64,000 nt of DNA from a virus (taxonomy: Duplodnaviria > Caudoviricetes): IMG/VR virus record IMGVR_UViG_3300011242_000002, positions 96,001-160,000 of that record; one strand, 5' to 3'. How positions within the stretch are numbered: the stretch's first letter is position 1; every line of letters starts with the position of its first letter. Position numbers and translations under genes: made by a program. This document shows, one piece after another, positions 1 through 64,000 of the stretch. The notes under the pieces are model-generated. The model made no database searches. It worked only from the letters and a program-made list of their open reading frames with translations, and was not told the origin of the DNA.

Positions 1-1019
1 ATGAAGGCGGATTTTGGCACCAGGAAGCTGACAATCCCCAGACGGTTAGCCAGGATATCGTTGGCCTTTCCACCGACCTTACCCCAGATCTTGCGCATTG
101 CGTATTCGGCTTCCGGGGTGAAGTTGTCAATCAGGCAGCGGAACAACGGAATCGCTTCCGACCCCATGGCGGTCAACGCGGTTCCCGATAACCAGATCAC
201 GTCTTCTGAGCGAGTGACCTTACAGAGCTCAATGAACTGGTTGGTACGAATCGACTCCTTTGACTTCATGTTCAGGTTGTGTGATTCATCCAGCAAGATG
301 CCGACGTTATTCAGTCCAAGCGATTTGGCCATCTCGACCGCCTGCTGTAGACGCTCGTAGTGGAAGATCATCCACTTGGTGCCTTTCGGGCAGGTGGTGT
401 TGGTGTCCGCCACCCAGGTGGTTTGCTTGCCGGTGACTAACGTCTGGAGGGTTTTCTCCCACACGTCGTAAATACCCTTCTTCGGCGCAATGATGAACAC
501 GTACTCTTTCTCGCGTGCCAACATCGCCGCAATACCGTTCAGTGTTTTCCCCGCACCTGGGTCTGCGGCCATCAACGCACCTTTGAGACGATAGCGCGGT
601 TTGGTGTGGTTGTAGTAGTTTAGGAACTCGACCTGATGCGGCTTCAACGGGTAAACAATAGGCTTGGTCTTGCGAATATCCAAGATGTCGTCCCAGGGTG
701 CGTTCAGATCCCGCATCCAGGTGTTTTCCTTGATCAGCTCAACGATACGCGCCAGCACGCGACGGCTGCAGTACTTGGTCTTGTCGTTGATCATGCTTTC
801 AAACATGTAAACCATTTCCAGCGCAAAGAAGCTGTGGAACGAAAACTCGCTTGGCTTTACGTTGTTAAACATGTACTTGGCGATCTTTGAGGTACCCCAG
901 AGTTTCTCGATGTCGAATTGAATAAATCGTGCCGGTGCGCCGGTCACGGTGATAAGACCATTTTGTTCCCGGACGCTGATAATCCCCAGCATTCCTTTTA
1001 CACGGTCAAGCATTGCCAT
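1..1019 (-). CDS. SF2 (SNF2/DExH-like) helicase, N-terminal part; runs off the window start
   Basis: Hand translation of minus strand from ATG 1019 (MAMLDRVKG...): LKPHQ motif, Walker A GALMAADPGAGKT, Walker B ILLDESHN, motif III LSGT. Absent from the ORF track because it has no stop in the window. Confidence 0.9.
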   Translation of the reverse strand, partial: MAMLDRVKGMLGIISVREQNGLITVTGAPARFIQFDIEKLWGTSKIAKYMFNNVKPSEFSFHSFFALEMVYMFESMINDKTKYCSRRVLARIVELIKENTWMRDLNAPWDDILDIRKTKPIVYPLKPHQVEFLNYYNHTKPRYRLKGALMAADPGAGKTLNGIAAMLAREKEYVFIIAPKKGIYDVWEKTLQTLVTGKQTTWVADTNTTCPKGTKWMIFHYERLQQAVEMAKSLGLNNVGILLDESHNLNMKSKESIRTNQFIELCKVTRSEDVIWLSGTALTAMGSEAIPLFRCLIDNFTPEAEYAMRKIWGKVGGKANDILANRLGIVSFLVPKSAF

Positions 1020-1075
1020 AGTGGTGCCCTTTATAATCAGTTAAATAACATACAATTTTCCAAAACATTTTGGGT

Positions 1076-1092
1076 CTATATTACGTAGGTGA
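1076..1092 (+). promoter_or_regulatory. Putative early (virion RNAP) promoter CTATATTACGTAGGTGA
   Basis: Matches the motif found at 6 intergenic sites; core resembles the phiKZ early promoter TATATTAC. Confidence 0.75.
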
Positions 1093-1140
1093 GTTTTCGA
1101 TCGAAAACAAATGTAATACTTAACTTGTGGGAATAATTAA

Positions 1141-1224
1141 ATGAACAATTCACTCGTGAACTTGATCGTGATCGTAGGCTGTTTGGCCGGCCTAACGTTG
1201 ATGTTTATCCTCAATGTAAAATGA
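1141..1224 (+). CDS. 27-aa single-TM micropeptide MNNSLVNLIVIVGCLAGLTLMFILNVK
   Basis: First ORF after early promoter; GGGAA upstream; almost wholly hydrophobic. Confidence 0.6.
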   Translation: MNNSLVNLIVIVGCLAGLTLMFILNVK

Positions 1225-1310
1225 TCATATGACGTCGTTGGACGTCAAGCAAACATCCTCAGGGGCTTTGGATGTTCACAACCAAATTATAAAGTACAAG
1301 GATTCAAACC

Positions 1311-1868
1311 ATGCTGGAAACCATTATCCGTACCGCAGTCCAACGTGCCGACACGGCCGGGAGTGCTGAAGAATATCTCATTCGTTTACGCGCCAATATC
1401 GAGTCATCGATTCGCCACCAGATTAAGCTGCACGGTGGGCGTCTAAACTTTAACGTTAATACCCGCTTCCACCTGGGGTATGATGACGTCGACGGCTTCT
1501 ACCAGGAGATCGTCACCAACGTCGTGTGCTCGGGCAATGCCAAGGAACTGGTTGAGCGTGTGCGCCTGACCGTGTTGCCGAACACCGTATTAAGCGGTCT
1601 GCGTGGTATTTTCCACCACGTGTCTCTCAAGGTAAAAGAGACCAGCGCGATCTACCTGTTTAACGATAACATCCATGACACCAAAACCGCCCTCCAGCAG
1701 GAGCTGCAATCATTCTTTGGCAACCACACAGCTATTGTCGTGCTGAACCATTCCCGTACGGGTAACTGTGCGGTTGACGTTGAACTGATTCAGGACTCGC
1801 TGAAGGGCTACGCCAAGATGTGTGAAGCCTTAGAGCGTGGATTGTCGGACGATTTCTTAATCGCGTAA
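1311..1868 (+). CDS. Hypothetical early protein
   Basis: 185-aa ORF, AAGGA RBS, followed by terminator. Confidence 0.8.
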   Translation: MLETIIRTAVQRADTAGSAEEYLIRLRANIESSIRHQIKLHGGRLNFNVNTRFHLGYDDVDGFYQEIVTNVVCSGNAKELVERVRLTVLPNTVLSGLRGIFHHVSLKVKETSAIYLFNDNIHDTKTALQQELQSFFGNHTAIVVLNHSRTGNCAVDVELIQDSLKGYAKMCEALERGLSDDFLIA

Positions 1869-1879
1869 GCTGACATCAA

Positions 1880-1910
1880 GAAGGGGGCACTGCCTCCTTC
1901 TTTTTTTTTT
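1880..1910 (+). terminator. Intrinsic terminator
   Basis: gaagggggca-c-tgcctccttc stem then T10. Confidence 0.8.
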
Positions 1911-1925
1911 GCCGAGGACCGTGCA

Positions 1926-2405
1926 GTGGACGCATTACTGTATCTGAAGTACCTGGCTGTTTTCACTACCATGAGCGGTGTCATTATCGCCATGCTAACC
2001 GTTGTCTCGCTAATGAACCCACGATCAAGACTCCCCAGCCCGATCCCTGATGAACTCAAGGATGACGTTCGCCTGCTGCTGGAAGAGATTCGCTTTGAGC
2101 TCACCACCCCGGGTAATTACCGCGCCTTTATGCAGATGGGTGGCTTTCCCTTAAAGCATCGCATGGCGTTTATGGCCAAGCATTTACGCAAATACGTTGA
2201 ACGACATGTATTAGATTACACGACCAAGTGTTCTTATGTAAGCCGTTCCATTTGGTTGCGTAAGTCGCGGGTCACCGTAGACGTTCGCGACGAATACCTG
2301 ACGATTACCGTCTATGGTATTAGTAATGTCATTATCCATTCGATCTCCTTTATGCCATCGGACTACGCGCATATGACGGAGTACTTTAAGAACAAAGTGT
2401 ATTAA
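1926..2405 (+). CDS. Hypothetical protein with N-terminal TM helix
   Basis: GAGGA RBS, GTG start, hydrophobic residues ~5-30. Confidence 0.75.
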   Translation: MDALLYLKYLAVFTTMSGVIIAMLTVVSLMNPRSRLPSPIPDELKDDVRLLLEEIRFELTTPGNYRAFMQMGGFPLKHRMAFMAKHLRKYVERHVLDYTTKCSYVSRSIWLRKSRVTVDVRDEYLTITVYGISNVIIHSISFMPSDYAHMTEYFKNKVY

Positions 2406-2416
2406 GAGGATTAAGC

Positions 2417-3565
2417 ATGTCTGGTAAGAAAAAGAATACCGCAAAAACCGCCCGTCGGGAAGCACAGAAGCTGAACCCGATTAACTGGGAACAAAACTGG
2501 ATTGAACGTATCCTCCCCGCCATCCAGGACTTTGCCAATCAGTCCGTGCGTCTGCGCTTTCAGCGCGAGATTGCCCCTGACGATCGCGCCAACTGGACCT
2601 ACGGCTCCGACGTCGATGTCCAGCACGCTGAACGTAAGGTAATTGTCACCGAGTGGTTGGTGCCGGTTGTTGGTGGTAAAGGTCTCGTGTATCTGGACGA
2701 AGTCAATGGCGTGCTGAACCCCTCCATGCGTGCGTACAAATACACCCTGCGCTACGACCACCTGCAGCAGGATGCCCGTGCCGCGTCCCAGACCGGGCGC
2801 GCTGTCAACATCGGTCGCTACTACCTGCCTGTCGTACCGGTTGTCAAAGGTGAGAAAGGGTGGGAAGCGAAGGTTGAAGAAAACGACCTGCGTGGCCAGG
2901 AGATCATCTTTAAGGCCCTGGATCGTCTGCAGGACACCAAGCGTGATCTGGAGCTCGAGTACGGCAAGGAAAACGATGACGGCAAGTACATCGGCCTGGC
3001 GCTGACCTACAACCAGGACGAGAACCTGTTGCAGCTGGTGACCCACAGCAAACATCCGCTTGACGTGATCGAGCACAAAGACGGTGAGATGAACTACATC
3101 GACCTGGCCGACATCGAGATCGACGGCCTGGCGTTGGACGACTGGGATACCCAGGCGCTGAACATCCGTTCGGCGGTGGCACGCCATGCTGCGGAAAACC
3201 GCACCTGGACCCGTGTCGTTAAACCGTCTCAGGCCGCGTATAAGCGCTTCTCTATTGAGCTGGCGGATTACATCATGTCGGTCGTAGAAGAAGTCTACAA
3301 GCGTGCCTGTGCGGCCGTACCGGCAGGCAGCAAGTTGTGGTTTGATCAGAACCCGACTACCGGTCTGCTGGAAGCCTCTCACAGCACACCTGACGAACCG
3401 GCAACGACCAAGATCGAGCTGAGTCGCGAAGATGCAGCAGCGGTACTGATGATCGCCGGACGCATTGAGCCAGATATGTGGTTCCACGTGGACTACGACT
3501 TTAAATCCCGCTTCAACGCCAAGTACGGCAACGGCCAGACCACTATCCTCGAAACCGTAGTATAA
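2417..3565 (+). CDS. Hypothetical protein (382 aa)
   Basis: GAGGA RBS, long ORF with phage-like codon usage. Confidence 0.85.
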   Translation: MSGKKKNTAKTARREAQKLNPINWEQNWIERILPAIQDFANQSVRLRFQREIAPDDRANWTYGSDVDVQHAERKVIVTEWLVPVVGGKGLVYLDEVNGVLNPSMRAYKYTLRYDHLQQDARAASQTGRAVNIGRYYLPVVPVVKGEKGWEAKVEENDLRGQEIIFKALDRLQDTKRDLELEYGKENDDGKYIGLALTYNQDENLLQLVTHSKHPLDVIEHKDGEMNYIDLADIEIDGLALDDWDTQALNIRSAVARHAAENRTWTRVVKPSQAAYKRFSIELADYIMSVVEEVYKRACAAVPAGSKLWFDQNPTTGLLEASHSTPDEPATTKIELSREDAAAVLMIAGRIEPDMWFHVDYDFKSRFNAKYGNGQTTILETVV

Positions 3566-3569
3566 GTCA

Positions 3570-3620
3570 GACATAAGCCAGGCGCTTCTCCTTAGCGGGA
3601 GAAGCCCTGGTTTTATGCCG
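3570..3620. repeat. CATAA-hairpin-TTATGCCG element (probable terminator)
   Basis: gacataagccaggcgcttctcc-ttagc-gggagaagccctggttttatgccg; member of dispersed family. Confidence 0.75.
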
Positions 3621-3657
3621 ATTTGGTGTTTGTTTTGAGTTGCAGATTATTTCAGAC

Positions 3658-3674
3658 CTATATTAAACAGGTGA
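3658..3674 (+). promoter_or_regulatory. Putative early promoter CTATATTAAACAGGTGA
   Basis: Repeated motif; ~45 bp of context shared with the 5323 copy. Confidence 0.8.
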
Positions 3675-3722
3675 ATAAGAGCAATGAACTTTGCTTTCAC
3701 ATAACCTTTTAAGGAATACATC

Positions 3723-3896
3723 ATGAACAATGAACAAAAACTCGCAGTTGCCACATTAGCCTTTGCCGTAGTCGGTTGTGTGATCGGTGGTGTGGTGGCT
3801 TACAGAACCCGCAAGATCGCTAAACGTTCACAGGCTGAGCTGAAAAGCCTTATTGAAGATACCGATGCCCGTCTGGCAGCTTACAAGAAAAACTAA
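3723..3896 (+). CDS. 57-aa single-TM protein with basic juxtamembrane segment and short coiled coil
   Basis: TAAGGA RBS; MNNEQKLAVATLAFAVVGCVIGGVVAYRTRKIAKRSQAELKSLIEDTDARLAAYKKN. Confidence 0.8.
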   Translation: MNNEQKLAVATLAFAVVGCVIGGVVAYRTRKIAKRSQAELKSLIEDTDARLAAYKKN

Positions 3897-3923
3897 TCCA
3901 CTTTACTCTCAGGAATCGAAACC

Positions 3924-4055
3924 ATGAAAATCGCTAACGTTGTTGTTGCTACCGCTGTTGTTGTTGTTATGGCTAAACTCGAAGCTTACCATAACCCGTT
4001 TGGCCCGACTGCCAAAGTCATGCGTAAACTGTCGTTCAAGAAGAAAAAGAAGTAA
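3924..4055 (+). CDS. 43-aa hydrophobic peptide with poly-Lys tail
   Basis: AGGA RBS; MKIANVVVATAVVVVMAKLEAYHNPFGPTAKVMRKLSFKKKKK. Confidence 0.75.
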   Translation: MKIANVVVATAVVVVMAKLEAYHNPFGPTAKVMRKLSFKKKKK

Positions 4056-4109
4056 TCCCTGCTGTACAAAATTGTTAACCTACCTACCTTAACCCGTTGG
4101 AGTACGATC

Positions 4110-4238
4110 ATGAAAAATATCATCGCTAAAATTGTTGTTTCCGCTGCTGTATCCGTAACCGTAACCGCGCTGTTAAACAAGTACAACCGTAAGTACAGAC
4201 CTGGTGTCGTGAGCTCCTATACCTTCATCAAGCTGTAA
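4110..4238 (+). CDS. 42-aa hydrophobic/basic peptide
   Basis: GGAG RBS; MKNIIAKIVVSAAVSVTVTALLNKYNRKYRPGVVSSYTFIKL. Confidence 0.75.
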   Translation: MKNIIAKIVVSAAVSVTVTALLNKYNRKYRPGVVSSYTFIKL

Positions 4239-4340
4239 GGGACGATCATGAACCCCTTCTGTTACCAAACCTAATACCGGGGTTCATACGAGCCTCGGCA
4301 GACCACCCACTATAATTAAACCTGCATAAGAGGCATCGCT

Positions 4341-4772
4341 ATGAACACTAATAAACTGACCTTTATCATGTCCGAAGAATTCGTATCCATGGTTCGTGAG
4401 AACCTCAACACCCTGGGTGTGAATGGCACCTGCCGCCTGGCAGAGCGCCGCTACCAGTTCCGCAACCCTAAGCTGGACGGTATCGATATCACCGTAGAAG
4501 ACATCAAACGTGCCGTTGGCATGTGCTACGGTATTGCAGTACGTAAAGATCGCCTGGTCAACATCTATACATGGATTGTTAGCAACGTACGTAACTTTGT
4601 TACGGGTGCCGTTGCCACCAAAGACACTATCGCCAACGCTTGGATGTCATATCGTCGTTATGTTACGGACAATGGTCTGGAGCGTCTGTGGGCCGGAGCC
4701 GGCATCGGACACAACAGTATTATTGAACGTGAGTTCCGTATCATATGTTCATCTGTCGCCGAAAAGATCTGA
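4341..4772 (+). CDS. Hypothetical early protein
   Basis: 143-aa ORF, GAGG RBS. Confidence 0.8.
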   Translation: MNTNKLTFIMSEEFVSMVRENLNTLGVNGTCRLAERRYQFRNPKLDGIDITVEDIKRAVGMCYGIAVRKDRLVNIYTWIVSNVRNFVTGAVATKDTIANAWMSYRRYVTDNGLERLWAGAGIGHNSIIEREFRIICSSVAEKI

Positions 4773-4782
4773 GGAAATTACA

Positions 4783-5280
4783 ATGTCTGACCTGAGTATG
4801 TTCGACTTAGTTAAATGGGCGGGATGGATGATCTGCACGACCTTCTGCCTGCTGGTGCTTCGCGCACTGTTTCGTAAACCCGCCAGTGCCCCCAGTCGTC
4901 ACTGGCGCTATCTCTCCACACCAGAACTCCTCCAGTGTGCCTTTACCACTAAGCAGATGTACCAGATTGCCGAGCGCACCGCCCGCAACCATCTGCAACG
5001 CTACGGGGTAAGTGAATGGGTTTCGTTCTATACGGCACTGTTCGAAGAATATGCCAGCGACCCCACCACCGATGGTTACACCATCACCGGCAGTATCACC
5101 GACCTGGGCGACCACCAGGTACGGATTATCTTTAACCTGACCCGCAATGGTGAAACTACCGAACACGACTACACCGTCTCGGACGTTCACCTGGCCCGGA
5201 TCACCGACGTTCTGTCACCAACCTTATTAAGTCGACTCGACTGGCATAAGAAAACCGTTAACCGTGTGAGCGAGGGGTGA
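4783..5280 (+). CDS. Hypothetical protein with N-terminal TM helix
   Basis: Start reassigned to ATG 4783 (GAGGA RBS) inside track ORF 4510..5280; WAGWMICTTFCLLVLRALF. Confidence 0.8.
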   Translation: MSDLSMFDLVKWAGWMICTTFCLLVLRALFRKPASAPSRHWRYLSTPELLQCAFTTKQMYQIAERTARNHLQRYGVSEWVSFYTALFEEYASDPTTDGYTITGSITDLGDHQVRIIFNLTRNGETTEHDYTVSDVHLARITDVLSPTLLSRLDWHKKTVNRVSEG

Positions 5281-5297
5281 CCCTCGCTTTTATGCCG
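5243..5297. repeat. GGCATAA-hairpin-TTATGCCG element
   Basis: ggcataag...agcgaggg-gtga-ccctcgct-tttatgccg. Confidence 0.7.
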
Positions 5298-5322
5298 ATT
5301 TGAGTTGCAGATAATCTTACAC

Positions 5323-5339
5323 CTATATTAACCAGGTGT
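5323..5339 (+). promoter_or_regulatory. Putative early promoter CTATATTAACCAGGTGT
   Basis: Repeated motif. Confidence 0.8.
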
Positions 5340-5373
5340 ATAAACCACTTACCCTTTTCAAGAGGAAACCTCC

Positions 5374-6054
5374 ATGACCAATCCAATGAACGCAATCCGT
5401 GACTTTAAGGCTAACCGTGCTGCGTCCGCTGATAACGTGGCTCAGTTTCGTCGTGAAGCACCCATTGCCAGCATTCATCATGCCCGTACTGATGAAGCTG
5501 AAGTTGAAGTTGTCTTTGAACCCGTGACCTGTGAGGAAAATACCATGAATACCACTACCGAAAGCACCACCGTTGATTCTCAGCCAGAGCTGGCTAATAC
5601 CACCGAAACCACCGTAAACGTTGCCACCGCTAAAGCTGAGGAAGCCGCCATGAACAATACCACCGAACAAACCCAGACCATCTCCGTGACCGACTTCGCT
5701 ACCCGTGTGAAGAACCTTAACCGCAAACGTATCGGGACCAGCGTACTGCTGAACAGCGTGGCTGCCGCATCCGTTGTGGCCGGCGCTGCAATGAACGGTC
5801 GTGACGTGAGAAACTCCGCCATCGTGGCCGGTATCATCAGCGGTGGCTGCGTGGCCATCGATGCGCTGTCCAGCCGTAAGCGCGCCCTGACTAAAGCCCT
5901 GGCTGAATCCACCGAAACCACCTATCAGGAAGCGGTAGCCGTGAATAAGAAAGAGCTGACCAAAACCGCCCTGTGGACAGCAGCAACCGGTATGCTGATC
6001 GGTGCCTTCTGGGTGAAGAAAGCCGTTGCTAACGTTACTGAATCCGCTGAATAA
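5374..6054 (+). CDS. Membrane protein: Thr/Glu-rich disordered N-terminus plus ~3 Ala/Gly-rich hydrophobic segments
   Basis: GAGGA RBS; first gene after early promoter. Confidence 0.85.
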   Translation: MTNPMNAIRDFKANRAASADNVAQFRREAPIASIHHARTDEAEVEVVFEPVTCEENTMNTTTESTTVDSQPELANTTETTVNVATAKAEEAAMNNTTEQTQTISVTDFATRVKNLNRKRIGTSVLLNSVAAASVVAGAAMNGRDVRNSAIVAGIISGGCVAIDALSSRKRALTKALAESTETTYQEAVAVNKKELTKTALWTAATGMLIGAFWVKKAVANVTESAE

Positions 6055-6064
6055 GGACGCACCC

Positions 6065-6421
6065 ATGAGCCAGGTCGAAACTATCAGTATCCCGGTAAGC
6101 GCCCGTAAGCACGTGGCCTTCACCTCTCTGGCCCGCGGTGCGGGCTTTATCAGCGCGGTAGCCCTCGGACTTACCGTGCTTAACGTCCCCAAAGAACGCG
6201 TCATCTCCGCCGCTGCCGTCATGGTGGCTACGGAGTTACTCGCTGCGGGGACCCATGCCTTTAGCGATAGCAAGGTTAATGAATCCATGACCAAAGAAGG
6301 CTTTGGCACTACTCAGGAAAAACTGGAATCCGCCGGTCAGGGACTGGGTATCGGCTTCCTCGCCATCGGCGCCTGCGTGGCCTTTATCAAACTGACGACG
6401 AAAGGAAAGGACGATGACTAA
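6065..6421 (+). CDS. Membrane protein with ~3 hydrophobic segments
   Basis: Start reassigned to ATG 6065 (TAAGGA RBS). Confidence 0.8.
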   Translation: MSQVETISIPVSARKHVAFTSLARGAGFISAVALGLTVLNVPKERVISAAAVMVATELLAAGTHAFSDSKVNESMTKEGFGTTQEKLESAGQGLGIGFLAIGACVAFIKLTTKGKDDD

Positions 6422-6602
6422 ACAAACTGAAACTGTTCGCCCGCCGCACATTAAAGTCAACTGGGCAGCACCGATCATTACCTTCACCGTGGGTGCGGTG
6501 TTGGCAGGCAGTGAAAACCGTGGCGTCAAAGCCCTCGGTGCCGGGCTGGCAGTAGCCGCGGCGCTGAACCTCTTAAACAAACTCGCAGCAATGGTGGAAT
6601 AA
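6414..6602 (+). CDS. 62-aa protein with two hydrophobic segments
   Basis: AAGGA RBS; overlaps upstream stop. Confidence 0.75.
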   Translation: MTKQTETVRPPHIKVNWAAPIITFTVGAVLAGSENRGVKALGAGLAVAAALNLLNKLAAMVE

Positions 6603-6719
6603 ATGAAAAACGGCAAATTCAAAGTTAAGCTGACTGGCGCAAAAGCGTACGCTGCGGTTATCGGTACAACCGGTGTGATCCTTGGCGCCATGGTGGTGCT
6701 GAGCCAGCTGCGTAAATAA
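6603..6719 (+). CDS. 38-aa basic N-terminus plus single-TM peptide
   Basis: MKNGKFKVKLTGAKAYAAVIGTTGVILGAMVVLSQLRK; abuts previous stop, precedes terminator. Confidence 0.7.
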   Translation: MKNGKFKVKLTGAKAYAAVIGTTGVILGAMVVLSQLRK

Positions 6720-6731
6720 TGTGTATCAACT

Positions 6732-6762
6732 GAGGGAGCTTCGGCTCCTTCTTTTTTTTTTT
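6732..6762 (+). terminator. Intrinsic terminator with UUCG loop
   Basis: gagggagc-ttcg-gctccttc then poly-T. Confidence 0.85.
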
Positions 6763-6776
6763 GTTGTAACCAGGAG

Positions 6777-7247
6777 GTGGGAATGCATGAGCTACTCGTA
6801 GCGCTCTGTGCTATCGTGAGCTTTATGGCGTTGATGATAATCACCACCCTGGCGTTTGACTGGGTGGATGAACGATTGTGTCAAAAGCAGTTGGCGGTGC
6901 TTAACGGGTTTATTGAGCGGGGCGGTCATGCCGTGGATCATACTCTCGTGGCTTTAATCATGGTCGAGCTGCGAAATCGGATGTCGATGACCGGCGAGTA
7001 CGTGGAGACCGATGACCATCGCGTACTGATTAGCATGATGGCCAGAAACATTCACGTACTTACCGTCGCGCGGGTGCGCAACCAGATGAGGATCATCAGC
7101 GTGGTGGCTGAGCAGATCAACCGCCAGTCGCTGTATTCAGCGCGCATCAACATCACTACCAACAACCGGGTGGAGCTGGTGATTCAGCTGGCTAACGAAC
7201 CGCATCTTACCTACATCAAATTCAACTCGCCCGATTCGCTTTTCTGA
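6777..7247 (+). CDS. Hypothetical protein with N-terminal TM helix
   Basis: AGGAGG RBS (start may be ATG 6783); LLVALCAIVSFMALMIITTLAF. Confidence 0.8.
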   Translation: MGMHELLVALCAIVSFMALMIITTLAFDWVDERLCQKQLAVLNGFIERGGHAVDHTLVALIMVELRNRMSMTGEYVETDDHRVLISMMARNIHVLTVARVRNQMRIISVVAEQINRQSLYSARINITTNNRVELVIQLANEPHLTYIKFNSPDSLF

Positions 7248-7248
7248 T

Positions 7249-7294
7249 CGGCATAAAGGCAGGGGTGCAACAACACCCCTGCCTGGATTATGCC
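7249..7294. repeat. CGGCATAA-hairpin-TTATGCC element between convergent genes
   Basis: cggcataaaggcaggggtg-caacaa-cacccctgcctggattatgcc. Confidence 0.75.
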
Positions 7295-7899
7295 TGCCCG
7301 GTAAGGCGCGCTTCATAGCTTTGAATGATCATGCGCAATTGTTCGTTCTCGGCGATGAGGCGCAGGTTCTCCGCATGTTCGGTCGGGCGGTTGCGAATTA
7401 CCGCCAGCCGGTTCTCTTCGTTCAGGCGGTGTTGAGTCGCCGTCACTGTGCCGGAGGAAGGAGCGATGGCGATGTTCACCGTCGGGGTCACGCCAATCAA
7501 GTCGGAGCATGCCGCCTGGATGGTATCCATCAGCTGCTGGGTCTCGTTGATCAGTGAGGTCGGTATTGCCCCAAGTGGTACGGAGAGCACCACGTAGTCG
7601 TAGCTGATCGCCGTGTCGTCCGGCATCCGGGTGATGTACGTGGTCGGCACGTACACCGTAGGCTGACCGGGGGCGGTCAGGGAGACGATCTTTGCCAGGG
7701 CCAGGACGTCCGCATCGTACGCCGCCTTATCCAGCCCCACGGGGGCATAGACCTGGGCGACCACGTCGACGTTGAGCTTGAGCATCTCGTCAAAGGTACG
7801 GATTGCTTCCACCATGTAGATGGTATTAGCGGTAACCTTAAACGGCTCTGCCAGCGTCCACAATCCCCGCAGTGACATAGGAGGAATAATGTTAGCCAT
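7288..7899 (-). CDS. Conserved phiKZ-like protein, probably virion structural
   Basis: 203-aa ORF, GGAGG RBS, in core block next to RNase H. Confidence 0.7.
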   Translation of the reverse strand: MANIIPPMSLRGLWTLAEPFKVTANTIYMVEAIRTFDEMLKLNVDVVAQVYAPVGLDKAAYDADVLALAKIVSLTAPGQPTVYVPTTYITRMPDDTAISYDYVVLSVPLGAIPTSLINETQQLMDTIQAACSDLIGVTPTVNIAIAPSSGTVTATQHRLNEENRLAVIRNRPTEHAENLRLIAENEQLRMIIQSYEARLTGQA

Positions 7900-7913
7900 T
7901 TAGGATACCCTCC

Positions 7914-9233
7914 TTACGGGTAGAGCGACACGGTGTACGGCTTCGCAACCATCAGCAGTTTGATGCCGTCAACGGTCTTGGTCGCACACACCACGCCATC
8001 ACGCACCACGCGGTTAACCCCGGCCGGGAGCTCGGAGAAGGCTTCCATCGTTTCAGCCGCCAGGATGAGTTCCTGCAGGGCAAAGATGAACGCCTGGGTA
8101 CCCTTGGAGATGCTGTCAAACTCGGTGGCAGTCGATGGGATCAGCGCGTAGTCCGGGTACAGTGCCAGCAGCTTGAACTGCCCGCCACGGTTGGTCGGTT
8201 TAGCCACCGCGTTGAGTTTCAGTGACTTGGTCAGGCTTGGGAACACCTGCAGCGACGTTTGGATGTGTGCCGCGGCATACCACTTCATGACCTTCTTCGG
8301 CAGGTTCAATACGGTAGCGTAATCAACAACCGGACTGTGGATACCCGCCTGCACCGTTTTGTTAGGAATGCTATAGGAAATCCAATCCGGCGCAATCACA
8401 TATTCGATCGGGTTGAAGAGGTCTGGGATTACCAGTGCCCATTCATCCTCACCGAATGTGGAGTTCGCCAGGATGTCCTGTTTGATCGCCTCGTAGGCGG
8501 CATCATCGTTGCGTCCGTTCTTACCCCAACCTACCACCTGCCAGTATGCTTCCTGGAACAGCTTGGTGTTGGCTTTATCGTACACCTTGAAGGTGTAGGT
8601 CTGGATAAAGGTTTGCGGGTGGTCGCCGACCATCTGGTCGAGCGCCATGGACAGCATCCCTTTGGTAAAGGCGGCGATAGCATTTTGTTGGGTAACAAAA
8701 TCTTCGTGCAGCAGATCCAGGTCTTTCGTCGGTACACAGTGCAGCGGTTCCAGCTCAAAGCGGGGATACTGCATCTGGAAAGCTTCGTCGGTAAACCAGA
8801 TCTTAACGGTGTTGGCCCCTGCGGTGGATCCGGAGATGGTGCCGGAGATCCATTCAGGTGCCCAGTGCTGACCGTCGGTTACCATCGGACCAATGGCCAG
8901 ACTGCCCCAGGTGCTGCTAAAGGCGCTGGTGATCTGTTGCAGGGTGATCACCTTGTCGTTGGTAATGCGCCCGTCAATGATGCGCAGCATGATCCAGTAC
9001 TGCAGCTGCAGGATCGGGATCTTGTACACGTCGGTCAGGGCAAACGGACTACCGTTGTCGTTTTCGGTGGTGAAGGCCTGGAACACTGCGCCAGGCTGGC
9101 TATCACTCGAATAGGTTCCGATGCCTCGGGAAAACGTCATGGAGATTTGTGACAGCTCGCCAATGTCGTTGGTAATTGAGGGGCTGTTATTGATCAGGGC
9201 GTTGCATTGTGCAAACCCGAGTATCGTTTTCAT
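7914..9233 (-). CDS. Putative virion structural protein (phiKZ-like core)
   Basis: 439-aa ORF; synteny with the RNase H/UvsX block. Confidence 0.7.
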   Translation of the reverse strand: MKTILGFAQCNALINNSPSITNDIGELSQISMTFSRGIGTYSSDSQPGAVFQAFTTENDNGSPFALTDVYKIPILQLQYWIMLRIIDGRITNDKVITLQQITSAFSSTWGSLAIGPMVTDGQHWAPEWISGTISGSTAGANTVKIWFTDEAFQMQYPRFELEPLHCVPTKDLDLLHEDFVTQQNAIAAFTKGMLSMALDQMVGDHPQTFIQTYTFKVYDKANTKLFQEAYWQVVGWGKNGRNDDAAYEAIKQDILANSTFGEDEWALVIPDLFNPIEYVIAPDWISYSIPNKTVQAGIHSPVVDYATVLNLPKKVMKWYAAAHIQTSLQVFPSLTKSLKLNAVAKPTNRGGQFKLLALYPDYALIPSTATEFDSISKGTQAFIFALQELILAAETMEAFSELPAGVNRVVRDGVVCATKTVDGIKLLMVAKPYTVSLYP

Positions 9234-9308
9234 AGTTCACCCTTTAGAATTGGGAGTGGATAAAAGACATAACATTCAGCAGCGGTACGTGAATCGGGGG
9301 TTAACAGC

Positions 9309-9722
9309 ATGTTACTGTTACGTATCTTTATTATGTGCCTCCCCATTATTCGGAAACAATCGAATAACTTCATGTCCGACGGCGCCACGCGTTACAGCAC
9401 CACACGTAAAAGCAAGGGTCTTTATTATACCTTGGTTGCGTTTATATTTCTCTTGTCCGGGGTGGTTTATTACGGATACCGGGAATACGAAAGCCTGAAC
9501 ACACAAAATAAGCAGTTTGTGAGCGAACTGAGTACTCTCCGCGGCATGACGAGTATTTATCCGAACATGACTGATATGCTGAACCAGAACAAGCTTCTGC
9601 TACAGCAGAATAAAATCTTAGGCGACGAATTGTTGGAATTGCGTAAAGAAAATGCGCGTTTGAATGAAGACCTGCTGGGACAGTGCCGTAAAGCGACTAA
9701 GCCACCTCTGAGACGTAAGTAG
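9309..9722 (+). CDS. Membrane-anchored coiled-coil protein
   Basis: TM YYTLVAFIFLLSGVVYYGY followed by heptad-rich C-terminus. Confidence 0.7.
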   Translation: MLLLRIFIMCLPIIRKQSNNFMSDGATRYSTTRKSKGLYYTLVAFIFLLSGVVYYGYREYESLNTQNKQFVSELSTLRGMTSIYPNMTDMLNQNKLLLQQNKILGDELLELRKENARLNEDLLGQCRKATKPPLRRK

Positions 9723-9794
9723 GGGGTGGTTTGGTTTTTATTAACCTAAACGGTCTATGATAAGAGAGAATACGATTAATTTGAGGAGTCAGCG

Positions 9795-11309
9795 ATGGAA
9801 TCAACAACATTGCCGAAGATTTCCATGATCCTGTATACGGACGGTGGATATCGGCAAAATGTGGGCGGATGGGGGGTGCATGGCTATACGCACCTGGTTG
9901 ACGATACCGAAGACAAGAAAAAGAAGAAGAAGCCTGCGGTAGGCGTTCCCACCACGACTGGCTACATCATCAAAGACGATCCGAAAATGACCCAGCGCGA
10001 AGTCGTGAGGCCGCTGCAGGTTTTCGAATCGTTTGCCGGGCTCTTGCCGGAGACCACCAATAACATCGCTGAAATGACCGCGTCGTTAAACGGAATGGAG
10101 TTGGCGATTGGACAAGGCGCGGAGCGGCTCACCATCTTTACCGACAGTGAGTACGTGGTAAAGGGGGTAACGCAGTACCTGAACAAGTGGAAAGCCAACG
10201 GTTGGAAAAAGTCCACCGGTGACGAGATTGCTAACAAACCGCTGTGGCAGGCGATTGACAGCAAGTTAACCGAGCTTAAGGACAAGAACATCCACTACAC
10301 TTTCCAGTGGGTGAAAGGTCACGATGGGCATCGCGGTAACGTGATGGCGGACTACATGGCGACCCGTGGGGTGATGCTTGGCAAACAGGGTGATGCTGAA
10401 CCGCGTCACAACGTGCAGGACTTCAACGAGTACGAAAAGTACAAGGCTGAGCGCCACCGCTTTGTGTCGCACTCGCGCTGGTACTTTAACTTAAGCGACG
10501 ACTCGCTGCTGCGCACCAACCCGCACGGCTTTTATGAATACTGCTTTGGCCACCCGTCAAAAGAAGATACCGACCAGGTGTATCTGGGTAAAGCGCTGGC
10601 CGACACCGCGTTTAGCATCGTGTGGTTAAAGCAGCCGGAAGCCTGTTTGGATTTGGTGTACACCAGCGTGAAGAAGATTGCCACCAACGTGTACGGCAAC
10701 GCCTTCATTGGTCGTCTGGATAACATCTACAGCCCGTTTACCCACAAGGAGATCATGGACTACGGCGGGTCGCTGCTGTTCCGTGCCAACAAGAACGACA
10801 ACGACATCACCAACTGCACCGGCGCGTTGATCGTGCGTGAGTGTAACCCGCCGGCGATTTCTTACCGGGCGGTGAACAACCTGATCTTCCTCAACCAGTG
10901 CTTAACCGAGTTCCATACCGGTGAGCTGGACCGCCTGCGTCGGGTGGTTGAGGTGACCGACCTGATTTACGACAGCGAAACCACCAAGAAGGGCGAGGTG
11001 AAGATGTCGTTGAAAAAGGAGATCAAACAAAACACCAAAGCCATCAAGCTGCCGGTGAAGTGTGACGTGTTGGACAAGGACATCGTGGTTGACGTCACCT
11101 GCACCTTAGGTCTTGATATTCCTAACCGTAACACGTTAAGCGGGATCTGTGATGAGAATCCGAAGATTTACATCATGACCGTGAAGGAGTCTGACGTGGC
11201 TTTCCGCTACCTGACAATCATGTCGTGCGACGCGGGATACTGCATCATGGCGAACGTGTACGCTAACCTGCGTATCCTGTCCAAAGCGGAACTGGAGAAG
11301 TGCGCGTAA
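9795..11309 (+). CDS. rnhA: Ribonuclease HI with long C-terminal extension (phiKZ gp155-like)
   Basis: YTDG, TTNNIAEM, IFTDSEYV, NKPLWQ, WVKGHDGHRGNVMAD motifs. Confidence 0.93.
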   Translation: MESTTLPKISMILYTDGGYRQNVGGWGVHGYTHLVDDTEDKKKKKKPAVGVPTTTGYIIKDDPKMTQREVVRPLQVFESFAGLLPETTNNIAEMTASLNGMELAIGQGAERLTIFTDSEYVVKGVTQYLNKWKANGWKKSTGDEIANKPLWQAIDSKLTELKDKNIHYTFQWVKGHDGHRGNVMADYMATRGVMLGKQGDAEPRHNVQDFNEYEKYKAERHRFVSHSRWYFNLSDDSLLRTNPHGFYEYCFGHPSKEDTDQVYLGKALADTAFSIVWLKQPEACLDLVYTSVKKIATNVYGNAFIGRLDNIYSPFTHKEIMDYGGSLLFRANKNDNDITNCTGALIVRECNPPAISYRAVNNLIFLNQCLTEFHTGELDRLRRVVEVTDLIYDSETTKKGEVKMSLKKEIKQNTKAIKLPVKCDVLDKDIVVDVTCTLGLDIPNRNTLSGICDENPKIYIMTVKESDVAFRYLTIMSCDAGYCIMANVYANLRILSKAELEKCA

Positions 11310-11318
11310 GGAGGAGAT

Positions 11319-11669
11319 GTGAGTACAGCATCAACACTGCCCATGCGCGCCGACGTTGACATTGCGGCCCTGTTTGACACGGATCGGATACTGGATGCGC
11401 CCATACGCCGGCGCATCCTGCTGACCTACATCTGCCAGCAGCGTCAACCCGGCTCCAGCGCCGACGAACTGAATCGTCAGCACCACATCACCCGTAGCGC
11501 CAAAGACGTGGACCGCTGTTTGTTTTACGTGCAGATTATGGATGAGAAGCTGCGCGGGGCCTTTCGTGGGGTGAATTTCAATTCACCGCTGGACATCGTT
11601 GCCCAGATCCCGCACTGGATCAAGTACGGCTCAATTGTGGAAATGTACCACGACATTAAAATGCTGTAG
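11319..11669 (+). CDS. Hypothetical protein
   Basis: AGGAGGAG RBS, GTG start. Confidence 0.75.
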   Translation: MSTASTLPMRADVDIAALFDTDRILDAPIRRRILLTYICQQRQPGSSADELNRQHHITRSAKDVDRCLFYVQIMDEKLRGAFRGVNFNSPLDIVAQIPHWIKYGSIVEMYHDIKML

Positions 11670-11671
11670 CG

Positions 11672-11724
11672 GGCATAAGGGGCGCTTCTCTCCCACCCGG
11701 GAGAGAAGGCCTCTGTTTTATGCG
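11672..11724. repeat. GGCATAA-hairpin-TTATGC element between convergent genes
   Basis: ggcataaggggcgcttctctccc-accc-gggagagaaggcctctgttttatgcg. Confidence 0.75.
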
Positions 11725-12507
11725 TTATTTTTTGGTTAACAGCTTTTCTGCGGTGTTGTTCAACGCCGAACCGGTAGAGATCAGCAGTGTGGTCGCCACG
11801 CTGTAGACGTCCACGGTACGGGCCAACTGCAGCATCAGGTCGCCGAGCTGCTTCACCTGTTGAGCGCTCAGTACCACACTACCGTCAGTCATGGACGTAT
11901 GAATCACTTCGGCGATCTCGGCGATGCGTTCAACGTTGAGACGGGTCTCTTTAGGATTACGACGTACCAGCTTCTGCACCAGGATATTGAAGTCGGCGTA
12001 GGTGCCCTGATAGTCGGTCATTGACTCGAAGCGGGCAGAGAACGCAATGTCGGTGATCTCGCGTCCGTTAAAGGTTTTCTGCAGATCGAGCTCCAACTTG
12101 TCTTTACCGGCGGTCAACGGGGCAACGCTGTAAATAGATATGCCCGCGCCGTTGCTAATGTCCAGCAGGCTCTTCAGCACTGCCGGCAACGCCTGCTCGG
12201 TGGTAGCCAAGAAACGACAGCAGTGTTCAAGGGTTGGCAGCAGCTCACGGTACGGCTTGTTCAGACGCGCAGGTTGGAAAATCAGGGTGTCCATCACGTC
12301 GGTGTAGTTAAAGCTGTTCACCACCTTTTTCGCAGCCGACACGTCTGCCAGGATGATCGGCTTATCGAGCCCCAGCATCTTGCCGTGGAAATATTGCTTG
12401 ACGCCTTGGAACAGTTTGCTGATCGAGGTGACCGGGTTAAAGCCTTCGTTACCGATGCCCTCGTTGAGGTCCTTTACGGCGTTTTCAAAATCGCTAATGG
12501 TATACAT
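11725..12507 (-). CDS. Putative head/internal virion protein (phiKZ gp153-like position) with N-terminal G-N-E site
   Basis: Start reassigned to ATG 12507 (GGGAG RBS); EGIGNEG near N-terminus; divergent from uvsX. Confidence 0.7.
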   Translation of the reverse strand: MYTISDFENAVKDLNEGIGNEGFNPVTSISKLFQGVKQYFHGKMLGLDKPIILADVSAAKKVVNSFNYTDVMDTLIFQPARLNKPYRELLPTLEHCCRFLATTEQALPAVLKSLLDISNGAGISIYSVAPLTAGKDKLELDLQKTFNGREITDIAFSARFESMTDYQGTYADFNILVQKLVRRNPKETRLNVERIAEIAEVIHTSMTDGSVVLSAQQVKQLGDLMLQLARTVDVYSVATTLLISTGSALNNTAEKLLTKK

Positions 12508-12589
12508 GTTTGCTCCCGAGGGTTCAGTAGTTTTATTCAACATATTATCACTTATTATGAACGCATTTCATTTTATTAAGGATTAAACC

Positions 12590-13978
12590 ATGAGCTTATC
12601 TTTTGGTGACGTCATCGAGCAATCAAAGCCGATTCGTCCGATGCTGAACATTGGCGCGGGCTTTGATATCCCGACGGGTTCGTACCGTCTGGGTAAGCAT
12701 GGTGAATCGATTCTCAACGGCGGTCTTGCACCTTTCACCGCCATCGTGGGAAAAGGGAACACCTTTAAAACCGCCATCGCCATGTTTATGATGGGTCGCG
12801 TGCTGGAGCGCTACAGCAACGCCAACGGTCTACACTACGACACCGAGTGTACCTTTAGCCCGGACCGTATTCTCAGCCTGATGAGCCACCTCGACCCGGG
12901 TATCGCTCAAAGCTGGCTGGACAGCGGGCGCATCTACCTGACCGACGACTCAATTGCAAAAGGCAACGAGTGGTTCAAACAGACGGTACAGAACTACGGG
13001 GAGATGAAGAAGAAAGACAAGGGGTCGATCGGCCATCTGCCGTTTGTCGATTCCAAGGGCAACCCGATTCCGTACCACTATCCGACCGTGAACATCGCCG
13101 ACTCCATGTCCGAGATGAAGTTCAACGACCTGGAGAAGAACTACGCCAAGATGGAAATCGGTCAGGGTGAGATGCAGACCGAAGCCATGCGCGTGTCGAA
13201 CGCCAAGCGTATGCTGATTGAGAAGACCCAGGGTTACGCCAACGCCGGTGGTCTGTACGTGCTGATGACGGCACACCTCGGTAAAGACCTAAACATGGAT
13301 GGCAAGCCGCAAGAGAAGAAAATGACCTTCATGAAGCAGGGTGATAAAATCTCTAAAGTGCCGACCCAGATCATGTCCTTGCCGAACAACGCCTGGGAGA
13401 TTTCCACCGGGACCGTGCTGATTAACCGCGACACCAAGGAGTGGATGTATCCCAAACCGGGTGATGTGGAAACCGCCGGTAACCCGGATCTACTGACCCT
13501 GGTGGCGAAGAACCTGCGCGGGAAGAACGGCCCGTCTGGTGTGCCGTGGGAGTTTGTGATGTCACAGGCTGAAGGTCTGCTGCCGTCCTTGACCGAGTTC
13601 AACCACATCAAATCCTGTAACCGCTACGGCCTTGGTGGTAACGACCGTAATTATTATGTTGAACTGCTGCCGGACGTGAAGCTGATGCGCACCACGGTAC
13701 GCGGTAAGATCGACGACACGCCGGAACTGCGTCGTGCGTTGGAAATCACGATGGAGATGTGCCAGATGCGTTACCTGTGGCACACCCGCGATCCAAAGTA
13801 CAACATAACGCCGGAAGAGCTGCGTGTTGGGCTGGAGAAGAAAGGGTATAAGTGGGACGTCCTGCTGAACACCCGTGGCTTCTGGACGTTTGAGGAAGAC
13901 AACCATCCTCTGCCGTTCTTAAGCACCATGGACCTGCTTCGCATGTACCATGACGAGTACCGTCCGTATTGGATGTAA
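12590..13978 (+). CDS. uvsX: UvsX/RecA-like recombinase (phiKZ gp152-like)
   Basis: Walker A variant GKGNTFKT, YDTE catalytic motif, IADS Walker B; synteny. Confidence 0.88.
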   Translation: MSLSFGDVIEQSKPIRPMLNIGAGFDIPTGSYRLGKHGESILNGGLAPFTAIVGKGNTFKTAIAMFMMGRVLERYSNANGLHYDTECTFSPDRILSLMSHLDPGIAQSWLDSGRIYLTDDSIAKGNEWFKQTVQNYGEMKKKDKGSIGHLPFVDSKGNPIPYHYPTVNIADSMSEMKFNDLEKNYAKMEIGQGEMQTEAMRVSNAKRMLIEKTQGYANAGGLYVLMTAHLGKDLNMDGKPQEKKMTFMKQGDKISKVPTQIMSLPNNAWEISTGTVLINRDTKEWMYPKPGDVETAGNPDLLTLVAKNLRGKNGPSGVPWEFVMSQAEGLLPSLTEFNHIKSCNRYGLGGNDRNYYVELLPDVKLMRTTVRGKIDDTPELRRALEITMEMCQMRYLWHTRDPKYNITPEELRVGLEKKGYKWDVLLNTRGFWTFEEDNHPLPFLSTMDLLRMYHDEYRPYWM

Positions 13979-14069
13979 TGTTGTCCGTGCGCTAACCGGG
14001 GTGGTGAAAACCGCCCCACTTATTACGCCGGTTGGGAATAAACGCGTTCGTAGAGTTGGGAAAACTACT

Positions 14070-14486
14070 ATGTTAAAGAAAGAGGTACGGATAGTCGTTG
14101 CCGGCGACAAGGGGTTCCACAACAAGGATCGCCTGAGGTTGGCACTCGACAAGCTGATTGCGGATATCTTCGTAATCAACGACGGAGTGTCCGAGGAGGA
14201 CGAACTGCTGACGAAAGAGCACGTGGTGTTGATCACCAACGGCGAACTTAAAACGCTGGCGGTTGAGGTAAAAGAGTACGCGCTCGAAAACCAGATCGAT
14301 CTGCAGGAGATTCCTGTCGAGTGGGATCGGGGTAAGAAAGCGTTCTTTGATAACTGTGGCATTTTGGGGATGCGTGCTACCCACGCGCTGATCTTCACGA
14401 GCCACAACGATGAAGGCATGAAGACCTTGATCAAAGACTGTTTGGAGCACGGCAGTCGCGTTCGGGTGTTCACCACCGCTACTTAA
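14070..14486 (+). CDS. Degenerate YspA/DUF2493-like SLOG-family protein
   Basis: Start reassigned to ATG 14070; RIVVAGDKGF...LITNG...IPVEWD..GKKA...ATHALIF parallels the SLOG domain of the next gene. Confidence 0.7.
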   Translation: MLKKEVRIVVAGDKGFHNKDRLRLALDKLIADIFVINDGVSEEDELLTKEHVVLITNGELKTLAVEVKEYALENQIDLQEIPVEWDRGKKAFFDNCGILGMRATHALIFTSHNDEGMKTLIKDCLEHGSRVRVFTTAT

Positions 14487-14495
14487 GGATTCACC

Positions 14496-15773
14496 ATGAT
14501 CGTTTCGGAATCACACATCGGCATTCTGGATGTTAAAGTCAGCCACGTCATCTGCACCGTCAATACCGAAGGGCACATGGGTCGCGGTATCGCGCTTTAT
14601 CTCAAGAAGTGTATTCCCGGTCTCTACGACGCCTACCGTGTGCAGTGCAAACAAAAACAATTACTGGTCAACACGTTATGGGTTTACGAGAACAGCGAAC
14701 CGAAAATTCTTTGCTTCCCGACGAAAGACAAGACTTGGGAAGACAGCCGGTTGGAATGGATAGAAGCCAACCTGCACACGCTGCGTGATACTTATCGGGA
14801 ACGGGGTATCACGAGTGTTGCTATGCCACCGCTCGGCTGTGGCAACGGTAACCTTGAATGGGCGTCCGTGCGGGCGCTCATTTATGCCATTTTGGGGGAT
14901 TGTGATCTGCAGGTGCACCTCTGTTTAGGGCGCAAGCTCCCGGTGCCGGCAGAGGACAATCAGTCCCACATCAACATCTGGACGAAGAGCGCCAGCTGGC
15001 TAGGTCGCCAGCTCAGCAACCTGTCTAAGCTCGGCTTTCTGCACGAAGACCACGGGTGGTTTGAGTGTTTAGAAGGCTACTGGTATTGGCTGGCCACCGG
15101 CTGCAAGCATGACCAGTTTAAGCAAATGAGCGGCTTTGAAGCAAAAGGCGTGGGTTCCAAGATGGAGCGTATCGAGATGCCGGACTTCCAGGCACGCTTT
15201 AAAGAAGGCATGCGTCTGCGCTTAGAACAGCATCCCCAGCTGCGTCACGCCCTGCTGGAATCAACCCTGCCCTTTGAGCACTACTACGTGTACGGCAACG
15301 ATGTGGTACGCGACTTGAAGCAACGTCATCAATGGCAGCTGGACTTCTATGACGACTACCGGAAGACGGCACAACTGGATCATAACGTTATGAATATATT
15401 AATTGCAGGGGGTCGGGGGTTCAACAACTACGTGGTGTTTAAGCATGTGGTGACAGAACAACTCGCTCATTTTGAAACACCGTTCGATCGTGACTACGAC
15501 ATCAACATCGTTACCGGTTTAGCGCACAGCGGGCCGGATAACATGGCGATTCAGTACGCCCGTGAGACCGGCTGTCAGTTAACGGGTTGGCCAGCATTGT
15601 GGGACAAATACCAGAAGCGGGCGGGGATGATTCGCAACCACCACATGAGCAAGCAAGATCTGCATTACGCCATCATCTTCTGGGACGGGGAAAGCCACGG
15701 CACCAAGAACATGATTGAGCTCCTCGTCAAGAATGATATAGCTCATTTTGTCTATATCTATCCCAAGGAGTAA
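14496..15773 (+). CDS. Macro (DarG-like) + phage NADAR-like + YspA/DUF2493 SLOG triple-domain protein
   Basis: TVNTEGHMGRGIA, CFPTK, AMPPLGCGNGNLEW (macro); LGRQLSN..F.CLEGYWYWL..LLESTLPFEHYY (NADAR-like); ILIAGGRGF..TGLA.GPD..AGMIRN..FWDGESHGTKNMI (SLOG). Confidence 0.85.
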   Translation: MIVSESHIGILDVKVSHVICTVNTEGHMGRGIALYLKKCIPGLYDAYRVQCKQKQLLVNTLWVYENSEPKILCFPTKDKTWEDSRLEWIEANLHTLRDTYRERGITSVAMPPLGCGNGNLEWASVRALIYAILGDCDLQVHLCLGRKLPVPAEDNQSHINIWTKSASWLGRQLSNLSKLGFLHEDHGWFECLEGYWYWLATGCKHDQFKQMSGFEAKGVGSKMERIEMPDFQARFKEGMRLRLEQHPQLRHALLESTLPFEHYYVYGNDVVRDLKQRHQWQLDFYDDYRKTAQLDHNVMNILIAGGRGFNNYVVFKHVVTEQLAHFETPFDRDYDINIVTGLAHSGPDNMAIQYARETGCQLTGWPALWDKYQKRAGMIRNHHMSKQDLHYAIIFWDGESHGTKNMIELLVKNDIAHFVYIYPKE

Positions 15774-15778
15774 GCCGT

Positions 15779-16447
15779 ATGAACGCAGCACGTGAAGCCG
15801 TAGAATCCTACCTGTTAGGTGCAATGGCGCAGATCATGGACGGGAACAAGAACCCGGAGATCTACAAGGACTTCTTTGCCCGGCTAGACGACGACCAGTT
15901 TGAGGTACTGATGGTTCGCATGGAAAAGGACGGTGAATCCTTCCCGTTCTATCACCCGAACTTCACCGGCAAGAACATTGATCTGGAGCACCTGATTGGG
16001 CTGATTACCCAGGAAGGCGGGGCTTTCATGGAACAGATTCACATGGTCGACTTTGAAACCGGGCAGAAGTTCCTGACGCCGATCAAGTACCCGATTCTGC
16101 GTTTGCCGCTGCGTATTCAGCAGCAGAAGCTGCAAAAGAAAATGTCGGTGCCAAAGGACAACAAGCACGTCGACGACCTCACCGGGCAGCCGACTACCGA
16201 ATCCAAGGGCTCGGCGATCTCGTACCCGGAGATTCAAATTCTTTACGCCATGGGTCTGAACAAAACCATGCAGGAGCTGCTGAAGGTGCGTGGCGGTGAC
16301 GAGAAGGCCTATCGGGAATACAACAACGAAATCATTGCGACCGGGGGTGTTAACGTCGGCGTAATCGCCAGCCAGAAGACCAAGGTCAAATCCGGCAAGA
16401 CGGTGGGCGCCATCCTGACCGCAATGATGCTGAGCAACAACCTGTAG
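15779..16447 (+). CDS. Virion RNA polymerase small subunit (phiKZ gp149-like)
   Basis: RIQQQKLQKKMSVPKDNKHVDDLTGQPT...SKGSAISYPE...ELLKVRGGD resembles the RNAP beta C-terminal region. Confidence 0.82.
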   Translation: MNAAREAVESYLLGAMAQIMDGNKNPEIYKDFFARLDDDQFEVLMVRMEKDGESFPFYHPNFTGKNIDLEHLIGLITQEGGAFMEQIHMVDFETGQKFLTPIKYPILRLPLRIQQQKLQKKMSVPKDNKHVDDLTGQPTTESKGSAISYPEIQILYAMGLNKTMQELLKVRGGDEKAYREYNNEIIATGGVNVGVIASQKTKVKSGKTVGAILTAMMLSNNL

Positions 16448-16457
16448 TGAGGGAGTC

Positions 16458-17054
16458 ATGGCAAATAAACTAACCGGCTTTATCGACGCGCTGGCCAAGA
16501 TCGCCAAGCCCGGCGAGCTGCCGATTCTGGAAATGGATGCTGCCGCCCAAGAGGTTACCGAAGAGTTCCTGCGGGTGTGGCTGACCGCGCGTATTCGCCA
16601 CAACAAAGCCATGAACCGTCAGATCAAAGACGACAAGATCTACGGCGAGGTTGTGGGATACATGGTGGAACTTAACTCGGCGTTCTTCTTCCCACGCATG
16701 TGGACCGCGGCAGGGATTAAGGAGACCATCACCCGGCCGCTTGATGAGAACCAGGACCTGCTGGAGTTCGTCTACCGCGGCGGTGCGACCCTGTACGCCA
16801 AGATCTTTGGCAAGTCGACCGACGCCGCCAACCAGTCGTTCCAGGGGTTGACGAAACACCTGTGCGACAGCCTGTGTCTGATGTCAAGCAACAACGAGCA
16901 TAACCTGATCAACGAAGGTCACCGCTCGGTGTTCCCGACCTACACCGAAACCCTGGCGTTGTTTACCCACAACCCCTGGCTGGTGTTTATCTACTATTTG
17001 TGTCGGGTGGACATCTTTGAACTGGTTACTGCCGAAAAAGGAGCCGTGAAGTGA
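16458..17054 (+). CDS. Conserved hypothetical protein
   Basis: 198-aa ORF, GAGGGAG RBS. Confidence 0.75.
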   Translation: MANKLTGFIDALAKIAKPGELPILEMDAAAQEVTEEFLRVWLTARIRHNKAMNRQIKDDKIYGEVVGYMVELNSAFFFPRMWTAAGIKETITRPLDENQDLLEFVYRGGATLYAKIFGKSTDAANQSFQGLTKHLCDSLCLMSSNNEHNLINEGHRSVFPTYTETLALFTHNPWLVFIYYLCRVDIFELVTAEKGAVK

Positions 17055-17776
17055 GTGAGAACATTACCTGCCTGGTGTCGCTGGACGTCCTGATGGATAC
17101 CCGGCTGGCCACCATTCGGCGGATGAACGAAGAGCAGTCGCAGCTGATCCAGGCCAACTGGTACCACAAGCGCACCGTGGACCGCTTTGACCGCAAGGGG
17201 GCAAATGTCAACCAGGCGGCGTACGAAGCGTTGTATGCAGCCCGTGACGAGGACACGCTAAAGCTGGCGTTCATGACCCAGCTACCGAAGTATCTGATGA
17301 CGCTGATTGCCCGGCTGACCACCACCCAGGGGATGCCGCTGCTGTCCCAGCAGTTTAAGATCGACATAAACCTCTTCCCCTACCAGCTCGCTGAGCCGGT
17401 AAAGGAATCGATTCGTTCAGCGATTGAAACCTACACCAACGGCGCCGCCGAGATTAACCTGGTGGATTACGCCCCGGAAGAGCTTACGGTCCAGCTGATC
17501 AAAAACAGCTACGCCATCTGCTTTATGTATGACTTCAACGAATGGCTGATGCATCATACCGAAGAGTTCAAGCAAACCACGATGCCGGAAGTACGGATGG
17601 TGGTGCCCCGGCTGTACCTGAAGGATGCCCCCAGCGAACTGCTGAAAAAGGTGGATGCCGAAGAGTACGTTTGGGAACAGATGAGCCTGATGTTTGTCGG
17701 GCTGGTCGGGGTGGTGTTCATGGACGTGAACCTGTTCTCCATTGTCACCGATAACGAACCCGACCTCGACCCGTAG
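17051..17776 (+). CDS. Conserved hypothetical protein (HAD-like N-terminal strand, CLVSLDVLMDTR)
   Basis: GTGA overlap with upstream gene; AGGAG RBS. Confidence 0.7.
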   Translation: MSENITCLVSLDVLMDTRLATIRRMNEEQSQLIQANWYHKRTVDRFDRKGANVNQAAYEALYAARDEDTLKLAFMTQLPKYLMTLIARLTTTQGMPLLSQQFKIDINLFPYQLAEPVKESIRSAIETYTNGAAEINLVDYAPEELTVQLIKNSYAICFMYDFNEWLMHHTEEFKQTTMPEVRMVVPRLYLKDAPSELLKKVDAEEYVWEQMSLMFVGLVGVVFMDVNLFSIVTDNEPDLDP

Positions 17777-18223
17777 TTATTTGTTCTTGTTCATGATGTC
17801 GTCGTACTCGATGTGTTCCACGCCGATATGCGACTCCTGCTCGGAGATGGTGGTGGTAGGCAGGTTACCCAGTTGTGGTGTAGGGGCGGCAGGGGCGTTG
17901 GCGTTGTTACTGCCGGTGCCGTCGGCCAGCATCATGCCACCGCCGTCCATGACACGGTTGATCAAGCCACCGATGGTGCGCTGGAATTCGCCTTCGTTCT
18001 CAGCGGTCTGCTTATCCAGCTCCAGGCGACGCTGTTTCTGAATCGAGTTATCCACCCCGTCCATGGCCGAGAGCGCTACCCGCAGCATTTTCGGGTCTTT
18101 GTCGATGACGCGCTCTGCAGGGTTCTCCGCGGGCGCGTCCATAACGCCGGTGATGATCTTCATGCGGTAGTTCTGCATTTTTTGAATCAACACGTCATCG
18201 CTGTCGAGCGTATTCTGACTCAT
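17777..18223 (-). CDS. Hypothetical protein
   Basis: GGAGGA RBS; 148 aa. Confidence 0.75.
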   Translation of the reverse strand: MSQNTLDSDDVLIQKMQNYRMKIITGVMDAPAENPAERVIDKDPKMLRVALSAMDGVDNSIQKQRRLELDKQTAENEGEFQRTIGGLINRVMDGGGMMLADGTGSNNANAPAAPTPQLGNLPTTTISEQESHIGVEHIEYDDIMNKNK

Positions 18224-18246
18224 ACTTCCTCCAAGAATTTTCAGGA

Positions 18247-18263
18247 CTATATTACTAAGGTGA
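18247..18263 (+). promoter_or_regulatory. Putative early promoter CTATATTACTAAGGTGA
   Basis: Repeated motif in a divergent intergenic gap. Confidence 0.8.
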
Positions 18264-18289
18264 ATGTGGAACTGAATTAAGGACTATCC

Positions 18290-18814
18290 ATGCGGTTCTT
18301 AAAGCGCTTTTTATTAAACCGTCTGCTTTCTGGTTTAGAGAACGCACGATGCGATAATTATAAAATGGAAGATGGCCTGCGGGCACTGGGCGCACTGCGC
18401 AAGGTTATCAATAGCGACAATCCCATAGAATACTTTAGCGTTCGCAAGATGTTAGACGTGCGAATGCGAGTACAGACCCACTGTGCAAACCACCTGCTGA
18501 TCACCCTTACGGAGATCAACAATGGTCTTGTCGGTGAGTCGTCGTCACTCCCGGAACCCCGGATCTTGTACCGGTTCTTGCAAGAGAGCCGCGACCTGAC
18601 GCTGTATGACTGGCTGGTCGATGAGGACAACAACGTGCTCGCGGTACCCGAGTACTATGCGGCCCTCACCACCCAGCTCAATCTGCTGTGTGATCTGGTG
18701 TTCCAGATGGAGGACATCGATCGTGACTACGTCCTGCGCAAACTCACTCCGCTGTACACGGAGCTGTTGGTGGTGTTCGCTGCCACCCTGGACTGTAGCT
18801 TACGAAGTATCTGA
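18290..18814 (+). CDS. Hypothetical protein
   Basis: TAAGGA RBS, 174 aa. Confidence 0.8.
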   Translation: MRFLKRFLLNRLLSGLENARCDNYKMEDGLRALGALRKVINSDNPIEYFSVRKMLDVRMRVQTHCANHLLITLTEINNGLVGESSSLPEPRILYRFLQESRDLTLYDWLVDEDNNVLAVPEYYAALTTQLNLLCDLVFQMEDIDRDYVLRKLTPLYTELLVVFAATLDCSLRSI

Positions 18815-18828
18815 AGGAGCATAACCCG

Positions 18829-19299
18829 TTGGACAAAAAGAAACCAAAAGAGAAGATGGAGGAGCTGCTTACTGACCCCAGTAAGAAAAGCTTTTCCACC
18901 TCGCACTATCTCTTGCGGCTGTGGCGTGAGTTCCTAGCGGCTGAGCAAGTTACACCCTCCAAGTGGACGCGCTTGGTAGCCAGCCACGTTGCTAAGCTAC
19001 GGCAGGTCAAGAGCATGAGTGCGCAGGACATTGGTACGGCACGCGGTAACCTGGTGAAGGTCTTCATCGAGAAACCGACCATGTCGTTCCAGGCGTTGAT
19101 CCGAGGTATGGAGTTTTTAGAATTCACCTCGGTAAAGATTGAGATCACCGGTACGCGACCGGATGGGACCAAGATTACCAACTCCACGACAATTCCGTTA
19201 GTGAAGCGTCGGATGTTCGGCGAAGCCCCCACAACCACCCCAGAGGAGCCAACGACGTCGGGCCCTTCTGATGATGAGATTGGGGACGAGGAAGAGTAA
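18829..19299 (+). CDS. Hypothetical protein with acidic tail
   Basis: AAGGAG RBS, TTG start. Confidence 0.75.
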   Translation: MDKKKPKEKMEELLTDPSKKSFSTSHYLLRLWREFLAAEQVTPSKWTRLVASHVAKLRQVKSMSAQDIGTARGNLVKVFIEKPTMSFQALIRGMEFLEFTSVKIEITGTRPDGTKITNSTTIPLVKRRMFGEAPTTTPEEPTTSGPSDDEIGDEEE

Positions 19300-19311
19300 A
19301 ATACTATAGCC

Positions 19312-19348
19312 GGTGGGGAGACGTCCCCACCTCTATCTCTTTTTTTTT
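19312..19348 (+). terminator. Intrinsic terminator
   Basis: ggtgggga-gacg-tccccacc followed by T-rich run. Confidence 0.75.
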
Positions 19349-19366
19349 GGTTTTCGTGGAGGCCGC

Positions 19367-20431
19367 ATGGCTGTTAATATTGAGAACTCGATTGGTCCGG
19401 CGCTTAAGCAGGCCGGCACGGTCTCTACCGGGGCCGTGTCCAAAGCCACGTCGATGTTTACCGCCGGACTAAAGGAAGACGTCGCGCTGGTGAGCACCAC
19501 CACCAAGAAAGGCATTGCCACCCTCAACGCCTTTAAAGACGACCAGATCAGCTCGGTTAACAACTTCATCAAGAAGATCTCAGGGGGTTCGCTGACCATC
19601 AGCGAGCTCAGCAGCTATATCGATATCCGTAACGGCTTTAAGGTCGATTACATGGGGCTCGGTAAGCGCCTGGGTGAGGCTGCCGGGTTCCCGATTGACT
19701 CGGTACTCAATCTGTCAAACGAAATCAAGCAGCAGGCCATGGACCTGCTGGACGCCTACCAGAATAAAAACTACCTGGGGTTATTGAACGCCGCCGGGAT
19801 TCAAATCGACTCGATGGACGGGTCGTACGAAATGGTCAGTATGCTGGCCGACGTGATCAACCGCTACTCGGCAACCGATTCCGATTTCAACGCCATCGTT
19901 GACCGTACGGCACAGACCGCGTTTCTCAACGTAATGTTGCAGTACACGGTATCATCCGGGTTGTGGGAAGGGATTGATACCCTGCTTAATCAGTACACGG
20001 TAAAACAGGATGGATTGGATGCACTGGCCGCCAGCACGGTGTATGCGGTTAACAACGGTGACGTCTATACCGTGCGCGCCTGCATTGACCGGGTCGGGGT
20101 GGCCAAGGTAAAGGCGTTAAACAGTGAACTGGTGACTGAACTGCTGCGCAACTTCCGCTTTAAGTCCGAGACCACCAACGACGAATACCCGAACTACCGC
20201 ACGCGACTGCTCGACATCCTTAACATGGTGGAACCGGGTTGGGACGTGGTGCAGTTTGGTTCGGTAACTGCTAAGCGCCTGGCGCCCTTCACCCAGTGCT
20301 CGACCGACGTGACCACCTTGTTACAATACGACCCTCAGTACCGGGATCAGGTGCTGATGGCGAAAGCCTACCCGGAACAGGCCAAGCTGGATCTACTCAA
20401 GACCAACTACCCCAACCTGGCGCTACTGTAA
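19367..20431 (+). CDS. Putative virion (tail/baseplate-associated) protein
   Basis: Start reassigned to ATG 19367 (GGAGG RBS); next to tape-measure block. Confidence 0.65.
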   Translation: MAVNIENSIGPALKQAGTVSTGAVSKATSMFTAGLKEDVALVSTTTKKGIATLNAFKDDQISSVNNFIKKISGGSLTISELSSYIDIRNGFKVDYMGLGKRLGEAAGFPIDSVLNLSNEIKQQAMDLLDAYQNKNYLGLLNAAGIQIDSMDGSYEMVSMLADVINRYSATDSDFNAIVDRTAQTAFLNVMLQYTVSSGLWEGIDTLLNQYTVKQDGLDALAASTVYAVNNGDVYTVRACIDRVGVAKVKALNSELVTELLRNFRFKSETTNDEYPNYRTRLLDILNMVEPGWDVVQFGSVTAKRLAPFTQCSTDVTTLLQYDPQYRDQVLMAKAYPEQAKLDLLKTNYPNLALL

Positions 20432-20434
20432 CCC

Positions 20435-20471
20435 GCATAAGAGGCAGGGGTCACCCCCTGCCCTTATGCCG
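20435..20471. repeat. GCATAA-hairpin-TTATGCCG element between convergent genes
   Basis: gcataagaggcagggg-tcac-cccctgcccttatgccg. Confidence 0.75.
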
Positions 20472-20473
20472 CC

Positions 20474-20653
20474 CTATTTGCTGTAGATATCACGCACCGC
20501 TTTTTCACTGTTAACAATCGCATCATCTAAGCGATCGTGAATGCGACGTATCGTGTTACGCTGCTTGGTGAGCTCCGAGGACAGAGCACAAACTAGCAAC
20601 ATCAAGAGCGCAATGATAAACGCCATCCCAATAATGATTTCTTGATTGTACAT
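20474..20653 (-). CDS. 59-aa single-TM protein (not in ORF track)
   Basis: MYNQEIIIGMAFIIALLMLLVCALSSELTKQRNTIRRIHDRLDDAIVNSEKAVRDIYSK; GAGGA RBS. Confidence 0.7.
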   Translation of the reverse strand: MYNQEIIIGMAFIIALLMLLVCALSSELTKQRNTIRRIHDRLDDAIVNSEKAVRDIYSK

Positions 20654-20671
20654 CGCGTGCTTCCTCTTCTC

Positions 20672-22675
20672 CTAGTTACGATAACTTCCCTGCACGAACA
20701 TCTGAATCGTTGAACCGACCAGAGAGTTGGTAAACGTGGCCGCCATCTGGGTTGGTGACACCCACTGCTTGACGTCCAGCTTCGTTTTGGCCAATACGCG
20801 CGCCAGCTTGTCCGAGGTGTAGATCTGCTCGTTCACCCCCATCGCTGCCAGAACGTTCAGGTAGTCCGAGTAGTTGGTGTCGTCGGTCAACAGCTTGTTC
20901 AAGGCCGCGGCTGGGTTGGTCAGATCACCGACGTTTAACGCTGGGTCAATCGGCATGTGCATCAACGGCGACAGATCCACCACCGAGAAGGTCACGTCAA
21001 TACCCAACGGCTGTTTGTCCTGCGTCCAGCCGACGTTGCCGACACCACGCTGAATGGACATGGAATCCACCATCCCCAGACGGGTTTGCGAGCGCCCTTT
21101 GGAATAGGCTTCCACCAGGAACGGTGATGTATAGGCTTGTGCCCCTGCCGAGTGCGGCATCGCCATGTTCAACAAGCACACCAGTGGAATGATCAGGTTC
21201 TGAATACGTGCCACCGGATGACCGTACTGCGAGCGCAGCTTGATGGTGTAGGTTTCGCGTGGTAGCGATACCGTCGAACCCGCCCAGTGCTGCGGGATGT
21301 CGATAAAACCCTGCCCGAGAATAATGTTCGCAATCCCGCTGACGCCGGTACCGGAGATCGCCCCGCGGATGATATCGGAGGCCCCTTCGATCAAGGTGTC
21401 AATACCCGGGATCCCGGTTTGCCCGCCGGCCAGGGTAAACTGTGCCGCGTTGGTCTGGGCCGAGAAGCCGTTGAAGAAGCCGGCCAGGTCGTTGTCCTTA
21501 AAGCTTGAGGAGAAGGATTCGCCAATCGCCCCGTTGTGGTCCACCTTAAAACCAATGAAGGCACCACCGTCGCGCAGCTCAGAGGCCAGGTGGGATTCAA
21601 TCGACTCCATAAAGGTCATCGGCCGTTCCTGGTCGGTCACCTGCACCGTTTGTCCGTTCTGCACCTTCGGGGTACCCGAGCCGGTATCGCCGTCTTCGTC
21701 CACGGTGTAGTTACCTGCTCGCTCCACCCCTTTATGCTGCGGATCACCTTCGGTCCCCAGTCCGGACTTGAAGTACGAGTCCAGGTAGGTCTTCAGGTTG
21801 GAGCTGGGTGAATCACCGGCTTTGTCGGTCCAGTTGTTACCGTGCTTGTAAATCGCCCGAATCGCGGACTCGCGGTTATCAGCCCCTTCCAGTCGGGCAT
21901 TGAGCGCCTGCTGCCAGCGAATCTGCTTACGGGTGGCGCGGTTAGCCAGGTAGAACAAGTCCACCGTCCCGTCGGCTCGCCATAGCCCCGGTAACAGGTT
22001 GGCAATCTGGGAGCGCTCGCTTTTGGTGTACATCGAGAAGTCAAAGGTCGAGACCTTACCCACGTCCGCCAGGTTACCGTGACGGGTGCGGAACACGCGC
22101 GGCACGATCCCCATGTTGATCAGGATCTGGTTGAGCATCCCGGTACAGGCTTTCCAGTACAGCGGCATCGCCGGCTTGGAATAGTAGAACTTCGACTTGG
22201 GAATCCCCGCCAGCCAGCGCACGGTGTTGTAGGTCACCGAAATGGCCTGCACCGGCCAGTGGACGATCGAGGAGGCCAGCTCCGCCATCTTAAACAGCCA
22301 ACCGGGTGAGCGTCCGGTACGCGCCAGGTAGGCGGCGTTGGAGTCAAACATGTTCGACAGGAAAGTAAACATCCCGTTGAACTCCGGCACCCCCATACGG
22401 AAATACACCACGTCGGCGTTGTCGTCAATTGACACCGAGTAGTCAGACCCCATGCCGGAGAACTGGTCGGTCCAAAAGCGTGAGGAGCGAATGTCGCAGG
22501 TCGGCGCCCACTGCGGGGGTGGGTTGATCCAGAAGTTACCCCCAGGGGTGGTGTCCGTAAATTTGTTACGGGCCGCCTGGAAACGACGACGGTCCTTAAG
22601 ACCATCATCCATTGATGTACCCGACAGCATAAAGGCCTGCTGGATATAATCATGATCCTTGATGGTAATTATCAT
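20672..22675 (-). CDS. Virion tail/baseplate protein (phiKZ gp182-like)
   Basis: Start reassigned to ATG 22675 (GGAG RBS); KFTDTTPGGNFWINPPPQ; directly after tape measure. Confidence 0.75.
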   Translation of the reverse strand: MIITIKDHDYIQQAFMLSGTSMDDGLKDRRRFQAARNKFTDTTPGGNFWINPPPQWAPTCDIRSSRFWTDQFSGMGSDYSVSIDDNADVVYFRMGVPEFNGMFTFLSNMFDSNAAYLARTGRSPGWLFKMAELASSIVHWPVQAISVTYNTVRWLAGIPKSKFYYSKPAMPLYWKACTGMLNQILINMGIVPRVFRTRHGNLADVGKVSTFDFSMYTKSERSQIANLLPGLWRADGTVDLFYLANRATRKQIRWQQALNARLEGADNRESAIRAIYKHGNNWTDKAGDSPSSNLKTYLDSYFKSGLGTEGDPQHKGVERAGNYTVDEDGDTGSGTPKVQNGQTVQVTDQERPMTFMESIESHLASELRDGGAFIGFKVDHNGAIGESFSSSFKDNDLAGFFNGFSAQTNAAQFTLAGGQTGIPGIDTLIEGASDIIRGAISGTGVSGIANIILGQGFIDIPQHWAGSTVSLPRETYTIKLRSQYGHPVARIQNLIIPLVCLLNMAMPHSAGAQAYTSPFLVEAYSKGRSQTRLGMVDSMSIQRGVGNVGWTQDKQPLGIDVTFSVVDLSPLMHMPIDPALNVGDLTNPAAALNKLLTDDTNYSDYLNVLAAMGVNEQIYTSDKLARVLAKTKLDVKQWVSPTQMAATFTNSLVGSTIQMFVQGSYRN

Positions 22676-22685
22676 ACCGTACTCC

Positions 22686-22721
22686 AAAGACAAAAGGGCG
22701 ACTGCCAACGGACAGCCGCCC
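22686..22721 (-). terminator. Intrinsic terminator after tape-measure gene
   Basis: Minus strand gggcggctgtc-cgtt-ggcagtcgccc-ttttgtcttt. Confidence 0.7.
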
Positions 22722-22731
22722 CGTGGGGTGG

Positions 22732-25700
22732 TTAGTAGTTACGCTGCAGGGCGATGTTGGCGTTGTCAGCGCCAACCGGTGCGCCACCAAACTGCCGCGG
22801 TGCTTGTGGTGCTGCGGCTGCAGGCGCCGCGACTGGTGGTGCGGCTGCCTCCTTCTCAGCCATGGCTTTGTTGGTGCCCGCGATTTGCTGCAGCGCCTCA
22901 ATCATCTGATCCAGCTTGTCGTTGGTGGTCGCGGTGTTCTGCGCCGTGGTCTTCGCATGGGTGTCGTCAACGGTGACCGGTACCGGGTTAACGGCTGGCG
23001 GCGCACTCGGCGCCGGCTGCGACTGCAGGTTGCTCTTGTTCAGGGCATCTGCATCCGCGGAGGCGGCGGAGTTCGCAGCATTCGGGGTTACCGAGGTCGC
23101 GTTCTCTGTGGCCTGCGCACTTGGCCCGGTGGTCGACTGCATGGACGGTGCGCCCGCTGGCGGTGCGGCGTTGGTGGTTGAGCCCGGAGGCGGCGCCACG
23201 TTCGCGTTCTCACTGCCCGGCTGCGGTTTCGCCATTTCACCCTGCTGTTCCGCCTGCTCCTTCGCCGACTGCCCCATCATCTCTTCCATGGACGGGCCGC
23301 CATCCGAGGTGGAGCCGGTGTCACCCTTGTCCTTGCCGGAGATGATGTCATCGTACTCGCCACCGTCCAGCATCTTGCTGTACTGTGCAGCCAGCTTCTG
23401 GGTGTCTTCCAAGCCAATCGACCCACCGTTAACGATCTTACGCACGCCGGCCACGTCGCCGGCCTTCGCCCGATCGCCGATGTTCTTATTGGCCTTCCAG
23501 AAGTACAGCGCGGAGGCTGCGGCCATGGTCGGATCTTCGGCCACCTGATCCGGATCGTCCACCAGGTCGACGCCCAGGGCTTTCGAGGCCCGGGTGTAGT
23601 TCTCTTTACCCGTGAGCTGGATAAAGCCACGACCGCGGTACTTCCAGCCGTCACCCGGTTCGTTGTTCCCCATGCGGTTGCCGTAGATGCTGTTGGCAAT
23701 GGCCACCGGTCCACCCCCGGCTACCGCCGAAGCGGATTCCATGGTGGGGAAGCGACGTGGCCAAAGCTTCATCATGGTCTGCGGTTTGTAGCGTAGGTTC
23801 TCTTCTACCTGCTTAAAGCCGCCGGTCTCATGGTGGGTATTCGCCAACATGATCGCCAGTTCCTTCTTGTCGGTGATGCCGTTCTTTGCCGCTTCCCGCA
23901 GCATTGCCCGCACCCCTTCTTCGGTCCCCGGCCCCATCTTCAGCGGTTCGACTTTACCGGTGGTGTCGATCCCACCGGCACCGGAACCTGCCGCACCTTT
24001 GTTGTCGTTAAACTGACCACCACCGTAGCTGCCGTTGGTTTGCCCGGTCTTCGGATCGTACACCGTTTCCTGACGCTGAGAGCTGCGCACCAGTCCGTCG
24101 GTACCGCGTACGCCGTTTGACGTCTGCAGCCCGGTACGGGCATCTTTACGCCACTCTTTGTCGGTGGTACCGTCCTCGCTTTGCTTAAAGCCGCCTTTTA
24201 CCGGACGGGCTTCGTACTGCGCCTGCTTGGCGAGTTGCTTCAGGCTGTTGATGTGACCATCAATGATGGAAGCGTCGGTGTTGGTGGTCACCGAATCGCT
24301 CCACGGACTGTCACCAACCGTCCAGATGTTGAGGTCGTTGCGCCCGTCATTGTAGGTCTGTGCAGTCATCGCGTTGATGATGGCAAGCTTGGTCTCTGGC
24401 GGCAGCGTGTTGGCGATCATCGTCGGCTGGGAGTCCCCGACCTGGTTTTTCACCGTGGAGGCAAAGGCCAGGTACGCCGGTAAGAAGCGCCGTGAGAACC
24501 ACTTCGACCAGGAGCTGAATGCACCGATTGATAGCCAGCCATGACCAAAGGAGCTGGCCATGATGTCGAAGACTTCCTTGGTCTTGCCGGTAAACGACAC
24601 ACCCCGACCGGTAAAGGTAATGCGGTTTTGCACCACCAGTTCCAGCTGCAGGAGCACCGCCACCTTATTGACGTCAAGGTTAGGCAGACCGTAGATCTTC
24701 ATTCGGGCTGCGGTCAGGTCATCCAGCGGTTCCCCTTTCTTCGGTAGGATCTTGCCTAAGACATCCTCCACCGATACCACGGTGACCTCTTGTCCCCAGC
24801 CACCGGACAGGGTGTGTCCTTCCAGGTTGGCACCCTTCAGTTTCCCGCTCGGCGGCTTGATAGCGTCGACCACCCCTTTATCCAGGTGCTGCTGACGACT
24901 ACGGTCTTCATTACCGGTTAACATTACCGACGTCGACTTCACGTTGGCCCCGGTATCTTTGATCTGCGCCTTCAGCTTAGCAATCACGTCCTGAACCGCA
25001 CCGGTGGTTTGCTGCATGTCCATGGCCGGCTGGGTGTTAAAGAGCATGCCGTTCCAGCGGTACGGATGGTCAATGGTCGCGTCAAACTCCTGACAGCGTT
25101 TGGCCATTTCGTACTTGGTGGCATTGTCCTTTGAATCATCCAGCGACTGGAACTCGGTGCTTGGGAACAGCTGTTTGGCAACCGCCACGTGGGTTAAGAA
25201 CACCGGCTTGAAGCGTTGCACAAACCAGCCACCAAAGGACTCCACCTCATCACGGCTGTCCGGGTTCTCAATGAACGGTCGGGCCAGCTCGGCAAGCGGG
25301 AGTTTCGGATCCAGCATTGCCTTGCCGGAATCGGTCAGCTTCACGTACTTCAAGCAGGCCTGTTCCAGGGCAAAGATCTTGCCGGTGTAGTCGCCGTTGA
25401 TGGAATCCAAGCCGTACTGGTACAGACGCATCTGCTGCAGTAAGCCCGGTGACTTGATCCATTTGTAGAGCGACGAGCCAATGGCTGAGCCACCCATCGC
25501 CCCCAACGCCCCGCCGACTACGCCGCCGATAAAGGTCCCCACGACCGGTACCACGGAACCAATGGCCGCACCGGCTGCCGCACCGGCAAACCCACCGGCC
25601 ATTCCGCCGGCTGAATCCGCGACGCCCTGCATGTCCTGATCCTGCCAGGACTGGTAAGCCTCAAAACCACCAACCGCCAGCGAGCCAATGGCCGGGATAC

Positions 25701-28700
25701 GTTTGGCTAACGTGTTCGCACCGCCACGCAGTAACCAGGACGTTCTGCCCGCCATACGCCCTGGCTCACCGCGCAGCCAACGCGCACCGCGTCCCAGGGT
25801 GTTACGGGTAAGCCAGTTAGCCGCCCGACCCAGTTTACCACGCTGCGGGCGGTTACGCTCCTGACGGCGACGCAGACGCTCACGCGCGCGTTCACGACGA
25901 TCACCGCGGGTGCTGCGCTCATCACGATCCGCACCCCCCTCCTCATCGCCAGGCCCGAATGCATCATTCACCTGATCGAGCAGCTCGCTGCCGGTGCTGG
26001 CCGCGTCTTTGGCCTTAAAGATCCCACCAATTAAGCTACCCAGCGATTTCAGCCAGTCCAGCTTCAGGAAGCTTGCCAGTGCACCGAAGATGCCGAACTT
26101 GGTAAAGCCGCCAAAGAGTCCGGTAACACCAGACCAGATGCCGCTGATCAACCCGAACAGTGACGTGGGTTTATCCTTCGGCTTGCCGTCCTTGTCAACC
26201 TTTTCTTTCTCCCCCTTCTCTTTCCGCTTGCGCATCAGATCCAGCCAGGAGTTTTCCCGTACCCCGTCACCGTCGGTGTCGCCTAAGGCCTTGTCCTTCT
26301 TCTTACGGAAGAACTGCCACAGCATTTTCGCACCCTTGTAACCCAGGATTGCCGGTCCAACGGTCGCCCATTTGGTCATCGTCAGCACGCCGCTGCTGTA
26401 CAGTTTGCCCATGCCGAGCATCTTAGCGACACGCCCACCCTCAAAGGACTTCATTCGCCCGCTCAGGGTCTTGAGGAAGCCTTTACGCTCTTCTACCCCT
26501 GTGCTGAGGGCATCCGGGTTACCGGTGATCTGGGCAATGGCGGCGTCCTTGGCCGCGGCCATCTGATCGCGTGCGGAGGCGCTAACCGAGATTAACTCTT
26601 TTAACAGCGAATTGGTTTCGGTCGCCACCACTACTTCGGCAGACGGTTCTTCCGGCACATCGGCAGCCCCCGGCGGTGGTGTCAACGGTTCACGCAATCC
26701 CTGCACGGTTTCTTTCGCACGGTTGACGATATCAACGTCGGTCAGATCAGCCTTCACTTCGTCGATCCGCTCGCTAATCCCGCTGCGCAGTGACGACAGG
26801 TTCAGCGCCTGCATTTGGTGTTCCAATGAACCGATCAAGGCTTCGGCCTGCGACACCGCCGCGTTATAGGCCTCTTCGCCTAACTCTTCCTTGTTGAGGT
26901 TTTTGATCTGGCTACGAATATCGGCGATCACCGCGACGCTACGCTGCTTGACCTCTTCAATGCCTTTGCGAATATCAATCTCACTGCCGGCACGGGCGAC
27001 ACGCTTGAGCTGTTCCACCAGGGTGTCGTACTTGTCGATGGCGTTGTCAAACAGTTTGCTCAAGGCTGCCTTGGTCATGCTGATTCGCAGGCGACGGGTA
27101 GTGTCCGCGGCGGTATCACGTCCACGTCCCAGCAGGTCGTTTACCCTATCCTTGGCGTTACTGGCCACGTCACTGACCCCCAGGTCATCCAGGGTACCCT
27201 TGAGGCGATCCTTGGCCTTGTCACGCAGCTCATCGATGGCACCGGTATCCATGCGATCGGTCAGTTCACGCTTCTTCTCCCCCTCCTCGCTGTCTTCCAT
27301 GTCCGGACGGTAGTTCGGGTTAGCGATGAACTTCTTCATCATATCCCAGTACATGTCATGGTTAAAGACTTCTTTCCCGTTGACACGCTGGATGATCCCC
27401 ATCTCTTTCAGCATCGCGCGCTGACCGCCGTTGGCCAAGGCGTTGACCGACTCCTGCACGTCCGGCATATACTGCATCTGCGACTGCATGTTGGTGGCTA
27501 CCTTCTTGCGCAATTCGGCAATGGCAGCGGTGTCACCAATTTGATATTTGCCAAAGAGCTTCGCCTTTCCTTCCGCTTCCTTGGTCTCAAAGCGCTTGTG
27601 CAGGAACTCGTTGATCTCCTTGATCGTTTCCGGTTCGGCATTGACCCAGCCGGAGTCGCTCAGGTAGTTGTTGATGTTAAAGCCGTCACCGGCATCGGCA
27701 TCACGGGCAAAGCGCATCGCCAACGCAATGCGGGCATTAGGCGACAGCTCTTCTTCCGGATCGAGCATTTCCACCATGCCGTTAAAGGAGCCGGCGGCGG
27801 ACTGGAACTCGCTGCGGTTAAAGATGCTGGAGCGGATATCCGCCTTCACGCGGGCCTTGGTGGTAAAGGCACCCTGCTTATGGTTAAAGGCTTCCTCGGC
27901 CGGCGCTTTCTCACCACGCCATTCGGCCAGCAGTCGCTGCTGAACGGACAGCTGCTGGGTCAAGAGTCCCGGGATGACCTCTACCAGGGTACGTCGCTGC
28001 ATCAGGTCCCACTGGGCGGGCTGGGTCAGGTCCTTGATCCCCGGCGTGGTCACGCGGGTCTTGTTCCCCTGGGTAATCGGAATGTTAAACAGGGCGTTGT
28101 TCAACATCGGGTTCAGCACCCCTTTTTGCAAACGGGTGTACCATTTGTTTTTCGGGTCGAACTCGTTGTAGTACTCATCGAACTGACTGCGGTTACGCAA
28201 CCAACCGTTGACCAGACCCGGAGCCGACTCCGCGTAGTAGCTGAGGTTGTGCCCCATGCCGTTGGCCGTGCCGTTGCGTTCCATACGACGACGTACCAGG
28301 TTCTGCAGCAGGAACGGCATCGCCGAGGCCGCCATGTTACCGAGGGCTGCACCTTTATTACGCGCCCCGTTCATTGCCCCGGACATCTTCGCCTGCTGCC
28401 CGGCCCGCATCGCAGCGGCTAACCCGCTGGCGGTGGACGACCAGCGACTGTCGGCGTTCTGTGAGGCGTTGTCAATCAACCCGTAGAGCGAATCGTACAG
28501 GTGGTTACCGTAGCGAGAAAACGTAGACTTCAGGGCACCCGCCCCGGTGGTCTTACGCACGAGCTTTTGATGACCTTCGGACTTGACCGCTTTCTCCATC
28601 TCGGTTTTCGCCGAGTTAGCAACCAGCCCCGAGAAGGCTTCAAGCGAGCGCTTGTAGTACTGCTCCTGCATCTTGGCAATCGAGATGTCAAGCTTGTAGT

Positions 28701-29409
28701 GGCGGTACTGCAGCTCCAGGGAGCGACGCTGGTAGGTAGCGGTGTAGGTCTCGTTAAAGCCGACCATACGCCGTTGCATGCCGGCAATCTGGTCTAAGAG
28801 AATCGCCTGCTTGGCATTGTCTTTCTGACCGGATACGGCACCGGCGGCCAGGGTGGCCATCAGCTCTTCGTGCTGGGCCTGTGACAGCTCGGCGTTGGCC
28901 GCCGAACCGTGGGTGAAGGCATCCAGCAGCTCGGTGGTGTCAGCGTCGACATCGAGCTTGTCCGGGTCGTCTACCAAGTAGTCCTGCCAGCTCTTTTGAT
29001 CACCGCCGCTGTTGGCCCAGTCTTCTAACCGCTTCGCAATCTTCGCCGGTACCTTGGCACCGTGGATCCCCATGGCCTCACGGGTCAGGTTTTTAAACTC
29101 GTTTACCGAGTCTTTGGTATTCTCGCGAACTTTATCGTATAGGTCATCTTTGAAGCGTAACGTACGATCCACGGTATCCATTGCCGGACCGTAAGAGCGC
29201 GGAAGCATGGATTTGATCAGCCGCTGAGGCACCCCGTAACCGGTGATGCCGTCTGTGAACCCCTCCCACAGACCGGATGCGAAATCTTTAACGATCTCGC
29301 CTTTCTTTTTTGGTTTCTTCGCCCCGCCGTCACCTGATCCGCTGAAATCGTAATCCAGGTCGTAGTCGGGACTGAAGTCGCCAAAATCAAGTTCAAAATT
29401 ATCGGCCAT
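22732..29409 (-). CDS. Tape-measure/tail-associated lysin (phiKZ gp181-like) with C-terminal GH19-type muramidase domain
   Basis: 2225 aa; glycine-zipper segment; HETGGF..EENL.Y and [20 protein letters not shown] GH19 motifs; divergent from vRNAP beta'. Confidence 0.88.
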   Translation of the reverse strand: [2225 protein letters not shown]

Positions 29410-29447
29410 TTGAACACCCTTTTAAGTTACTAATAAAGGACACCATT

Positions 29448-31067
29448 ATGCGATCGGCTATGTTGCCTTTTAACATCGAAATAATGAACCCGCAACGCAT
29501 CCCGTGGTCGATGCTGCGCCCTGTGACATCGCTTGATATCTACGATGGGTTATCCACGGAACTGAACGACGCTGGCCTGTACTCAATCCCCATCTTTGGA
29601 CGGGTAGGGTCAGACGAGCGTGATGAGAAGTTCAGCTATATCCACATTAAAAGCTCCATCTTCCATCCCGAGATCTTTAAGAGCCTGATCGCACTCAAGC
29701 AGATGTATGCCGGTATCCTCTCGGGCAATACGTACGCAGTGTGGGATGAGAATGAAAAGGACTTCATAAAATCATCCGCAATGGAGGGTCAGACCGGTTA
29801 TGCCTTCTTTGTCTCTCACTGGAAAGACATCGACTTTAAGGAAACCGGCTCACCGAAACGCAGTGATAAAATCAAGCTGATCAACAAGTACAAAGACATT
29901 GCGATGTACCGCAACATCCTGGTGCTCCCCGCTGGCCTGCGTGAGATTCAAATCGACCCGGGTAGCAGCCGCACCGTGGAGAACGAAGTCAACGACATGT
30001 ACCGTAAGCTGCTAAGCGCCGCTAACACCATCACAGACGATCCGCAGCTCGCCAATGGGGTTTTGTACGACCCGGTGCGTTGGACGCTGCAGAACCGCTT
30101 TAACGAGCTCTACGAGCACTATGCCGGGATGCTCTCCGGAAAGCGTGGGTTGCTGCAGCAAAAATGGGGTAGTCGTCGCGTGTTTAACGGCACGCGTAAC
30201 GTCATCACCGCTACCCAGCTCGGCACTGAACGTCTGGGGTCGCGTACCGCGCCGGATTTGAACAACACCCGTATCGGTCTTTATCAGTTGGCCCGTGGTG
30301 CCTTGCCGCTGACCATCCACATGCTACAAACCGGCTGGCTGTCCCAGGTGTTTGCCAACGGCACGCTAGCCCGCCTGATTGATCGCAAAACGCTGAAGGC
30401 TTTTGACAGCGAAGTCGATCCGATGACCTTGACCAAGTGGACCACCCAAGAAGGGTTGGAGAAGCTGATCAACGGGTTCCGTGAGCCGCAGCTGCGTAAC
30501 AAGCCGATCACCGTCAACGGTAACTACCTGGGGCTGGTGTACGCCGATGAGCACACCTTTAAAATCTTTGGTGACATCGACGAGCTGCCAACCCACCTCA
30601 GCAAGAAGCACGTCCATCCGATGACCTACACCGAGCTGATGTACCTCTCGGGCTACCGTCGCTGGAACGACCTGTACATGCTCGTGGTCCGCTACCCGAT
30701 CACCGGGATGGGTTCGGTGTACCAAACCAAGGCCTACTGCTGCACCACCATCAAATCCTCGGTCAAGCAGGAACGCGATGAGGGCTGGGAGCCGATTGAA
30801 GGCGCCTATGCTATTGAGTTCCCGACCAACGAACGCGAAGCCGAGTTCATGGAGTCGTTAGCCGTTCACTGCTCCCGCCTGGGTCTGCTCGGCGGTGACT
30901 TCGACGGCGACACCATGGGGGCGACCGTACTGCTCGGCGATGACGTGATTGCCGAATGTAAAGCTTCGCTCGAGAAGCGCGAAACCTACATTACCGGGCG
31001 CGGTGAATTCCTGATTGACCTGACCAACGACACCGTCGACTTCGTGTTAAAATCACTTACCAGCTAA
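29448..31067 (+). CDS. Virion RNA polymerase beta' catalytic subunit (phiKZ gp180-like)
   Basis: GLYSIPIFG, GTRNVI, RYP and GGDFDGD catalytic motifs. Confidence 0.93.
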   Translation: MRSAMLPFNIEIMNPQRIPWSMLRPVTSLDIYDGLSTELNDAGLYSIPIFGRVGSDERDEKFSYIHIKSSIFHPEIFKSLIALKQMYAGILSGNTYAVWDENEKDFIKSSAMEGQTGYAFFVSHWKDIDFKETGSPKRSDKIKLINKYKDIAMYRNILVLPAGLREIQIDPGSSRTVENEVNDMYRKLLSAANTITDDPQLANGVLYDPVRWTLQNRFNELYEHYAGMLSGKRGLLQQKWGSRRVFNGTRNVITATQLGTERLGSRTAPDLNNTRIGLYQLARGALPLTIHMLQTGWLSQVFANGTLARLIDRKTLKAFDSEVDPMTLTKWTTQEGLEKLINGFREPQLRNKPITVNGNYLGLVYADEHTFKIFGDIDELPTHLSKKHVHPMTYTELMYLSGYRRWNDLYMLVVRYPITGMGSVYQTKAYCCTTIKSSVKQERDEGWEPIEGAYAIEFPTNEREAEFMESLAVHCSRLGLLGGDFDGDTMGATVLLGDDVIAECKASLEKRETYITGRGEFLIDLTNDTVDFVLKSLTS

Positions 31068-31077
31068 GGGATGATTT

Positions 31078-34000
31078 ATGATTTTGTATAATAGCTTCTT
31101 TCGTAAGATCTGCGTGCGAAAGAAAGAGCATATCTTCAGCCCGCGCTTTCTGGCCCTCAGCGACTTTGAGCTCCCGCGAGGCGCCCTGTTCCACTACGTG
31201 CCGCAGGACCTGACCGAATACGGCATCGAGCAGCACGACCTGCTGATCAACAAGTACAGCGACGACATCTATATTGACCACGTGCGTCAGATCAAAACGC
31301 CGCTCGGTAACCCGATGGTCAAGACGCTGTCGCTGAACAACATGATCAAACAGTACCACAACAAGCACAAACGCTTTAAGCTGGTGCGTAATATTGCCTC
31401 GGTCATGGCCAACCAGCGCTACTGCATCGTTGAGAACTACGCGATGGCACAGCATCAGCTGAACTACCGCCCGGCAATGTTCGTCAACTACTTCCGCTGG
31501 TACAACATGCAGTACACGGTCATGGAGAAGATGACCGAGCTGCAGCGTGACAGCGAGCGTAACCAGTTCATCTATTTACAGATGCCGGCGTCACTACCAC
31601 AGCTGTCTCAACTGCGCGTCTATGACGAGCGCATGTCAAAGGGCCTGGATAAGGTTCCCGGCACCGGTAACGAAGTGTTCAGTGACGTGAACTTTGCCTC
31701 CGGTTTGGAATCCATGGACGACTATGATCAGGCGCTGGTGCTGAACGTGGCGCTGGAAGCGCTGGAAGACCTGCGTGACTATCACGCCCTGGCCGAGGGT
31801 GAGCGGCTTGACAAAGCCTTTACCCATCAGTTGGATCAGCTGATGCGTTTGGCGACCGGGAACGAAGTCTGCCTGGTGCCGGAAGACCTGCCGGGATTTC
31901 GTCCGTACATGAGCGACCTTAACGCGGGTATCGAAGCCCTGGGTGCCTTCCAGTCGAAGATCATGCGCTTTAAGCCCGAACTGCAGATGTCGGTGATGAA
32001 CCGCCTGCGCACGCCAAGCGACTACTGGTTCATCCACTTCTGGCTGTGGCTCGGTAACCACCGGGAAGCGTCGCTGTTCAGCATGCTCGACCATACGCCA
32101 AAGCAGCTGGAGAAGATCCACTTGGTAATTGGCAACGTCGGGGCCTACACTGTACTGCGCCTTGACGTGGTTGAGAAATGGCGTGAAGAGATCCTCAAGG
32201 CCTCAAAGTCGGGTAATGGGTTAGACAACTTCCGCAAGCACATGCTAAAGTTCATGACCAAGCTGTTCGAGGTGAAAACCGGTGGCCAGGACATTGCGAG
32301 CGAAGACGAACAGGCGGAGATCATCAGCCCGGTCGAGCTGCCGCAAGAGGTGCAGGCCAATGAAACTGACGATGCCGACGTGGGCGACGGAACCGACGAC
32401 GCCCCTGCCCCGGCTGTGCCGAAAACCATCTTTGGTATCGAGGTGCCCAGTGTCGAGGAAACGCCAACGCCTGCGCCGGCTACAAAGCCAGCGAAGAACC
32501 CATCTACTGGTTCAGCGCCTGACGGTGACGAACCCCTTAGCGATATCGACGTCTACGAGCAGCGCAGCTTTAACGACGAGATTGCCGACGATGAGTTCAA
32601 CCACGACCGTGACGGACGTCGGGCACCGACCGTTCCCAACAACACCGTGGAAGCCAAACCAGAAGACGGCGTTAACGAGTACATTGAGGCTCTGTCCGAT
32701 GCCGGCATGTTAACCGCGGCGGAATACAAGCGCTTTAAGCGTCTGGCTGAACAGTACCGGCAGATCCCGAACCCAATGGGACCGGGGACCCTGCTGGATC
32801 TGATGACCATTGACCCGGCGAAGCTGACCAACCTGTCAGGTGGTGAAGCCCCTGATTCGATCAGTATCCTGAACAAGGCGATGTTGTCGACCTGCCTGAA
32901 CAACCTCGACAAGAACTACATCGAGCACGTGCTGGAAGCGGATATTGCCAACGTGGTGATGTCGATTCAGAACACCGGAGTGGCGGTTATTGACTACCAG
33001 CGCGAGGAGCGTCAGGACGCGGTCACCCGGTTCGTGGTCTACACCGTACAGGTGCAACCGGTGGGCGGTAAGGTCTCTACCCTGCGTTTTCGTATTCCGA
33101 AGATTGATCCGGACGGCACCACCCTTACCAACAACGTGAAGAGCCGCGTGCGCAAACAGCGTGTCGATATTCCGATCCGTAAGGTCAGCACCGTCAAGGT
33201 GGCGATGACCTCCTACTACGGAAAGATGTTCATGACCCGCTCGGAGCTCGCCAAGTACGACTACGGCCGCTGGCTGGGCAACCGCGTCAACCTGATGTCG
33301 CTCCCCAACCCGAGCGACTCGACCTACGTACCGCCGATCAGCAACCTGGTGATTGGTCGCTACTTCACGCCGTCGGTCTACGTGCCGCACACCTATGCGA
33401 TCATTGCCCAGCGCTATAAAGGTTTTGACTATCAGGGGGTGACGTTCCTGTTCTCCATCAAGCAGGTGAAAGAGCAGGTCGGTGACGAGCTGTGGGATCG
33501 CTACTACAAGAACAAGCTGGTCATCTGCGGCTTTAAGCAGGGCAGTCCGGTGCTGATGGACAACAACGGCAACCTGTACGTAGCAAACGGTGATGCGCTG
33601 GACCCGCTGGGGGATTTCGAATCCTTCCTCGGCCTGGACGTCAGCAAAGCACCGATTGAAACCGTCGAGCTGCAGATCTTCCGCAAGGCAGTACCGGTAG
33701 GGGTGATCCTGGCCTACTACTACGGTCTGTCCACCATGGTGGAGCAGCTGCAGATGCAGGTGCGCTTTGTGCCACGCGGTGAGCGATTGAAGCTGTCGGC
33801 GGATGAACGTGCGGTCACCTTTAACGATGAGGTGCTGGTGTTTAACCGCAGCGATCGCTTAACCGCCATGCTGCTCAACGGCTTTAACTACTACGAGAAA
33901 GAAGTCCAGCGTTTTAGCCGCTACGACTTTGACCGTAAGTCGGTGTACGCCAACCTGCTGGCTTCGGCCAACCTGGGGGTGCGCTGGATTCGTGAACTTG

Positions 34001-35736
34001 ACCTGCTGCGAGAGATGTTCATCGATCCGATTACCCGTGACGAGCTCAAGCGGATGAATGCACCAACGCGCTGGGATCTGCTATTGCTGCACGGGGTGCG
34101 GATGCTGTTAAACGATCGCCACCTGAAAGAGACCTCCATGCGCGAACAGCGTATTCGTGGTTCCGAACGCGTGGCCGGGGCGGTGTACAAGGAGTTGGTG
34201 AAATCGGCCCGTCAGCTGAAGACCCGCGCGGCGGCCACAAAGGCTGGGATGGAGATGCACCCGGATGCGGTGTGGTACGAGCTGCTCGACGATACGGCAT
34301 CAACCCCGATCGAAGAGTGCAACCCGATCCACAACATCAAGGACTACTCGATTGTCACCTTTGGCGGCACCGGTGGGCGTACGGCACGGTCGATGACCAA
34401 GCCCACGCGTGAGTTCACCGAGGACAACCTCGGGGTAACCTCTGAATCCTCCGTGGATAACTCGGATGTAGGCTATGCGGCACACATGACCTCGGATCCG
34501 TTGATTACCGATCTGCGTGGTAACGCCCAGGCGGCCACCGACGAAACCAACCCGAACCATCTGGTGTCCTTTACCGCAATGCTCAACCCGGGCTCGGATC
34601 GTGACTCCCCGCAGCGTGTGATGTTTACCTCGGTGCAGCACTCGCAGGCAATGTATGCGGTAGGGTATAAAACCACACCGTATCGCACTGGGGCCGAGCG
34701 GATGGTCGCACACCGCGTCAGTAAAATGTTCTCGTATGCGGCAGAAGCGGATGGGGTGGTAAAAGAAGTCAGTGATAAGCACCTGCTGGCGGACTACGGT
34801 GATCGGATGGTGGGCGTGGAGATCGGTACGCGCTTTGGCACCGCATCGGGGACCACCTACGTGCACGAGATCATCACTGACCTTAAGCCGGGCGATAGCT
34901 TCCGTAAAGGGGCGATTTTGGTGTGGAACCGCAACTACTTTGAGCGCGACTTCATGGAACCCGATCAGGTCTCCTGGAAAGGCGGGGTAATTGTTAACAC
35001 CGCGTTGATGGAAGACCAGTTCACCTATGAAGACTCCTCGATGATCTATCGTGGTGTGGGCAAGGACCTGGCAACCTTTACCGGCAAGCCAATCCCCATC
35101 ATCGTGGACTTCAACCAGGAGGTGCGTAACCTGATCACGGTGGGGGAAGAGGTTGAGCAGGAAACAATCTTATGTACCTTAGAACACCAGGTCAGCGCCC
35201 AGCTGGGGCTGGACGACGACGGGAGCTACGACAGCCTGCGCGTCTTTAGCCATGATAACCCGAAAGCGAAAGTGGTCGGGCGGGTGGCCAAGATCGACGT
35301 GCTGTATCGGGGAAACATCGACGACATGTCGGAGTCCCTGGCGGTAATTGCGAACCGCTCGGATCGGGAACGGCGTAAGCTGAACCGAGCCCTGCGGGGG
35401 AACGAGGCCGAAACCGGTGAGGTGATGGGTGGGCTGCGCATCGGTGGCGATACCCTGGAGCCGAAGCAGGCGGTGATCTACGTGTATCTGATCACGCCGA
35501 TGCCTACCATCATTGGTGACAAAGGGGTGTTTGCTAACCAGATGAAGTCGACCTTTGGCTACATCTACGACGAGCAGATCCTAACGGTCAGCGGGAAAGA
35601 GGTCGGAGCGATCTTCTCCAACCTGTCGATTGCGAACCGTATGGTGACCTCACCGTACATCATCGGCGCCATGAACTCTTACCTCGATACGGTCACGAAA
35701 AACGCCTTCAAGCTCTGGAAGTCAATGAGAGGATAA
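31078..35736 (+). CDS. Virion RNA polymerase beta subunit (phiKZ gp178-like)
   Basis: GGTGGR, DRDSPQRVMFTSVQHSQ, TYEDS, GDKGVFANQMKS motifs. Confidence 0.93.
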   Translation: MILYNSFFRKICVRKKEHIFSPRFLALSDFELPRGALFHYVPQDLTEYGIEQHDLLINKYSDDIYIDHVRQIKTPLGNPMVKTLSLNNMIKQYHNKHKRFKLVRNIASVMANQRYCIVENYAMAQHQLNYRPAMFVNYFRWYNMQYTVMEKMTELQRDSERNQFIYLQMPASLPQLSQLRVYDERMSKGLDKVPGTGNEVFSDVNFASGLESMDDYDQALVLNVALEALEDLRDYHALAEGERLDKAFTHQLDQLMRLATGNEVCLVPEDLPGFRPYMSDLNAGIEALGAFQSKIMRFKPELQMSVMNRLRTPSDYWFIHFWLWLGNHREASLFSMLDHTPKQLEKIHLVIGNVGAYTVLRLDVVEKWREEILKASKSGNGLDNFRKHMLKFMTKLFEVKTGGQDIASEDEQAEIISPVELPQEVQANETDDADVGDGTDDAPAPAVPKTIFGIEVPSVEETPTPAPATKPAKNPSTGSAPDGDEPLSDIDVYEQRSFNDEIADDEFNHDRDGRRAPTVPNNTVEAKPEDGVNEYIEALSDAGMLTAAEYKRFKRLAEQYRQIPNPMGPGTLLDLMTIDPAKLTNLSGGEAPDSISILNKAMLSTCLNNLDKNYIEHVLEADIANVVMSIQNTGVAVIDYQREERQDAVTRFVVYTVQVQPVGGKVSTLRFRIPKIDPDGTTLTNNVKSRVRKQRVDIPIRKVSTVKVAMTSYYGKMFMTRSELAKYDYGRWLGNRVNLMSLPNPSDSTYVPPISNLVIGRYFTPSVYVPHTYAIIAQRYKGFDYQGVTFLFSIKQVKEQVGDELWDRYYKNKLVICGFKQGSPVLMDNNGNLYVANGDALDPLGDFESFLGLDVSKAPIETVELQIFRKAVPVGVILAYYYGLSTMVEQLQMQVRFVPRGERLKLSADERAVTFNDEVLVFNRSDRLTAMLLNGFNYYEKEVQRFSRYDFDRKSVYANLLASANLGVRWIRELDLLREMFIDPITRDELKRMNAPTRWDLLLLHGVRMLLNDRHLKETSMREQRIRGSERVAGAVYKELVKSARQLKTRAAATKAGMEMHPDAVWYELLDDTASTPIEECNPIHNIKDYSIVTFGGTGGRTARSMTKPTREFTEDNLGVTSESSVDNSDVGYAAHMTSDPLITDLRGNAQAATDETNPNHLVSFTAMLNPGSDRDSPQRVMFTSVQHSQAMYAVGYKTTPYRTGAERMVAHRVSKMFSYAAEADGVVKEVSDKHLLADYGDRMVGVEIGTRFGTASGTTYVHEIITDLKPGDSFRKGAILVWNRNYFERDFMEPDQVSWKGGVIVNTALMEDQFTYEDSSMIYRGVGKDLATFTGKPIPIIVDFNQEVRNLITVGEEVEQETILCTLEHQVSAQLGLDDDGSYDSLRVFSHDNPKAKVVGRVAKIDVLYRGNIDDMSESLAVIANRSDRERRKLNRALRGNEAETGEVMGGLRIGGDTLEPKQAVIYVYLITPMPTIIGDKGVFANQMKSTFGYIYDEQILTVSGKEVGAIFSNLSIANRMVTSPYIIGAMNSYLDTVTKNAFKLWKSMRG

Positions 35737-35737
35737 G

Positions 35738-36460
35738 ATGAGCGTCAGTGCCATTCGTGAAGTGCAACAACAGTTAAAGGACGCCGGGTTCTACACCGGC
35801 GTGGTAGACGGCGCCTGGGGCAAACTGTCCCGGGACGCCTTAACCGCATGCATTGCAGCAGGTAAAGGTGGAAGTAACATGAGCGGAACAAAGTTGGATA
35901 TTGCCTGGAGTGCGAAGGTCAGTCCGGCCTTCTGTGCCCGAGTGCGTCAGATGGCAATTGATCTGAAGATCCCGGATCTGATGATCAACAGCGGCTACGG
36001 TAACGTTCAGCTGGTTACCGGCGCGGACATGCTGATGGCGTGCATGGCGTTTGAAACAGGCGAGACCTTCAGCCCGACGATTAAGAACGGTGCAGGTGCG
36101 CCCTACTACGGCTTGATCCAATTCGGCAAGGCGGCTGCCACCGACTGCGGGACCACCGTGGAAGCGCTGGTGAAGATGAGCGCGGAACAGCAGCTGGAAT
36201 ACGTGTACAAGTATTTCAAACCGCTGACCGGGAAACTGAGAACCGTCAGCGACCTGTACATGAAGATCCTGTGGCCGGCGGCGGTCGGTAAAGCCGAAGA
36301 CTTCGTGCTGTGGACCCAGCAGGGCCGTCCTACCACGTACCTCCAGAACAAGGGGTTGGACGTGAACAAAGACGGGGCGATTACCAAGGCTGAAGCAGCC
36401 AGTAAAGTTACAGACAAACTGACGCGTGGTCTGCAGCCACAGTTCCGTCGGGCCCTGTAA
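35738..36460 (+). CDS. Modular endolysin: N-terminal peptidoglycan-binding domain plus lysozyme/SLT-like domain
   Basis: VQQQLKDAGFYTGVVDGAWGKLSRDAL (PG binding); MAFETGETFSP...GLIQF catalytic motifs. Confidence 0.85.
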   Translation: MSVSAIREVQQQLKDAGFYTGVVDGAWGKLSRDALTACIAAGKGGSNMSGTKLDIAWSAKVSPAFCARVRQMAIDLKIPDLMINSGYGNVQLVTGADMLMACMAFETGETFSPTIKNGAGAPYYGLIQFGKAAATDCGTTVEALVKMSAEQQLEYVYKYFKPLTGKLRTVSDLYMKILWPAAVGKAEDFVLWTQQGRPTTYLQNKGLDVNKDGAITKAEAASKVTDKLTRGLQPQFRRAL

Positions 36461-36468
36461 TTACTTTC

Positions 36469-36486
36469 GGGGTGTTTCGACACCCC
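36469..36486 (+). terminator. UUCG-capped hairpin after endolysin
   Basis: ggggtgt-ttcg-acacccc; no poly-U tail. Confidence 0.5.
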
Positions 36487-36506
36487 ACCATCCTCGAGGA
36501 GTGTGT

Positions 36507-36701
36507 ATGTCAACGAACACCTACGACAACGCCAACGTGTTGGCGAATATCGTATCAACCACCACAGCGGTGATGGAGGCGATCAGTGGTAACGAGATTG
36601 CTGATCTCAGCGACGTGAAGGACGCTAACGTGATGGCCAACCTGGCCGCAGCCAAGCTGCACAACCTGGTGACCCCTCTTTTAATCAACAGCGCGAATTA
36701 A
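36507..36701 (+). CDS. Small conserved protein (64 aa)
   Basis: Start reassigned to ATG 36507 (GAGGAG RBS). Confidence 0.75.
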   Translation: MSTNTYDNANVLANIVSTTTAVMEAISGNEIADLSDVKDANVMANLAAAKLHNLVTPLLINSAN

Positions 36702-36710
36702 GGACCCATC

Positions 36711-38240
36711 ATGCTGAAGAAACAAGATGTGGCTGCAATTATGCCAATCGCCGGGATGTTGGCCGAACGCGGCGTGCGTTTAGAGACGGTCCCCGGTTCC
36801 CCGATCAGTAACCTGACCATGGCCAGTGCCTCCATCAACCCAAGCGATGCCGATCCTGAATCGGTGCTGATTGCGGTATCGAACCCGTACGACACCGGTC
36901 GTCGTGATACCGAGGGTAACCCAGTGGTCCTGCCCTCTGAACACGGCTTTGTGAAAAAGCGCACCGTGGACTGTATTGCCAAAGGCGTCCAGACCGTCGT
37001 GGCGAACGCCCGTGGGGTAGTGATTCCCGCGATTAATGCTGCCCGTGATGCGGTGCTGACCGGGGTGGATGAAGGTAGCAAGGCCAAGGTGATTATCCCT
37101 GAGGTCGACGTCTACAACTATGATCCGATCTACGCCAGCGTTATCGTTGACGGGATTGCTAACCAGTACCAGCAGGTGGACCTGGTCGGGATGCCTACCC
37201 TGCAGTTGCCGGATCTGAGCGAAGAGCAGCTGCATGCTCTGGTGGATTCCGGTTCCCAGGAAGTGCGTGACTTCATCGCCCGTGAAGACCAGGAGTGTCC
37301 AGGTCATCTGTCAGCGATCTGGCAGATCTGGTTCCAGGGCCGTCCGGTTTCTAACACTGACGACTTCGTGTTCTTAAGCCGTATGCTGGTTGGTGGTAAC
37401 GACAAGACCCGTCTGATTGCGGCCGGTCAGTTCGGTGACAGCACCGACACCCGTAAAGGCTACGACTCGATCCTGGTGGCGTTCCTGTTGGCCAATGCCC
37501 TGTACGACAACCCGGTAAGCGGCGTGAGCTGGAACCTGGACCTGGCGCAGTACAACATGGCGATGTCGGCGTTTAAAGCACACTTCGGTAAAGTGGTCGG
37601 TCGCGTGTACAACGCCCGTGTGGTGGCTGCCGAACAGAAGCAGCTGATCATCAACATGCCGGTAGTGGCTAACTGGCAACTCGGTGAGCGCACGGAAAAC
37701 ATCCTGCTTAACGGTGACGTGTATAAATGGTACCTCGACAACGGTGGTTCCATTGAAGCGGTAATCGGTAACGTCTTTAGCCAGCGTACGCCAAGCGGTC
37801 GCACCACGCTTGACCTGAAGCCGCAGTTCGAAGCCGCGTATAACAACGTGGTGAGTAGCTATGCGGGTCTTGGGGTAAGCAACAAGCATCGCCTGACCAT
37901 CACCCTGTTGAGCGAAGTCTTGATTAACCATATCAAGCAGATCGACATCGGCTACTGGGACAGCCTTCATCCGAACACCAGCAAGCTCTCCGTCATCCAA
38001 GACGTGCAGAACTACCTGGCGCAGGGTTTACCGCTGGGCACCACCGATGCCATTAACCGTGTCATCATCTTCGCCTTTGCTACGCTGATCTACGGTCCGC
38101 TGCGTACCGAAGACTTCATCTCGGCGATGAACAACTACCCGGACCAGACGCTGTCGCCAAAAGCGATCGCTGCACACGTAATCATGGACATGGTCATCAA
38201 GTCCCTGATGTGCGACGTCTATTACAACTTCAACTCGTAA
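36711..38240 (+). CDS. Putative virion head/internal protein
   Basis: 509 aa; in the vRNAP-to-protease block. Confidence 0.7.
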   Translation: MLKKQDVAAIMPIAGMLAERGVRLETVPGSPISNLTMASASINPSDADPESVLIAVSNPYDTGRRDTEGNPVVLPSEHGFVKKRTVDCIAKGVQTVVANARGVVIPAINAARDAVLTGVDEGSKAKVIIPEVDVYNYDPIYASVIVDGIANQYQQVDLVGMPTLQLPDLSEEQLHALVDSGSQEVRDFIAREDQECPGHLSAIWQIWFQGRPVSNTDDFVFLSRMLVGGNDKTRLIAAGQFGDSTDTRKGYDSILVAFLLANALYDNPVSGVSWNLDLAQYNMAMSAFKAHFGKVVGRVYNARVVAAEQKQLIINMPVVANWQLGERTENILLNGDVYKWYLDNGGSIEAVIGNVFSQRTPSGRTTLDLKPQFEAAYNNVVSSYAGLGVSNKHRLTITLLSEVLINHIKQIDIGYWDSLHPNTSKLSVIQDVQNYLAQGLPLGTTDAINRVIIFAFATLIYGPLRTEDFISAMNNYPDQTLSPKAIAAHVIMDMVIKSLMCDVYYNFNS

Positions 38241-38249
38241 GGATAACCC

Positions 38250-38975
38250 ATGGACCTGTCAACCTTAACACGTAACCGGGAGAAGGTCCGTGCCAATCTG
38301 GTAAAGCTTGACGACAACTCGGTCGTCTGCCGCGAGGGGTGTAAAGTCTACATCCCTCAACGCTACGTCAGCAAAGGCCTGGCCGGCGTTGGCGAGACCG
38401 TGTGGTCGGTCGGTGAATTCGTGATGGTCACGGACAGTGGGTTCTATTGTGCAACGCTCGTGCCGGCGATCATGACGCTCAACCCGACGGAGGTGCGTCA
38501 AGTGAAGCTGGCCGGTGATCCGTACTACGAGCTGGGGTTTGCTGCCGGTAGCGTGGTGATTGCGTCAACCTGGGTCGCGAAGTCGGACAGCACCATCCCG
38601 CCGCTGTTTAACGAGTTGGTGATTAACGGCAACGTACCCTACGGCTTTAGCCTGTTTGACCTGATCAAGTGCTTCCACCTGGCACAGAAGTACACCGGGT
38701 TTAAGATGGGTGCCAACCCGCAGGTATTCGAAACCATCGTCAACATCATTGCCCGCGACCCGGACGATCTGAACAAACAGTATCGTGGGGTGCCTAAGGC
38801 TTTGGATGACGTGTACAAGAAGCCGCCGACCATCGTGGGTCTGCGTAACCCAGCGGTAACCTCCACCAACACGGTGGCCAAGCTGATTGGGTCGTATTTC
38901 CAGGACGGGGTGGTGTCGTCGCTCATTAACCCATCGGATCGCGTTGAAGGCGTTGAAGCCTTGCTGAGGAGCTAA
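38250..38975 (+). CDS. Conserved virion protein (phiKZ gp177-like by position)
   Basis: 241 aa; synteny. Confidence 0.65.
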   Translation: MDLSTLTRNREKVRANLVKLDDNSVVCREGCKVYIPQRYVSKGLAGVGETVWSVGEFVMVTDSGFYCATLVPAIMTLNPTEVRQVKLAGDPYYELGFAAGSVVIASTWVAKSDSTIPPLFNELVINGNVPYGFSLFDLIKCFHLAQKYTGFKMGANPQVFETIVNIIARDPDDLNKQYRGVPKALDDVYKKPPTIVGLRNPAVTSTNTVAKLIGSYFQDGVVSSLINPSDRVEGVEALLRS

Positions 38976-38977
38976 GC

Positions 38978-39688
38978 GTGGACAGTTCAGACATGCAGGA
39001 TATGTTAAAGTTTCTGGAGTTCTGGCCGTCGACGATTGGTAACAACGTGGAGATCTTAACCCCCAACAACTCGTCGGGGGTGACCTTTCACATCAGCACC
39101 AACAACAGCCTGAAGTCCTTTGAACCGCGCGTCAGTCGGCGCACGATGAATAAGGAAGACCGTTCGGTGCCGCGGGTGTCGACGGCGGCCACCTTAAACG
39201 GCTGCCTCTCCGGCTACAGCGCCGCGCTGTACGACTGGGAGAACATGGACAACGAGAAGTGGCAGGGTGGCTGGAAGATCTACGCCATTCCGTATGACGT
39301 TGCGTTAAAGCCCAACAAGAAGATTCTGGGCGATGCTGAGCAGACCGAAGAGCTGTGGCTGGTGCCGTACAATAAGGCACACGTGCGCTACCAGGCCACC
39401 CCGATTGGTGAGATCTTCTTTACCAAGGTCGGGCGCGAGGCCACGGGCAACACGAAGATGCCACGCAGGATTGTGGTTCGCGCGTATATCCGCATCGCCG
39501 AAGGTAACATGCTGCCGTTAAACAAAAGCACGGTACTGCGGGCAGGGTACTACCAACTCACTTACAACAACTGGTTCGAAGCAATGGATCTGCGTAATCC
39601 ACAGGACATCATGGTGATACCTATTACCAGCGGTGACTACCACAGCTATAAAAAGCTCGGGGCGGGTAATCTGGGTTTAACCACTTAA
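38978..39688 (+). CDS. Conserved virion protein (phiKZ gp176-like by position), possible ADP-ribosyltransferase-like fold
   Basis: FHIS...FEPRV...EDRSVPRVSTA.TL.GCL...TEELW; directly upstream of protease. Confidence 0.6.
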   Translation: MDSSDMQDMLKFLEFWPSTIGNNVEILTPNNSSGVTFHISTNNSLKSFEPRVSRRTMNKEDRSVPRVSTAATLNGCLSGYSAALYDWENMDNEKWQGGWKIYAIPYDVALKPNKKILGDAEQTEELWLVPYNKAHVRYQATPIGEIFFTKVGREATGNTKMPRRIVVRAYIRIAEGNMLPLNKSTVLRAGYYQLTYNNWFEAMDLRNPQDIMVIPITSGDYHSYKKLGAGNLGLTT

Positions 39689-39697
39689 GGGGACGCT

Positions 39698-40480
39698 ATG
39701 TCAAATATTACGTTTACGTGTCAGACGCTCAAGGGCACGAACAAAGCCGGGACGTTGAAGCCAAGTGGGGATGGGTACTGGACCGTCGTGCTGGGCGGGT
39801 TTAACATCCATAACGAAACCGGTAACTTCTACCCGTTTAACAACTACCTCAAAGAGGTGTTCCTCAAATCGTCGACGTTTATGCGTCGTATCGAACGCGG
39901 GCACCTGCGCGGGGAGCAGGACCATCCGAAGCTGCTGCCGGGGATGACCCAGCAACAGTTCTTCTCCCGTCTGCGTTACCTGGACATGAACTGCTGGTCC
40001 CACCACATCCGTGCGGTGGAGCTTGACTTCAGCAACTTCAAGTCGCAGCATGGCGAACAGATGGTAGCGGTGCTGGGGGAAATCAAACCGGTGGGTGGTC
40101 CAATCGGTGACAAGCTTCTGGCCTCTTTGGAAAACCCGAGCGAAGACACCTGCTTCTCCGTGCGTTCTCTCACCATGGACACCATGATGGGGATGGCGTG
40201 GAAGAAGGACATCTACGAGCTGGTAACCTGGGACTGGGTGCCGGAGCCGGGTGTACGTAACGCCACCAAGTACCACTCGCCGGGGCTGGAGGCGTTCGAA
40301 GAGTTCCGCTTTGATCCTGCGATCATTCGTAACGAAATCGTGACGGCAAAACACGCCGGCGGTCAGGGCTACGGGCTGGAGTCCAACAGCAACGACACCT
40401 CGCGTCTGGAAGTGATGCTGCAGGATTATGAAGCGGGCAGCAACTCCCCGATTCTGCGTCCAACAGCACTGCGCTGGTAA
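39698..40480 (+). CDS. Prohead (head maturation) protease (phiKZ gp175-like)
   Basis: LRGEQDHP, SHHI, FSVRS (catalytic Ser), TWDWVPEPG; C-terminal GLE sites. Confidence 0.9.
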   Translation: MSNITFTCQTLKGTNKAGTLKPSGDGYWTVVLGGFNIHNETGNFYPFNNYLKEVFLKSSTFMRRIERGHLRGEQDHPKLLPGMTQQQFFSRLRYLDMNCWSHHIRAVELDFSNFKSQHGEQMVAVLGEIKPVGGPIGDKLLASLENPSEDTCFSVRSLTMDTMMGMAWKKDIYELVTWDWVPEPGVRNATKYHSPGLEAFEEFRFDPAIIRNEIVTAKHAGGQGYGLESNSNDTSRLEVMLQDYEAGSNSPILRPTALRW

Positions 40481-40517
40481 GTCATACGGGGCGGGGTACA
40501 CCCCGCCCTTTATGCCG
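40481..40517. repeat. CATA-hairpin-TTATGCCG element
   Basis: gtcatacggggcgggg-taca-ccccgccctttatgccg. Confidence 0.7.
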
Positions 40518-40578
40518 ATTAGTAAAATTGTACTCAAATCCACATTACTATGTCTACCTACGACTAAGGATTACAACA

Positions 40579-41112
40579 ATGATTATCGATGCCCCGCACA
40601 GTGTGGCGCGCGCCTTCCTAGGCATGAAAGAACTTGAAAGCTTTATCCCACGCTACGTGGACGTGGTCATGAAGACCGTAGCTGAAATGCAAAACAGCGC
40701 CGAGCGTTTAAAAGTGGATGACAAGGAGTCGCGGGATGCGGTCCTCGGGCAGCTGGTGACCAACGTCAACGTTTTTGTCTTAGGCGATGATGCGGAGAAC
40801 GTCAAGGACTGGCCGCTGGTGAGTATGTCTCCGCTGCACGTGGGGCTGGCGTTTCGCAGCCAGCTGATTTACCTGCTGTCGCGGGATGAGGTGAATATCC
40901 GCAATATCCTGAACTTCATCAACGTGGTGTATTTCCCGAACCTCAATCTCGTGGAACTCAACGAGATGCTGCTGCGCTACGGTGACCGCCCAGGACCCAA
41001 CAGCGCACGGGTACAAAAGATGCTGGTGCTGCTGGTTCATCAGGTGGCAATGCTTGCCTCACGCCGTGAGCTGGTGCTGACCGAAACCGTTACTGAAGAA
41101 GGAGACGCCTGA
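40579..41112 (+). CDS. Hypothetical protein
   Basis: Start reassigned to ATG 40579 (TAAGGA RBS). Confidence 0.75.
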   Translation: MIIDAPHSVARAFLGMKELESFIPRYVDVVMKTVAEMQNSAERLKVDDKESRDAVLGQLVTNVNVFVLGDDAENVKDWPLVSMSPLHVGLAFRSQLIYLLSRDEVNIRNILNFINVVYFPNLNLVELNEMLLRYGDRPGPNSARVQKMLVLLVHQVAMLASRRELVLTETVTEEGDA

Positions 41113-41279
41113 TGGGTGGTCCAACATTACACGTGATGCTGATGGAGTTTAATACGGCATACGAGAAGTTCATTGCGGACAATCGCTACGCGGGCTTTAG
41201 CCCGGCGATGCTGCATGCCAAAGCGATGGCGTATGCACGGGATCACCTGCAGTCCATCTGGCCGGTCATGGCCGATTAA
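41112..41279 (+). CDS. 55-aa hypothetical protein (not in ORF track)
   Basis: TGATG coupling, GGAG RBS; MGGPTLHVMLMEFNTAYEKFIADNRY... Confidence 0.65.
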   Translation: MGGPTLHVMLMEFNTAYEKFIADNRYAGFSPAMLHAKAMAYARDHLQSIWPVMAD

Positions 41280-41298
41280 GTTCAAACTTTTTACACCC

Positions 41299-41315
41299 CT
41301 ATATTACCTAAGTGT
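41299..41315 (+). promoter_or_regulatory. Putative early promoter CTATATTACCTAAGTGT
   Basis: Repeated motif. Confidence 0.8.
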
Positions 41316-41375
41316 ATATCTGCGCAGATATATACAACTACTCAACACAAACACCCCATTTAAAAGGAACTCGTA

Positions 41376-41822
41376 ATGTCTAAAGAAATCAAAGCTTCTA
41401 CCCGTGCCCTGGCTGACTCCATGAAAGCTGCAATGACCATGGGTGAAAACGGTGTTGCAGTAACCGCGCCTGACTGGTATGAAAAGAGCCTGCCGGAAGG
41501 CCTGACCATGGATCAGCGCAAGCAGTTCCAGAATCATGACAGCGCGGTCATGGCAGCGCAGGCGGTGGCCCTGGCCGAAGTCGGCATGCCGGTGATGAAG
41601 GAAAACAACAGCTTGAGCCAAATTTCTGCATCGATGGCGGTAGGTGGCGACACCATCAGCACCGACATCGTGCGTGAATACCAGCACGGCAAAACCACCG
41701 TACACGGTCACGTCATCAGCGCCTATACCCACAACGCGGCAGGTGCCAACCGTGGCGAGCTGGCAGCGGCCGTTAAGTACGTGCGCAGCATGGGCGATGA
41801 CCTGCTGACCGGCGGTAAGTAA
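41376..41822 (+). CDS. Hypothetical early protein (148 aa)
   Basis: AAGGA RBS; directly behind early promoter. Confidence 0.85.
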   Translation: MSKEIKASTRALADSMKAAMTMGENGVAVTAPDWYEKSLPEGLTMDQRKQFQNHDSAVMAAQAVALAEVGMPVMKENNSLSQISASMAVGGDTISTDIVREYQHGKTTVHGHVISAYTHNAAGANRGELAAAVKYVRSMGDDLLTGGK

Positions 41823-41839
41823 TCTGTAGTCTGCAGTAC

Positions 41840-42047
41840 CTGTACCAAGCGGGTGGAGACCTAAGACACCTCCATCCGTGGCAGTAAAACAACAAACCCT
41901 TTTCCATTAACCATGCCTCGGTTAATTCTGAAGATAAGTTGTCCCGAAGTACATTCATTAAGACAAGCTAGTCGGTAGGGGATTATCACAGTGGTCCCTT
42001 ATCTACTGGGTTGTTGTAACAAGGGGCTTCGGCTCCTTTCTTTTTTT
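41840..42047 (+). ncRNA. Candidate structured RNA (hairpin, multibranch domain, terminator)
   Basis: ~240-nt gap without an RBS-led ORF; five complementary stems visible by eye. Confidence 0.45.
42021..42047 (+). terminator. Intrinsic terminator with UUCG loop
   Basis: aaggggc-ttcg-gctcctt then poly-T. Confidence 0.85.
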
Positions 42048-42065
42048 GTTAACAAGGAGCGAATT

Positions 42066-42659
42066 ATGACCATTGTATTCTTTAAGCAAGACGAATTGAT
42101 CAACGAAAATAATCTGATGTCCGTGCCACAAGGCGAAGAACGTCTGGCGGCTTGTAATCAGGCCCTGTTCGGTTATTTTGACGACCTGGCCAGCAACATT
42201 AACAACAGCATCAAAGCGGTCATTGCCGGCTGGCGCCGTGGTTATTCTGCAGAAGCCGTGGCAGATCACCTGTTTATTAACAGCTTCAATGGCTTTGCCG
42301 GTAAAGACTTTGGTGTTAAAGACGCTTATTTGCTGCTGCAGTCAATGTTCACCAAAATGGGTTACGACACCAGCGAGACGTATTGGGGTGTGCAATACGG
42401 CTACACTCCATCGCTGGAAGAACGCGCGCGCGACCCACTAGATGTGCAGGTTGGTATCAACGTGCGTGCACAAGACCTGGCTAAGGATCATGGTTTCGAA
42501 ACTATCGTCTTTGGTCAGTACCAAAACAACACGGGTTCGGTCCGTAACAAAGAAGAAGCGATCAGCGTGGATGAGTTCCGCAAAGATGTGTGCTCTGCGT
42601 TGACTAATCGTCAGGGGCAGTTCTTTACGGTAGTGATCGAGGATACCGAGAATGTTTAA
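42066..42659 (+). CDS. Hypothetical protein, paralog A
   Basis: Start reassigned to ATG 42066 (AAGGAG RBS); IAGWRRGYS, WGVQYGYTPS. Confidence 0.8.
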   Translation: MTIVFFKQDELINENNLMSVPQGEERLAACNQALFGYFDDLASNINNSIKAVIAGWRRGYSAEAVADHLFINSFNGFAGKDFGVKDAYLLLQSMFTKMGYDTSETYWGVQYGYTPSLEERARDPLDVQVGINVRAQDLAKDHGFETIVFGQYQNNTGSVRNKEEAISVDEFRKDVCSALTNRQGQFFTVVIEDTENV

Positions 42660-43251
42660 ACTGCGTGAAGAGGTTGAGTTAAAAGACGGGAAATTCGAAT
42701 ATGAAAAATACCCCGACTACGCTCGTTATGCCGCTGGCGTGGTAGCCAATGCCGTTACAAACCTTACTGCATTGTTTCGGGATAACTACTACGCGAAAGA
42801 TATTATTGCAGGTTGGCGCTATGGCTACGCGCCTGCTGCGGTAGCCCGCTACATTCTCGAACGCGCCGTCGAGACTTCTGCCGTGCAGTATGCGCAAAAC
42901 ATGTATCAGGCCCGGGCCATTACCGTGCTGCGTCAGCTACTGCGGGTTAATGAAAAGGGCTGGGGTGCGTTGTATGACTATACTCCGTCCGTGGCTGAGC
43001 TTTCTACTCCGGCTGCAATAGTGCAAGCCGACATCAATAAACGTTTAGCGGCTAACCGGACGTTAGCCGTGGCCCACGCCGAAGAAGTGAACGGTATTAT
43101 CCCTCGGTATCGGTTTAATGAGACGATCGATAACCCCGGGATTATCAAGCACGAATCGGAGGTAGCGGTGGTGCTGGCGTTTACGTCTGAGGTCTTTGTA
43201 GAAACACGCAAGCTTATTCGCCAGGTGTTTGACGAGATCGTCGACGTATAA
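42652..43251 (+). CDS. Hypothetical protein, paralog B
   Basis: IAGWRYGYA, WGALYDYTPS shared with upstream gene. Confidence 0.8.
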   Translation: MFKLREEVELKDGKFEYEKYPDYARYAAGVVANAVTNLTALFRDNYYAKDIIAGWRYGYAPAAVARYILERAVETSAVQYAQNMYQARAITVLRQLLRVNEKGWGALYDYTPSVAELSTPAAIVQADINKRLAANRTLAVAHAEEVNGIIPRYRFNETIDNPGIIKHESEVAVVLAFTSEVFVETRKLIRQVFDEIVDV

Positions 43252-43272
43252 GTTTACTATCCGGAGGTTAGC

Positions 43273-43662
43273 ATGGAAGTCTTTACGGTACAGCTCGGAC
43301 AGTGGCGTTTGGCGAAGGCGTTAAATATCCCGCTTATCGACACAACGTACCGCTCCGGGATTCTTCATCAGAACGTGCGTTGGCTCGCCCCAACCGGTGA
43401 GCTGTTGGGTAACTATAAAAGTGGTACCGTTACTGCCTGTGGTTATCAGGAAATCTACCTAAACCTTATGAGGAACCGCTGGACGCAGGATCCCCAGTGG
43501 TTCTTGGATTTTTGTCGTACCCACGACAGGGTAGCGTTGGCCTGCTATTGCAGTGCAGGTGAGTTTTGTCACCGTTTATTACTCGTTGATATTTTGCGCA
43601 ATATTTGCATCAAATATAATATCCCCTTCAGCTACGGCGGGGAACTACAAAGGGCTGCCTGA
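43273..43662 (+). CDS. DUF488-like protein
   Basis: LAPT.ELL, Y..LM..R, VALACYC....FCHR motifs. Confidence 0.7.
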   Translation: MEVFTVQLGQWRLAKALNIPLIDTTYRSGILHQNVRWLAPTGELLGNYKSGTVTACGYQEIYLNLMRNRWTQDPQWFLDFCRTHDRVALACYCSAGEFCHRLLLVDILRNICIKYNIPFSYGGELQRAA

Positions 43663-44063
43663 TGAACAAGTTCATTTATATCCAGGTCACCGACGCGGCG
43701 GTTATTCCGACCGAGATGGTGATCAACCCGCTGCAGCAGATTGACAGCGTCTACATGCCAGTACGGTTGCGCTTTCACTTTACCGCTAGCGAGCAGCTGA
43801 TTGATACCCAGGTGATTGAAGTGCCGTTTGTTAATCAGCGCGCCTGTGATCTGGTAGGTGCCTGCCTGTTGTTTTCCCCGCTGGCCGAACAGGCTTCCCT
43901 TTGCCAGTTCCCGTATCTGAAAGATGGCGCGGTCTGGGTCGAGCTGGCGGTGGAGCTGACTAAGGTTCCGCTGTCATCCGGGGATTTGCTCAACCTGTAC
44001 GCCTCGCATTTTAACGCTACTCCGTCGGCTGCGATCCTGCGTAATCTGCACATTTCGGAGTAA
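43662..44063 (+). CDS. Hypothetical protein
   Basis: TGATG coupling. Confidence 0.7.
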   Translation: MNKFIYIQVTDAAVIPTEMVINPLQQIDSVYMPVRLRFHFTASEQLIDTQVIEVPFVNQRACDLVGACLLFSPLAEQASLCQFPYLKDGAVWVELAVELTKVPLSSGDLLNLYASHFNATPSAAILRNLHISE

Positions 44064-44065
44064 AC

Positions 44066-44482
44066 ATGTATAGTAACCAGCACATCAGAATGGTCGCGGA
44101 GATTAACCTTCTGGTCCTGGTCGTGGGATTGGCGTTACTAACCGCCATCATTATCCTGAGCTATCGCGAACTGCGTATCCGTAAGCTGAGAAAGTGGGAA
44201 GCGGATACGCGTTTGATGATCGGGTCGTTTGATCTTTACAGCCCCGTAGACCGCTCAAGAGTGGTGACGCTTATCGATGACCTGTATCAGCTGTATCTGG
44301 AAAGCTGCGCAGCCTGTGGGCAACCTCAGGCCAATACCTTAGACGCGTTTGACCGTTTTATCCAAACCTTTGCCTATTCGTACGTGAGCGGGCGTATCGA
44401 CTTCTCAGTGTTCCCTGCTGAGGTGGCGACAGTGTTTCGCATCAAGCACGCACAGGTGTATCTCGTTAACAAGTCGGCATAA
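44066..44482 (+). CDS. Hypothetical protein with N-terminal TM helix
   Basis: LLVLVVGLALLTAIIILSY; GGAG RBS. Confidence 0.75.
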   Translation: MYSNQHIRMVAEINLLVLVVGLALLTAIIILSYRELRIRKLRKWEADTRLMIGSFDLYSPVDRSRVVTLIDDLYQLYLESCAACGQPQANTLDAFDRFIQTFAYSYVSGRIDFSVFPAEVATVFRIKHAQVYLVNKSA

Positions 44483-44533
44483 AAGAGGCGTTCCTCTCCT
44501 TGACGGGAGAGGAACCCTCTGGGTCTTATGCCG
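44475..44533. repeat. CGGCATAA-hairpin-TTATGCCG element between convergent genes
   Basis: cggcataaaagaggcgttcctctcc-ttgac-gggagaggaaccctctgggtcttatgccg. Confidence 0.8.
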
Positions 44534-44545
44534 TTTTTTTTTGGC

Positions 44546-45412
44546 TTAGCGAGCAGCCTGCTTCGCACGGATGTCGTTGATATCGTCAACCACACCAGAC
44601 TTAGCAGCGTTCACGTCCGGACCAACCGTTTTCAGCACGTCTGGCAGATCACGGTTGTACGGGTTCGCACCGATCAGGGAACGGGTCTTGTTGATCTTCT
44701 CAGCGAGCTTATCAACCGCGGCGTTCATGATACAGGTGCTGGTGAACTCGATGGAGTGCACCAGATCCGAAGAACCCTGAGACTTGTCGTAACGGGATTC
44801 ACGGGTACCGGAGGACTTCGGCTGCATACCCACGCACAGGTAGGCGTTGATGATCTCCAGACCGGTTGGGTCCGTATCGTAATACAGACAGATCATGGAG
44901 GTCATGTCAGGCAGCAGGTCTTTTGGCGGGTTCGGGTAGGTCATGATCAGCGGACGTTTGACATCCGGGTCCATCATGAACAGACGAATCCACCACTCCA
45001 GCAGGGTCCCGTTCGGGAAGCCATACTTCTCACCGATCTCATGCGTTGGGGTCGGCTGCTGCTGGGTAACGTTGGCCAGGTCAAAGTGCTCAGCACCGGA
45101 ACCGCCAGCTGGCTGGGAGGAGTGATCCACCTGCAGCGCACGCTGGAAGCCCGTGATGGAACGGGTGTGCTTTTCCATCATTGCTTTGATGTGACCATGC
45201 CACACTTCCGGGTGATCCAGGTGCTTGATCGCACCCGGAGTACGCAGCACCACGCACTGCAGCTGTTGCTGACGGAAGCCGGCGTTGTCCACATGCCGTG
45301 CCAGGTTTGCCGCGATGCCGTGGTAACCGCCGGTCAGGGCGTTGACCATGGTGGCGTTCGAGAACGCCCCTGCCCCAGCACCCGGTTGGGCAATAGAATC
45401 CGATAAGCGCAT
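44546..45412 (-). CDS. Tail tube protein (phiKZ gp30-like)
   Basis: Follows sheath; EKYG...WIRLFMMDP; size and synteny. Confidence 0.8.
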   Translation of the reverse strand: MRLSDSIAQPGAGAGAFSNATMVNALTGGYHGIAANLARHVDNAGFRQQQLQCVVLRTPGAIKHLDHPEVWHGHIKAMMEKHTRSITGFQRALQVDHSSQPAGGSGAEHFDLANVTQQQPTPTHEIGEKYGFPNGTLLEWWIRLFMMDPDVKRPLIMTYPNPPKDLLPDMTSMICLYYDTDPTGLEIINAYLCVGMQPKSSGTRESRYDKSQGSSDLVHSIEFTSTCIMNAAVDKLAEKINKTRSLIGANPYNRDLPDVLKTVGPDVNAAKSGVVDDINDIRAKQAAR

Positions 45413-47496
45413 TATGCATTATCCTCGCGGTTACGGGAAACGACGGTGAAGCTGCCGATGTACTGACCCTTGTTAAAGGAGGCGTTAACTTCACAGGAGT
45501 AGCGAACGCGGCTGTTGATATCCTTGGTCGTGCGGAACGCATTCACAGAGATGTCAACGCGACCGTCGTACAGATCTTTGGTCAGATCCGTCAGGATGCT
45601 GTTCAGCTCAGCCAGGTTCTGCTCGGTGGTGCGACGCGTGTCCACGCCCAGCATGCGGTAAGCCTGCTGGCATTTCTTCTCGATATCGACACAGATGGTC
45701 AGTGCGATTTCGTCACGCAATACCGAAGACTCTTCGGCGTACACGGTTTGCACGTGCGGCACGTACGCCTGCGAACGGTTGACGTTCTGTGCGTAGTTGA
45801 GCCCCAGGTTCCAGTTGTTGTCACGGATGTCCTGCGGTTCCCACAGCAGATCCATGTCGCGCAGAATCTGGACGCGGTTGTTGGCCGCGGCGTCGTACGC
45901 AAAGGCGTTCTTCAGTACGCCGTCACCGGAGCCTGCATAGCGGGAACGCTTGTGGGCGTGATCCAGCAGATGCGGGTAGTAGTTACCGGAGTCGTCGTCG
46001 ACCTGTTGACCAGACTGCATGAAGAAGATCACGCGGCAGACACCGGTACCGTACAGCGTGGATTCCGGATACAGACGGGCATAGCTGCGCAGGGCTGACG
46101 CCATGGAACGCTGCTCGGAGCCGGACAGACGCTCGTGACCGTCGATGTAAGTGCCGACGTACGCGATGATGTCTTTACGCTTGCCGGTGATGCTGATCAG
46201 CGACTTCTTGGTTTCCAGGTCGTAACCGCAGTCCCAGTACGCCGACTGTGGGTAACGGGCATCGTCTAACACTTCGATGTCTTTGAGCTCACCGTAGTTG
46301 TCAAACTGCTCTTTACACAGCTGGTTGTACATCTGGATCTTGGTCAGTGGCTTACCGGTCGCATCTTCATACGTACCGTCAGAACCACCCTCAGCGTAGT
46401 AGATGGCTACGTCGTTGAGGTTGATACCGCCCTGGGCAACCGACTGCACGCGCAGCGTGTAGTACGGGTTGTTGTAGAAGTCGACGCCGTTCAGGAAGTT
46501 GATCTGGTGGTGTGCGTCAACGCCGTCCAACAGACTGTTGCCCGCCGCCGCCTTCTCGTTGTCGAAGATACGCTTCAGCACCGCGTCCAGGTTATCGTAG
46601 TACACTTTGGTACGGCCGATTGGGCCTGGGACCGGGGTGAAACCGTTTGGTGCATCGTCGTAGTCCTTCACGCGCAGCGCAAAGTTGTACTTCTGCGCCG
46701 TTGCGGTGTCAACCACGGTTTTCTTGAAGGAGAAGTTAATCTCAGACTGACGATCGGAAGTCAGCTTCAGAACCGGGGTAGACTGCAGGTCCGGACGCTC
46801 GTACACGCGCAGGCGGTAGAGCTGCGCCAGCTGGTCAACAGCGACACCCACGTTCAGCGGGTTCAGCGATTGGGTATTTGGCGCCCACAGGCTAAAGCCG
46901 ACGTTGTTACCGAACTCACCCGGTGACGGGATCTCGATATCGAGCAGCGGGTAGTAGTCGGACTGGATGGCGGTCGAAGAGGTCAGTTGACCTTTCTTCT
47001 TCACGGCGCTACCAAACGGTACGCTATCTACGCCTTCATTAATAACCAGACGTGCTACCACGCCTGCACGTTTGGTGGTTGCCAGTACAAAGCTGCCGTT
47101 GGCGTCACGTTCGGCGATGCCGGCTACGTCACGCTTGTAGTCGGTGATCTGGTCATCCACCAGTTCAATGCCAAGCGTCCAGTACGCCGGTGCCAGGCCA
47201 TCGGCCGGATGCACACGCTGAACCATGACGGTGTTGCCGTTACCTGCGATAGTCGAGGTAAAGGCTGAACCCAGGGTGTAGTACTTTGACAGCGGATCAA
47301 ACGTCTTGCTACCGTAGTATGACACCAGCAGAGACGGATCCAGCAGCTGTGGGGTTAACGGCCCACGTTCTGCCAGGATGTATAAGTGCGGCAGGTGCTG
47401 CGCATATACCTCCGGGACCGGGACCGGAGCGATTGTGGATTCATCCCGGATACCTTCCAGGATAAAACGCGGCGCCCCGTTGGAAAGATTTGACAT
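45412..47496 (-). CDS. Contractile tail sheath protein (phiKZ gp29-like)
   Basis: NGAP..ILEGIRDES, PQHLP-type motif, YPES.LYGT..CR; 694 aa; synteny. Confidence 0.88.
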   Translation of the reverse strand: MSNLSNGAPRFILEGIRDESTIAPVPVPEVYAQHLPHLYILAERGPLTPQLLDPSLLVSYYGSKTFDPLSKYYTLGSAFTSTIAGNGNTVMVQRVHPADGLAPAYWTLGIELVDDQITDYKRDVAGIAERDANGSFVLATTKRAGVVARLVINEGVDSVPFGSAVKKKGQLTSSTAIQSDYYPLLDIEIPSPGEFGNNVGFSLWAPNTQSLNPLNVGVAVDQLAQLYRLRVYERPDLQSTPVLKLTSDRQSEINFSFKKTVVDTATAQKYNFALRVKDYDDAPNGFTPVPGPIGRTKVYYDNLDAVLKRIFDNEKAAAGNSLLDGVDAHHQINFLNGVDFYNNPYYTLRVQSVAQGGINLNDVAIYYAEGGSDGTYEDATGKPLTKIQMYNQLCKEQFDNYGELKDIEVLDDARYPQSAYWDCGYDLETKKSLISITGKRKDIIAYVGTYIDGHERLSGSEQRSMASALRSYARLYPESTLYGTGVCRVIFFMQSGQQVDDDSGNYYPHLLDHAHKRSRYAGSGDGVLKNAFAYDAAANNRVQILRDMDLLWEPQDIRDNNWNLGLNYAQNVNRSQAYVPHVQTVYAEESSVLRDEIALTICVDIEKKCQQAYRMLGVDTRRTTEQNLAELNSILTDLTKDLYDGRVDISVNAFRTTKDINSRVRYSCEVNASFNKGQYIGSFTVVSRNREDNA

Positions 47497-47686
47497 GCCT
47501 TTCTCCTAACTATCGATAGTTGTCAAAGAGCCTTTTTTTCGAAACATGTTTCACCGTACCAGCGCCTACAAACCACCGTCGTGGCAGGGAGTAATGGTAT
47601 GGTTCACTATTTACGACGTTTAAACAGTGCCATACCATTAGTTGTCATTGTTTACATATAAGCGCGCTGGAGAGGGTTTCGCAACC

Positions 47687-48637
47687 ATGTTTATTTCCCC
47701 GTATCAGACCAAAGCTGCCAGTTGGAACCCGATCGATAAGATCCAATCGGCGATGAAACTAGCCAAGGTGGAAAAACGCCTTGTGTCGGCTACCAAGCCT
47801 ATTGCCGGACTGACCGGTTTATACGGCCCCACTAAAGATGAAAACCTGTGGCTGTTGATCGCTGGCATTACCGGTAACGAAGCCGAAACACCGTTTACCA
47901 ACCCGATTACCTTTACCGATACCCTGGGACGTGCGAACATCGTGATCGATGTGCGTGCCTCCCTGATGTTGGACCCCAACACCGGTACGGTCACCTTGCG
48001 TAACCGTAACGCGGCTACCGACCTGCAGCAACAGATGATCCGCATGAAGGCGGTATGGTACTGGATGTCCGGCAACCACCGTGATTTCCTTAACCTGTCT
48101 CCGGTGCCGATGCAGGTGTTCGTGCGCTGGATTGCCGAAGGGCTGTCGCGCAAGCTGGGGCTCGGGTACGACACCATGCCGCGCTTTATGGCCTACGTGG
48201 GCTGGTACTTCTTCTGTCAGTTCTATAATGAAGGCGACATGTCGGAAGGCATGCGCATGGACGGGATCCGTAAGGTGACCGACCAGGCGCGCGTACGCAG
48301 CGATTACGTAACCGCCACGTTAGAGAATGCGCCGTACGTCGGCACCGTGCAGCAGTTTGTGGACAACGCCTATGCGGTGGTGGGTGCTGAAGAGCTGCGC
48401 CAGCTGGATCTGCGTATGTTCCTCAACATTGCGGGCGGGGCCTGGTTTGGTGCGCATGCCGCCGAGTCCGGGGCCATTGGCCTTGAGTACCCGCCGGTGT
48501 TTCTCTCTATGCTGTACGGCGGGGCGGAAAACCGTTACTACCGCAACAGCACCCTCGGCAACATCCTTGACCGCGGGGAGTTTAAGAAAACCAAAGAGCA
48601 GTTCATGCGTAGCTTCGCCGGCTGCATTGATGTCTAA
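47687..48637 (+). CDS. Virion structural protein (phiKZ gp28-like)
   Basis: Start reassigned to ATG 47687; divergent from sheath as in phiKZ. Confidence 0.7.
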   Translation: MFISPYQTKAASWNPIDKIQSAMKLAKVEKRLVSATKPIAGLTGLYGPTKDENLWLLIAGITGNEAETPFTNPITFTDTLGRANIVIDVRASLMLDPNTGTVTLRNRNAATDLQQQMIRMKAVWYWMSGNHRDFLNLSPVPMQVFVRWIAEGLSRKLGLGYDTMPRFMAYVGWYFFCQFYNEGDMSEGMRMDGIRKVTDQARVRSDYVTATLENAPYVGTVQQFVDNAYAVVGAEELRQLDLRMFLNIAGGAWFGAHAAESGAIGLEYPPVFLSMLYGGAENRYYRNSTLGNILDRGEFKKTKEQFMRSFAGCIDV

Positions 48638-48649
48638 GAAGGGGGTTCC

Positions 48650-51220
48650 ATGGCGAGCGTCGATTTAGTTAACCACGCCATTGCGAATGCGTGGGCTAAC
48701 CCACAGGCCGACCGTCAGCACATTCTGCGCCTGGCGCGGCTGTCCCGTGACGTCGGGGATATCAACTATACCCTGGTGATGAACAACCCGGTTTACCTGC
48801 CCACCCGCATGGAGCTGTACCACGTCTTTCAGATCGGCCAAAACCATCCTTGGACCTGGAACGTCGGCAATGAGTACGTCTCGCCGCTGCCGCTGGAAGA
48901 GTGGGTGCCGTTAACCGATCTGCGCACCATGCAGATGCTGACTGCCCAGCTGTATCTCGACACCGGTGTGCAGCTGCCGGCTTCGGGTGCCTTTGTGCGC
49001 TTGCGCTATGACCACAACATCCTGATTGCCGTCACCGACTTTCAGAACATGACCGTTCCGCGTAACGTGGACGTCTATCTGCGGGTCTACAGCAACGCCT
49101 ACTTTGAAACCCTGCTTGAGGCACAGCGTAACGGATTGATCCGCTGCTTCGGCGGTAACATGAACGACCCTAAGCAGGTGCTACGCTGGCAGAACGATTA
49201 CCTGACGCTGAAGCAGTCGGGGAAAGGATTGGCCCAGGCCTTTGTCAACGGCATGTTGGTCAACGACTTCCCTCCGGGTTCCTATCGCCAGCGTGACTAC
49301 GTCACGGTCAGCTATGACGGCTCGGTGAAGAAGGTGGTGGACATTGCGGTGAAAACCATGCCGACGTTCTTGTCGACCTTGGATAACCGACAGAAGTACA
49401 TCTTCCACCCGCCGCGGTTAAAGAACGCCAGCGACCTTGACGTGGTGTTTTTTGACGACGTGGACTTCTGGCTGATTGGTCCGGACAAGAAAGGCGTGTA
49501 CTTCCATCGCAATATGCGGGATGCGGTACGCCAACTTACCCACCGCGACTACAGCCTGTGTGTGGCCTACTTGCAAAACCTGGTGACGGCACAAGGTTGG
49601 GGTCAGCTGAATAACTGCACGGTACGCTGCGTGATGCGCCACAGCGGGTTTAACCAGACCCTGGTGCACGAGGCTCATCGGATTCGTGAACTGTATAAGC
49701 TGCCGGATGCGTTGATTATCGATGCGATGGTTAACGTGCGGGCAACGCTACCGGAATGGTCCGCTGCTGAACTGGAACGCTCCAAGTACGTCGAGCTGCT
49801 GGGTACCCAGTACAGTCGCCTGTCATCGGATCTGGTACGTGACGCTTACGGCTACAACGCCATGACCCAGGTGATGGCCAATACCCCGCTGCTGCTGACC
49901 CAGGGGACGACCAGCAACAACTGGGCGAACCTGTCACCGGGACTGCAGGAGAACATCCAGGTCTACGAGTACGATACCAACGGTCTGTACCTCGGCACCT
50001 ATTACCAGTCGGGGGGCGTGCGCTACATTGCCCGCAACCGCAACGCGGTGATGATCGAGGTGTACAGCGGTAAGGCCAGCAAGAGCCCGCACTACATGCT
50101 GGGCAACGCCAACGTCACGCTGATGGCCAACTACGGTTACCGGGTGTACCAGGCGAAGTGGGACGGGACGACGATTGACAAAACCTCCTGGCAGGACGTC
50201 ACCGGCCAGGCCAGCATCTACGGCGTGGTTGATGGGGTGCTGAGCTTCCTGCACAACAAGGCGCGGTATATTGGGCTGGTGCTGTTCAACGACGTGTTCC
50301 TGGGCTACGACTTTACCCTCGATCACCTGGATAAAACCCTGTCGTTCTCCTTGACCTACGATTGGACCGGGGGTGGTTTAGAAGCACCGATCGCACCGGG
50401 GGTGGTGGACATCATCATGAACGGGCGCTCACTGGTGCCGGGGATTGACTACATTGAGCGTTTCCCGCGCTACGTGATCACCAACAAGCGTTACCTGGTC
50501 GCCAACCAACCACAGCGGTTTACCGTGCGCGCCACCGGCTCGGGCACGACCGATTTGCAGCCGCAACCGATTAACGAGCACGGCTGGGTCACGCGGGAGC
50601 ACATCAGCAACAACGACGTGTACAACCTGCGTGATGACCGAACCGTACGCTGTGTGGTGGCAGGGCGCATTGTGCGTCGGGAAGACCTGGTGTACGCTGA
50701 GGACGTGCCGAGTGCTACCGGGCTTGACCCGAGCTACAACGGTCAGCCGTACTACATCGGTAACGTGATGGCTAGCGTGCGCTCGGTTGACCCGTACGAA
50801 GCGTTTCCGCTGCGCGATGCGTCGCTTGATCTTGATGCTCGCCTGTCGGCGTTCCTGACATCCATCTACCCACAGCCCGATCTCGGTGACCCAAACTTCA
50901 TCCAGCAGAAGTACGTGTTGTACTCTCCGCTGCTGCAAAAGCTGATCTACGATCTGCGTCTTGGGTTCCTGGTGATTCCGTCTGCGGGTTGGGGTTCAGA
51001 TGAGAAGCTTGACAAGATCCTGGCACCGTATAAATGGTGGTTGGAGTTTGACCCTTGTGCGCTGGAGATGGACTGGACCTACCTGATGGTCGAGCCGCAT
51101 AACCAACCCGGGACTCTGGCGGTAACCTCCATGCAGTATAACTTCCTGAATCGGGTCATTGACCTGTACCTGAACAAACGCACTACCTTGTCGGGTTACG
51201 TAACCATCACCGCAGGATAA
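48650..51220 (+). CDS. Virion structural/baseplate protein (phiKZ gp27-like)
   Basis: 856 aa; W.NP.ADRQ, VRQLTHRDYS; synteny. Confidence 0.75.
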   Translation: MASVDLVNHAIANAWANPQADRQHILRLARLSRDVGDINYTLVMNNPVYLPTRMELYHVFQIGQNHPWTWNVGNEYVSPLPLEEWVPLTDLRTMQMLTAQLYLDTGVQLPASGAFVRLRYDHNILIAVTDFQNMTVPRNVDVYLRVYSNAYFETLLEAQRNGLIRCFGGNMNDPKQVLRWQNDYLTLKQSGKGLAQAFVNGMLVNDFPPGSYRQRDYVTVSYDGSVKKVVDIAVKTMPTFLSTLDNRQKYIFHPPRLKNASDLDVVFFDDVDFWLIGPDKKGVYFHRNMRDAVRQLTHRDYSLCVAYLQNLVTAQGWGQLNNCTVRCVMRHSGFNQTLVHEAHRIRELYKLPDALIIDAMVNVRATLPEWSAAELERSKYVELLGTQYSRLSSDLVRDAYGYNAMTQVMANTPLLLTQGTTSNNWANLSPGLQENIQVYEYDTNGLYLGTYYQSGGVRYIARNRNAVMIEVYSGKASKSPHYMLGNANVTLMANYGYRVYQAKWDGTTIDKTSWQDVTGQASIYGVVDGVLSFLHNKARYIGLVLFNDVFLGYDFTLDHLDKTLSFSLTYDWTGGGLEAPIAPGVVDIIMNGRSLVPGIDYIERFPRYVITNKRYLVANQPQRFTVRATGSGTTDLQPQPINEHGWVTREHISNNDVYNLRDDRTVRCVVAGRIVRREDLVYAEDVPSATGLDPSYNGQPYYIGNVMASVRSVDPYEAFPLRDASLDLDARLSAFLTSIYPQPDLGDPNFIQQKYVLYSPLLQKLIYDLRLGFLVIPSAGWGSDEKLDKILAPYKWWLEFDPCALEMDWTYLMVEPHNQPGTLAVTSMQYNFLNRVIDLYLNKRTTLSGYVTITAG

Positions 51221-51224
51221 GCTG

Positions 51225-52946
51225 ATGACTGATTTATTAAACAGTGTGTTTAGCACAACCACGACCCTGGCTGCGTCACTGCAGCCAATCCTCCCAGGTG
51301 CCAACGACGTCGTGCGCATCTGGGATATTCGCAACATCTACAAAGGCCCCTCCTTTATTCAGGAGAACGGCTATTACGCCTACGTCCCGAAAGAAGGCGA
51401 CTGGGTGGTTGACAAAGACAACGGCTGGTTCTACGTGGCGCACGTTGGCATGGAAGGGGAAAACCTCTCCACCCTGGTGCCGTGGGAAGCCCCGTCGCGG
51501 GTGGGGGTGGGTGAAGACGACCTGATCCTGCTTGGCGCACCGTCACGCTATACCAGCGAGTTCATCACCTGCGCGATTGACTACTCGCAGATGCCGCCGG
51601 TCATGTCAGTTGACAACCGCATCCAGGCCTACGGCAGCAACGTGGCCTCCGCCAAGGTGTTCCTCAATAACGACATTGGCCCGGATGGCACAGTGGTGAG
51701 CTGCCGCTACGACAACTCCGGCAACATCATCAGTAACGACATGACGCTTGAGCTCGTGAAGTTTAACGACTCACGCAACATTGCCGTACGGGTGCCGCTA
51801 CCCTGCCACTGTTCGCAGAACCTGGCCGACGGGGAAACCCTGACCCTGGTGTTCTACGACAAGAACGGCGGGGCGCTGCTGCCGGTGTATCGTCTGGTGG
51901 TACAGAACACCGCCTTTGTTCGTCGCACGGAGCTTGGGCAGAAGTACGTGAAGAGCGTGCAGCTGCTGTCGCCGTTCTTGAACGGCAGCGACCCTGAGCT
52001 ACTGGAGATTCCGATCTCGATTCGTAACCTGAGTGCTGTGGAGTTTCGTGCCCGCGTCTGGTACAGCGACAACACCTACAAGGACTGGACGGTGGACGGC
52101 GAGCGCGTGGTGTTAAACGGCGCACGGGAATACGTTCCCACCATCGTGGGGCAAGAGGCCAGTCTGACGCTGACCTACTTCCTTAACGATACCGAACAGG
52201 CCGTGTCGGCGAACCCGGGTGAGAAACCGCACATTGACCAGAACTACCGCATTCGCACCACGGAAGCGGTGGGGGCTTACGCACCGAAGCTGTACGGCTA
52301 CCCGGTGTGGGTCAATGCAACAACCGGTTGGAAGATGACCTGGTGGCTGTACAACCTCGATCGTCAGATGGCTTACGACGTGACCAGCAAGGTAGAGCTC
52401 GGTGTGAACTCCCCGGCGTTTGACGGTAAGAACTACGGCGTGGTCCAGCACCTGTCGTACGCCATTACCCTGTCGTCGGTAGACTCGCGCTGGAAATCGT
52501 ACCGTCACGTGCAGAACCTCGACGTGGTCTTGTACGGCGCGCCAAACGCCGCATCTACTACGCCGTGGACCGTGGGCTTTGATCCGGGGCAAACACCGTT
52601 GTATGGCCCGAGCCTGGTATGTAAGATCACCGCGACCGCGTCCAACACCCGCACCGTGAAAATCGACAGCGGGATTAAGACCTACACCGAGTGGCTGGAA
52701 GCGCTGTTCTACAACACCCGTCCGCTGCGCGCCGTGGCGTCGGAATCGAAAGCGCCGGCACCGACCCACTTTGAGATCTACATCGACTCCTCGCGCGTCT
52801 ACCGTTATCCGGTTACCCAGTGGAATGCCTCACTGGTGCTGAACACGGTAATCACCGCCGGGCAGAACGTGTACATCAAGTGGCTGAAGACCGATGCCGG
52901 CAGCGTCGAGCTGCAGCTGGGCATCTCTGCACTGGTGGTGGCATAA
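51225..52946 (+). CDS. Virion structural/baseplate protein (phiKZ gp26-like)
   Basis: 573 aa, beta-rich; synteny before terminase. Confidence 0.72.
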   Translation: MTDLLNSVFSTTTTLAASLQPILPGANDVVRIWDIRNIYKGPSFIQENGYYAYVPKEGDWVVDKDNGWFYVAHVGMEGENLSTLVPWEAPSRVGVGEDDLILLGAPSRYTSEFITCAIDYSQMPPVMSVDNRIQAYGSNVASAKVFLNNDIGPDGTVVSCRYDNSGNIISNDMTLELVKFNDSRNIAVRVPLPCHCSQNLADGETLTLVFYDKNGGALLPVYRLVVQNTAFVRRTELGQKYVKSVQLLSPFLNGSDPELLEIPISIRNLSAVEFRARVWYSDNTYKDWTVDGERVVLNGAREYVPTIVGQEASLTLTYFLNDTEQAVSANPGEKPHIDQNYRIRTTEAVGAYAPKLYGYPVWVNATTGWKMTWWLYNLDRQMAYDVTSKVELGVNSPAFDGKNYGVVQHLSYAITLSSVDSRWKSYRHVQNLDVVLYGAPNAASTTPWTVGFDPGQTPLYGPSLVCKITATASNTRTVKIDSGIKTYTEWLEALFYNTRPLRAVASESKAPAPTHFEIYIDSSRVYRYPVTQWNASLVLNTVITAGQNVYIKWLKTDAGSVELQLGISALVVA

Positions 52947-52951
52947 TCCTT

Positions 52952-52995
52952 GTACGGGGTTCAGGGGGTCACACCCCTGAATCCGTACTGTTTTT
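52952..52995 (+). terminator. Long hairpin terminator
   Basis: gtacggggttcagggg-gtcaca-cccctgaatccgtac then tgttttt. Confidence 0.7.
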
Positions 52996-53009
52996 AAGGA
53001 ACGTGTTTT

Positions 53010-55190
53010 ATGATACTGTATGGGAATGACTGGTGTAAGTACCGTGTTATGCCACACGTACACTATGAAACCAAAAACGACAGCTTCCTCAAGATTGCCA
53101 AGAAGCTGCACGACATGGGGGTCAAGAACTGTCTGTTCATGCTCTCCTTGTTTAACAAGTCACTGATCGACGTTGACCCCTACGACCCGAACTTGACCGA
53201 TGAACAGAAGCAGGCGATCGCCATTGAGTGCAGCATCAACTTCTGGTACTTCATCCGTGAAGTCATCCGTATTCGTGTCCCTGGTCAGGCGGAAGGTATT
53301 CGCTACATCGCCAACCGTGGCAACATGGCGTTGAGCTGGCTGTACCTGGCACACATCGACGTCTTCCTGATCCAGCCGCGTCAGACCGGGAAGTCAGTAT
53401 CGACGGACTGCATCATGCTGTGGCTGATGTACTTCGGCAGCCGGCAGAACAACATCTCCCTGATCACTAAGGGCGACCTGCGGACTGAGAACATCAAGCG
53501 TCTAAAAGCGATGCGTGACTTCCTGCCAGGCTATCTGATCGTGCGTGACCGTAAAGACCCGGATAACTCCGAGTGGCTGGGCTACGCCGCGTTGAAAAAC
53601 GTCTATAAGGCCGCGATTGCCCAAGGTAACGAAACCGCAGCCAACAACCTGGGGCGTGGTATTACCACGGCCACCATCCACATCGATGAAGGCCCGTTCC
53701 TGTCGTTTGTTGACATCACCATTCCGGCGGCGCTTAACGCCACGACAACCGCGCGCCGCTATGCTGAGATGAACCAGACGCCACACGGCAACATCTTTAC
53801 CACCACGGCCGGTCGTCGTGACTCCCGTGAAGGTAAGTACTTCTACGGTATTCTGCAGGACGCGGCAGTGTGGAACGAAATGTTCTACGACTGTGTCGAT
53901 TTCAAAGACCTGTCGGAAACCATCATGAACAACTCCGGCTCCGAGGCGCCGTCGGTGAACATCACCATGTCGCACCGCCAGCTGGGGTACACGGACGAAT
54001 GGTTGCGTAAAACCATCGCCCAGAACAAGAACGACAAGGAGTCGGCAGAACGTGACTTCCTCAACCGCTGGACTTCAGGTAACCTGACGTCTCCTCTGTC
54101 GATTGCGCTTAACGAAAAGATCAACGCCTCGCAGCGTGAAGTGGTGTACACCGAAATCACCAAGCAGAAGTACATCGTGCGCTGGTACATCTCGAAGGGG
54201 GATATTGACTACAACCGTACGCATACCCACTACACCATCGGGATGGATACCTCGGATGCCACCTCAACCGGGGACAGCAACACCATCGTCATTCGCGATA
54301 TTCGCGACATGGGGGTGGTGGCGACCATGAACTTCCGCAACACCAACACGATCAACATCCAGAACATGGTCGCTGATCTGCTGGAGCAGCACCCGAACTC
54401 CACGTTCATTCCTGAACGTAACCGGGCTCAGTCGTTGATTGACCATCTGCTGATTGAACTGCCGCGTCGTGGTATTGATCCGTTTAAGCGCATCTATAAC
54501 ACGCTGGTTGACGATCAGACGGTACGTCGCTCCGACTTCATGGAGTTGATCAACACGCCGCTCGGTGCGCGCACGCAGGAGTTCTACGACTCCAAGCGCA
54601 CCTGCTTTGGTTTCTGGACCGGCGCCCAGTCGCGTCCAATTCTTTACGGTCGTATTCTGCAGGAGTGTGCGAAGCACACCGGCTACGTCACCCGCGATAA
54701 GGAACTCATTGATCAGATCATGGGTCTGGTGGCAAAGAACGGCCGCGTGGACCACAAGTCCGGTGGACACGACGACCTGGTCATCGCCTGGCTGCTAGGC
54801 TACTGGTTCATTACCGATGCCCGCCATCACGACTGGTACGGTATTGACACCCGGAAGGTTATGTGTGTCACCGAACAGGCACAGGGTTACTCCATTGAGG
54901 AGCAGGCGTGGCTGGACTACCAGGCCCGCATGCGTGACGAACTCACCAGCGTGATGGAGCAGCTGAAGAACAGCACCAACCCAATGATCATCAGCCGGTT
55001 GGAGCAGCAGCTGCGTAACCTGAAAACCCAGATCGTCGATATGGGTAATGATGCTATGACGGTAGATCAGTTGTTACTGGAAGCGAAAGAGGCACGTCAG
55101 CTGAAAGCGCGCACCGGTCGTCAACTGACCCCGCCGCAAAACATCGGCGCCCGACCCAAGTCGCGGCGCTTTAACCACGTGTACTATTAA
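53010..55190 (+). CDS. terL: Terminase large subunit
   Basis: PRQTGKS Walker A, IHIDE Walker B, FTTT motif III, GMDTS and HDDLVIA nuclease motifs. Confidence 0.93.
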   Translation: MILYGNDWCKYRVMPHVHYETKNDSFLKIAKKLHDMGVKNCLFMLSLFNKSLIDVDPYDPNLTDEQKQAIAIECSINFWYFIREVIRIRVPGQAEGIRYIANRGNMALSWLYLAHIDVFLIQPRQTGKSVSTDCIMLWLMYFGSRQNNISLITKGDLRTENIKRLKAMRDFLPGYLIVRDRKDPDNSEWLGYAALKNVYKAAIAQGNETAANNLGRGITTATIHIDEGPFLSFVDITIPAALNATTTARRYAEMNQTPHGNIFTTTAGRRDSREGKYFYGILQDAAVWNEMFYDCVDFKDLSETIMNNSGSEAPSVNITMSHRQLGYTDEWLRKTIAQNKNDKESAERDFLNRWTSGNLTSPLSIALNEKINASQREVVYTEITKQKYIVRWYISKGDIDYNRTHTHYTIGMDTSDATSTGDSNTIVIRDIRDMGVVATMNFRNTNTINIQNMVADLLEQHPNSTFIPERNRAQSLIDHLLIELPRRGIDPFKRIYNTLVDDQTVRRSDFMELINTPLGARTQEFYDSKRTCFGFWTGAQSRPILYGRILQECAKHTGYVTRDKELIDQIMGLVAKNGRVDHKSGGHDDLVIAWLLGYWFITDARHHDWYGIDTRKVMCVTEQAQGYSIEEQAWLDYQARMRDELTSVMEQLKNSTNPMIISRLEQQLRNLKTQIVDMGNDAMTVDQLLLEAKEARQLKARTGRQLTPPQNIGARPKSRRFNHVYY

Positions 55191-55257
55191 TCAGTATTGT
55201 GTGACATAAGTCAATAACCCTATAGACTCGTGTCACACTTTATTCTCAAAGAGGTAG

Positions 55258-55554
55258 ATGATGAAAGATAATGAATTTCGCATCCTTACCGATCTGCTTC
55301 GGCGTTATGAAACCGAAGTCCCGCCCGGGATGGTAACCCCGCTGGGCGTTGATCTGGTAGAGCGAATCGTTCACAAGGTGCGTAACATGGTTAGCCTGGC
55401 ACCGGGCGTTGCAGACGTGCAGTTCCTTCATGCAATGGAAAACATTGGTTACCCAATGCTTCCCCTGCAGCAGGATCTGGTGTCCGTGCACCTGTACGGG
55501 ATCAACACCAGCAAAGGCTTCATCCACGTTCCCACCACCGGCGTTGCTGCATGA
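55258..55554 (+). CDS. Hypothetical protein
   Basis: GAGG RBS, 98 aa. Confidence 0.7.
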   Translation: MMKDNEFRILTDLLRRYETEVPPGMVTPLGVDLVERIVHKVRNMVSLAPGVADVQFLHAMENIGYPMLPLQQDLVSVHLYGINTSKGFIHVPTTGVAA

Positions 55555-55568
55555 TCTTTTTTAAACCA

Positions 55569-55609
55569 ACATAAAGGAGAGGAGCTTGCGCCCCTCTCCT
55601 TTTATGCCG
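55569..55609. repeat. CATAA-hairpin-TTATGCCG element between convergent genes
   Basis: acataaaggagaggag-cttgc-gcccctctccttttatgccg. Confidence 0.75.
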
Positions 55610-55614
55610 ATTTA

Positions 55615-56580
55615 TTATTTAAACGATTTAATGATCCATTCTTCCAGACCACGCGCAATACCGATGAGCTGGGTGTGGATTCTGTAGCCGTAATGACCGA
55701 GATTGCCGTTCACGATCTCGGCGTAACCCCACTCCCATATAGCGTCGGCATCATCACCAAACTTATCAAAGTAATCCCACAGCCCGACGTTATGCCACAC
55801 GTCTTCGGTGAGTTCATCAACGTCGGTTGCTTTGGCAAGTAATGACTTGATCAGCGCGACCGCTTTACCGTATTCATCCTTGGTCAATGCCGGTAACTTA
55901 CCGCCTTTCTTATCTTCTTTATCCAACTTAATATTGGCGCAGGGTTCGGTCCAGACGTCACGGCCATATTTAGCTCTGAGTTGCTCAACGATACCTTCAC
56001 GTTCCTCACGATCGGGTTCGTCACCCCAGCGACGGATGTAGGGTTCGATCTCTTTCCACAGTTTAATGTGGTCAGCAGTCGCTTTCTTAAATTCGGTGAC
56101 TACCTCATTGAAGTATTTCTCCAGCGCTTTACTGACCGTAGCGAAGTCTTTGCCCTCGAAGAGTTTGGAGATCATGCCGTTGCTTACTTCTTTCTCAACG
56201 GATTCTTTGCCGTTAAGCCAGGCTGCGGTGTAGGTGCTGTTGACCTTTTGCTCGGCCACCTTGATGTCTTTCAACGCCGGGCTGTTCTTGGCCAGCATCA
56301 GTTTCTTAAAGCCGACGTAGCCCGCCGTGGCTAAAGCTGCCACACCGACGATGGCGAGACCGATGGCTTCGTTACCCACACCCGGCTGCACGTGTTTGCC
56401 GTAGCGAGCTTCCAGCCCTCGCATGATCAGCTGATGGGCGGGATTTTCTGCCAAGGCTTCCACCCCGACACCTTCGATCTGCTTAGAGTAGGCCGTTAGC
56501 AAATCACGGTCCTGTTTAAGCCGGCGACCTTCGTGTACAAAGTTGACGAAGGCTTGCGGCTCCTTATCAAAAATAGACAT
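55615..56580 (-). CDS. Internal head protein paralog with G-x-E propeptide and hydrophobic segment
   Basis: GVGVEAL, RGLEARY, GVGNEAIGLAIVGVAALATAG; C-terminus LEEWIIKSFK like the other paralogs. Confidence 0.75.
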   Translation of the reverse strand: MSIFDKEPQAFVNFVHEGRRLKQDRDLLTAYSKQIEGVGVEALAENPAHQLIMRGLEARYGKHVQPGVGNEAIGLAIVGVAALATAGYVGFKKLMLAKNSPALKDIKVAEQKVNSTYTAAWLNGKESVEKEVSNGMISKLFEGKDFATVSKALEKYFNEVVTEFKKATADHIKLWKEIEPYIRRWGDEPDREEREGIVEQLRAKYGRDVWTEPCANIKLDKEDKKGGKLPALTKDEYGKAVALIKSLLAKATDVDELTEDVWHNVGLWDYFDKFGDDADAIWEWGYAEIVNGNLGHYGYRIHTQLIGIARGLEEWIIKSFK

Positions 56581-56589
56581 GTTGAATCC

Positions 56590-56649
56590 TTAATCCAGTT
56601 TACGGAGCATGCGGAAATACCAGTATTTAAGTGCACGTGCTTTAGACAT
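56590..56649 (-). CDS. 19-aa cationic/aromatic micro-ORF MSKARALKYWYFRMLRKLD
   Basis: GGAGG 6 nt before ATG; its TAA forms part of the next gene's TAAGGA RBS. Confidence 0.55.
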   Translation of the reverse strand: MSKARALKYWYFRMLRKLD

Positions 56650-56688
56650 AAGATGCCTCCGGTAGGGTACGTTATTATGGTGTACGGT

Positions 56689-56722
56689 GGCATAAGGGCA
56701 GGGGGGTACCCTGCCGCTTACG
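56689..56722. repeat. Degenerate GGCATAA-hairpin element
   Basis: ggcataagggcaggg-gggta-ccctgccgcttacg. Confidence 0.6.
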
Positions 56723-56729
56723 TTACAAC

Positions 56730-57698
56730 TTACTTCAGCGCGGTGATGATCATCTTTTCCATTTGAACCAACACATTTTTCATGAAGTCGGCACATTTGG
56801 CATACAGCTCTTCACCACCTCCCAAGACCGCTTCCCAATGCAGGCAATGATAATAAAGTTTATCAACCTCATTAAGCTCGACAATCCCGAGATGGTCTAG
56901 ATCGGAATCACCAACGGCATCAAGATACGGCTCTTCAAAATCAATAAGCTCGTTATAGTACCAGTTAACGATACGCGCCATCTCATCCCCGATGGCAACG
57001 CACTGTTCCTTAGAGAGCTTAATATCAGCGGCGCCGTTGCCGGGTTTGATTTCCACACGAGTGTTTAAGCTATCCAATTTAGGTCTCAGGATAGCAAACT
57101 GCTCAGCCGCGTATTTCTTCAGCGCCTCGTCGTCGTCACCGAGTTTATTTAACTGATCCACCACTTTGTGGGTCTCGGTGATGTACGCTTTGATGTTTTT
57201 GGCGTAATCATTGATGGCGACGTCGTACAGCTTGAAAGCTGCAGCTGGGGTGGAGGACACCTCTTCCGCAGACTTAACGTCGCCGACAACTTTAGCCAGT
57301 TCAACGGTACTAACTGATTTGCCTGTCTCATCCTTGTCAGAATACCAGCTGCGGTTACCGTAGGTTTTCTTGATTGCGCTTTCCAGATCAACAGCCGCCT
57401 TTTTAAGCTCGGCCGGCAGTTTACCCTTGAAGCGTTTCTTTAATCCACTGATCCCGGTCTTCAGTTTATCAACAAGCTCGCGTAAGCCTTCGATACCTGA
57501 ACCCACCTTGAAATGATCCGGATAACGAGTGGAAAGACCGCTTTCGATTAACGCACCTGATACGGTATTTAGTGACTCCACCCCACAGCCGTTGGCGTGA
57601 ACTAAAAACCGTTCAATAAGATCAACGTCCGCCTGGAGTGATTCTACTCCGCCAGAGGCTGAGATGATGATTCCCAGTTTTTCTAACTCATGGTTCAT
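56730..57698 (-). CDS. Internal head protein paralog
   Basis: HANGCGVESL...RYP.HF..GSGIEGL; KTYGN.SW; start probably ATG 57698. Confidence 0.8.
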   Translation of the reverse strand: MNHELEKLGIIISASGGVESLQADVDLIERFLVHANGCGVESLNTVSGALIESGLSTRYPDHFKVGSGIEGLRELVDKLKTGISGLKKRFKGKLPAELKKAAVDLESAIKKTYGNRSWYSDKDETGKSVSTVELAKVVGDVKSAEEVSSTPAAAFKLYDVAINDYAKNIKAYITETHKVVDQLNKLGDDDEALKKYAAEQFAILRPKLDSLNTRVEIKPGNGAADIKLSKEQCVAIGDEMARIVNWYYNELIDFEEPYLDAVGDSDLDHLGIVELNEVDKLYYHCLHWEAVLGGGEELYAKCADFMKNVLVQMEKMIITALK

Positions 57699-57710
57699 TT
57701 CAACCACCTT

Positions 57711-58685
57711 TTACTTCAATGCGGTGATGATCATCTTTTCCATGGCGATCACGGTTGGGCGAATCAGCTTACCAGCCTCGGCCAGCAGCTGCTCGTTCGT
57801 CCCGAGCACGGCTTCCCAGCACAGGTAGTTCCAGAACAGGGTCGCGAACGCCTTGTTCTCTTCTGCGCCTTCGATGCTGTTCAGCGTGGACTGACCCATT
57901 GCTGCGTCAAGGGCTGGATCGGCTTTCAGCATCTGGTTTTTGATCCAGTTCGGAATACGGGCCATCTCTTTACCGATCGCCACACACTGGTCTTTAGTCA
58001 GTTTAGCATCGGCGACACCCTGACCGGCACTAATGTCAACCGGCACGTACTTCAGCTTCTCGTGCAGCGGCTTAAAGATTTCAATCTGTTCGTTAGCAAA
58101 CTTGGTCAGCGCTTCGCTATCACCGGCCAGCGCTTTCGCCTTCTTCACGACCTCGTGCGTTTTCGGGATGTACGCGTTGACTTCTTTCAGGTTGCTGTTC
58201 AGCGCGGCATCGTATTTCTTGAACGCGGCGGATACGGCAGAAACCACGTCGCTACCGGACTTGATGTCACCCACGATCTTGGCCAGCTCAGCGGTGCTAA
58301 CCGGCTTATCGGTTTCGTCCTTGTCGGCGAACCAGCCTGGGTTGCCGTAGGTTTTCTTGATGGCGTTTTCGAGGTCGCCCGTTGCTTTAACGAGCTCCGC
58401 AGGCAGCTTGCCCTTAAAGCGCTTCTTAAGACCGTCGAGGCCTTTCTTCAGCACCCCTACCAGCTCCTGCAAACCTTCCAGGCCGCTGCCGGCTTTGAAG
58501 TGGGTTGGATAGCGGGCTTCCAGACCAAGCTCAATCAGCTGACCGGACGGAGTATCTAAAGACTCCAGACCACAACCGTTGGCATGGGTCAGGAACTGCT
58601 CGATGAGTGAAATGTCAGTCTGGAGCGATTCCATGCTGGCGCTAACGGTGCTGACAAGTTCAAACTGGGATAATTCGTGTTGCAT
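57711..58685 (-). CDS. Internal head protein paralog
   Basis: HANGCGLESL...ARYP.HF..GSGLEGL; shares MEKMIITALK C-terminus with neighbour. Confidence 0.8.
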   Translation of the reverse strand: MQHELSQFELVSTVSASMESLQTDISLIEQFLTHANGCGLESLDTPSGQLIELGLEARYPTHFKAGSGLEGLQELVGVLKKGLDGLKKRFKGKLPAELVKATGDLENAIKKTYGNPGWFADKDETDKPVSTAELAKIVGDIKSGSDVVSAVSAAFKKYDAALNSNLKEVNAYIPKTHEVVKKAKALAGDSEALTKFANEQIEIFKPLHEKLKYVPVDISAGQGVADAKLTKDQCVAIGKEMARIPNWIKNQMLKADPALDAAMGQSTLNSIEGAEENKAFATLFWNYLCWEAVLGTNEQLLAEAGKLIRPTVIAMEKMIITALK

Positions 58686-58696
58686 GATGACCTCTA

Positions 58697-59716
58697 TTAA
58701 TAAGCTTTGGTGGTAACCGTGGTGCTGCTACGTACGTAGTCGTCACCACTAAAAGTTGTTTCCAGGTAATCCACACCACCTGGAATAACGATGCGCGCAC
58801 CCACGTAACCATTGGCACGGGCGACAGTGCGAACGAACTCACGCATGGACTGCAAGTTTTCGGCGGTGCGGTATTCGGGTAGCAGATAGAGTTCTTCGAC
58901 CACCATAACCTTCATGCGGCCGTCAATGCTGTCCTGGAACGACATCACACCTACAATCCCGCGCATGCACTGACCCAGCATAATGTTGCGGTCCATCACG
59001 GCACCCCGGGCCTTAATCACCCCGGGGATGTTCAGCGTTTTCCTGTCTGCTTCCAAACGCTCCATGTCCGCATACTGCAGCAGGGTGATAGCCGCACGGG
59101 TTAGCTGACGGGATTTGGCAAGTCCTTTAGGCGAGTGGGCTGACCACTGCAGCGTTGACGCCACGGTGTTAGCAAACTCAAACACCGCACCCCAGTCGAC
59201 CACGCCGAGCTTATCGTTCTCGGCATTGGTTTTCGCGATGATCTCCGCCATCCCTTCTAACCCACCGGCCAGATGCTCCAGCGATGCCAGGCTATTATCT
59301 TTAAGACGGTCCGGGTAGAGCTCGTTCAGATCGGCAACCAGCTCCAGGTGACCCGGGTGATCATTCAGGGCTTCATTCCCTTCACTCATCAGCTGCACGT
59401 GAGTGCGGATAGCTTGGGCACGTTCACGCGACTCAACCTCAAGGTCAAGCATCTGCGCGTGCTGCAGCTCGGCACCGGTCATCGGCGCTGCAATATCTTT
59501 ATCCATCGCCTTCAGTAAACTGCCCAGGCCTTCGATGCCAGCGTCAAGGGTAAAGAGGTCGGGGTACTTCTCAGCCATCTCGGCAGCGATCTCAACGGCA
59601 GGGGTGGTGCTTAATGTTTCCAAGCCACACCCCTGGGCATCGGTCATGAACTGACGCAGCTTTTCAGCATCGTCAATCATCTGCTGGCTTTTAACGTAGG
59701 GTGACATTCCGGTCAT
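58697..59716 (-). CDS. Double-propeptide protein with C-terminal GNAT-like domain
   Basis: Two modules (QGCGLETL..KYP..AGIEGL; EGNEAL..LYP..GGLEGM) followed by IVGVM...VEELYLLPEYR...ARANG. Confidence 0.65.
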   Translation of the reverse strand: MTGMSPYVKSQQMIDDAEKLRQFMTDAQGCGLETLSTTPAVEIAAEMAEKYPDLFTLDAGIEGLGSLLKAMDKDIAAPMTGAELQHAQMLDLEVESRERAQAIRTHVQLMSEGNEALNDHPGHLELVADLNELYPDRLKDNSLASLEHLAGGLEGMAEIIAKTNAENDKLGVVDWGAVFEFANTVASTLQWSAHSPKGLAKSRQLTRAAITLLQYADMERLEADRKTLNIPGVIKARGAVMDRNIMLGQCMRGIVGVMSFQDSIDGRMKVMVVEELYLLPEYRTAENLQSMREFVRTVARANGYVGARIVIPGGVDYLETTFSGDDYVRSSTTVTTKAY

Positions 59717-59725
59717 GGCGCGACC

Positions 59726-60697
59726 TCATTTAACGGAGTTAACGATAAGCTTCTCAAGCTCTTTGACCGCCTGCACGCAGTAGTCGGCTGCGCGTTTAGC
59801 GCTGCGATCAACCGGCATGTAGTAGTCTTCCCAGAACGTGCGAATCCAAACCTCTCTTTGCAGGTCTTTGTTCTCGATATCGTCGTAGGCACCTGCATCA
59901 GAGATGCCGCAGTCCTCGATCACGTCTGACGCATTATTGGCCAGGTGTACGCAACGGGCCATCACTTCTTTAAGCAACTTGCCGATAGCCTGTGCCTGCT
60001 CCACGGTCAACCCGTCGATGGTTTCGCCTTTGCCGCCGCCAAGCTTAGGCAGCTCTTCATCGAAGGCCTGACTGGCGCGTTTTGGTAGCGCGGTAACAAT
60101 GTCGCTGATCAGTTTATCAACGCCATCCTCTTTTACCTTTAATGCACGCTTATAGAACGGTTCGGCTTTACCCCAATAAGCGTTAACGTTGCTGATGATC
60201 TTTTTCATGTGATCATCCACAGTTTTCAACAACGCTTTTACCTGACGATCCACATCGGCGTAGCTGTTGATGTCACCGACCAGATTGGCCAGTGAGGCCA
60301 CGGAAACCGGTTTGCCAATAGCGGACTTGTCTTTATACCAGTTGCTGTTGGCATAGGTGTTGTTAATTTCGGTGGCGGTTTCATGGGCAATTTTGTCAAT
60401 GAACGGTTTGGCTTTCCCGCGCGCCATTTTCTTCAGGCCCTGGATCCCCTGCTTGAGCTTGTCAGCCAATGCGCCCAACCCTTCCAGACCGTCACCGACG
60501 TTGAAATAGCCAGGATAGCGGGCAGCCAGGCCGGTCTCGATCAGCTTGCCGGTGGCGGTGTCAAGCGACTCCAACCCGCAGCCGTTGGCATGGGCGATAA
60601 ACTGGGTCAACAGCTCAACGTCTTTTTCAAGGCCTTCAAGGGCGTGACCGAGGAACATGTTGTCAACAGCGGTGGTGTTAATTAAAGACATAATCAA
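59726..60697 (-). CDS. Internal head protein paralog
   Basis: HANGCGLESL...ARYP.YF..GDGLEGL; NTYAN.NW. Confidence 0.8.
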   Translation of the reverse strand: MIMSLINTTAVDNMFLGHALEGLEKDVELLTQFIAHANGCGLESLDTATGKLIETGLAARYPGYFNVGDGLEGLGALADKLKQGIQGLKKMARGKAKPFIDKIAHETATEINNTYANSNWYKDKSAIGKPVSVASLANLVGDINSYADVDRQVKALLKTVDDHMKKIISNVNAYWGKAEPFYKRALKVKEDGVDKLISDIVTALPKRASQAFDEELPKLGGGKGETIDGLTVEQAQAIGKLLKEVMARCVHLANNASDVIEDCGISDAGAYDDIENKDLQREVWIRTFWEDYYMPVDRSAKRAADYCVQAVKELEKLIVNSVK

Positions 60698-60700
60698 TCC

Positions 60701-61999
60701 TTAGGATGAGTAGTGTTTCATGGATAAAGCACGCAGGATAATGTACAGGAACAATCCAACGCGAACGGTCGCCACGGTGGCGGGGGTGCGAATGCCGGTG
60801 GCAATGCTGACCATATCATCGCCGATCTCACGCATGCGCAGCAGGCTTTCGTTGCTGGTGCGGCTTGAACGATAGGCGCCCTTCATTTTCGACACCACGT
60901 CCGGGACGTCGTTGAGTTTCAGGTTCTTTGACGACACGTATTCGAACAGGTGCTGAATGGTTTCCTTGAGCAGGCTGTCGATCATCCCCGACTTATCGTA
61001 GCGGTAGTTCGATGAGATATAACGCAGGGTGGCTTCCAAGGGTGCCGGCGGGATAGTGGGGTTGGATTTGGTGATAATCACCGCCAGTTCCGGACGATAC
61101 CAGTCTGACTCCACCCCGACGATGTTCTGTACGTAGCGCAGGTACACCGACACGATACGCTCCACGTCGCGGATGTGCTTCACGCCGTCAAGCTCTACCG
61201 AGGACGAGCCTTCGGTAATCATCGCCTCTTTCAGCTTCACCTGGTGAAAAACGTTGTTGATCGAGTTGATGACATCACGCAGGCGGTCCTGGACGTCACC
61301 CACCATATACACCACCGCTTTATCATCGGTCATGCGCACGTAGGTCTCGTAGTGGATCCCGCTGCCCTGTGTAATTATTGACTTTGCTCTGGCATCTATG
61401 AGGGCCTGCCAGCTACCGTATTGCTTCAGGTCAAATTTCTTTGACAGCTGACGGTAGGTTTCCATCGCCACCGACTTGTTGGCCGGGTACGGATAGTCGT
61501 GGCTGAGGATCGAAGACAGGTTCTTGTAGTGGAAGATCCTGACCACGTCCATCTTGCCCTGCTCAATCTCCGCGCTGTTAAGGTGTTTGGAGTGGTGCAG
61601 CAGGTGCAGCAGCACCGGCATGGACAGGTTAAACAAATCACCGGTAACGTGGAATTTCGGGTTCACGAAGGCGGTGTTGTGCACATCGTTGGTCAGATCA
61701 ACCTCGTCGGTGTCCAGGATGGTATCAAACCACTCGTTACGGTCAGCAATGGTGAACTTGATCGGATAAACGCCAATCAGGTTGCCGCCAAAGAAGCTGA
61801 TGTGATCCTGGTTCTTGTTGCGAAAGCGACTGGCGTACATCCCCAGCGCACGCACCAGGTTACGGTCGGCCACCAGGTGTGGGCAGTTCTTTAAGAACGC
61901 CTCTTTGATGGTCATGCCGTTACCGGGTTTAAAAGGTAGGGCTTCGAGTCCGGCTGACAGGTACTGTGCCTCGTCAGTGAACATAGTGTGATCAAACAT
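60701..61999 (-). CDS. Conserved virion structural protein (phiKZ gp32-like) with N-terminal AGLE site
   Basis: KNQDHISFFGGNLIGV, LSKKFDLKQYGSW motifs typical of phiKZ-like phages. Confidence 0.75.
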   Translation of the reverse strand: MFDHTMFTDEAQYLSAGLEALPFKPGNGMTIKEAFLKNCPHLVADRNLVRALGMYASRFRNKNQDHISFFGGNLIGVYPIKFTIADRNEWFDTILDTDEVDLTNDVHNTAFVNPKFHVTGDLFNLSMPVLLHLLHHSKHLNSAEIEQGKMDVVRIFHYKNLSSILSHDYPYPANKSVAMETYRQLSKKFDLKQYGSWQALIDARAKSIITQGSGIHYETYVRMTDDKAVVYMVGDVQDRLRDVINSINNVFHQVKLKEAMITEGSSSVELDGVKHIRDVERIVSVYLRYVQNIVGVESDWYRPELAVIITKSNPTIPPAPLEATLRYISSNYRYDKSGMIDSLLKETIQHLFEYVSSKNLKLNDVPDVVSKMKGAYRSSRTSNESLLRMREIGDDMVSIATGIRTPATVATVRVGLFLYIILRALSMKHYSS

Positions 62000-62032
62000 A
62001 GCGGGCCTCTAGTAATGAAAGGGATCTCGGAC

Positions 62033-62049
62033 CTATATCATCAATGTGA
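62033..62049 (+). promoter_or_regulatory. Putative early promoter variant CTATATCATCAATGTGA
   Basis: One mismatch in core; keeps A-N-GTG spacing; divergent gap. Confidence 0.65.
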
Positions 62050-62097
62050 ATTAATTCCTCTATTTAACCATCAACCTTAACCTGTAAGGAAAATTAC

Positions 62098-62967
62098 ATG
62101 CAACTTATCGCCATGGGTCAATTTGAAAAGATGATCCGCTACGACGCGCAGCTGCGCAACTTCGGTAACTTTTCGGTCTACACTCACCCTACCGCACACG
62201 ACGACTCGCTGGCCGTGGTCTACATTGATGTCCGGTCAGATCGGGCCACGCTGCTGAACGTCACGCGCTTAAACGTAAATCCGCTGGCCTGGGAATTGCA
62301 GGTGCTGGACAGCCTGCTGCGGATCTATCAGGAGCGCACCGGTAAGAGCTTCCATAACGGGCTTCTCGCCATCACTGCACGTTCGGAACGTTACACCGCG
62401 GAATTCACCAAGGAGTTGAGCGCAACGCCGCTGAAGGCGTTAGAGCGCGTTCTAGAGGACCCTATGGGCTGCGACCACGAATACCACAGCTACACGGCAC
62501 CGCAGGCAATGCGGATGGCTACCGACCTCAGCTTGAGCGAGACCGCAGCGTGGATTCAGAAAAACAACGGCACGGTGCGCAGCTACATTAGCTTTGAAAA
62601 CGACGGCCAGCAGTTTACCGTCCTCGGGCGACAGTTTCGTGAGGAGTCCTTCCTGATGTTAACCTCGTATAACCCCGTGAAGCAGATGGCCTATTTTGAC
62701 GGTATGGTCAGTGGGGCGTCGGTTCATCAGCGGGTGGCGCTAAACCCAGCCAGCTTCCAGGGTGATCGGCTGTTTGTCGAACACATGGAGGGTAAGAACA
62801 TCGTGGGTGAATATGGCACTATGTGGCGCATTCGTCACCTCGGGTACAACGAGGATGAAGACGGGGATGGTTTCCTGCGGGGTCCACACGTGTCTGGTTT
62901 TGGCAGTCAACTGATTCCCAGCCAGCACGAGCATGACTTCGTCGAAAACCGGATCATCATTCTTTAA
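62098..62967 (+). CDS. Hypothetical early protein
   Basis: TAAGGA RBS, 289 aa. Confidence 0.8.
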   Translation: MQLIAMGQFEKMIRYDAQLRNFGNFSVYTHPTAHDDSLAVVYIDVRSDRATLLNVTRLNVNPLAWELQVLDSLLRIYQERTGKSFHNGLLAITARSERYTAEFTKELSATPLKALERVLEDPMGCDHEYHSYTAPQAMRMATDLSLSETAAWIQKNNGTVRSYISFENDGQQFTVLGRQFREESFLMLTSYNPVKQMAYFDGMVSGASVHQRVALNPASFQGDRLFVEHMEGKNIVGEYGTMWRIRHLGYNEDEDGDGFLRGPHVSGFGSQLIPSQHEHDFVENRIIIL

Positions 62968-62984
62968 TAACAACAGGAGCAGGT

Positions 62985-63584
62985 ATGTTTAGATGGTGGA
63001 GCGCGTTATTGACCCGATTACGGGGCGGGTCACCGACCAAGCAAAAGGTGGTCTTTAACGAGCGCGAGCGCATCGACCCGGTGATTCAACTCGTTGACGA
63101 ATCGTTTATCGTGGGCGAAGTGCGCGTAGTTGACCAGATCGTGCAGCGTCGCACACAGCATGCTTGGGAACCCGTGTGTTATCTGCCAAAACAAGAGGAG
63201 GTCAAGCGGACAGAAGATCTTCCTGCGTTGGCACCCTTTGGTTGGCGCTATGTGGTCGACGGCGTCGACTGGACGTTTGATGGGATGGTGTGGGTTACTA
63301 ACCGAGTATGGTACGATAAGCCCACCATGTTTACGAGACCCTTCTCTGTTACGCCGGTACCCGGTCGTGCTCACGTCAGGTCTACGCCGGTCACCACCAA
63401 CCCACAACCGACGGATAACGGTATCATGACGACGGCAATGATTGCCAGCATGGCAAGTGATGATTCCTCACCCACTCGGAACCACAGCTCATCGCACCAT
63501 GGCTCCGATGACAGCTGTCGGAACCACGACAGTAATGATTCCGGTTACAGCTCGTCTGATTTCGGTTCTTCATTCTGTGACTAA
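62985..63584 (+). CDS. Hypothetical protein with Ser/Asp/His low-complexity C-terminus
   Basis: AGGAG RBS; ...HHGSDDSCRNHDSNDSGYSSSDFGSSFCD. Confidence 0.75.
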   Translation: MFRWWSALLTRLRGGSPTKQKVVFNERERIDPVIQLVDESFIVGEVRVVDQIVQRRTQHAWEPVCYLPKQEEVKRTEDLPALAPFGWRYVVDGVDWTFDGMVWVTNRVWYDKPTMFTRPFSVTPVPGRAHVRSTPVTTNPQPTDNGIMTTAMIASMASDDSSPTRNHSSSHHGSDDSCRNHDSNDSGYSSSDFGSSFCD

Positions 63585-63643
63585 CAAATCCTGTGACGTC
63601 AGTTTTGTCCCCTAACCGAATCAACCTGCAAGGAATTTACATC

Positions 63644-63919
63644 ATGACAACCTCACCACGCCAAGACCGTTTCACCAAAGGCCTGCATGCCTCCAAAGTT
63701 TACAGCTTCTTACAGAAAGGCGGTAAAGCCAAACTGGGGAAAGCCGTAAATGACCATCACATCGAATTTGGTGGTGATCTGGAGCAAGCACCCGGTGAGT
63801 ACGTGGTCGCTGTCCCGCGTGAAGGCGTTTGTCAAGCGTATTGGTACGCCACCGCCCTGGATCTGCTGCAAGAGCAGGGTACATTGAAAATTGATGGGAC
63901 GACTGTCTCACTCGCTTAA
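63644..63919 (+). CDS. Hypothetical protein
   Basis: Start reassigned to ATG 63644 (AAGGA RBS). Confidence 0.75.
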   Translation: MTTSPRQDRFTKGLHASKVYSFLQKGGKAKLGKAVNDHHIEFGGDLEQAPGEYVVAVPREGVCQAYWYATALDLLQEQGTLKIDGTTVSLA

Positions 63920-63930
63920 CGGGTATATAC

Positions 63931-64000
63931 ATGTCTGATATTCTCACCATTACGGAACTGCACCAGATCAACTCTCCCAGCGATATTATCAACGGGCCTG
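63931..64000 (+). CDS. Hypothetical protein, truncated by window end
   Basis: ATG 63931, open to end (MSDILTITELHQ...). Confidence 0.5.
   Translation, partial: MSDILTITELHQINSPSDIINGP

Follow-up and report, generated by a model that had tools for sequence, protein, structure and literature searches.

The locus considered here raises the question of what is made by a gene whose N-terminal part belongs to a tandem family of late phage genes and whose C-terminal body does not. Our preferred answer, held with somewhat better than even confidence, is that it encodes a protease-processed head cargo precursor of a phiKZ-like, RAY-related phage, and that the mature part of this precursor is GNAT-like and probably non-canonical or inactive. 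The window analysed, a stretch of 64,000 nucleotides of viral DNA, comprises bases 96001-160000 of a phage record of 273,301 bp with direct terminal repeats, whose nearest catalogued relatives are Salmonella phage SA002, Erwinia phages pEa_SNUABM_37/48 and the Agricanvirus group (RAY, Ea35-70). Nucleotide identity to these relatives is 77-79%, over short stretches only. RAY itself is a phiKZ-like, nucleus-forming phage with a T=27 capsid (PMC10299810).

The gene (58697..59716, minus strand, start ATG at 59716) encodes a 339-aa precursor (P0001) and has a GAGG Shine-Dalgarno sequence at 59724-59727, overlapping the stop codon of the paralog upstream. It is one of a five-gene tandem array on the minus strand, together with paralog 1 (323 aa, 59726..60697; phrog_6709 at E 6e-50 over its full length), paralog 3 (324 aa, 57711..58685; phrog_6709 at E 1e-30), paralog 4 (325 aa, 56730..57707), which is without a counterpart in a 98%-identical strain (L007), and paralog 5 (321 aa, 55615..56580), which has a hydrophobic stretch after its second G-x-E site. 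This tight gene row is headed by a phrog_2921 protein of 432 aa (60701-61999, minus strand), and beyond paralog 5 lies a strong terminator-like hairpin (55573-55602), past which follow a 98-aa gene and then, on the opposite strand, the large terminase subunit (53010..55190, plus strand), recognized because SA002 and RAY have annotated terminase genes in the syntenic position. The array, which the terminase gene adjoins, is situated in the late structural block, beside terminase and virion genes.

This is a real, conserved gene. An ortholog of 338 aa and 46% identity occupies the syntenic position in a 25-kb contig from another phage (L001), and the open reading frame differs from that of the 98%-identical strain at 17 synonymous and four non-synonymous codons. 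Selection was read from this strain; in the ortholog pair, at 46% identity, synonymous sites are saturated. All four amino-acid changes are confined to residues 77-118, and residues 155-339 show 10 synonymous and 0 non-synonymous differences from the strain, because of which we take this C-terminal body to be under purifying selection.

The N-terminal region ties the protein to its neighbours, as the original prediction had proposed in calling it a member of the array, and every sequence string quoted there is present in the minus-strand translation of 58697-59716. Two PHROGs, phrog_6709 (E 9.4e-10) and phrog_10834 (E 3.4e-6), match only residues 11-77 of the 339-aa protein, and in the four paralogs beside it the same two cover the greater part or the whole of the length. 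A paralog HMM finds this first propeptide copy (aa 1-80; 59477..59716, minus strand), with its sites GLE33 and GIE62, at 42.2 bits over residues 8-74, and the copy is 70% identical between the protein and its ortholog. In alignments of 13 family members, taken from the arrays of three phages, two G-x-E positions are invariant, both of them shared with the four neighbours, and the pair is spaced 29 residues apart in every paralog (GCGLE/SL and GSGLE/GL). Within this genome the propeptide module is found only in the five array genes.

A second, tandem copy of the propeptide had also been proposed, and it is harder to see. BLASTP of residues 1-85 against residues 86-180 detected no internal repeat, and the repeat becomes visible only with a family HMM, which we built from 11 paralogs, leaving out the 339-aa protein and its ortholog. 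Searched with this model, the full-length proteins give a second match at residues 98-155 of the ortholog (14.9 bits) and at residues 114-164 of the 339-aa protein (3.1 bits), while the excised segment 80-170 scores 18.9 bits in the ortholog and 6.6 bits in the 339-aa protein; in the shuffle control on this segment 0 of 1000 sequences reached either score (maxima 6.5 for the ortholog and 5.5 for the 339-aa protein). Because these leave-out scores exceed those of all shuffles and the window's copy scores far lower than the ortholog's, we read the duplication from the profile as real and, in the window's protein, decayed. The second copy (aa ~98-154; 59255..59425, minus strand) contains GNE115, SLE147 and GLE154. 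In the ortholog it retains the 29-residue spacing (GVE115 ... GLE144), and in the 339-aa protein the position of the ortholog's GLE144 has decayed to SLA144, SLE147 and GLE154 being kept. A second copy is absent from the other 11 family members and confined to this ortholog pair.

The invariant G-x-E positions bring to mind the substrates of giant-phage head proteases. Cleavage after Glu is common to SPN3US gp245, which acts at A-x-E, and to the enzymes of phiKZ and 201phi2-1, and for the SPN3US and phiKZ proteases the sites are A-x-E and motifs like it; such proteases strip N-terminal propeptides of 111-254 residues, with several motifs each, off abundant ejection proteins, among them SPN3US gp53 and gp54, from which propeptides of 125-137 residues with several x-E motifs inside are removed (PMC10052503; PMC5694885). 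Residues 1-154 of the 339-aa protein hold nine [G/A/S]-x-E motifs where 3.9 would be expected (P = 0.003), and the same part of its ortholog holds 11 against 4.5 expected (P = 0.0006). The last 185 residues of both orthologs hold no such motif, against about 2.6 expected, a deficit that is marginal in itself (P about 0.05 each). The last maturation cut is predicted after E154, and would leave a mature protein of residues 155-339 (58700..59254, minus strand; 20.4 kDa, pI 8.0) free of [G/A/S]-x-E motifs; the pro-region so removed is acidic, with a pI of 4.45 against 8.0 for the predicted mature part.

A protease suited to such cuts is encoded in the same window. A search of the phage genome with phiKZ gp175 led to a homologous head maturation protease (39698..40480, plus strand; E 2.2e-30, 38% identity over residues 21-214), the match falling at genome bases 135716-136303, that is, window positions 39716-40303. 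A search of the phage genome with Pfam Peptidase_S77, the family of T4 gp21, gave no protease match. The gp175-type enzyme is the presumed cutter of the G-x-E sites.

It might be asked whether the protein is packaged at all, since its N-terminal module could serve in oligomerization, in assembly chaperoning or as a degraded scaffold, the body then acting in the infected cell or at the phage nucleus. HMMs made from the full-length paralogs, and from the propeptide, find no homology to phiKZ gp89-97 (best 5.2 bits), and because the array family is in this way without detectable relation to these phiKZ inner-body proteins, its location in the head rests on analogy. The array homologs RAY gp185 and gp186, moreover, are known from mass spectrometry of crude lysates, not of purified virions (PMC6690015). 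Against an unpackaged protein, however, stand the module's invariant residues, which are exactly the two G-x-E motifs, the clustering of such motifs in the pro-region and their avoidance of the body, the position of the array in the late structural block by terminase and virion genes, and the presence of a matching protease gene, and we consider it rather improbable that the protein stays out of the virion. Prohead loading of the 339-aa protein and its trimming by the gp175-type protease are, in our judgement, the most likely course.

What lies behind the pro-region is not the body that the rest of the family carries. That body corresponds to about positions 90-321 of the family profile and is missing from the 339-aa protein, whose PHROG match ends at residue 77; BLASTP of its own body against all the paralog bodies found no match, and the replacement of the family body put forward in the original prediction is borne out by both results. 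Homologs of the new body are very few. A word-indexed search of 5.8 billion proteins and an exhaustive phmmer search of 1.84 billion representatives returned, apart from one match that we reject below, only the protein itself, its strain variant and the one ortholog. A scan of IMG/VR found the near-identical strain only, a scan of metagenome contigs found no homolog of the body, and tblastn against 50,697 phage records matched the propeptide and left the body unmatched. One apparent homolog (P0004, E 6e-4) was rejected as a five-fold repeat protein in which a weak match of 31% identity had been counted five times.

Profile searches likewise leave the body without a family. With E-values of up to 10 admitted, neither ortholog's body matched a Pfam family, and the acetyltransferase profile PF00583 (Acetyltransf_1) had no member in the whole phage genome. 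Sequence searches of the body against Pfam, PHROG and PDB returned nothing meaningful, the best being Ty1 Gag at E 0.6 and two PHROGs at E about 0.1. Nor were profile comparisons with other phage GNATs significant: hhalign of the body gave P = 0.23 against a GNAT of RAY alone and P = 0.08 against its nine-member family, comparisons with SPN3US gp88 and gp95 were not significant, and all phage-GNAT runs fell between P = 0.08 and 0.43. Both of the non-significant RAY runs pick the same local alignment, of KVMVVEELYLLPEYRTA on LVCHIDEVFIDEPYRNK, a stretch made up of strand beta4 and the opening of motif A.

In the SPN3US genome, an annotated acetyltransferase gene comes directly after an 'internal head protein' gene; the SPN3US papers examined contain no statement on packaging of this acetyltransferase.

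It is in predicted structure that the body takes on an identity. The original prediction had read it as a GNAT-like core and had pointed to AlphaFold with Foldseek on residues ~155-339 as a check. AlphaFold2 models made from two sequences only have a pLDDT of 43.9 (residues 150-339) for the 339-aa protein and of 45.8 for the ortholog (core 53-70), and both show the same order of elements, namely helix, helix, three or four strands, helix and strand. Foldseek against the PDB gave nearly all GNATs in the top rows for both models, but at E 3e-3 to 3e-2. In a first VIA-align run against all PDB representatives, helical-bundle matches to the low-confidence N-terminal helices swamped the model. A second look with VIA-align gave mostly GNATs (Z 5-6.5, about 80 residues, rmsd 3.2-4 Å), with equal Z for two kinds of non-GNAT fold, the chimallin N-terminal domain and the C-terminal domains of cation-efflux proteins. 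Compared with the ESM Atlas, the AlphaFold2 model listed GNAT families in 10 of 10 rows, at TM 0.37-0.40 by query.

For the 339-aa protein the ESM Atlas also has a model of its own, with a pLDDT of 0.65. Nine of its 10 rows are GNAT clusters; the fit to them takes in residues from about 184 to 339, with a TM of 0.53-0.61 by query and, when most of the GNAT targets are the reference, of 0.62-0.68, the aligned length being 127-139 residues. The language-model neighbours of the 339-aa protein include viral GNAT clusters (0.93-0.94); those of the ortholog are much less clear, one of the 30 belonging to a cluster in which GNATs occur. The beta4 segment, of the form 'hydrophobic-x-P-x-Y-R', and the order of secondary-structure elements agree with the GNAT core, the full GNAT fold running beta1-alpha1-alpha2-beta2-beta3-beta4-alpha3-beta5-alpha4-beta6.

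Could the body then be an orphan alpha/beta domain, its GNAT matches arising from nothing more than poorly folded models that share a widespread beta-beta-beta-alpha-beta motif? The pLDDT of 44-46, Foldseek E-values of 3e-3 or worse, the low TM by query of the AlphaFold2 model, the non-GNAT folds that equal the GNATs in Z and the sparse GNAT content among the ortholog's language-model neighbours are all what such a domain might produce. Yet three separately made models (that of the Atlas for the 339-aa protein, and those of AlphaFold2 for this protein and its ortholog) give GNATs in nearly every top row, the Atlas match extends over about 130 residues and so over the whole domain, and the secondary-structure order and the beta4 segment fit the same core, which makes the orphan domain quite unlikely in our estimation. 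A GNAT fold for residues ~184-339 (58700..59167, minus strand) is, on these predicted models, probable. The GNAT-like reading is supported by three predicted models of low to modest confidence, with almost only GNATs among their matches, but not by any sequence profile; and the structural check, though its top matches pointed nearly always to GNATs, came with the poor pLDDT and E-values already given.

Whether such a domain could act as an acetyltransferase turns on the acetyl-CoA loop. Solved GNAT structures show the pyrophosphate of CoA bound by backbone amides of this loop, which lies between beta4 and alpha3. Where motif A would be expected to read Q/R-x-x-G-x-G/A, the 339-aa protein has R283-T-A-E-N-L288 (58853..58870, minus strand) and its ortholog R-T-E-E-N-L, so that the degeneracy of the loop noticed at the outset extends to both proteins. 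Both motif A glycines are substituted in both orthologs, one of them by Glu, and R-T-A/E-E-N-L is kept at 46% overall identity. A standard acetyl-CoA site is unlikely because both glycines are lost and a Glu gained, and the site would still seem to matter because the replacement sequence R-T-x-E-N-L is conserved. To judge from these residues, a pseudo-enzyme with a binding or structural role, or an enzyme whose cofactor site is non-canonical, appears more likely than a standard acetyltransferase. Between the 'enzyme or pseudo-enzyme' that had been left side by side, the loop shared by the two orthologs favours the pseudo-enzyme, an active acetyltransferase less so.

An active acyltransferase delivered by the virion would need to accept an acyl-CoA or some other donor in spite of its changed loop; that it would then modify a target of the host or of a defence system, within minutes of the start of infection, is purely speculative. 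There is a precedent for such an enzyme in T4 Alt, which is packaged by way of a cleaved leader (PMC5694885), and the predicted GNAT fold, the strong purifying selection on the body and the conservation of RTxENL between orthologs of 46% identity would all suit it. However, both glycines of the loop have been replaced, one by Glu, GNAT profiles match at no threshold tried, and models of such quality allow no assignment of catalytic residues; we therefore regard an active acyltransferase as unlikely, though deserving of some weight. A bolder form of the same idea would make the mature 20-kDa domain a functional enzyme whose cofactor site has been rebuilt. Injected with the DNA, it would acylate or sequester some factor of the host or of a defence system ahead of the formation of the phage nucleus, and its copy number in the capsid would be set by the duplicated propeptide; this strikes us as speculative and improbable.

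We return to the reading that we prefer, a leader-loaded and protease-trimmed cargo with a GNAT-like and probably inactive or non-canonical mature part, in which targeting, cleavage, ejection, fold and any activity are steps that we infer. The acidic pro-region of 154 residues consists of two tandem copies of the leader common to the five-gene array, and would carry the protein into the prohead. There the gp175-type protease would cut after Glu at G-x-E sites, reducing the pro-region to small pieces, and the basic 20-kDa product (residues 155-339) would stay in the capsid with the DNA and probably enter the cell along with it. The GNAT-type fold was most likely acquired in place of the usual family body.

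Giant phiKZ-like phages hold tens of megadaltons of protein inside the capsid. The array offers a natural example of a modular leader, a single propeptide of 60-75 residues that precedes bodies unrelated to one another, is open to tandem duplication and in this gene appears to bear an enzyme-type fold from outside the family. If the protein is indeed packaged, the propeptide becomes a candidate loading tag for placing chosen proteins in chimallivirus capsids, and the GNAT-like cargo a tractable candidate for an early effector or an inner-body component. Should the domain prove to be a working enzyme, it would be the first chimallivirus enzyme cargo with a defined loading tag, the virion RNA polymerase aside.

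Comparison with known systems places the body and the pro-region in different company. The body resembles a stand-alone GNAT of RAY (158 aa) and other small phage GNATs in predicted fold, in size (about 155 residues) and in order of elements, and the beta4 segment of the RAY protein aligns with that of the 339-aa protein, although the match is not significant. In contrast to the GNAT superfamily at large, the motif A glycines are missing here and the domain is fused to head-protein propeptides. Within the same phage family, chimallin has a GNAT fold without active-site residues (PMC9365700), and its C-terminal domain is a precedent for a pseudo-GNAT in these phages. That domain, however, has no sequence relation to the present one and, at about 350 residues, is far larger; where our models match chimallin in structure, they do so in the N-terminal domain, which is not a GNAT.

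For the pro-region, T4 provides a parallel in logic: Alt and IPI-III carry an N-terminal leader that loads them into the prohead and is removed after Glu by the head protease, and the proteins are injected with the DNA (PMC5694885). The logic proposed here is alike, including as it does an enzyme cargo in Alt, but the likeness is one of mechanism only. The T4 leaders have 10-20 residues and end in a gp21 site, whereas the pro-region here has 154 residues with two repeats of 60-75 residues; the T4 cargo proteins are not homologous to the 339-aa protein, and the protease families are only distantly related.

The substrates of the SPN3US and phiKZ enzymes are a further parallel. SPN3US gp53 and gp54 (paralog family A) and other gp245/gp175 substrates are likewise products of paralogous head genes with long propeptides and several x-E motifs, and these propeptides are cut into small fragments by a gp175-type protease of the sort that is also encoded here. 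Our sequence comparison with known giant-phage head proteins covered phiKZ gp89-97, to which there was no homology. The motifs differ, being A-x-E in SPN3US and conserved G-x-E here, and, unlike the SPN3US and phiKZ substrates, the present protein has as its propeptide an internally duplicated module of 60-75 residues and as its mature part a GNAT-like domain. The logic of a leader-loaded, protease-trimmed cargo is already known, in T4 from Alt and the internal proteins, in SPN3US from the E proteins and the propeptides, and in phiKZ from the propeptides; what is new here is an array member in which the body has been exchanged for a GNAT-like domain and the leader duplicated.

Near-identical strains of this phage differ in the copy number of the array, the row of head-protein paralogs adjoining the large terminase gene. 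The alignment of L007, an IMG/VR contig 98% identical to the window, covers only window positions 64000-57711 and 56762-51720, and approximately 950 bp are therefore missing from that strain. The missing segment amounts to one array member's worth of sequence and falls in the region of paralog 4 (window 56730-57707), such that L007 carries four paralogs versus five in the window. Recombination between adjacent paralogs probably generated this change in copy number.

Among more distant relatives the array likewise varies widely: Erwinia phage RAY carries one full member and a 146-aa short form (L008 5007-6475), while Salmonella phage SA002 (L002 2666-6909) and L001, a 25-kb contig of another phage (6358-10451), each carry four members. 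The GNAT-like member is absent from SA002 and RAY, and its place in the row shifts from first in L001 to second in the window. The head of the array is the same gene in all four phages (window, L001, SA002 and RAY), encoding a conserved 432-aa protein of phrog_2921 (window 60701-61999, minus strand; E 3e-162).

The last array member (window 55615-56580, minus strand) and its orthologs (L001:8513-9481, L002:4953-5921) have a transmembrane-like hydrophobic stretch immediately past the second G-x-E site (e.g. GNE, then AIGLAIVGVAALATAGYVGFKK), where its sister paralogs instead have a basic amphipathic helix. At window 39698-40480 on the plus strand lies the gene for the head maturation protease, which is homologous to phiKZ gp175 (38% identity, E 2e-30) but is missed by the Pfam Peptidase_S77 profile.

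A PF00583 search across the whole genome of the window's phage yielded zero matches. A canonical GNAT of 158 aa with an intact R-N-K-G-I-G loop is present as a stand-alone protein in RAY and the phages close to it (L009 1408-1884, corresponding to RAY genome 37283-37759). In SPN3US (L014 19363-20960), a gene annotated as 'internal head protein' is followed directly by one annotated as an acetyltransferase (154 aa), which begins where the first gene has its stop codon.
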